From the IMG/VR virus record IMGVR_UViG_3300005613_000034: 18,769 bases of DNA; one strand, given 5' to 3'. This DNA comes from a virus. Lineage: Duplodnaviria; Heunggongvirae; Uroviricota; Caudoviricetes. Made by a program: the position numbers and the translations under genes. How positions within the stretch are numbered: the stretch's first letter is position 1; each line of letters starts with the position of its first letter. Of this stretch, positions 1-18,769 are shown one piece after another. Below the pieces are notes generated by a model, which saw nothing but the letters and a program-made list of their open reading frames with translations, searched no databases and had not been told where the DNA came from.

Positions 1-25
1 TCCAGTTCGAATCTGGGCGGGGCTA
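1..25 (+). tRNA. 3' end of a tRNA (truncated by window), possibly tRNA-Gln
   Basis: T-arm TCCAG-TTCGAAT-CTGGG, acceptor 3' strand CGGGGCT, discriminator A. U72/A73 resembles archaeal tRNA-Gln; anticodon is outside the window. Confidence 0.75.
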
Positions 26-40
26 TTACGGTGGTTAAAT

Positions 41-262
41 TTGAAAAAAACTATTATACTATTTTTATTAATTATTCTAATTTTATTGAATGTAAATTCA
101 GTGATGCCAGAACATTTAAATGATTTCGATGGGAAAACTCATTTTAATTATATATCAAATCATCCAACCTGTATTGGTTATGCCGGATTTATGTGTATGA
201 CTTTAAAACCTGTAGCGGCGATGGGGAATATGCGTTTTGGTTATTTTTCTTTATTATTATAG
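41..262 (+). CDS. Probable N-terminal part of the downstream membrane protein (signal/TM helix plus loop)
   Basis: TTG start after GGTGG; hydrophobic N-terminus; overlaps 193..996 in the -1 frame. Confidence 0.5.
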   Translation: MKKTIILFLLIILILLNVNSVMPEHLNDFDGKTHFNYISNHPTCIGYAGFMCMTLKPVAAMGNMRFGYFSLLL

Positions 263-996
263 CTATCGTCATACCGTTAATTTATTATTTTTATACAAAA
301 AATAAAGATATTATGTTGGGGTATTTCTTTTTCACAGGGTTCTTTTTTACAACAGAAACTTTACAAACTTATGGGCAGGTAATGATAACTATACCATTTT
401 TAATATTTTTTTTGTCTAAAAACTTTAAACATAAATTTTTTATATTATTATTTTTGTTAATAACATGGTTTATATGGTACCCGATTCATTCTCAACAATT
501 ACCAATAATGATATTTTTAGTGTTTATGTTAATTTTTGAAAAAATTAAAGGGAAATTTTTTATGGGTGCTACAGTGTTTTGGCCTATTCAATTTTCATCT
601 GACATAAGAACTTATATGACTTATCCTGGGACATCTATTAATCTTATAGCATCTTTTGTATATTATATTTATCATTTCTTTTTTAAAAATATGTTGTTTA
701 TGTTTTCAATTCCGGCGGTTTATAATATAATCAAAGAAAAAAATTGGTATGAATTCTTATTTTTCGGGTTCATATTTTTCGGGGCTATCGCTTATTGGAT
801 TTATGAAGGGTTCAATATTTGGAGAGTAACAAGAGTATTAATATGGTTACCAATTGTACTTTTACCAAGTTTTATGCGGTGGCTTGAAAAACAATCCAAA
901 AACACACAAAAATTAATTTGGGTGTTAGGGGCTTTATGGTTTTTGGCACAGTGTTATATATATTTATTAAACAAAGTCAATATTTTTTATGACTAA
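193..996 (+). CDS. Polytopic membrane protein, possibly GT-C-fold glycosyltransferase-like (C-terminal part)
   Basis: Many hydrophobic segments; frame is open from 148; no clear RBS at 193. Confidence 0.7.
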   Translation: MYDFKTCSGDGEYAFWLFFFIIIAIVIPLIYYFYTKNKDIMLGYFFFTGFFFTTETLQTYGQVMITIPFLIFFLSKNFKHKFFILLFLLITWFIWYPIHSQQLPIMIFLVFMLIFEKIKGKFFMGATVFWPIQFSSDIRTYMTYPGTSINLIASFVYYIYHFFFKNMLFMFSIPAVYNIIKEKNWYEFLFFGFIFFGAIAYWIYEGFNIWRVTRVLIWLPIVLLPSFMRWLEKQSKNTQKLIWVLGALWFLAQCYIYLLNKVNIFYD

Positions 997-1007
997 AGCT
1001 TTAAAAG
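995..1007 (+). promoter_or_regulatory. Archaeal BRE/TATA promoter for a leaderless gene
   Basis: AAAGC-TTTAAAAG; TATA starts at 1000, 30 nt before ATG 1030. Confidence 0.6.
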
Positions 1008-1029
1008 GCTTTTGATACATTAATATATA

Positions 1030-1668
1030 ATGATAGACTATAAATTATTAGACGAACAATTATCAAAAGAAATTAGAACTAAAAAAATTATTGATTTAGT
1101 TGGGACCGGAAAACGTGTCTTGGATCTTGGAGCATATTCGGGATACATCGCAAAAGAAGTTGAAAAAAATGGAAACGAAGTTATTGCAGTAGATTCAAAT
1201 CAAGAGTTTGTTGAATATTGTCGGGGGAGAGGATTGAATTGTGTTTATGCGCATTGTGAAACGAAATTTCCGTTTGAAGATGGAATATTTGATACTGTTA
1301 TTGCAGGAGAAATTATTGAACATGTTTATGATACTAATCAATTTTTGAATGAATGTAATCGTGTTTTAAAAATGGGAGGAGAGGTAGTTTTAACTACTCC
1401 AAATTTGGGATTTTGGAAACATCGAATCAAATTATTGTTAGGATTGAATATGCCGTTTGAGTATGGTATGGGGGGTTATTTTGTGAACCACATCCGGTAC
1501 TTTAATTTGGCATCGTTAAAACGGGCTTTAAAGGGGCATGGTTTCGCAATAGTCAGGACAGAGCCGTCTTATTATTTTTATGACAATAGCTTTTTAAACA
1601 TTTTCATACCTAATATATTCAAGAACTTTAGCTTTCATATAATAGCGGTTCTTAAAAAGGTGAAATGA
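1030..1668 (+). CDS. Class I SAM-dependent methyltransferase
   Basis: VLDLGAYSG motif I, FDTVIAGEIIEHV, GGEVVLTTPN. Confidence 0.9.
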   Translation: MIDYKLLDEQLSKEIRTKKIIDLVGTGKRVLDLGAYSGYIAKEVEKNGNEVIAVDSNQEFVEYCRGRGLNCVYAHCETKFPFEDGIFDTVIAGEIIEHVYDTNQFLNECNRVLKMGGEVVLTTPNLGFWKHRIKLLLGLNMPFEYGMGGYFVNHIRYFNLASLKRALKGHGFAIVRTEPSYYFYDNSFLNIFIPNIFKNFSFHIIAVLKKVK

Positions 1669-1669
1669 T

Positions 1670-1909
1670 ATGGATTATAAAAAATTTGTTGGGAAAAAAG
1701 TAGATGTTCTTTTTTTGGATCATGAACAGGAATCAGGAGTTGAAGATAAACTTTGTTTGGTTGAAAAATCAGTTGATGTTGAATTGGTTGGAAAATTTTT
1801 GGGGGAAACAAAAGATTATGTTGTTGTTGCGCCTTGGGTTTGTGAAGATGGTAATGATATTTATCGTATTTTAAAATGTTGTATAAAACAAATAAAGGTG
1901 ATTAAATAA
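1670..1909 (+). CDS. Hypothetical protein (79 aa)
   Basis: GGTGA RBS; tightly coupled to neighbours. Confidence 0.75.
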   Translation: MDYKKFVGKKVDVLFLDHEQESGVEDKLCLVEKSVDVELVGKFLGETKDYVVVAPWVCEDGNDIYRILKCCIKQIKVIK

Positions 1910-2031
1910 TGGGTAATGTAAGTTTAAAAGCGATTGGGCTAATCATTCTTTTAGTAGGATGGTTTATGCTTGGTGGAATGTGGCAGGTCGTTGCTGCTAT
2001 AGTTGGAATACTATTAATATTATTGGGGTGA
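1909..2031 (+). CDS. 40-aa two-helix membrane microprotein (not in ORF track)
   Basis: MGNVSLKAIGLIILLVGWFMLGGMWQVVAAIVGILLILLG; TAATG overlap with the upstream gene; AAGGTGA RBS. Confidence 0.75.
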   Translation: MGNVSLKAIGLIILLVGWFMLGGMWQVVAAIVGILLILLG

Positions 2032-2035
2032 TGAA

Positions 2036-2329
2036 ATGATACCAGGATTTAAAGAAGTAGCGGAAAAAATGGTGAAAACAGTAGAATCAAAAAATCATGA
2101 TTATGGAGAAAACGCAGATCCATTCAATAATTTTAGAAATTGTGAACGAATGGGAATTTGTTCGGCCGAAAAAGGAATTATGGTGCGAATGTGTGATAAG
2201 ATGTCGCGGATTTCTACTTTGTTAGAAAAACCGGGTAAAGTTGAAGATGAAAAACTTGCTGATACTTGTATGGATTTGGCGGCATATGCATTGATTTTAA
2301 AACAAATGCGGGAGTATGATAAAAAATGA
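2036..2329 (+). CDS. Nucleotide modification associated domain 1 (Nmad1/DUF1599), MazG-like all-alpha NTP pyrophosphatase fold
   Basis: KNHDYG ... VRMCDKMSRI ... DTCMDLAAY pattern. Confidence 0.8.
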   Translation: MIPGFKEVAEKMVKTVESKNHDYGENADPFNNFRNCERMGICSAEKGIMVRMCDKMSRISTLLEKPGKVEDEKLADTCMDLAAYALILKQMREYDKK

Positions 2330-2625
2330 TTTTGAAATGTATAAAAGAGATAATTATAGTGACAATATTTGTACTTATTGCGTCAATAATAATTGCAACC
2401 CCTTTAGGATTTTTATTTGATGCGGGATTTGCTACTGAAGCCGCAAAACAAATTTGTTCTGAAGATAATATGGAACTTTCACAAATTTGGGGAATTCAAA
2501 CAAATAGATGTTGGGTTAGAGCCTGTGATAATAAGTTTGATGGGATTGAATTTTGTGAAGTTAGACAATTTATGGTTCAAGATGGATATTTTAATGGTGG
2601 GACTTATACTTCAGGAGGGAAATAA
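2326..2625 (+). CDS. Hypothetical membrane-anchored protein with Cys-rich external part
   Basis: ATGA overlap; N-terminal TM helix; several Cys. Confidence 0.7.
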   Translation: MILKCIKEIIIVTIFVLIASIIIATPLGFLFDAGFATEAAKQICSEDNMELSQIWGIQTNRCWVRACDNKFDGIEFCEVRQFMVQDGYFNGGTYTSGGK

Positions 2626-2629
2626 AAAA

Positions 2630-3178
2630 ATGGGTAAAGTTAAATTAATGTTAGCAATTGCTCGTAAAAAAGATAACGGAAAAATAAAATCTGAATCAGA
2701 AGAAAAATGTATAAAACGCGTTTTTTATGATAGTCAACGGGCGCGGGCAAAAAATGAATTGAATGCAATTACTAAAATATATCCAGAATATGAATGGAGA
2801 TTATATGAAACTGTAAATTATAGAGATACTCAAAAAGCATATTTTTTAATGCAACGAAAAATTTTGGGATGGCAAGAAAATAATTTAGAAAATTGGACTG
2901 ATAGAATTGGAGAGTTGTGGAAAAGTTGTTTAATGAAACCGGAAGCTAGATTTAGTGGAGAAACTAAAGTTTTGCTTGATTTAGATAATGTTTCTGTTGA
3001 AAAAATAAAAGAATTTAGAGATTTTTTGAATAGAAATGTAATAAAAATTAGTGAAGAATATCCGTCAAAAAATGGGCATCATTTTATTGTTGATAAATTT
3101 GATAAAAGAATGTTAAATGGAACTGATTTTGAGAATGATGTTGAAATTTTGAGAGATGGATTAAAACTGGCCCGGTAG
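2630..3178 (+). CDS. Hypothetical protein, possible archaeo-eukaryotic primase (AEP)-like catalytic domain (182 aa)
   Basis: Start moved to ATG 2630 (GGAGG RBS); VLLDLD and SKNGHH resemble AEP motifs I and II. Confidence 0.5.
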   Translation: MGKVKLMLAIARKKDNGKIKSESEEKCIKRVFYDSQRARAKNELNAITKIYPEYEWRLYETVNYRDTQKAYFLMQRKILGWQENNLENWTDRIGELWKSCLMKPEARFSGETKVLLDLDNVSVEKIKEFRDFLNRNVIKISEEYPSKNGHHFIVDKFDKRMLNGTDFENDVEILRDGLKLAR

Positions 3179-3242
3179 CTTAGTGGTTTATGGCGTTGCC
3201 CTTACAAGGCAAAGGTCGACAGTTCGAATCTGTCTCGGGCCA
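3169..3242 (+). tRNA. trnV: tRNA-Val(UAC)
   Basis: GGCCCGG/TCGGGCC acceptor, TTGCC-CTTACAA-GGCAA anticodon arm, GACAG-TTCGAAT-CTGTC T-arm; no CCA. Confidence 0.95.
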
Positions 3243-3249
3243 TTAATAT

Positions 3250-3564
3250 TTATGGTTTATATGTTTTAAGACGAGGTTTTTTGGGAATTGGTTCGTTAGA
3301 ATAAACTTCTATTCCCATATAATAAACAGGTTTATACCCACAATGAGGGCATTTTTTTCCACGTTCTTTTAATTGAAAACACGCTGGACATGTAATAACA
3401 TTTTCTGTTATTAATTCTTCTTTTTTCATAGGGCGTTTTTTGAAAGGCAATTTTGTTTGAGATTTCCATGTATTTTGTTCTTCATCAATTATTTCATCGT
3501 AATCTTTATCCCATTCACCAATTTCAACATCCTCATACGCATCATCCCATTCTAATTCAGTCAT
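3250..3564 (-). CDS. Acidic N-terminus plus Zn-ribbon protein
   Basis: CPAC...CPHC; GGTGA RBS. Confidence 0.75.
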   Translation of the reverse strand: MTELEWDDAYEDVEIGEWDKDYDEIIDEEQNTWKSQTKLPFKKRPMKKEELITENVITCPACFQLKERGKKCPHCGYKPVYYMGIEVYSNEPIPKKPRLKTYKP

Positions 3565-3683
3565 ATTAGTTCACCCATAGACATTATATCATATTCATCA
3601 TTATAATATCCACAGTGGGGGCATGGAGCCAACTTTGAATAAGGTCTGCCGCATTTAGGGCATATATTTCGCATACTTACCAT
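3561..3683 (-). CDS. 40-aa Zn-ribbon microprotein (not in ORF track)
   Basis: MVSMRNICPKCGRPYSKLAPCPHCGYYNDEYDIMSMGELI; ATGA overlap with the next gene. Confidence 0.75.
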   Translation of the reverse strand: MVSMRNICPKCGRPYSKLAPCPHCGYYNDEYDIMSMGELI

Positions 3684-3688
3684 AAAAA

Positions 3689-3931
3689 TCACTTTTTACT
3701 TTTCTTTTTATCAGATTTATAGATATTATCGATTGATTTAAATGCAACATCAGTTAAAATACCCTGAACCATTATTTGCCCAGTACCTAACCCTGCATTC
3801 AAATATGCACCGCTTCCAGGAGTCAATGCCCCGGGCTGCAATAATTGCATATTATGAACGGTTAATGCGCCACCTAAAATCACTTGATTAGCTTCTTTCA
3901 TCTGATCATTTGCTGATTTCTTTTTAGCCAT
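3689..3931 (-). CDS. Hypothetical Gly-rich protein with basic termini (80 aa)
   Basis: Leaderless ATG 30 nt after a TATA box. Confidence 0.75.
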   Translation of the reverse strand: MAKKKSANDQMKEANQVILGGALTVHNMQLLQPGALTPGSGAYLNAGLGTGQIMVQGILTDVAFKSIDNIYKSDKKKSKK

Positions 3932-3966
3932 AAAATATAGTAGAATAAGCTTATTTATAAACTTTT
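3928..3966 (-). promoter_or_regulatory. 39-bp promoter, copy 1 (identical to 6038..6076)
   Basis: AAAAG-TTTATAAA, palindrome AATAAGCTTATT (3944-3955), then ATG. Confidence 0.85.
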
Positions 3967-3969
3967 TGT

Positions 3970-4074
3970 TTATATTTCACCCGTAACAAGTTTAATATCC
4001 CCACATTCTTTACAAATCCACATTTTCATTCCAGAATTTTTATCTGTAAATAATTCATATTTATGTTCACACAT
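3970..4074 (-). CDS. 34-aa putative Zn-binding microprotein (not in ORF track)
   Basis: MCEHKYELFTDKNSGMKMWICKECGDIKLVTGEI; TAATG overlap with the upstream gene. Confidence 0.65.
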   Translation of the reverse strand: MCEHKYELFTDKNSGMKMWICKECGDIKLVTGEI

Positions 4075-4757
4075 TATAAATACCCCCAATAAGTAAATGG
4101 GTTTTTCTTTTTTGGTATATATTCCTTTTCCCACCAAAGTTCTTCATTTCCATATCTTTTATAATCTTTATTAGTAATAACTACTGGTATTTTTTCTATT
4201 CCTAAATCTTTAGCCATTATAGCTCTATGTCTTCCCTCTTGAAGCCCCTGATATTTTCCTTGATTATATTCTATTAAAGGGATTGCAAATTTATCTCCTT
4301 TTATAGCATCATATTTATATTTTCTAATTCTATTTAAATTATGAAATTCTCCGGTTTTTTTATCTTGTTTAAATTTAAATTCATTCATATCTTGCCCTAT
4401 TCTATCAAAATATTCATCTGGCGACATAATTTCAACATGTGCTTCTTTTCCTTTGTGTAACCTATTATATTCATTGTATTCTCCTGGGTCGAATTCTCCA
4501 AGTTCATCATACGGATCCATCCTTCTATGTTTTTCTGGTTGTTGTTTATAAGATTTTGCAAATGGATTTTTATGGGTATTTTCTGGGTCCATGATATCAT
4601 CTATATCAAAAGATTCTTCTTCATCTTCAAATTCAGGTTCCCAAATATCATTATCATAATTATCTTCAATTTCTGTTTTTTGAATTGGAAATTGAGTAGG
4701 ATTCTTTCTTTCTTGTTTTTCTATATCATCTAACATATCATCGTATAAATCTCTCAT
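4074..4757 (-). CDS. Acidic N-terminus plus ParB/sulfiredoxin-like domain protein
   Basis: QEGRHRAIMAKDLGIEKIPVVI matches the ParB-N pattern; start moved to ATG 4757 (ATGA overlap). Confidence 0.7.
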   Translation of the reverse strand: MRDLYDDMLDDIEKQERKNPTQFPIQKTEIEDNYDNDIWEPEFEDEEESFDIDDIMDPENTHKNPFAKSYKQQPEKHRRMDPYDELGEFDPGEYNEYNRLHKGKEAHVEIMSPDEYFDRIGQDMNEFKFKQDKKTGEFHNLNRIRKYKYDAIKGDKFAIPLIEYNQGKYQGLQEGRHRAIMAKDLGIEKIPVVITNKDYKRYGNEELWWEKEYIPKKKNPFTYWGYL

Positions 4758-5587
4758 TGAAACCACATCCTATTCAATGTTCGTTCTGTTTTTGATTGTG
4801 GATTACGAATAATTTTATTCATATTATCTTCTCCATAATAAGCCATTTGTTCTGAAAAAGGAAAATTTTCTCTAAAATCTTTTAATTCTTCTCGTCTCTG
4901 TTTCATAATTTGTTTTCTTTTTGGTACATTTCCAATTGGAATTTTTTTTAAATAATTAGAAAAATCTTTTTCAATTATATTATCATCATACATCTGTTGA
5001 AATAATTCAACACTTGGTTCACTTTTAACTCTTGGAGACGGGGTTCTAAATTCAATTTCTCTTTGGCGTTTATGAATATTTTCATGCACCATACCATCAA
5101 TATTTTGTCTAAATGTATTTTCTTTCATCCAATTTTTATCCATTACAATTTCATCTAAGACGGGGGAATATACTGCTCCCGTTCCTTGCTCTTCTTTAGA
5201 TGTTATTTTATCATAAATAGATTGTTTTTTTGGATTATCATAAGGATTTCTTCCGGGCCACATATTGCGAATTCCACGATATTTATTCATTTTTTCATCT
5301 GTATATTTATCTGGATTATTTGTAACAACAATTTCTTCTGGTAAAACAGTTCCAATTAATTGTTCTGCTTTTTTTGGGCTTTCATCAAATGCAAATTCGG
5401 GGGTTCTATAAACAATATCAAAATCGTCTTCACTCAATATTTCTTGTTCGGTATATTGAGGAATTTCAGTTAAGTTTTGAGGTGTAGGATCATAATCAGT
5501 ATCGATTGTGGTTGAATAAATATCGCGTTTTTTACTTCCACGCATTTGTTCGAAAACATCTTCAGCCATTTCATCATATTCATCCAT
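4754..5587 (-). CDS. Acidic N-terminus plus putative zincin (HExxH) metallopeptidase
   Basis: GAVY...EIVM strand, HENIH motif, downstream EQMAY candidate third ligand. Confidence 0.65.
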   Translation of the reverse strand: MDEYDEMAEDVFEQMRGSKKRDIYSTTIDTDYDPTPQNLTEIPQYTEQEILSEDDFDIVYRTPEFAFDESPKKAEQLIGTVLPEEIVVTNNPDKYTDEKMNKYRGIRNMWPGRNPYDNPKKQSIYDKITSKEEQGTGAVYSPVLDEIVMDKNWMKENTFRQNIDGMVHENIHKRQREIEFRTPSPRVKSEPSVELFQQMYDDNIIEKDFSNYLKKIPIGNVPKRKQIMKQRREELKDFRENFPFSEQMAYYGEDNMNKIIRNPQSKTERTLNRMWFQ

Positions 5588-5877
5588 TAAAATCGCCCGT
5601 TTTTTCGTTTTCTTCTTGCTTTTTTTACATCTGAAATAATATCTCCAAGTTCTTCTGGAGGTAAATAATCAACAGTTTTTGGAAATTGTTCTGGAAAAAC
5701 ATCTTGAAAAAGTTTATACCCTTTTGTTTCTAAATTATCTTCTGGGGGGGAATCCATAAAAGGAGATTCATTATATAAATTTAATTGCCCCGGTTCGATA
5801 GGCATTCCGGCCTTTTTCTTCTTTTTTTCTAAATCACCAAATAAATCTTCGGCAACCTCTTCATAATAATTACTCAT
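5587..5877 (-). CDS. Hypothetical protein (96 aa)
   Basis: GGAG RBS; TAATG overlap with the next gene. Confidence 0.75.
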   Translation of the reverse strand: MSNYYEEVAEDLFGDLEKKKKKAGMPIEPGQLNLYNESPFMDSPPEDNLETKGYKLFQDVFPEQFPKTVDYLPPEELGDIISDVKKARRKRKNGRF

Positions 5878-5882
5878 AAGCG

Positions 5883-6041
5883 TTATCTCCGCGGTGATCT
5901 TAATTTAGTAGTATATCCAGGTCTTTTAAGAGCATCACCCATTTCTTCAAGATTTTCCAAAACTTCAGGATCTTGAACAACACTACCCATAGCCGGGACA
6001 TTAGGTTTTATGCCTTTTTTAGCAAAATATGTATTATCCAT
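5883..6041 (-). CDS. 52-aa hypothetical protein (not in ORF track)
   Basis: MDNTYFAKKGIKPNVPAMGSVVQDPEVLENLEEMGDALKRPGYTTKLRSPRR; leaderless ATG 30 nt from TATA. Confidence 0.7.
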   Translation of the reverse strand: MDNTYFAKKGIKPNVPAMGSVVQDPEVLENLEEMGDALKRPGYTTKLRSPRR

Positions 6042-6076
6042 AAAATATAGTAGAATAAGCTTATTTATAAACTTTT
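6038..6076 (-). promoter_or_regulatory. 39-bp promoter, copy 2 (identical to 3928..3966)
   Basis: Exact repeat CCATAAAATATAGTAGAATAAGCTTATTTATAAACTTTT (plus strand). Confidence 0.85.
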
Positions 6077-6083
6077 CTAAAAA

Positions 6084-6365
6084 TTACCATTCAAGACTTT
6101 CTGTTTGTCGTTTAACAAAAGATTTTTGAGCTTTTTTAGAAGCTATACCAATACGTTTAGATGCTTCTTTATCAGTTACTGAATCCCCCATACCAGCAAC
6201 CCAAGATTGAGCTTCTTTTCTAACTCCTTTAAAATTTTTCATAGCTTTACTCCTCCTTATTTTTGATTCAATAGCTCCGCAGTAGGCGCCGGTGTTCTTT
6301 ACCCCGCGTTTTTTTGCATACTTTTGGCATTCTTTAAAGTCTTTAAAATTAGCAAATGGGGCCAT
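6084..6365 (-). CDS. Basic hypothetical protein (93 aa)
   Basis: GGTGG RBS; PFANFKDFKECQ...AYCGAI motif, reminiscent of viral proteins (from memory). Confidence 0.75.
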   Translation of the reverse strand: MAPFANFKDFKECQKYAKKRGVKNTGAYCGAIESKIRRSKAMKNFKGVRKEAQSWVAGMGDSVTDKEASKRIGIASKKAQKSFVKRQTESLEW

Positions 6366-6376
6366 TAAACCACCAT

Positions 6377-6520
6377 TTACATAATTCTACAAACAGTAGT
6401 TCCACATTTAGGGCATTTACCCTTCATCATGTCTCTGCCGTTTTTCATTTTAGTTTTTTTACCGTCTTTCATTTCGACTTTTTTCTTACATTTTACACAA
6501 TATGCTTCTATAGCAATCAC
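6377..6520 (-). CDS. DUF5679-like Zn-ribbon microprotein (not in ORF track)
   Basis: EAYCVKCKKKVEMKDGKKTKMKNGRDMMKGKCPKCGTTVCRIM; GTG start (or ATA at 6511); TATA box at 6545-6552. Confidence 0.8.
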   Translation of the reverse strand: MIAIEAYCVKCKKKVEMKDGKKTKMKNGRDMMKGKCPKCGTTVCRIM

Positions 6521-6542
6521 CTTATAATAGTATAATCCCCTT

Positions 6543-7164
6543 CTATTTATAAGCTTTTTGTTTATTTAAATATTGATAGACCCCAGATTCATCTGCAAAT
6601 TCAGTAGAAAAAACGGAAACAATCTTTGTCTTATTTTCGGGCGAAAGTTGTTCAAAAATCGTGTTTTCATAGAATTTGTGAGTACCGAGGACTATTTTCG
6701 CATCCATATCAGTCAATATTTCGTTGAAATCTTTAAACCACGATTTAATTTGATTCTGCCGGATCCGTTCAAACCGTTGTGATGATTGACCGCCTTGCCG
6801 ATGGTTATTTATGATATATGAATCTTTTTTGAACAAAATATCGAAGCTACCATCATCAAATATGCGAGCATGTGTCATATGACTCAAATCTAATAAGAAA
6901 AGGTTAGTTAAAACCACTCTTTTTTCGATTTTTTTGAGCTGATTTCCACAAAAATATAAAAACCGACCTCCCGAATACGGTTCAGTTTTTAATTCACAAT
7001 CATCCCAAAAATAAGCGTAGCCTGGGCTAAAGACAATTAGAAATTTTATTCAATCCCTGAAGGACGGATGTCCTTGTTTGTTTTGATTTTATGTTGCGCG
7101 CTAACGCTATCTCTTTGTCAATATTGAACATTGACTTACTACTCGGAAAATATAGTGTAATCAT
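6543..7164 (-). CDS. prf1: Minimal aRF1/eRF1-family peptide chain release factor split by a +1 frameshift at CTT-TAG-C (ORF1 7164..7027; ORF2 7028..6543)
   Basis: GAGGTGA RBS plus ATG 7164. ORF1 has ITLYFP and E-x5-NIKS-K-x-TR. The +1 frame has EPY...LYFCGNQL (YxCxxxF-like) and HRQGGQSSQRFER. Confidence 0.88.
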
Positions 7165-7208
7165 TTTACATCACCTCACGTTTTTTGATTAAACTTTTCC
7201 AAAGTTTA

Positions 7209-7280
7209 TACGCCTGGAGAGAATCGAACTCCCAACCACCGGCATATAAGACCGGCACTCTACCATTGAGTTACAAGCGT
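7209..7280 (-). tRNA. trnI: tRNA-Ile(UAU)
   Basis: ACGCTTG/CAGGCGT acceptor; CCGGT-CTTATAT-GCCGG; TTCGATT T-loop. Confidence 0.9.
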
Positions 7281-7283
7281 CTA

Positions 7284-7354
7284 AAGAGGAACCGGGATTC
7301 GCACCCAGATTTAGTCCTTAGAAGGGACTTGTACTTCTATTATACTATTCCTCT
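7284..7354 (-). tRNA. trnR: tRNA-Arg(UCU)
   Basis: AGAGGAA/TTCCTCT; AGTCC-CTTCTAA-GGACT; variant T-loop TGCGAAT. Confidence 0.9.
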
Positions 7355-7370
7355 ATTTTTTAAAAGTTTA

Positions 7371-7441
7371 CGACTTGTGCGGGAATCGAACCCGCGGCTC
7401 CATCGTGACAGGATGGAATGTTACCACTACACCAACAAATC
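7371..7441 (-). tRNA. trnD: tRNA-Asp(GUC)
   Basis: GATTTGT/ACAAGTC; CCATC-CTGTCAC-GATGG; G73. Confidence 0.93.
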
Positions 7442-7443
7442 AG

Positions 7444-7516
7444 CTGCTAGAGCGGGACTTGAACCTGCAACCACTCCCTTAACAGGGGAGCGCTCTACCT
7501 ATTGAGCTATCTAGCA
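7444..7516 (-). tRNA. trnN: tRNA-Asn(GUU)
   Basis: TGCTAGA/TCTAGCA; CTCCC-CTGTTAA-GGGAG; G73. Confidence 0.93.
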
Positions 7517-7521
7517 TTTAA

Positions 7522-7595
7522 GTCAATCAAAAAATCTAGCCGAGACTGAATCTCAATAAAAAAATTGTATCAATACCGGCTAAAAAAAGATTGAC
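7522..7595 (-). ncRNA. Candidate structured RNA or terminator-like element inside the tRNA array
   Basis: Nested inverted repeats GTCAATC/GATTGAC (7522-28/7589-95) and TAGCCG/CGGCTA (7537-42/7577-82) with inner hairpins. Confidence 0.45.
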
Positions 7596-7691
7596 AGCCG
7601 ATACTAATAACTATCCAAATTCAGTATATTTATTCTTGAATTTAAATAGTTATATTTCATAATATAATATAGTAACAAAAAGTATATAAAC

Positions 7692-7748
7692 CTATTGTCC
7701 TTTATGCTTTTCAAAAGCAAATTCAATTACTTCATCTAATTTTGTTAT
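7692..7748 (-). pseudogene. Possible 5' remnant of an HD-domain (SpoT/Mesh1-like) gene
   Basis: AGGTGA RBS, then ATA-initiated ITKLDEVIEFAFEKHKGQ-stop, resembling the A-x-x-F-A-x-x-x-H-x-G-Q start of such hydrolases. Confidence 0.35.
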
Positions 7749-7761
7749 ATTATCACCTAAA

Positions 7762-7835
7762 TATCAAGGCGTGGATTTGAACCACGATCTGAGGCTTATG
7801 AGGCCCCTATCCTAACCAGATTAGAAGACCTTGAT
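7762..7835 (-). tRNA. trnM: tRNA-Met(CAU) (A1-U72; initiator/elongator/Ile2 status unresolved)
   Basis: ATCAAGG/CCTTGAT; GGGGC-CTCATAA-GCCTC; CGTGG-TTCAAAT-CCACG. Confidence 0.85.
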
Positions 7836-7869
7836 GTAATATTTATGATAGAAAAAGTATATAAATATA

Positions 7870-7942
7870 TGCGATATACCGGGCTCGAACCGATACTTTT
7901 TGGTTGGAAACCAAACGTGCTAACCATTAACACTAATATCGC
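7870..7942 (-). tRNA. trnG: tRNA-Gly(UCC)
   Basis: GCGATAT/ATATCGC; TTTGG-TTTCCAA-CCAAA. Confidence 0.93.
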
Positions 7943-7945
7943 ATA

Positions 7946-8019
7946 TGGAGCAGATCAGATTTGAACTGATGATCTTTCGGTCTTCAACCGAATGCTTTAG
8001 CCCGCTAAGCTACTACTCC
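7946..8019 (-). tRNA. trnF: tRNA-Phe(GAA)
   Basis: GGAGTAG/CTGCTCC; TTCGG-TTGAAGA-CCGAA. Confidence 0.93.
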
Positions 8020-8028
8020 TTAATTCAA

Positions 8029-8101
8029 TGAGCCCACGCGGATTCGAACCGCGGATCTTGGGGTTAAAAGCCCCCTATTCTACCAACTGAACTATGGGCC
8101 C
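8029..8101 (-). tRNA. trnK: tRNA-Lys(UUU)
   Basis: GGGCCCA/TGGGCTC; anticodon loop CTTTTAA. Confidence 0.93.
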
Positions 8102-8102
8102 A

Positions 8103-8174
8103 TGGGAAATACAAGAATCGAACTTGTGTCTGAGCGTTCCAAACGCCCGGTGATAACCACTACACCAATTTCCC
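8103..8174 (-). tRNA. trnP: tRNA-Pro(UGG)
   Basis: GGGAAAT/ATTTCCC; GGGCG-TTTGGAA-CGCTC. Confidence 0.93.
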
Positions 8175-8187
8175 ATAATTTTTGGTC

Positions 8188-8208
8188 AAGCTTTTTTGGA
8201 AAAAGCTT
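8188..8208. repeat. Perfect 9-bp inverted repeat between tRNA-Gln and tRNA-Pro
   Basis: AAGCTTTTT-TGG-AAAAAGCTT; function unknown (terminator or processing signal). Confidence 0.6.
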
Positions 8209-8210
8209 AA

Positions 8211-8284
8211 TTGCCCGTGTGAGATTCGAACTCACGATCTCTTGGTCCAAAGCCAAGTGTGTTTGACCCCTACACTAACGGGCT
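8211..8284 (-). tRNA. trnQ: tRNA-Gln(UUG)
   Basis: CTTGG-CTTTGGA-CCAAG; GTGAG-TTCGAAT-CTCAC; A1:A72 mismatch. Confidence 0.92.
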
Positions 8285-8286
8285 TA

Positions 8287-8359
8287 TGAGAATGCTGAGA
8301 ATTGAACTCAATCCTTTGGGATCACAACCCAACGTTCTAACCATTAAACTACACTCTCC
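8287..8359 (-). tRNA. trnH: tRNA-His(GUG), includes encoded G-1
   Basis: GAGAGTG/CATTCTC; TTGGG-TTGTGAT-CCCAA; A73. Confidence 0.92.
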
Positions 8360-8364
8360 ATCTA

Positions 8365-8436
8365 TGGAGCTGAAGGGAGTCGAACCCTTTCTTCATGCTT
8401 GCAAAGCATACGTGCAACCGTTTACACCTCAGCCCC
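8365..8436 (-). tRNA. trnA: tRNA-Ala(UGC)
   Basis: GGGGCTG/CAGCTCC with G3:U70; loop TTTGCAA. Confidence 0.94.
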
Positions 8437-8453
8437 AAATATATTTAGAAAAA

Positions 8454-8525
8454 AGCTGGTGCTCAGATTCGAACTGAGATAGAAAGTTTACAAAACTTTT
8501 ATGTTACCATTAACATCACACCAGC
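8454..8525 (-). tRNA. trnT: tRNA-Thr(UGU)
   Basis: GCTGGTG/CACCAGC; AAAGT-TTTGTAA-ACTTT. Confidence 0.93.
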
Positions 8526-8684
8526 CGTAAATTATTTACGTTGCTGATGCCCGGGCGCGGCCTTTTGAAAAAAAGCATTGAATATTTTGGTCGTACCCAT
8601 GTTAATCATATATAATATATGAACAAAAAAGTATTTAAATGTATCTATTTTTTTGTAAACACATCTAAATACTAAAAAACAAAG

Positions 8685-9002
8685 TTATTTAGTTGCTTCT
8701 AAAATAGTTTTAATTTTATTATATTTTTTTACCTGAGCTTCAATAATATCAGAAGCCAAATCACTATCAACTTCCAAATAAAAACTCAAATAACCAGCAT
8801 ACTCTCCATTGATTGTTAACGCTCCAGAAACTTTAATCTCATCATTCTCATATACAACCTCAGAATCTTCAAAATTCGGTTCTAACGAATAAGAATCCAT
8901 ATCCTCACTTTCATTAGGAGAATCCTCTTTCCACTTAGCTAAATATTTTTTAGCATTAGCATCAAAATTATTCTTACTTAAATTTATTTCTATATTATTC
9001 AT
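8685..9002 (-). CDS. Acidic hypothetical protein (105 aa)
   Basis: GGAG RBS; TATA box at 9078-9085. Confidence 0.8.
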   Translation of the reverse strand: MNNIEINLSKNNFDANAKKYLAKWKEDSPNESEDMDSYSLEPNFEDSEVVYENDEIKVSGALTINGEYAGYLSFYLEVDSDLASDIIEAQVKKYNKIKTILEATK

Positions 9003-9013
9003 TCTAAATCAAT

Positions 9014-9055
9014 CTCCTGTCAGCACAAAGCCCGCTTTCGCAGATAACAGCCGAC
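9014..9055 (-). promoter_or_regulatory. Structured 5' leader of 8685..9002
   Basis: CUGUUA/UGACAG helix enclosing a CUGC-GAAA-GCGG GNRA hairpin; helix touches the GGAG RBS. Confidence 0.4.
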
Positions 9056-9090
9056 TATTAAATTATGTATAGAAAAGTATTTAAATATAT

Positions 9091-9285
9091 TCAATCAGCC
9101 CAAAAATAGTATTCGCGCGCACCTTTTTTAGTCTTTTCAAGGACCCCGCGTTTTTTATTCCAACGCAACTTCACTCGCTTCGGTGAACAAGTGACAAACC
9201 ACTTCTTACCTTTTTTATTCTGATCTTCGGTGGCTGTCTTACCTGAAGATTGACTCCCCCAGGCTTTAGTGTTCATTTTAGTCAT
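9091..9285 (-). CDS. Small basic hypothetical protein
   Basis: 64 aa; in series with neighbours. Confidence 0.65.
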   Translation of the reverse strand: MTKMNTKAWGSQSSGKTATEDQNKKGKKWFVTCSPKRVKLRWNKKRGVLEKTKKGAREYYFWAD

Positions 9286-9287
9286 TA

Positions 9288-9500
9288 TTAACGTCTATTT
9301 CTTCCACGGGGTGAATTACATCCACGACCATAATTAGCTCCAACACCACGTCCTGAACCATCTCGTCTAGGAACGCCAGCTATACTTGGAGTATTTGAAA
9401 TATCATCAATCAATGAATCTGAAGAGGGTGGGCAATTACCCATACCTCTACCTGTTCTTGGACCCTTACCTTGAGGGCCTGTTCTATTTCTATTTGGCAT
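9288..9500 (-). CDS. DUF5320-like Gly/Arg-rich protein
   Basis: MP...TGPQGKGPRTGRGMGNC signature; GGAGG RBS. Confidence 0.8.
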   Translation of the reverse strand: MPNRNRTGPQGKGPRTGRGMGNCPPSSDSLIDDISNTPSIAGVPRRDGSGRGVGANYGRGCNSPRGRNRR

Positions 9501-9575
9501 TTATATCGCCTCCTTAATTTTTTTTATTTATGAATATATATTCATATATATTATGTATGTTAATATTTAAAAACT

Positions 9576-9869
9576 TTATGCTGTGCCCGTTCGGCACCCA
9601 GGACGTTTTAATAAACCGCGTTTAATACTGGCCTTTGTTTTCTTATTCAAAAAATAATTTTCATGAGTATGAGTGTGAGGCCCAGGTTTAACTGGCTCTA
9701 AATTTTCTATACGATTATCTCGTTTATTTCCATTTTTATGGTGAATTAATTGCCCATTAGGAATTTTACCATTTTCTTGTTCCCAAACCCAACGATGGAG
9801 GTACCCCAGACTTCCGTCTGGATATCGTTTACGAACATATTTACCACGAGCCTTCTTCCACTCAACCAT
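9576..9869 (-). CDS. HNH endonuclease (HNH_3-like, phage type)
   Basis: YLHRWVW...IHHKNGNKRDNRIENL. Confidence 0.9.
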   Translation of the reverse strand: MVEWKKARGKYVRKRYPDGSLGYLHRWVWEQENGKIPNGQLIHHKNGNKRDNRIENLEPVKPGPHTHTHENYFLNKKTKASIKRGLLKRPGCRTGTA

Positions 9870-9901
9870 ATATAATAGTAGTTCAAAGTAGTATTTAAAT
9901 G

Positions 9902-10348
9902 TTATTTTTTATTCAATCTTTCGCGGATATGAACATTGATTACTACTAACACCCCAAATACAATAATAATTGTTATTAAAAATGCCACTCCAACTAAAAA
10001 TTGATTCATTAATGCTGGAGTAACCCTGTTTTGTATAAATTTTACACCGAAAGCAATTAAAATAATATTTGAAAAAATTATAATAAATGATACAATTTTT
10101 TTGGCAGCGAGTTCAAAATATCTATTATCCCAATCCCATGGAGTTGAAAATATTGAATATATTTCCATTAATATAAAAGATAAAATAAAAACAGTTATTA
10201 TGTAAGTTGTAGGCAAATAATTATATATTGTTGATATTGGGGAAAGTGTAATTAAAAAAAAGAATAACCCAAATATTGTAATTATTAATGTTACTGGCGT
10301 TAAATAATAAAACCAATCAGAAATTTCGTCAATAATTTTGTTAATCAA
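9902..10348 (-). CDS. Four-TM hypothetical membrane protein
   Basis: Hydrophobic segments; GAGGTGA RBS before TTG. Confidence 0.75.
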   Translation of the reverse strand: MINKIIDEISDWFYYLTPVTLIITIFGLFFFLITLSPISTIYNYLPTTYIITVFILSFILMEIYSIFSTPWDWDNRYFELAAKKIVSFIIIFSNIILIAFGVKFIQNRVTPALMNQFLVGVAFLITIIIVFGVLVVINVHIRERLNKK

Positions 10349-10548
10349 AAATAACTCACCTCAAACCCGCGGGCAGAAATAAATTCAACAAATTCATCTA
10401 TTTCAGAATTATGAATAAACCACGCATTCAATTTTCTATCAAAACGGGCTTTATCTAATCGGCGAATATATTCCAACAATTTCGGGTCAATTGCAGACAT
10501 TAATTTTGTTTCTTCCTCTCCTTTTACCAAAATTACATTCAATTCCAT
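10345..10548 (-). CDS. Hypothetical protein (weak HARP-domain-like pattern)
   Basis: ARFDRKLNAWFI; start moved to ATG 10548. Confidence 0.65.
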   Translation of the reverse strand: MELNVILVKGEEETKLMSAIDPKLLEYIRRLDKARFDRKLNAWFIHNSEIDEFVEFISARGFEVSYF

Positions 10549-10551
10549 CAC

Positions 10552-10815
10552 CTATACAAAATCATAAACACTGAATTTTCGTTCTTTGAGTTTTGTGTTT
10601 GCTACTGCAGCCATAAAAATAGTCCATTCTTCTTCCGAAAATCTTATTCCAAACATTTCCTCAATTGTATCTGCATAATTCAATACATATTCTGTCCAAT
10701 TAATTCCAAGAAGAGAATGTTCTTCTAAAAAAGATGCTAAATTACTTTTTGCTTCAAACATCTCCAAACTTTTTTCTGATTCTAAATATTCACTAAAAAA
10801 CGGTGTTTCATTCAT
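10552..10815 (-). CDS. Acidic hypothetical protein
   Basis: AGGAGTGA RBS; upstream TATA box. Confidence 0.75.
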   Translation of the reverse strand: MNETPFFSEYLESEKSLEMFEAKSNLASFLEEHSLLGINWTEYVLNYADTIEEMFGIRFSEEEWTIFMAAVANTKLKERKFSVYDFV

Positions 10816-10873
10816 TTATATCACTCCTATACATATAATGTAACGAAAAGTTTAAAAAGGTTTTTATAGAATA

Positions 10874-11127
10874 CTACCGTTGGGGGTAACATTATGTTAA
10901 TCCCCCAATGATAGTGAACTTAGTTTTGGCCACTTGGGCTTCATCACTATTATAGCTGGGTTATGTTCGCCAGTACAAAAAATGTACTCCCACTTCCCCT
11001 ACACTATAATAACTCTATTTATCCGTGTTGAACGTCACGGCACTGAATCTGGTACTCCTCAATCCCCACTACAGTGGCAGAAAGGCATAAAAAATTAAAA
11101 ATTTTTTAACTCGTTTCCCAGGTCGAC
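10874..11127 (-). ncRNA. Candidate ~250-nt structured non-coding RNA with its own promoter
   Basis: No long ORF, locally GC-richer, multiple hairpins, TTTATATA box at 11150-11157. Confidence 0.55.
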
Positions 11128-11168
11128 ATATATATTAATATGCGAAATATATATAAAGGTTTCGCATT

Positions 11169-11597
11169 CTAAGGTAATTTAATATTTAAAGGAACATTCT
11201 CATCTGGTAATTCAATAGTTTGATCCCCGAATTCTTGTTTTGCTTTAATTGCTAAATATTCATTAATAGCATGAATTTCATCACTCATCACCTGGATCCG
11301 CTCATACATTTCTTTTTGTTGAGGTTGTTCCATAAAAAGACTACCCATTTCGGCTTTTTGTAATCCAAGTTTTAAAAATATAAAACCACTAACAAGAATT
11401 ATGGCAACCGCTGCAACACCAAATCCAATAGTTTCAGTCATGGTTGGCTCATAACCTTTTAATAATAAATAAGAAGACCCAATCAAAGCAAGATTGAGTA
11501 TTCCTTGGAATCTGCCGAGGACCATTCCGTACCCGGTTCCGTAGCATTTCATTATTCCGCCATACCATTGTCGTAATGATTTATCTTTAATTATCAT
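11169..11597 (-). CDS. Two-TM membrane protein with coiled C-terminus
   Basis: GAGGT RBS favours ATG 11597. Confidence 0.75.
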   Translation of the reverse strand: MIIKDKSLRQWYGGIMKCYGTGYGMVLGRFQGILNLALIGSSYLLLKGYEPTMTETIGFGVAAVAIILVSGFIFLKLGLQKAEMGSLFMEQPQQKEMYERIQVMSDEIHAINEYLAIKAKQEFGDQTIELPDENVPLNIKLP

Positions 11598-12510
11598 TTT
11601 CAATTACCTCTTTTAAAAATTTAACACAATTTTTAGTAATCAATGATTTAAAATTAGAAAAATCCAACCATTTATAAGATTCATATAAAGCCCCAGCTTC
11701 TTCTGATAAAATATCTTTCGCAACTAAATGTGGTAATTCTTGCATTAACCCCATTTCTAATTTTTTGTTTTCTTCATTTATAAGTTTATTTACTTGCTTT
11801 TTTATTCTTGCTTCAGTGCAAAATTGTTCAACAATTTTTTCAGTATCAGTATTCTTTTTACGAACACCACCAAAAATAGCTTTATTATTTTCTTTAAACT
11901 CATCTGCAACAACCTTAGCATATAATTGATGATTTCCCTGTCTTGATTTTCTACAATAATTTTTTAAAACAACACCTTCAGCTTTTCCATCATAATATTT
12001 TGATTGAGGAATCAATTTATCTATCTCCATTTTTTTCAAATCTCCTATTTTTCCTCTCCACACAAGAGGGATATTTTCTATTCCTAGATCATCAAATAAT
12101 TGGCATCTTAAATCTCTACCCAAAAACAACCCATAATCATCATTACTAATATTTCGTTTCAATCTAATATCTAAACCAATAACTTCTGGGGCATTATCAT
12201 ATTTAATGGTGTGTTGAGCCATCCATTCAAAATAATAAATATAATCTGGATTAAGTGTTTTCCCTTCCAAAATTTGTTTTAATTTAGCTCTTTGTTTAGC
12301 AAAAGTTTTTTCGTCACCTTCTTCTGTTAAATCTCTATTCCGTGAACCAACATGAATTGCACCATCTTCATCTACCCATGCAGATCCATTTCCTCCGTCA
12401 ACCTTCTCTTCAACCACAACAGTATCATCATTAAAATCAAAAAATTCAATCACTTCTTCAGACCCAAGTCTATAAATTTTAGGATATTTTTTAAATTGAC
12501 TCAATTTCAT
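11587..12510 (-). CDS. ATP-dependent RNA ligase, T4 Rnl2-like
   Basis: Motif I EEKVDG, III YFEW, IIIa GLDI, IV EGVVLK, V YAKVVADEFKE, plus helical C-terminal domain. Start could be 12519, 12510 or 12504. Confidence 0.85.
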   Translation of the reverse strand: MKLSQFKKYPKIYRLGSEEVIEFFDFNDDTVVVEEKVDGGNGSAWVDEDGAIHVGSRNRDLTEEGDEKTFAKQRAKLKQILEGKTLNPDYIYYFEWMAQHTIKYDNAPEVIGLDIRLKRNISNDDYGLFLGRDLRCQLFDDLGIENIPLVWRGKIGDLKKMEIDKLIPQSKYYDGKAEGVVLKNYCRKSRQGNHQLYAKVVADEFKENNKAIFGGVRKKNTDTEKIVEQFCTEARIKKQVNKLINEENKKLEMGLMQELPHLVAKDILSEEAGALYESYKWLDFSNFKSLITKNCVKFLKEVIENDN

Positions 12511-13357
12511 CACCCACATATTTAATTTCTTCTTCTATAAACGGTTTAATTTTTTGCCCCAGACCTTTACAAATTCTTATAGTATTATCAAAATCCCCTT
12601 CTTCTAAATACGCAGCTTCGATAGTTCTTTGTAATAAAGAAGCTACCAAAAGCATTTCTTCTGAATCAATTTCAAGTTTATATTTATTTAAATCTTTAAA
12701 CAACACAAAAACGGCATTAGCATTAGGAAATGGTTCACCATATTTACATTTCGCGGCTTTCGCAACAGAACATTGTTCCCAAGCATTCCCCCAATTACAT
12801 GTTCGTTTGAATGCAATAGTATTATAACCTTTAATACCTTTTACAACTTTTTTATCTAATTCAATATTAAATCCAGCAGGAATAGTAATATAAGCTTTTC
12901 CTTTTGGTTTTAACATAGTATGAATTTTTCGCAACGCTTTTAATGCTTTAGTTGGATCAGATTTTTCACCATAATCAAACCCAATATGTTCAAAAGTTGA
13001 AATTGAGAAAATATAATCATATTTTTTGGGGGTTTTATAATCTAAAAAATCAACATTCTTAATCCCCGAACCTTTTTCATATTTATCAATTACATCGTGT
13101 TTGAGTTTTGGTTCATAATTTTTTAAAACATTCCCAATTTCTAAAATATTTATTTCATCTTTATTAAATTTACTGATACCAAGAGACTCATATGCCTCTT
13201 GAATTATTGGAACTTCTATAGATCTTTCATTATCCCAACTATTATTATATCTACTATCATTTAAAATTAAAAATCCTCCTCGGAAATTAGTCATTCGTAT
13301 TTTAAATAATCTTGAATAAAAATATTTTAGAGGTTTAAGAAATTTCAGAAGTATCAC
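12491..13357 (-). CDS. SAM-dependent methyltransferase-like protein with C-terminal extension
   Basis: ILEIGN, YDYIFSISTFEHIG; start uncertain (13357 or ATG 13294). Confidence 0.7.
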   Translation of the reverse strand: MILLKFLKPLKYFYSRLFKIRMTNFRGGFLILNDSRYNNSWDNERSIEVPIIQEAYESLGISKFNKDEINILEIGNVLKNYEPKLKHDVIDKYEKGSGIKNVDFLDYKTPKKYDYIFSISTFEHIGFDYGEKSDPTKALKALRKIHTMLKPKGKAYITIPAGFNIELDKKVVKGIKGYNTIAFKRTCNWGNAWEQCSVAKAAKCKYGEPFPNANAVFVLFKDLNKYKLEIDSEEMLLVASLLQRTIEAAYLEEGDFDNTIRICKGLGQKIKPFIEEEIKYVGDEIESI

Positions 13358-14339
13358 CTATATAATTTTGTATGAAAGTATTTATAAAGTTTTGGGCGTT
13401 TTTGACCGAAAAATCGCCTTTTTTAACCCTTTTATGCCCGTTTACCCCTAGATCAAAGAACTCTTTATCTGGCTTAAAATTCATAAATTCTTCATAACTA
13501 TTAAAAACTTTCCCACAGTTACCAATCAATTCTTTTCGAGCATAACCATGCATCGTCATGATCGGAATTCCATAACTCATTGCTTCCAAAAACGCAAAAC
13601 CAAAACTATCAGACTGGCCGGGGTAAATCAATACATCAATTTTTTCATAAAATTCTTTTTTGAGTTTTTCTCGCGGCAGCATTCCCAAAATTTTAATTTT
13701 ATCAGAATCCGGTCCAATCAAACTTGGGTAATCTCCAGCAATAATTCCTCTAACATTATTTTTTTCCATATACTCAAGTGCAATGTGGCCACCTTTTTCA
13801 TAAAAATAACGAGAAACAAAACCAAAAACGGGGGATTTATTACGTGGTCGGTGAATCTCAGCTTTTATTGGAGGGTAAAAAACATGGCATTTTTTCCAAA
13901 CATCATCGTCCACATAACGTCTAAACTCCATCATAGCAGTTTCAGTCCAAAAAAATATTCCTTTACAATTTTCTGCACTCAATAAAGCATTGACTAAAAA
14001 TCGTGTGGCCCAATTTTGATGATTTTCTAAAAACGGCTGCCAAAACATTTCAAAATCACACACAAAAGGTTTGTCTGTAATTGGAATACATTGTGCCCCC
14101 CAGACCATATCATAATCTTCGTCAGTAGAAACATATGAAATGTTCGGAGAAGGAATTCTAAAAAATCGGATAAATTTTTTAATCCAAACTTTATATTTAT
14201 TGATTTTGTTAACACGCGTTTTATTTAATTCAATATCTATTTGTTTAGGTTTCACAAAGAGATCCGGGAACGCGGAAATCATATAATGATGAAAAGGAGT
14301 TTCTTTAGCTCCTTTTCTATAACACATTGCTATTTTCAT
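13335..14339 (-). CDS. GT-B glycosyltransferase family 4
   Basis: YPGQSDSFGFAFLEAMSYGIP; start moved to ATG 14339. Confidence 0.9.
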   Translation of the reverse strand: MKIAMCYRKGAKETPFHHYMISAFPDLFVKPKQIDIELNKTRVNKINKYKVWIKKFIRFFRIPSPNISYVSTDEDYDMVWGAQCIPITDKPFVCDFEMFWQPFLENHQNWATRFLVNALLSAENCKGIFFWTETAMMEFRRYVDDDVWKKCHVFYPPIKAEIHRPRNKSPVFGFVSRYFYEKGGHIALEYMEKNNVRGIIAGDYPSLIGPDSDKIKILGMLPREKLKKEFYEKIDVLIYPGQSDSFGFAFLEAMSYGIPIMTMHGYARKELIGNCGKVFNSYEEFMNFKPDKEFFDLGVNGHKRVKKGDFSVKNAQNFINTFIQNYIGDTSEIS

Positions 14340-15357
14340 AAGAGTTAACAACACTCAAAAGTTCTTTTTTAAAATCCGGAATTTTAATTTTTTGAGATTT
14401 CAAATTTTTATTTTCAACACGTTTCAACAATTGACTAATTGAAAGTGGAGTATTTTTAAAAACATATTTGTTGCCGGGGGAAAGTTCTTTAAATGGTGGA
14501 ATATCAGACATAAAATAAGGTGTATTAAAAGCATTTGCTTCTAATAAAACTAAACCAAAACTTTCGTATGAAGAAGGAAAAATTACTGCACGAGCGTTTT
14601 TAATTAAATGTTTTTTATATTCATCTGTAACTTTTCCAAAAAAACAAAGGTTCCCGGTATTCAATTTTTTAAATTCGCGGGAATCAGTATTTAGCCCGGC
14701 GATGTATAAAGGGTATTTAGATTTTGATGCGTTATAACCTTGAATCAATTCTGCAATTTTTTTGTTAGGCCCGGCACGTCCAATATATAAATAATAGTTT
14801 TTTGAATCTTTTGGTTTTAAATTTGTATATTTATAATTAGAAAAGCCTTTAGGAAGATTGTACGGAATCACTTTAAATTTTGATTCATTTAAATTATATT
14901 TTTTTATCCAATGTTGTTTTTCCCATTCAGTAGCCGTAATAATAGTTGATGCGTTTCTAAAACAAGTTCGCCCCATTAACAATCCATAAGTTCTTTTTGA
15001 TAAAGCTGTTTTATTTGTATGAAAATCTCCACATGGCATAAAAATAAAAGGAATTTTATTTCTTTTTGCAAATCGTGAAGAAACATCACTAAAAGATTTA
15101 CCATATCCAAATGAGACAATAATGTCGGGCGAAAGAGATTTTAATTTCTCCTTCAACCCCGGCATCATTGAATAAGATGTCACCGCATTTAGTTCGATTA
15201 TTTTATATTTAGAATTGGACCTACCAGACATAGAAGCAGGTTGTGTTATTACCGTGACATCATGTTCTTGAGAAAGCGTATCTACAATCTCTTTACAGAC
15301 TAACTCAGCCCCACCAATGTTTGGTGGAAAAGAATTGCATAAAAAAATGATACGCAT
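14317..15357 (-). CDS. GT-B glycosyltransferase family 4
   Basis: FPPNIGGAE N-terminal motif, FPSSYESFGLVLLEA; true start ATG 15357 (leaderless). Confidence 0.92.
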   Translation of the reverse strand: MRIIFLCNSFPPNIGGAELVCKEIVDTLSQEHDVTVITQPASMSGRSNSKYKIIELNAVTSYSMMPGLKEKLKSLSPDIIVSFGYGKSFSDVSSRFAKRNKIPFIFMPCGDFHTNKTALSKRTYGLLMGRTCFRNASTIITATEWEKQHWIKKYNLNESKFKVIPYNLPKGFSNYKYTNLKPKDSKNYYLYIGRAGPNKKIAELIQGYNASKSKYPLYIAGLNTDSREFKKLNTGNLCFFGKVTDEYKKHLIKNARAVIFPSSYESFGLVLLEANAFNTPYFMSDIPPFKELSPGNKYVFKNTPLSISQLLKRVENKNLKSQKIKIPDFKKELLSVVNSYENSNVL

Positions 15358-15409
15358 ATATAAATAGTGTATAGAAACCTTTTTAAATGTTTTTACACAA
15401 TAATATATT
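15358..15409. promoter_or_regulatory. Bidirectional TATA promoter
   Basis: TTTTTAAA at 15380-15387 lies 30 nt from ATG 15357 (-) and from ATG 15410 (+). Confidence 0.65.
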
Positions 15410-15517
15410 ATGTCCTTGATATTTGGGCATGTGTTCCCTCCAAGACACAAAAAAGTGGGAAATAAAATGGTGCAAATCCATTCATATGCGGTGGCGAAGT
15501 GCTTATTTCCCTTATGA
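15410..15517 (+). CDS. Possible 35-aa leader peptide over a structured RNA (not in ORF track)
   Basis: MSLIFGHVFPPRHKKVGNKMVQIHSYAVAKCLFPL; ATGA overlap with the GT2 start. Confidence 0.4.
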   Translation: MSLIFGHVFPPRHKKVGNKMVQIHSYAVAKCLFPL

Positions 15518-16434
15518 TTATGAAACAAGTTAGTATAATAGTTCCTGCACACAATGAAGAAAAACATATAGAAAAATCACTCAATTCATTGATTACGCAA
15601 ACTTATGAAAATATTCAAATAATTGTTGTTGTAGATAATTCTACCGATAACACATTCAATGTTGCCAAAAAAGTTTTAAAAGGATTTCCTGATTTTAGAA
15701 TTATGGATGGGAATCATGGGTCTGCAGCACGCACAAGAAATCAAGGGGCGATGGTTTCTCATGGAGATATATTGATTTTTCATGATGCAGATTGTGTAGC
15801 AGATAAAAATATGGTAAAAAATGTTGTAAAACAAATTGAAAATGGTTACGATGGGGTAGCCACAAAAACAGATGTAGTCAATCCTAAAACACTTATAGAA
15901 CGAGCTATAAAAGCTGAAAGAAGTATTGGGTGGGAAATGAATCAATCCTCTGCGGTAGAAATAAGTAAAGGGGCCCCAGTTTTAGTTGCTAACATGAAAA
16001 AATCGGCATTTAATAAATTGGGGGGATTTAACGAAAAAATTTTTTATTTTGAAGACCAAGATTTAACTAATCGATTTTTTGATATGGGGTTTAAAGCGTG
16101 TTTTGCTCCTGATGTGATTGAATATCATAACGATCCGAGTACACTTAGTGAACAAATTAATCAAAGTCTTCAAAACGGAAAGGGAATTAGAACTCTTTTG
16201 AAACAAGGAAAATTTCATAAAATATTGATTCCATTATATCCTTTTGTGTTTTTAGGTGGGGTAATTTCTATATTTTTTGGTAATTTTATTTTAGCAGCCA
16301 TTCTATTTTCTCCTTTAATGTTTTTATATTTTGTTTTATTATCTAAATCAGATGATGTTCTTGGTGTTGTAACATTTTTACCTTTATTTTTAATTCGTAA
16401 TGTTTTTAAATTAATAGGGATGATTAAAGGATGA
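15514..16434 (+). CDS. Glycosyltransferase family 2 with C-terminal TM helices
   Basis: VSIIVPAHNEE, VVVDNSTD, IFHDAD, EDQDL; start 15514 or 15520. Confidence 0.93.
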   Translation: MIMKQVSIIVPAHNEEKHIEKSLNSLITQTYENIQIIVVVDNSTDNTFNVAKKVLKGFPDFRIMDGNHGSAARTRNQGAMVSHGDILIFHDADCVADKNMVKNVVKQIENGYDGVATKTDVVNPKTLIERAIKAERSIGWEMNQSSAVEISKGAPVLVANMKKSAFNKLGGFNEKIFYFEDQDLTNRFFDMGFKACFAPDVIEYHNDPSTLSEQINQSLQNGKGIRTLLKQGKFHKILIPLYPFVFLGGVISIFFGNFILAAILFSPLMFLYFVLLSKSDDVLGVVTFLPLFLIRNVFKLIGMIKG

Positions 16435-16946
16435 AAATTGATGTTGGTTGTGGAAATAATTGTAAACCTGGGTTTATTGGAGTAGATATAGCCAAATTTT
16501 CAGATGATGTTAAATATATTGTTAATTTAGAAAAAGAAAAACTTCCATTTAAAGATAATTCAGTAGAGGAAATTTATTGTGCTCATGTATTAGAACATTT
16601 ATCAAATCCTATAGAAGTTGTAGCAGAATTTAATAGAATCTTAATGCCCGGTGGAAAATTGACTATAAGAGTTCCTTATTTTGCAGATCCGAGAGCTAAC
16701 GTTCCTATGCATAAAAATTATTGGTCTTGTACATCAAAAATGTTTTTCAATAACTCATATTTTGAATTTGATATGAAATGGAATTCAGTGAAAATGGATG
16801 CACGTTTTTCTTCAGAAAATATTTTAGCAAAAATAATTGATGCTCCATTCAATCTTTTGGCTTGTGTTTGCGGGCTTGATTTATACGAAAGATATTTTTG
16901 TTATTTTAGACCATTCTACGAATTAAAATTTGAAATTATAAAATAA
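16431..16946 (+). CDS. Class I SAM-dependent methyltransferase
   Basis: IDVGCG, CAHVLEH, ILMPGGKL. Confidence 0.9.
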   Translation: MKIDVGCGNNCKPGFIGVDIAKFSDDVKYIVNLEKEKLPFKDNSVEEIYCAHVLEHLSNPIEVVAEFNRILMPGGKLTIRVPYFADPRANVPMHKNYWSCTSKMFFNNSYFEFDMKWNSVKMDARFSSENILAKIIDAPFNLLACVCGLDLYERYFCYFRPFYELKFEIIK

Positions 16947-17948
16947 TTATTTCAAAAAAGATGGTTTATTATATAAAAACCCGTTGTAAATAAAAATTCT
17001 TGCTTTGTGCATACAACTAATATAACTATTTTCTGATAATTTTATATAATCTTCTGCTATTTTTTTAGCTTTTTTAGAATATTCATTGAATAATTTTTCA
17101 TCACTTCTAATTTTATGATGAAGTCTACGTATTTCCGAAGGATGTTTAAAAACAAGATTTGGATCTAATTGAGATATAATATTTTTACAACCACATCTAT
17201 CAGAAACAAACGGAATTACCCCAAATAACATACCTTCGATAGGAGATAAACCAAACGGTTCAAAATCTGCAAATGAAACAATATAAGCCGCTTCATCAAT
17301 AGCTGCTTCATGAGGATTAGGATTAAACCCGCGATACTTAATTTCTTTATGTAACAAATATTTTTCCGGGCCATCACCATAAACAATCAATTTGTCGGAA
17401 GAATTAGCAAAATATTGATTCATTTCTTTAATACCTTTTGCTTTAACAAGGGCACCAACAAAATAAAAATTATCTTTATTTTTAAATAAAGGTTTAAAAT
17501 TATTTGGTAAATATTTCATTTTAGGATAAAAAACACAACTTTTAACTTTTTTATTATCAGGTAAAATTTCTTGCATTTGTTTCCCACTACAAAAGAACCA
17601 ATCAACCGCATTTAAAGATGCATTAGTCAATATTTGATCAACATCAAATGAATGTTTAAGATAAAAAAGTTTTGGATCGGCAGCAATGGCCATTAATTTT
17701 ATTTTCCGATGTTTTTTCTTATAAAAATATCCTGCCAACAAATCGCGGGTTAAACTTTCAGTCAATATCACGTCTGGTGCGATTTCTGCAATTTTAGATT
17801 GAACTGATTTTGCAGCAAGGATTTTTCCTACGAATGGAATTGAATATATTCCTCCGCTCGGGGTTTGTATTGAATCCGTTATTTCAAGTTTATTAGCCAA
17901 TTCCTTATGAGAATAATGTGGGGTTGTATAAATAAACACGGATTTCAT
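16947..17948 (-). CDS. GT-B glycosyltransferase family 4
   Basis: FVGALVKAKG, YGDGP, FEPFGLSPIEGM. Confidence 0.9.
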   Translation of the reverse strand: MKSVFIYTTPHYSHKELANKLEITDSIQTPSGGIYSIPFVGKILAAKSVQSKIAEIAPDVILTESLTRDLLAGYFYKKKHRKIKLMAIAADPKLFYLKHSFDVDQILTNASLNAVDWFFCSGKQMQEILPDNKKVKSCVFYPKMKYLPNNFKPLFKNKDNFYFVGALVKAKGIKEMNQYFANSSDKLIVYGDGPEKYLLHKEIKYRGFNPNPHEAAIDEAAYIVSFADFEPFGLSPIEGMLFGVIPFVSDRCGCKNIISQLDPNLVFKHPSEIRRLHHKIRSDEKLFNEYSKKAKKIAEDYIKLSENSYISCMHKARIFIYNGFLYNKPSFLK

Positions 17949-18000
17949 AATATATTATTATATAGAAAAGTATTTAAACATGTCGACACAAATTATATAT
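17949..18000. promoter_or_regulatory. Bidirectional TATA promoter
   Basis: TATTTAAA at 17971-17978 lies 30 nt from ATG 17948 (-) and from ATG 18001 (+). Confidence 0.7.
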
Positions 18001-18769
18001 ATGAAAAAAGTTCAATTTGTGATGGAAGAAGGATATAAATTTAAAGAATTGGTAGATTTGGGATTATACGCTTCTCATTCAATGCTTGGCGCGTATCATT
18101 TTGATAAAACAAATTGGGGAGAAATTGTAGAACCTAAAGATATTTCAAGAAATATAGATGTTCATGTTTTTAATTATCCAAAATTAATATTAAAAGGGCT
18201 TGGTAAACTTGGGTTAAAATGTGTTTTAATAAATATAAATAGCACACAAACAATTATAAAAGCTGTAAATTCTCCGGTAAAAAAAATTATTTCATCATTA
18301 CAAATTTTTTCTGTTTATGACGACATCGTGTGCTTAAGTGTCAGCCAAGTTGAACCATTAAACGCAGTTTTAAATTCAGTGCCATCAAAATTAGTTCAAG
18401 GTTTATCTGGCAAAACCCCAAAAATACATGTTATTCCGGCAGCAATAGATGATTCAATGATTCGGCAAATTGAAAAACAAAATCTTGAACAAAAAAATTA
18501 TTATTTGACATCTGGAAAAGATGCTGGTAGAGTATTTAAATTTAATATAAAAGATAAAAATATTAAAATAAAATCCATTGGTAATGGAAATTCTTTGCCA
18601 TATAATTTGTATTTAAAAGAGTTATTACAAAGTAAAGGATTGATTTTAAAAACAGTTAGAAATTCTAAAAGTAGTGATTTGAGTGGAGTTACAACTTTTA
18701 TGGAGGGGTTAGTTGCAAAAAACCAGTTTTTATAAATCCGCAGCCGTGGTTAGAAGATTATCCCATGAA
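18001..18769 (+). CDS. GT-B (GT4-like) glycosyltransferase, frameshifted at A6 run 18717-18722, runs off window
   Basis: TSGKDAGR; ...TFMEGLVAK continues as KPVFINPQPWLEDYPM in the -1 frame; zero frame stops at 18735. Confidence 0.7.

What the first reader, a model, noticed from the sequence alone, without database searches (positions are those of the whole stretch)
6543..7177. Archaeal-type release factor with a prfB-like +1 frameshift at CUU-UAG-C: candidate termination-sensing autoregulation
Seen: RBS GAGGTGA (7177-7171) and ATG 7164 open a 45-codon ORF, MITLYFP...KEIALARNIKSKQTRTSV...KISNCL, ending CTT(7032-7030) TAG(7029-7027) C. Skipping one base puts AGC (7028) in frame with SPGYAYFW...EPY...LYFCGNQL...HRQGGQSSQRFER, which has no in-frame ATG/RBS start of its own near the junction. 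The P-site codon can re-pair CUU to UUU. Established: NIKS, YxCxxxF and GGQ are the eRF1/aRF1 signature motifs. Bacterial prfB uses CUU-UGA-C so that low RF2 favours shifting. Interrupted eRF1 genes are known in Mimiviridae. Inference: a convergent feedback switch that makes this factor only when UAG termination is weak. I know of no described archaeal or archaeal-virus case. The prfB-type internal SD 3 nt upstream is absent, so any stimulator must differ.
Basis: partly seen in the sequence, partly recalled or inferred. Interest (0 to 1): 0.95.

Follow-up and report, generated by a model that had tools for sequence, protein, structure and literature searches.

The report
Virus mini release factor needing frameshift
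A probably archaeal virus carries a half-size copy of the protein that ends translation at stop codons. The gene can be read in full only if the ribosome slips one base forward at an internal UAG, an arrangement kept in about twenty diverged relatives and so far published only for bacterial RF2 and Mimivirus-type giant viruses.

Summary
On the minus strand, ATG 7164 opens a 45-codon frame carrying NIKS. It ends CTT(7032-7030) TAG(7029-7027) C. The +1 frame runs on to 6543 and carries YFCGNQL and GGQ.

Read across the junction, the 206-aa product matches eRF1/aRF1 in the same order from residue 33/34 to about 270. That is the N domain without helix 1 and the GTS loop, plus the M domain. There is no C domain.

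This is not an assembly error or a pseudogene. Every close relative whose junction could be read, about 20 different sequences from more than 15 assemblies, needs the same +1 shift at a stop codon. Both frames are under strong purifying selection (dN/dS 0.04-0.25, dS often above 1). No start codon follows the shift for 11-108 codons (27 or more in all but one sequence).

The junction itself varies: CTT, ATT or GCC, then TAG or TAA, then C or T. TGA never occurs there. One lineage has CTT-TAG-C seven codons earlier. Deeper relatives are uninterrupted, as is true for some prfB genes.

The best reading is a programmed +1 frameshift that senses termination. Self-regulation is inferred, not shown.

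Mimivirus R726 uses the identical CUU-UAG-C, so this is a new variant of a known kind. I found no paper describing it for archaea or for viruses of prokaryotes. This scan has noted the same phenomenon before on other DNA.

The parts
7171..7177 (-). Shine-Dalgarno-like GAGGTGA, 6 nt before the ATG
   Evidence: Read directly. Similar GGTGA-type sites precede other internal genes of the window.
7030..7164 (-). ORF1: 45 sense codons giving strand 1, a short helix, the NIKS loop (7095-7084) and the long helix of the eRF1 N domain
   Evidence: Aligns to aRF1 4af1 residues 34-82. It is exactly 45 codons in every relative with a complete ORF1 except L094, which has 38. dN/dS is 0.04-0.25 in most pairs (one at 0.42). 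E18, N24, I25 and K26 are invariant.
7026..7032 (-). Shift site CTT TAG C: P-site CUU, A-site UAG, then C. Reading CTT, skipping T and reading AGC gives Leu45-Ser46.
   Evidence: CTT TAG CCC is identical in 8 distinct sequences of this clade while the codon before it varies (TGT, TAT, TGC, TAC, TCT). Contigs from other studies show no indel or base difference here. It is the same heptamer as in Mimivirus R726.
7000..7002 (-). Back-up zero-frame stop TGA, 8 codons after the TAG
   Evidence: Read directly. In the ATT and GCC clades 7 of the 10 distinct junctions have a second zero-frame stop 0-2 codons after the first; the other three (L008/L032, L033, L035) have it 12-14 codons on.
6546..7028 (-). 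ORF2 in the +1 frame: 161 codons giving the beta part of the N domain with YFCGNQL (6956-6936) and the M domain with GGQ (6794-6786)
   Evidence: Pfam eRF1_2 and acVLRF1. AlphaFold model pLDDT 83, with eRF1/aRF1 as top Foldseek hits. dN/dS is 0.05-0.13, and 0.04-0.15 in well-diverged pairs for the start-less stretch just after the shift.
6543..6545 (-). Terminal stop TAG, followed by A
   Evidence: Relatives end in TAA, TAG or TGA, so all three stops are ordinary stops in these elements.
7209..8526 (-). Array of 13 tRNA genes directly upstream. tRNA-Ile(UAU) ends 44 nt before the ATG.
   Evidence: ARAGORN and Rfam. The relatives in L003 (second copy), L010, L094 and L095 also sit directly behind a tRNA gene.

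Best explanation
The gene encodes a miniature class-I release factor of the archaeal/eukaryotic type. It keeps the stop-codon-reading N domain, without helix 1 and the GTS loop, and the GGQ peptidyl-tRNA-hydrolysis M domain. It has no C domain, so it cannot use the usual contact with aEF1-alpha/eRF3 or ABCE1. It lies in the tRNA block of a large low-GC virus that is probably archaeal.

Translation starts at ATG 7164. After 45 codons the ribosome holds peptidyl-tRNA-Leu on CUU with UAG in the A site. If a release factor arrives quickly, a useless 45-residue peptide is released. If termination is slow, the ribosome moves +1 (CUU can re-pair as UUU), reads AGC as Ser and finishes the 206-residue factor.

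Output therefore rises when UAG termination capacity is low. If the product itself reads UAG, output falls again as the product accumulates. This is a negative feedback of the prfB and Mimivirus R726 type.

Shown here: the split, its conservation, selection on both frames, the lack of any other way into ORF2, and the N+M architecture with conserved decoding and catalytic residues.

Inferred: that the shift is ribosomal and efficient enough, that the product terminates at UAG/UAA, that feedback exists, and that the host is an archaeon.

My odds: required, conserved +1 recoding at the stop, about 0.9; competition with termination sets its level, about 0.7; true self-regulation by the product, about 0.5.
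For: (1) About 20 different relatives from more than 15 assemblies need +1 at a stop codon. In all but one (L094) the shift is at the same codon.
(2) dN/dS is 0.04-0.25 in most ORF1 pairs (one at 0.42) and 0.05-0.13 in ORF2, with dS often above 1. The first stretch after the shift has dN/dS 0.04-0.15 in well-diverged pairs and no ATG, GTG or TTG for 11-108 codons, 27 or more in all but one sequence.
(3) The A-site codon is always a stop: TAG in most, TAA in three lineages. The P-site codon turns over (CTT, ATT, GCC). The next base is always C or T, against a purine in 9 of 18 terminal stops of the same genes.
(4) L094 has CTT TAG C seven codons earlier, and L095 has CTT TAA C, so the same signal recurs.
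(5) Uninterrupted relatives (P0012, P0018, P0029 and others) have exactly the predicted colinear N+M protein. The P0012 model has pLDDT 93 and aligns to eRF1 33-278 (Z 14.4), aRF1 34-278 (Z 11.7) and the eRF1 N domain 34-142 (Z 10.3, rmsd 2.2 A).
(6) The residues that eRF1 uses on the stop codon and in catalysis are invariant: E18 (eRF1 E55), N24-I25-K26, Y70, C72 and GGQ.
(7) Precedent: CUU UAG C in Mimivirus R726 gives +1 shifting, shown by mass spectrometry (PMC3521657).
(8) On the tree the mini family is one clade apart from full-length aRF1 (support 99). Basal lines are in frame, and the shifted ones sit in a derived group that includes a 16-row all-shifted clade (support 97).
Against: No expression, protein or activity data exist for any member. 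No conserved RNA structure accompanies the site, and this clade has no SD-like stimulator, so efficiency is unknown. GCC-UAG-U gives poorer re-pairing than CUU-UAG-C, so a single slippage model may not fit all clades. The host's own aRF1 also reads the ORF1 stop, so the loop senses total termination capacity rather than the viral factor alone. Loss of the GTS loop and the C domain leaves open whether the protein is a real terminator. The stop is never TGA and the +1 codon is always Ser or Asn. Protein constraint could explain this as well as signal constraint. Host domain is inferred only.
Confidence: 0.6

Rival explanations
1. The frameshift is real and required, but it is not a self-regulating loop. 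It is a fixed-ratio attenuator that keeps a potentially toxic factor scarce, or a one-way sensor of the host's termination state, such as aRF1 or aEF1-alpha depletion or inactivation during infection or defence. In this reading the viral product does not feed back on its own synthesis.
For: Host aRF1 must compete at the same UAG. The product lacks the C domain and the GTS loop, so it may have a different codon range or job. P-site codons differ between clades, suggesting that any weakly held P-site tRNA at a poor stop context is enough. Back-up zero-frame stops fit a simple leak design.
Against: The only genes known to use a stop-codon +1 shift in this way encode release factors (prfB, R726). 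Recurrence of the device in a release-factor family, at two positions, is hard to explain unless the product's activity matters to the switch.
Confidence: 0.2
2. The product is not a termination factor. It is a stop-independent or specialised peptidyl-tRNA hydrolase or rescue factor (Vms1/VLRF1-, Pelota- or PrfH-like), or an A-site decoy, working with the virus's tRNA and RNA-repair genes. The frameshift would still couple its synthesis to ribosome pausing at stops.
For: The best single Pfam hit is acVLRF1 (1.2e-6). There is no C domain. RtcB lies within 2 kb of the gene in L001 and an Rnl2-type RNA ligase lies 4.4 kb away in the window. PrfH-RtcB pairing for ribosome and RNA repair is known in bacteria (PMC6514570). 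Balon, a bacterial aeRF1-like hibernation factor, is among the structural matches.
Against: The acVLRF1 hit covers only 39 residues around GGQ. The N domain matches the eRF1 N domain at rmsd 2.2 A, and E55, NIK and YxC equivalents are invariant. Pelota, Vms1 and Balon lack these motifs.
Confidence: 0.13
3. ORF1 and ORF2 are made as two separate polypeptides, by termination-reinitiation or a non-canonical start, and then assemble into a split factor.
For: In L008/L032 an ATG lies 5 nt before the ORF1 stop, and gene callers used it.
Against: No other lineage has ATG, GTG or TTG in the 11-20 nt overlap or, with one exception, for 27-108 codons after it, yet that stretch is under purifying selection. 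In-frame relatives make one chain. The break lies in a loop between a helix and a strand of a single compact domain.
Confidence: 0.05
4. Assembly or sequencing error, or a decaying pseudogene.
For: A T3 run lies at the junction. Only metagenomic assemblies exist.
Against: The same frame change occurs in more than 15 independent assemblies at 42-100% identity. Junctions such as GCC TAG T have no homopolymer. dN/dS is far below 1 in both frames. Three further studies' contigs show no indel.
Confidence: 0.01

Closest known systems
Mimivirus R726 / Megavirus mg280 class-I release factor genes (Jeudy et al. 2012, PMC3521657)
   Same: A virus-encoded eRF1/aRF1-type factor. The +1 shift is at an internal stop with the identical heptamer CUU UAG C (Megavirus has CUU UAA C, as does L095 here). 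There is no internal SD. The device is conserved between diverged relatives and is read as prfB-like autoregulation.
   Different: R726 is a full-length factor with a C domain in a giant virus of amoebae, translated by 80S ribosomes. It also needs a UGA readthrough upstream. Judging from the reported product sizes, its shift lies further into the protein than here; that is my inference, as no alignment was made. Here the factor is half-size, the element is prokaryotic in style (SD sites, tRNA array), there is no readthrough stop, and the P-site codon varies among clades. The tree gives the mini family its own clade, with in-frame basal members, so the shift arose within this family.
Bacterial prfB (RF2) autoregulatory +1 frameshift, CUU UGA C
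   Same: A short ORF1 ends at a stop followed by C, with P-site CUU and a +1 shift into the main frame. The gene product is a class-I release factor. The device is present in many members of the family and absent in others.
   Different: RF2 is unrelated in fold to the eRF1 N domain. The prfB stop is UGA, the codon that only RF2 reads; here it is UAG or UAA and never UGA. The prfB internal SD 3 nt upstream is absent in this window. ORF1 is 45 codons here, against about 25.
Cellular aRF1/eRF1 (PDB 4af1, 3agk, 1dt9; Pfam eRF1_1/2/3)
   Same: Colinear N and M domains. NIKS, the E55 equivalent, YxC, GGQ and the RF(E/A)R helix are conserved.
   Different: The first ~33 residues (helix 1, GTS loop) and the whole C domain are missing. 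YxCxxxF is YxCxxxL. The protein is 206 aa instead of about 410. The published cellular genes are read in one frame.
Antizyme (UCC UGA U) and Euplotes stop-codon +1 shifts
   Same: A +1 shift at a stop codon with a pyrimidine-ending P-site codon. GCC UAG U in the sister clade resembles UCC UGA U.
   Different: Those are eukaryotic systems with other sensors (polyamines) or genome-wide shifting. No downstream pseudoknot is found here.

Membership tests
aRF1/eRF1 class-I release factor | N domain with the NIKS loop and the YxCxxxF motif | tested here: met
   NIKS is at residues 24-27. Y70-F-C72-G-N-Q-L76 has L in place of F. N24, I25, K26, Y70 and C72 are invariant in 17 relatives. The relative's N domain aligns to the eRF1 N domain with Z 10.3 and rmsd 2.2 A.
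aRF1/eRF1 class-I release factor | Helix 1 and the GTS loop of the N domain | tested here: not met
   Met1 aligns to eRF1 residue 33/34, just after GTS.
aRF1/eRF1 class-I release factor | M domain with GGQ | tested here: met
   HRQGGQSSQRFER is invariant. eRF1_2 matches all 17 members. The fold matches.
aRF1/eRF1 class-I release factor | C domain (eRF1_3) that binds eRF3/aEF1-alpha and ABCE1 | tested here: not met
   The protein ends at the last helix of the M domain (eRF1 ~270). There is no eRF1_3 hit.
aRF1/eRF1 class-I release factor | Stop-codon-dependent peptide release on the ribosome | not testable with these tools
   Needs a biochemical release assay.
prfB-type autoregulatory +1 frameshift | Short ORF1 ending in a stop, P-site CUU, C after the stop, main frame at +1 | tested here: met
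   CTT TAG C at 7032-7026, conserved across the clade.
prfB-type autoregulatory +1 frameshift | Internal Shine-Dalgarno 3 nt upstream of the shift codon | tested here: not met
   The upstream sequence is AAA ATT TCT AAT TGT, with no SD-like run. Most of the ATT/GCC sister sequences have AAGG 4-6 nt upstream. This is a hint only.
prfB-type autoregulatory +1 frameshift | The shift-site stop is one that the encoded factor reads, and shift frequency falls as the factor rises | not testable with these tools
   Needs a reporter with factor titration.
Mimivirus R726-type recoded eRF1 | eRF1-type viral gene with +1 at CUU UAG/UAA C | tested here: met
Mimivirus R726-type recoded eRF1 | Upstream UGA readthrough in the same gene, and a full-length factor with a C domain | tested here: not met
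   ORF1 has no in-frame stop before the TAG. There is no C domain.
baeRF1 / acVLRF1 / Vms1-like rescue factors | eRF1-like M domain with a diverged N domain that lacks stop-decoding motifs | tested here: inconclusive
   The acVLRF1 hit (1.2e-6) covers only residues 112-150 around GGQ. The N domain keeps the decoding motifs. Vms1 scores Z 6.9 against eRF1 at Z 14.4.

The most novel reading that the evidence does not exclude
Viruses of archaea independently invented, at least twice within one gene family, the release-factor feedback switch of bacterial prfB and Mimivirus. They attached it to a GTPase-independent, C-domain-less aRF1 that works as a stand-alone terminator on archaeal ribosomes. 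This would be the first autoregulatory +1 frameshift in an archaeal translation system and the first virus-encoded termination factor for prokaryotic hosts.
Probability: 0.4. Interest if true: 0.8.

Novelty: new variant of a known kind. Interest (0 to 1): 0.7.

Why it matters
Programmed +1 frameshifting at a stop codon inside a release-factor gene is a textbook example of a gene that senses its own product's activity. It is documented for bacterial RF2 and, once, for giant-virus eRF1.

A third, phylogenetically separate occurrence shows that the solution is strongly convergent. It has many natural variants of the shift site (CUU, AUU or GCC; UAG or UAA; C or U; two positions). These variants form a ready-made mutational series for studying what makes an archaeal-type ribosome shift at a stop.

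Gene callers annotate these genes only as 110-170-aa 'eRF1 domain 2' fragments. The family and its architecture are therefore hidden in databases.

A release factor reduced to N+M domains also bears on how far eRF1-type termination depends on its GTPase partner. It further raises the question of why viruses with large tRNA sets bring their own terminator.

Tried and rejected
- Relatives in virus and genome collections: tblastn against 50,697 phage records found none. IMG/VR scans with the protein and with the profile found none. The scan of GTDB species genomes found none.
- RNA stimulator: RNAalifold on 16 junctions gave no pairs. The window's own fold scores z -0.6.
- Expression: no RNA holder is listed among sequencing runs, and only small DNA shares were found. 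This says nothing either way about expression.
I folded ORF2 alone and an in-frame relative instead.
- Promoter motif: AAAAGTTTA with one mismatch is not enriched (40 found against 33 expected). The tighter TATA-like boxes are enriched.
- Other CTTTAGC copies in the window (5 in all): none besides 7026-7032 lies in frame at the end of a gene.
- tRNAs: a search for intron-bearing or odd-anticodon-loop tRNAs that could read four bases found none in this window. The rest of the genome was not available.
- Taxonomy of in-frame relatives: cluster look-up gave no organism names.
- L051 side lead: no relatives in GTDB genomes.
- No whole genome is held for this window.
- Complex prediction was not used. 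A pass for two halves of one domain would not separate the frameshift reading from the split-protein reading.

Full report
**1. What is in the sequence**

On the minus strand, GAGGTGA (7177-7171) precedes ATG 7164. A 45-codon frame follows. It carries NIKS (7095-7084) and ends CTT 7032-7030, TAG 7029-7027, C 7026.

In the zero frame a TGA follows after eight more codons (7002-7000), so reading through the TAG cannot extend the protein. The +1 frame is open from only 20 nt before the TAG down to TAG 6545-6543. It encodes 161 residues with YFCGNQL (6956-6936) and GGQ (6794-6786).

The gene lies 44 nt downstream of the last of 13 tRNA genes (7209-8526). The window has 31% G+C. It also encodes glycosyl- and methyltransferases, an RNA ligase and a DUF5679 zinc ribbon.

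**2. What the two frames encode**

The two halves match archaeal aRF1 (4af1) at residues 34-82 and 175-267, in that order. A profile of 17 joined relatives aligns end to end with eRF1 residues 33-269. Pfam eRF1_2 matches all 17.

The ORF2 model (pLDDT 83) finds eRF1/aRF1 first in Foldseek.

The joined protein could not be sent for folding, so I folded an uninterrupted relative, P0012. Its model has pLDDT 93. It aligns to wheat eRF1 33-278 (Z 14.4), to aRF1 34-278 (Z 11.7) and to the isolated eRF1 N domain 34-142 (Z 10.3, rmsd 2.2 A).

The protein is therefore the N domain without helix 1 and the GTS loop, plus the M domain, with no C domain. Across the family the equivalents of eRF1 E55, N61-I-K63, Y125 and C127, together with GGQ, are invariant. 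On established knowledge of eRF1, these are the residues that contact the stop codon and catalyse release. The shift site falls in the loop between the long post-NIKS helix and the next strand.

**3. Is the split real?**

A search of 5.8 billion proteins returned only 113-164-aa hits covering the ORF2 part. This means gene callers everywhere see the same split.

I fetched the contigs and scanned JGI metagenomes with the ORF2 profile. This gave about 20 different sequences with a readable junction, from more than 15 assemblies. Every one needs +1 at a stop codon. ORF1 is exactly 45 codons in each complete case of the main clade.

| Junction | Where found |
|---|---|
| CTT TAG CCC | Window clade, 8 distinct sequences; the preceding codon varies (TGT, TAT, TGC, TAC, TCT) |
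| ATT TAG C or T | Sister clade |
| GCC TAG T | Sister clade |
| GCC TAA T | Sister clade |

Two more distant members add further cases. L095 has CTT TAA C at the same codon. L094 has CTT TAG C seven codons earlier.

- **Selection.** dN/dS is 0.04-0.25 in most ORF1 pairs (one at 0.42) and 0.05-0.13 in ORF2, with dS often above 1.
- **No other entry to ORF2.** The stretch just after the shift has no ATG, GTG or TTG for 11-108 codons (27 or more in all but one sequence). Its dN/dS is 0.04-0.15 in well-diverged pairs.
- **Independent assemblies.** Contigs from three other studies cross the junction with no gap and no difference at 7026-7033.

Assembly error and pseudogene are excluded. Separate translation of ORF2 is very unlikely.

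**4. Family history**

An exhaustive HMMER search found 337 relatives. Some are uninterrupted N+M proteins of 197-221 aa that start with the same MITL...NIK motif, for example P0012, P0018 and P0029.

On a tree rooted with full-length aRF1, the mini family is one clade (support 99). Its basal lines are in frame. The shifted genes form a derived group that includes a 16-row all-shifted clade (support 97). P0012 and P0018 are in-frame neighbours. At least three changes of state are needed. The pattern resembles prfB, where the device is widespread but not universal.

**5. Signals around the site**

- No conserved RNA structure is present.
- This clade has no SD-like run upstream.
- Most of the ATT/GCC sister sequences use the rarer AAG Lys codon followed by G, giving AAGG 4-6 nt before the P-site codon. 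Across the family AAA outnumbers AAG 300 to 78. The sequences are related, so this is a hint only.
- The base after the shift-site stop is always C or T. At the terminal stops of the same genes a purine follows in 9 of 18.
- In the ATT and GCC clades 7 of the 10 distinct junctions have a second zero-frame stop 0-2 codons after the first; the other three have it 12-14 codons on.
- TAA, TAG and TGA all end genes in these elements, so the genetic code is standard.

**6. Mechanism**

The constant feature is a stop codon in the A site after a pyrimidine-ending P-site codon. The P-site codon, the stop identity and even the position change between lineages. This points to competition between termination and +1 movement as the selected property.

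Since the product has every hallmark of a stop-codon reader, negative feedback is the simplest reading. It is an inference. The host's aRF1 competes at the same site, so the circuit would hold total termination capacity steady.

The rival readings are given with odds in the Rival explanations section: a fixed attenuator or host-state sensor, a rescue hydrolase or decoy, and two separate polypeptides.

**7. Host**

No genome is held for this window. Earlier notes on the same genome call it a large uncultured virus and disagree on host domain.

New here: TATA-like boxes are enriched. TTTAWAAATA occurs 7 times against 2.5 expected, and TTTAWAWAC 15 times against 4.8; no shuffle out of 200 reached either count. 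The boxes lie 20-22 nt upstream of SD-less start codons and of tRNA-Met. This spacing fits archaeal TATA promoters with leaderless mRNAs.

Taken with an aRF1-type decoding domain, I put an archaeal host at about 0.7. The nearest Atlas clusters are labelled mostly viral (Uroviricota).

**8. Comparison with what is known**

Jeudy et al. 2012 showed that Mimivirus R726 needs a UGA readthrough and then a +1 shift at CUU UAG C. Megavirus has CUU UAA C. Both were shown by mass spectrometry after expression in E. coli (PMC3521657). The heptamer is identical to the one here.

A 2021 review of recoding in archaea lists no release-factor case (PMC8211752). The review of release-factor evolution does not mention viral eRF1 or frameshifts (PMC6514570). 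My searches found no paper on aRF1 or eRF1 frameshifting in archaea, archaeal viruses or phages.

This scan has reported the same kind of gene on other DNA before: e1-1859396, e1-1694394 and e1-1829840. I treated those notes as leads. The tests above were run on this locus independently.

**9. Verdict**

- Observation: confirmed.
- Novelty: a new variant of a known kind.
- Interest: 0.7.

Noticed in passing
L003:2715-3381 and L003:5114-5729: One viral contig carries two mini-aRF1 paralogues 1.7 kb apart (starts 2.4 kb apart), about 63% identical and both with CTT TAG CCC. They differ in the decoding motifs (NIKD/YYCGKTL against NIKS/YFCGNQL). This may be a division of labour between stop codons, like RF1 and RF2.
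   Followed up: partly
L051:1290-1360: A full-length aRF1 with a zinc-ribbon insert on metagenome contig AGBK01000065.1 is split by +1 at GCC CCC TGA A. This is either a C5 homopolymer sequencing error or a CCC-UGA shift site in a cellular aRF1. It is a single instance, and no relatives were found in GTDB genomes.
   Followed up: partly
window 3932-3971 and 6042-6081 (minus strand); also upstream of 9869, 13357, 17948 and tRNA-Met 7835: Two genes share an identical ~40-nt upstream region (TATA-like TTTATAAATA, then 20 nt, then ATG, with no SD). Similar boxes lie 20-22 nt before other SD-less starts and before a tRNA. The pattern looks like archaeal promoters with leaderless transcripts.
   Followed up: partly
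P0043, P0052, P0057, P0058, P0060, P0081, P0086, P0087: A basal group of in-frame relatives stops at about 160 aa, right after the long helix that follows GGQ. Either these are even smaller factors, or another recoding event (an in-frame stop) hides the rest. Their DNA was not examined.
   Followed up: no
junctions of L005, L009, L010, L014, L033, L035: In the ATT/GCC sister clades the Lys codon four codons before the stop is AAG followed by G in most sequences, giving AAGG 4-6 nt before the P-site codon. AAG makes up only 21% of Lys codons in the family. This may be a weak SD-like stimulator that the window's clade lacks.
   Followed up: partly
window 7762-7835 (minus strand): tRNA-Met(CAU) has an A1:U72 first pair, a mark of archaeal and eukaryotic initiator tRNAs. 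Only two of the three initiator-type G:C pairs are in the anticodon stem, so it is ambiguous.
   Followed up: no
L001:1-1108; window 11587-12519: RNA-repair genes lie near the factor: RtcB within 2 kb in L001, and an Rnl2-type RNA ligase 4.4 kb away in the window. The gene sits directly behind a tRNA gene in the window, L003, L010, L094 and L095.
   Followed up: no

What the first reader, a model, noticed from the sequence alone, without database searches (positions are those of the whole stretch)
6543..7164. Miniaturised aRF1 lacking the C domain and the GTS loop
Seen: the fused product is about 206 aa and ends soon after the GGQ (M) domain. It starts at ITLYFP, after where the GTS motif lies. 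The Glu six residues before NIKS is kept, TAS becomes LAR, and YxCxxxF becomes YFCGNQL. Established: cellular aRF1/eRF1 are about twice this size, the C domain binds the GTPase (aEF1A/eRF3), and GTS/NIKS/YxCxxxF set stop-codon specificity. Inference: a GTPase-independent factor with altered, perhaps UAG-biased, specificity or a ribosome-rescue role. Both its shift-site stop and its terminal stop are UAG, the minority stop among genes in this window.
Basis: partly seen in the sequence, partly recalled or inferred. Interest (0 to 1): 0.72.

Follow-up and report, generated by a model that had tools for sequence, protein, structure and literature searches.

The report
Half-size viral archaeal-type release factor
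A probable archaeal virus encodes, at the end of its tRNA gene cluster, a half-size version of the protein that ends translation: it keeps the stop-codon-reading and peptide-releasing parts, lacks the part that docks onto helper GTPases, and can only be made if the ribosome slips one base at an internal UAG.

Summary
Observation confirmed. The minus-strand gene 7164..6543 gives a 206-aa aRF1/eRF1-type protein once a 45-codon ORF is joined by a +1 shift at CUU-UAG-C to a 161-codon ORF. It starts at the residue matching human eRF1 Met34, just after the GTS loop. It ends at the match to about residue 276, the end of the M domain. No C domain is encoded by read-through, by the next gene or by any of the 30 other window ORFs I picked and scanned.

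The layout is a family trait. 22 distinct metagenomic genes share the start, the end and a +1 shift (UAG in 21, UAA in 1), with dN/dS well below 1 in both frames. Unsplit relatives of about 200-220 aa also exist. Fifteen of 20 loci have a tRNA within 100 nt upstream. tRNA identity features point to an archaeal host.

The decoding residues Ile35, Glu55, NIK, Tyr125 and Cys127 and the GGQ motif are kept. I read it as a stop-codon-dependent release factor that works without aEF1A or ABCE1 coupling (inferred, untested). "UAG-biased specificity" is only weakly supported, and the terminal UAG is coincidental.

The scan met the same kind of gene on other DNA (e1-1859396, e1-1694394 and others). I found no published description. 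The nearest precedents are Mimivirus R726 and one baeRF-1 family without a C domain.

The parts
7030..7164 (-). ORF1, 45 codons (M1-L45): first strand and the NIKS helix hairpin of the aRF1 N domain. It starts at the equivalent of human eRF1 Met34-Ile35.
   Evidence: aligned to 4af1 residues 34-82. The 45-codon length and the M-I-[TS]-[LIV] start are kept in 17 of the 19 relatives whose start is on the contig; two have 44 codons, and the divergent L018 has 38 and starts M-K-I-S. dN/dS is 0-0.25.
7171..7177 (-). Shine-Dalgarno-like GAGGTGA, 6 nt before the ATG
   Evidence: Similar GGAGGTG motifs lie before the start in L001, L003 and L005.
7084..7095 (-). NIKS motif (N24-S27). E18, the eRF1 Glu55 equivalent, lies at 7111..7113.
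   Evidence: N-I-K and E18 are invariant in the 9-member alignment. The fourth residue is S in 2 members and D in 7.
7026..7032 (-). +1 shift heptamer CTT TAG C (Leu45, in-frame UAG, then AGC = Ser46 in the new frame)
   Evidence: All 22 distinct relatives need a +1 shift at an in-frame stop: UAG in 21 and UAA in 1, with P-site codon CTT 10, ATT 6, GCC 5, TTA 1. It is the same heptamer as in Mimivirus R726 (PMC3521657).
6546..7028 (-). ORF2, 161 codons (S46-K206): the rest of the N domain (beta sheet, YFCGNQL at 6936..6956) and the whole M domain (GGQ at 6786..6794)
   Evidence: Pfam eRF1_2 scores 27.3 bits against a cut-off of 27.1. The AF2 model of this ORF has pLDDT 84.9, and residues 37-161 match eRF1 142-276 with Z 14.1 and rmsd 2.4. 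dN/dS is 0.05-0.16.
6543..6545 (-). Terminal stop TAG, placed at the end of the M domain. No C domain follows.
   Evidence: Read-through gives only 6 more codons. Terminal stops vary among relatives.
7209..8526 (-). Array of 13 co-oriented tRNA genes ending 44 nt upstream of the gene. The gene is probably the last member of the same transcription unit.
   Evidence: A same-strand tRNA lies within 100 nt upstream in 15 of 20 distinct loci with enough upstream sequence.

Best explanation
The gene encodes a virus-borne, minimal class-I release factor of the archaeal/eukaryotic (aRF1/eRF1) type. It consists of a trimmed stop-codon-reading N domain and a complete GGQ peptidyl-tRNA-hydrolysis (M) domain.

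The full protein is made only when a ribosome pausing on the in-frame UAG after codon 45 slips +1 (CUU UAG C). Output therefore rises when termination at that stop is slow and falls when it is efficient, which is the RF2/prfB and Mimivirus R726 logic.

The protein lacks the C domain, so it cannot be delivered by aEF1A-GTP or hand over to ABCE1. It would have to enter the A site of host (most likely archaeal) ribosomes on its own, read U-purine-purine stop codons with the retained Ile35/Glu55/NIK/Tyr125/Cys127 equivalents, and release the peptide with GGQ.

It sits with the virus's own tRNA set as part of a translation-supply module.

Shown: gene anatomy, fold, conservation, the frameshift requirement, and linkage to tRNA arrays. 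Inferred: release activity, GTPase independence, autoregulation, archaeal host.
For: Anatomy and homology.

Fold:
- P0012 model residues 1..212 match eRF1 34..276 with Z 15.2. Its N domain gives Z 11.7 and rmsd 2.0.
- The window's ORF2 M domain gives Z 14.1.

Family conservation: M1, I2, E18, N-I-K, YxCGxxL and HRQGGQSSQRFER are invariant in 9 members at 47-84% identity. dN/dS is well below 1 in both frames.

Frameshift: all 22 distinct genes need +1 at an in-frame stop. In L018 the site is the same heptamer placed 7 codons earlier. L019 is a second contig that holds ORF2, the shift site and the 42 ORF1 codons it covers, all as in the window.

No C domain:
- The 30 other window ORFs I picked (52-416 aa) show no eRF1_3.
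- Neighbours in relatives vary and none carries eRF1_3.
- Unsplit relatives of 200-221 aa end at the same point.
- A 98% SH-aLRT branch separates the mini forms from the full-length aRF1-like proteins.

Archaeal translation context:
- tRNA-Tyr genes in L001 and L005 are 73 nt with C1:G72. That is the class I archaeal/eukaryal type; bacterial ones have a long variable arm (established knowledge).
- tRNA-Gly has A73 in the window and in L005.
- SD motifs and tightly packed genes fit a prokaryotic host.

Precedent for the regulatory logic: Jeudy et al. 2012 (PMC3521657).

From my own knowledge (Frolova et al. 2000, RNA 6:381, not read here): a human eRF1 fragment lacking the C domain keeps in-vitro release activity.
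Against: - No biochemical or expression data exist. No RNA run holding the stretch was listed.
The N-domain fold therefore rests on a 43%-identical unsplit homologue plus sequence alignment.
- Loss of helix alpha1 and the GTS loop, and F to L in YxCxxxF, could change or weaken decoding.
- Without the C domain, release may be slow and ribosome recycling is unexplained.
- The host is unknown. The rest of the genome (at least 78 kb by earlier notes) could not be searched for a separate C-domain gene.
Confidence: 0.6

Rival explanations
1. Ribosome-rescue or counter-defence factor. The mini factor frees ribosomes stalled by host attacks on tRNAs or rRNA, working with the virus's replacement tRNAs and RNA-repair enzymes. 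This would be analogous to bacterial PrfH with RtcB, and would not serve ordinary termination.
For: - The gene is embedded at the end of tRNA arrays in most loci.
- RNA-repair genes lie nearby: an RNA ligase (PF09414) at 11587-12519 in the window, RtcB about 1.6 kb upstream in L001, and Ro60/TROVE next to the gene in L013.
- Burroughs and Aravind 2019 (PMC6514570) argue that reduced release-factor homologues spread in such conflicts.
Against: - Every residue known to read the stop codon is conserved. Rescue factors such as Pelota, ArfB and Vms1 have lost or replaced that domain.
- The structural match is to the eRF1 N domain, not to Pelota's.
- The RNA-repair neighbours are not conserved across loci.
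- A stop-codon-based frameshift sensor makes most sense for a factor that acts at stop codons.
Confidence: 0.2
2. Termination modulator rather than a plain substitute. Because it cannot recruit ABCE1, the mini factor leaves ribosomes on the mRNA after peptide release. This would favour re-initiation on the virus's tightly coupled polycistronic genes, or it would out-compete host aRF1 as part of host takeover.
For: - The C domain is absent in the whole clade.
- Viral genes are tightly packed, with overlapping stop and start codons.
- Earlier notes on this genome describe stop-SD-start linkers (e1-1854388; not tested by me).
Against: Purely inferential; nothing in the sequence tests it. The GGQ context is fully conserved, so the protein is not a catalytically dead blocker.
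Confidence: 0.1
3. Broken gene, assembly error, or two separate polypeptides rather than one frameshift product.
For: Gene callers report only the downstream part (113-164 aa) or a separate 45-aa ORF in the relatives looked up.
Against: - The same +1 requirement is found in 22 distinct genes from many samples. A second contig (L019) carries the shift site and ORF2 as in the window.
- Both frames are under purifying selection.
- ORF2 has no start codon until 37 codons after the junction.
- The skipped base and the stop are conserved while the P-site codon varies.
- No homopolymer run suited to transcriptional slippage is present at the GCC TAG T sites.
Confidence: 0.03

Closest known systems
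Mimivirus R726 / Megavirus mg280 class-I release factors (Jeudy et al. 2012, PMC3521657)
   Same: A virus-encoded aRF1/eRF1-type factor whose synthesis needs a +1 frameshift at an in-frame stop. The heptamer is identical to Mimivirus (CUU UAG C). NIKS, YxCxxxF and GGQ are kept.
   Different: The giant-virus proteins keep all three domains, although Jeudy et al. note a large deletion within the C domain. They also need a UGA read-through and infect eukaryotes. The protein here is half that size, has no C domain, GTS loop or helix alpha1, has no read-through codon, sits behind a tRNA array, and comes from a virus of a prokaryotic, probably archaeal, host.
Cellular aRF1 (e.g. PDB 4af1, 3agk) and eRF1 (1dt9, 3jag, 5lzu)
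   Same: The N-domain and M-domain folds match (Z 15.2 over eRF1 residues 34-276 for P0012). The decoding residues and GGQ match.
   Different: About 410-440 aa against 206 aa. Cellular factors have helix alpha1 and the GTS loop, and a C domain (often with a zinc ribbon) that binds aEF1A/eRF3 and ABCE1. Full-length aRF1-like proteins score only E of about 1e-10 or weaker against the family profile and lie across a 98%-supported branch.
baeRF-1 clade, including the family that keeps the N domain but lost the C (Pelota-like) domain, and Balon (Burroughs and Aravind 2019, PMC6514570; PDB 8rd8, 8v9j)
   Same: These are reduced aeRF-1 superfamily proteins outside the core termination machinery. An N+M architecture without a C domain has been described for one family.
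   Different: - They are bacterial.
- Most lack the catalytic Gln and are linked to hibernation factors.
- The window ORF2 scores 11.6 bits on baeRF_family10 against a cut-off of 27.1.
- Balon structures match at 7-13% identity against 22% for eRF1.
Bacterial RF2 (prfB) autoregulatory +1 frameshift, CUU UGA C
   Same: A release-factor gene interrupted early by an in-frame stop after CUU, with C after the stop. The full product is made only by a +1 slip (established knowledge; also discussed in PMC3521657).
   Different: The protein fold is unrelated. The stop is UGA, not UAG. prfB uses an upstream SD-like stimulator, and none is conserved here. P-site codons here also include GCC, ATT and TTA.
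PrfH-RtcB rescue/repair pair (discussed in PMC6514570)
   Same: A trimmed release-factor homologue lacking its GTPase-interacting part, carried on mobile DNA near RNA ligases.
   Different: PrfH has the bacterial RF fold. The RtcB linkage here is seen in only one locus (L001).

Membership tests
Classical aRF1/eRF1 class-I release factor | N domain of the eRF1 fold carrying NIKS, Glu55 and YxCxxxF | tested here: met
   NIKS, E18 and YFCGNQL are present (F to L at the last position). The N domain of the unsplit homologue matches eRF1 residues 34-142 with Z 11.7 and rmsd 2.0.
Classical aRF1/eRF1 class-I release factor | N-terminal helix alpha1 and GTS loop (eRF1 residues 1-33) | tested here: not met
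   The protein starts at the Met34 equivalent. The frame is closed 2 codons upstream and a tRNA gene lies 44 nt upstream. 19 of the 20 relatives whose start is on the contig begin with M-I-[TS]-[LIV]; L018 begins M-K-I-S.
Classical aRF1/eRF1 class-I release factor | M domain with a GGQ loop | tested here: met
   HRQGGQSSQRFER is invariant. Pfam eRF1_2 scores 27.3 bits against a cut-off of 27.1. The window ORF2 model matches eRF1 residues 142-276 with Z 14.1.
Classical aRF1/eRF1 class-I release factor | C domain (Pfam eRF1_3) that binds aEF1A/eRF3 and ABCE1 | tested here: not met
   The protein ends at the eRF1 residue 276 equivalent. There is no eRF1_3 in the 30 other window ORFs scanned or in the neighbours of relatives. 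The rest of the genome could not be searched.
Classical aRF1/eRF1 class-I release factor | Stop-codon-dependent peptide release on the ribosome | not testable with these tools
   Needs a biochemical assay.
Recoded viral eRF1 (Mimivirus R726 type) | Virus-encoded, with a +1 frameshift at an in-frame stop inside the release-factor gene | tested here: met
   CTT TAG C at 7032..7026. The +1 requirement is conserved in 22 genes. It is the same heptamer as R726.
Recoded viral eRF1 (Mimivirus R726 type) | Three-domain protein plus an upstream UGA read-through | tested here: not met
   There is no C domain and no in-frame UGA in the window gene.
baeRF-1 (bacterial aeRF-1) families | Match to a baeRF family model above its cut-off | tested here: not met
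   The best match is baeRF_family10 at 11.6 bits against a cut-off of 27.1 for the window ORF2. Cellular aRF1 P0069 hits that model more strongly (32.7 bits), so this is clan-level similarity.
VLRF1/Vms1 family | No stop-codon domain; a longer catalytic loop with its own N-terminal extension | tested here: not met
   The Pfam acVLRF1 hit (29.2 bits, above its cut-off) covers only 39 residues around GGQ. Canonical aRF1 hits the same model. A stop-codon domain is present. The Vms1 structure matches the M domain only, at Z 7.4.
Pelota/Dom34 | Sm-like N domain and no GGQ | tested here: not met
   GGQ is present. Pelota structures align only to the M-domain part (model residues 69/89..213).
prfB-type autoregulatory frameshift | Upstream SD-like stimulator, and feedback by the gene's own product | tested here: inconclusive
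   No conserved SD-like element lies upstream of the shift site. Some GCC and ATT sites have AAGG about 8 nt upstream, but CTT sites do not. Feedback itself cannot be tested here.

The most novel reading that the evidence does not exclude
The mini factor is a self-sufficient, GTPase-independent terminator tuned to UAG (and UAA). It would let the virus end its proteins correctly in hosts where UAG termination is weak or ambiguous, for example pyrrolysine-decoding archaea. Its own UAG frameshift site would act as the sensor of that deficit. If true, this would be an archaeal-type release factor working in a bacterial-like mode, without a class-II partner.
Probability: 0.12. Interest if true: 0.85.

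Novelty: new variant of a known kind. Interest (0 to 1): 0.62.

Why it matters
Archaeal and eukaryotic termination is thought to depend on delivery of the class-I factor by a GTPase and on hand-over to ABCE1, both through the C domain. A naturally selected, widespread, half-size factor that keeps only decoding and catalysis would help in several ways.

- It gives a direct test of which parts of aRF1/eRF1 are really needed on the ribosome.
- It offers a minimal scaffold for structural and engineering work on stop-codon reading.
- It extends release-factor autoregulation by frameshifting from bacteria and giant viruses to viruses of archaea.
- It marks a so far undescribed group of viruses that carry near-complete tRNA sets.

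Tried and rejected
I did not send it elsewhere. I used the unsplit homologue P0012 and the window's ORF2 alone instead.
- No relatives turned up in INPHARED phages, IMG/VR viral contigs or GTDB representative genomes. No whole genome is held for this window, so a C-domain gene outside the window could not be sought.
- Sequencing-run search: only small shares (0.10 or less), probably tRNA parts, and no RNA holder listed. I did not lay reads.
- The sigma-70 promoter scan around the gene is at chance level.
- Alignment A3 was too diverse for a metagenome pattern scan, so I used A2.
- An SD-like stimulator upstream of the shift site is not conserved.
- Transcriptional slippage is rejected because GCC TAG T sites have no homopolymer run.
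- Pseudogene or sequencing error is rejected on conservation and dN/dS.
- A split two-polypeptide reading is unlikely, because ORF2 has no start codon near the junction.
- The terminal UAG as a meaningful feature is rejected (terminal stops TAA 12, TAG 4, TGA 3).
- The literature searches found no description of mini aRF1 genes in archaeal viruses.

Full report
**What is in the sequence**

On the minus strand, a 45-codon ORF (7164..7030, M-I-T-L-Y-F-P…N-C-L) ends in TAG (7029..7027). The +1 frame is open from 7049 down to a TAG at 6545..6543. Reading CTT TAG C (7032..7026) as Leu followed by AGC = Ser gives a 206-aa protein.

A sequence search of solved structures aligns residues 1-45 to Halobacterium aRF1 (4af1) residues 34-82, including NIKSKQTRT. 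It aligns residues 114-197 to the GGQ domain of the same protein. Pfam finds eRF1_2 and the related acVLRF1 model around GGQ.

- Glu six residues before NIKS (E18).
- L-A-R in place of T-A-S.
- YFCGNQL (6956..6936).
- GGQ (6794..6786).

**The ends are real**

The frame of ORF1 is closed two codons upstream of the ATG. A GAGGTGA ribosome-binding site lies 6 nt before it, and tRNA-Ile(UAU) ends 44 nt upstream. No alpha1 helix or GTS loop can therefore be encoded.

Downstream, read-through of the terminal TAG would add six codons, and a 47-aa DUF5679 zinc-ribbon gene starts 22 nt later. None of the 30 other window ORFs that I picked and scanned (52-416 aa) has an eRF1_3 (C-domain) match.

**It is a family, not an accident**

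Protein and metagenome searches recovered 22 distinct genes of this type.
- Nineteen of the 20 relatives whose start lies on the contig begin with M-I-[TS]-[LIV]; L018 begins M-K-I-S.
- ORF1 is 45 codons in 17 of the 19 such relatives measured. It is 44 in two and 38 in L018.
- Every complete relative ends about 10 residues (5 to 26) after the DESGV-x-QY motif that closes the M domain.
- All need a +1 shift at an in-frame stop.

The stop at the shift site is UAG in 21 genes and UAA in one (L035, GCC TAA T). The P-site codon is CTT (10), ATT (6), GCC (5) or TTA (1). The base after the stop is C or T.

In the more distant L018 gene, the same CTT TAG C heptamer lies seven codons earlier in the protein. 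This argues that the site is selected for in its own right.

Both reading frames are under purifying selection. dN/dS is 0-0.25 for ORF1 and 0.05-0.16 for ORF2. L019 is a second contig that holds ORF2, the shift site and the 42 ORF1 codons it covers, all as in the window.

A profile search of 1.84 billion representative proteins found unsplit relatives of 200-221 aa (P0012, P0030, P0041, P0108) with the same start and end. It also found forms of about 290 aa with an ~80-residue remnant of the C domain (P0038, weak eRF1_3 match), and a 166-aa form that stops after the GGQ helix (P0043).

Full-length aRF1-like proteins score far lower, at E of about 1e-10 or weaker. In an unrooted tree, a branch with 98% SH-aLRT support separates the mini forms from the full-length ones.

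**Fold**

I therefore folded two substitutes.

First, the unsplit homologue P0012, which is 43% identical to the window's ORF2 (pLDDT 88.9).
- Residues 1-212 superpose on human eRF1 residues 34-276 (Z 15.2, 211 residues).
- The N domain alone matches eRF1 34-142 (Z 11.7, rmsd 2.0).
- The M domain matches 140-274 (Z 11.3).

Second, the window's own ORF2 (pLDDT 84.9). Its residues 37-161, which are residues 82-206 of the fused protein, match eRF1 142-276 (Z 14.1, rmsd 2.4).

Pelota, Vms1 and the bacterial hibernation factor Balon match less well or through the M domain only.

**Host and context**

The window has about 31% G+C and 14 tRNA genes. Thirteen of them form a co-oriented array that runs straight into this gene. 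Of 20 distinct loci with enough upstream sequence:
- 15 have a same-strand tRNA within 100 nt upstream.
- 2 have one within 450-810 nt.
- 3 have none.

The viral tRNA-Tyr genes (L001, L005) are 73 nt with C1:G72. tRNA-Gly has A73. Those are archaeal/eukaryal identity features. Bacterial tRNA-Tyr has a long variable arm and G1:C72, and bacterial tRNA-Gly has U73 (established knowledge). Together with Shine-Dalgarno motifs and overlapping genes, this points to a virus of archaea.

Nearby genes include an RNA ligase (11587-12519), methyl- and glycosyltransferases, and an HNH endonuclease. In relatives they include RtcB, Ro60/TROVE and an integrase.

**How it most likely works**

The mini factor keeps the equivalents of every residue that current structures and simulations credit with reading U-purine-purine:
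- Ile35 (its I2).
- Glu55 (E18).
- Lys63 (in NIK).
- Tyr125 and Cys127 (in YxC).

It also keeps an invariant GGQ context. It has lost the C domain, through which aRF1/eRF1 bind aEF1A/eRF3 and ABCE1 (PMC3467058 abstract; otherwise established knowledge).

The simplest reading is a stop-codon-dependent peptide-release factor that enters the A site unaided, as bacterial RF1 and RF2 do. From my own knowledge, a human eRF1 fragment without the C domain still releases peptides in vitro (Frolova et al. 2000, not read here).

The internal stop with its +1 escape is the same device as in prfB and in Mimivirus R726, which even shares the CUU UAG C heptamer (PMC3521657). It would couple synthesis of the factor to how well that stop is being read.

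**On "UAG-biased specificity"**

The near-invariance of UAG at the shift site is suggestive, and that is why I keep this as the novel case. The evidence against it is as follows:
- One gene uses UAA at the shift site.
- Terminal stops are mixed (TAA 12, TAG 4, TGA 3 among complete genes). The window's own genes end mostly in TAA (19), then TGA (7) and TAG (5 with this gene).
- Lind et al. report that the GTS loop's only notable contribution is a hydrogen bond to a third-position G. Its loss therefore does not predict a UAG preference.
- UAG followed by a pyrimidine may simply be the weakest stop for the host factor.

**Rivals**

- A rescue or counter-defence role is possible, given the tRNA and RNA-repair context (PMC6514570). 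It is disfavoured by the intact decoding motifs.
- A role in keeping ribosomes on polycistronic mRNAs, because ABCE1 cannot be recruited, is speculative.
- A broken gene is excluded for practical purposes.

**Novelty**

I found no paper describing mini aRF1 genes in archaeal viruses. The elements are individually known:
- Viral eRF1 with a +1 frameshift (Mimivirus).
- An N+M-only architecture in one bacterial baeRF-1 family.
- GTPase-independent release in bacteria.

This is therefore a new variant of a known kind. The same scan has already met such genes on other DNA (e1-1859396, e1-1829840, e1-1694394, e1-1858492, e1-5419997). The frameshift of this very gene is the subject of sister finding e1-5438759.

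Noticed in passing
L003:2715-3384 and L003:5114-5732: One 8.5-kb contig carries two paralogous mini release-factor genes, one NIKD-type and one NIKS-type (the latter 84% identical to the window protein). Each needs the CTT TAG C shift and each sits behind its own tRNA cluster.
   Followed up: partly
L016:670-1170 (protein P0043): A still smaller subfamily of 166 aa is unsplit. It ends with a true TAA just after the long helix that follows GGQ, so it lacks the second half of the M domain. The next gene is unrelated. About a dozen representative clusters have this length.
   Followed up: partly
L018:897-1545: In a more distant subfamily (P0014), the same CTT TAG C heptamer lies 7 codons earlier in the protein, after V-L-Q-G-L. 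This suggests that the site moved or arose independently.
   Followed up: partly
L035:463-1087: This is the only gene of 22 whose shift-site stop is TAA (GCC TAA T, next codon AAT = Asn) instead of TAG.
   Followed up: no
L041:1614-2250: Besides the CTT TAG T shift, this gene has an in-frame TGA exactly where the invariant Gly of YxCG lies. It could be a point mutation, an error or a read-through codon.
   Followed up: no
window 6377-6520 (-): A 47-aa four-Cys zinc-ribbon protein (DUF5679, E 2e-14) follows the release-factor gene by 22 nt. A copy also lies directly after the gene in L019 and L001, and 0.6-0.9 kb downstream in L020-L022. Cellular aRF1 carries a zinc ribbon inside the missing C domain (seen in P0069). 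The link may be coincidental.
   Followed up: partly
window 8287-8358 (-), 8211-8284 (-); L006:558-631: Odd viral tRNAs. tRNA-His has A73 in the window; the L006 copy has C73 with T at position -1. tRNA-Gln has an A1/A72 mismatch. tRNA-Met has A1:U72. tRNA-Ile carries a UAU anticodon.
   Followed up: no
window 3932-3951 and 6042-6061 (-): The same 20-nt motif AGCTTATTCTACTATATTTT lies directly upstream of the ATG of two small genes (3689-3931 and 5883-6041). It may be a shared promoter or leader.
   Followed up: no
protein P0038 (293 aa) and relatives P0031, P0040, P0042: Mini-type N termini are combined with an ~80-residue C-terminal extension that weakly matches the first 45 positions of eRF1_3. 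These may be intermediates in the loss of the C domain.
   Followed up: partly
model ma0cfda2facb4 (P0012): The predicted N-M domain arrangement superposes much better on ribosome-bound, accommodated eRF1 (rmsd 5.7-5.9) than on most of the free, crystal or eRF3-bound eRF1 chains listed (rmsd 11-14). This may only reflect the predictor.
   Followed up: no
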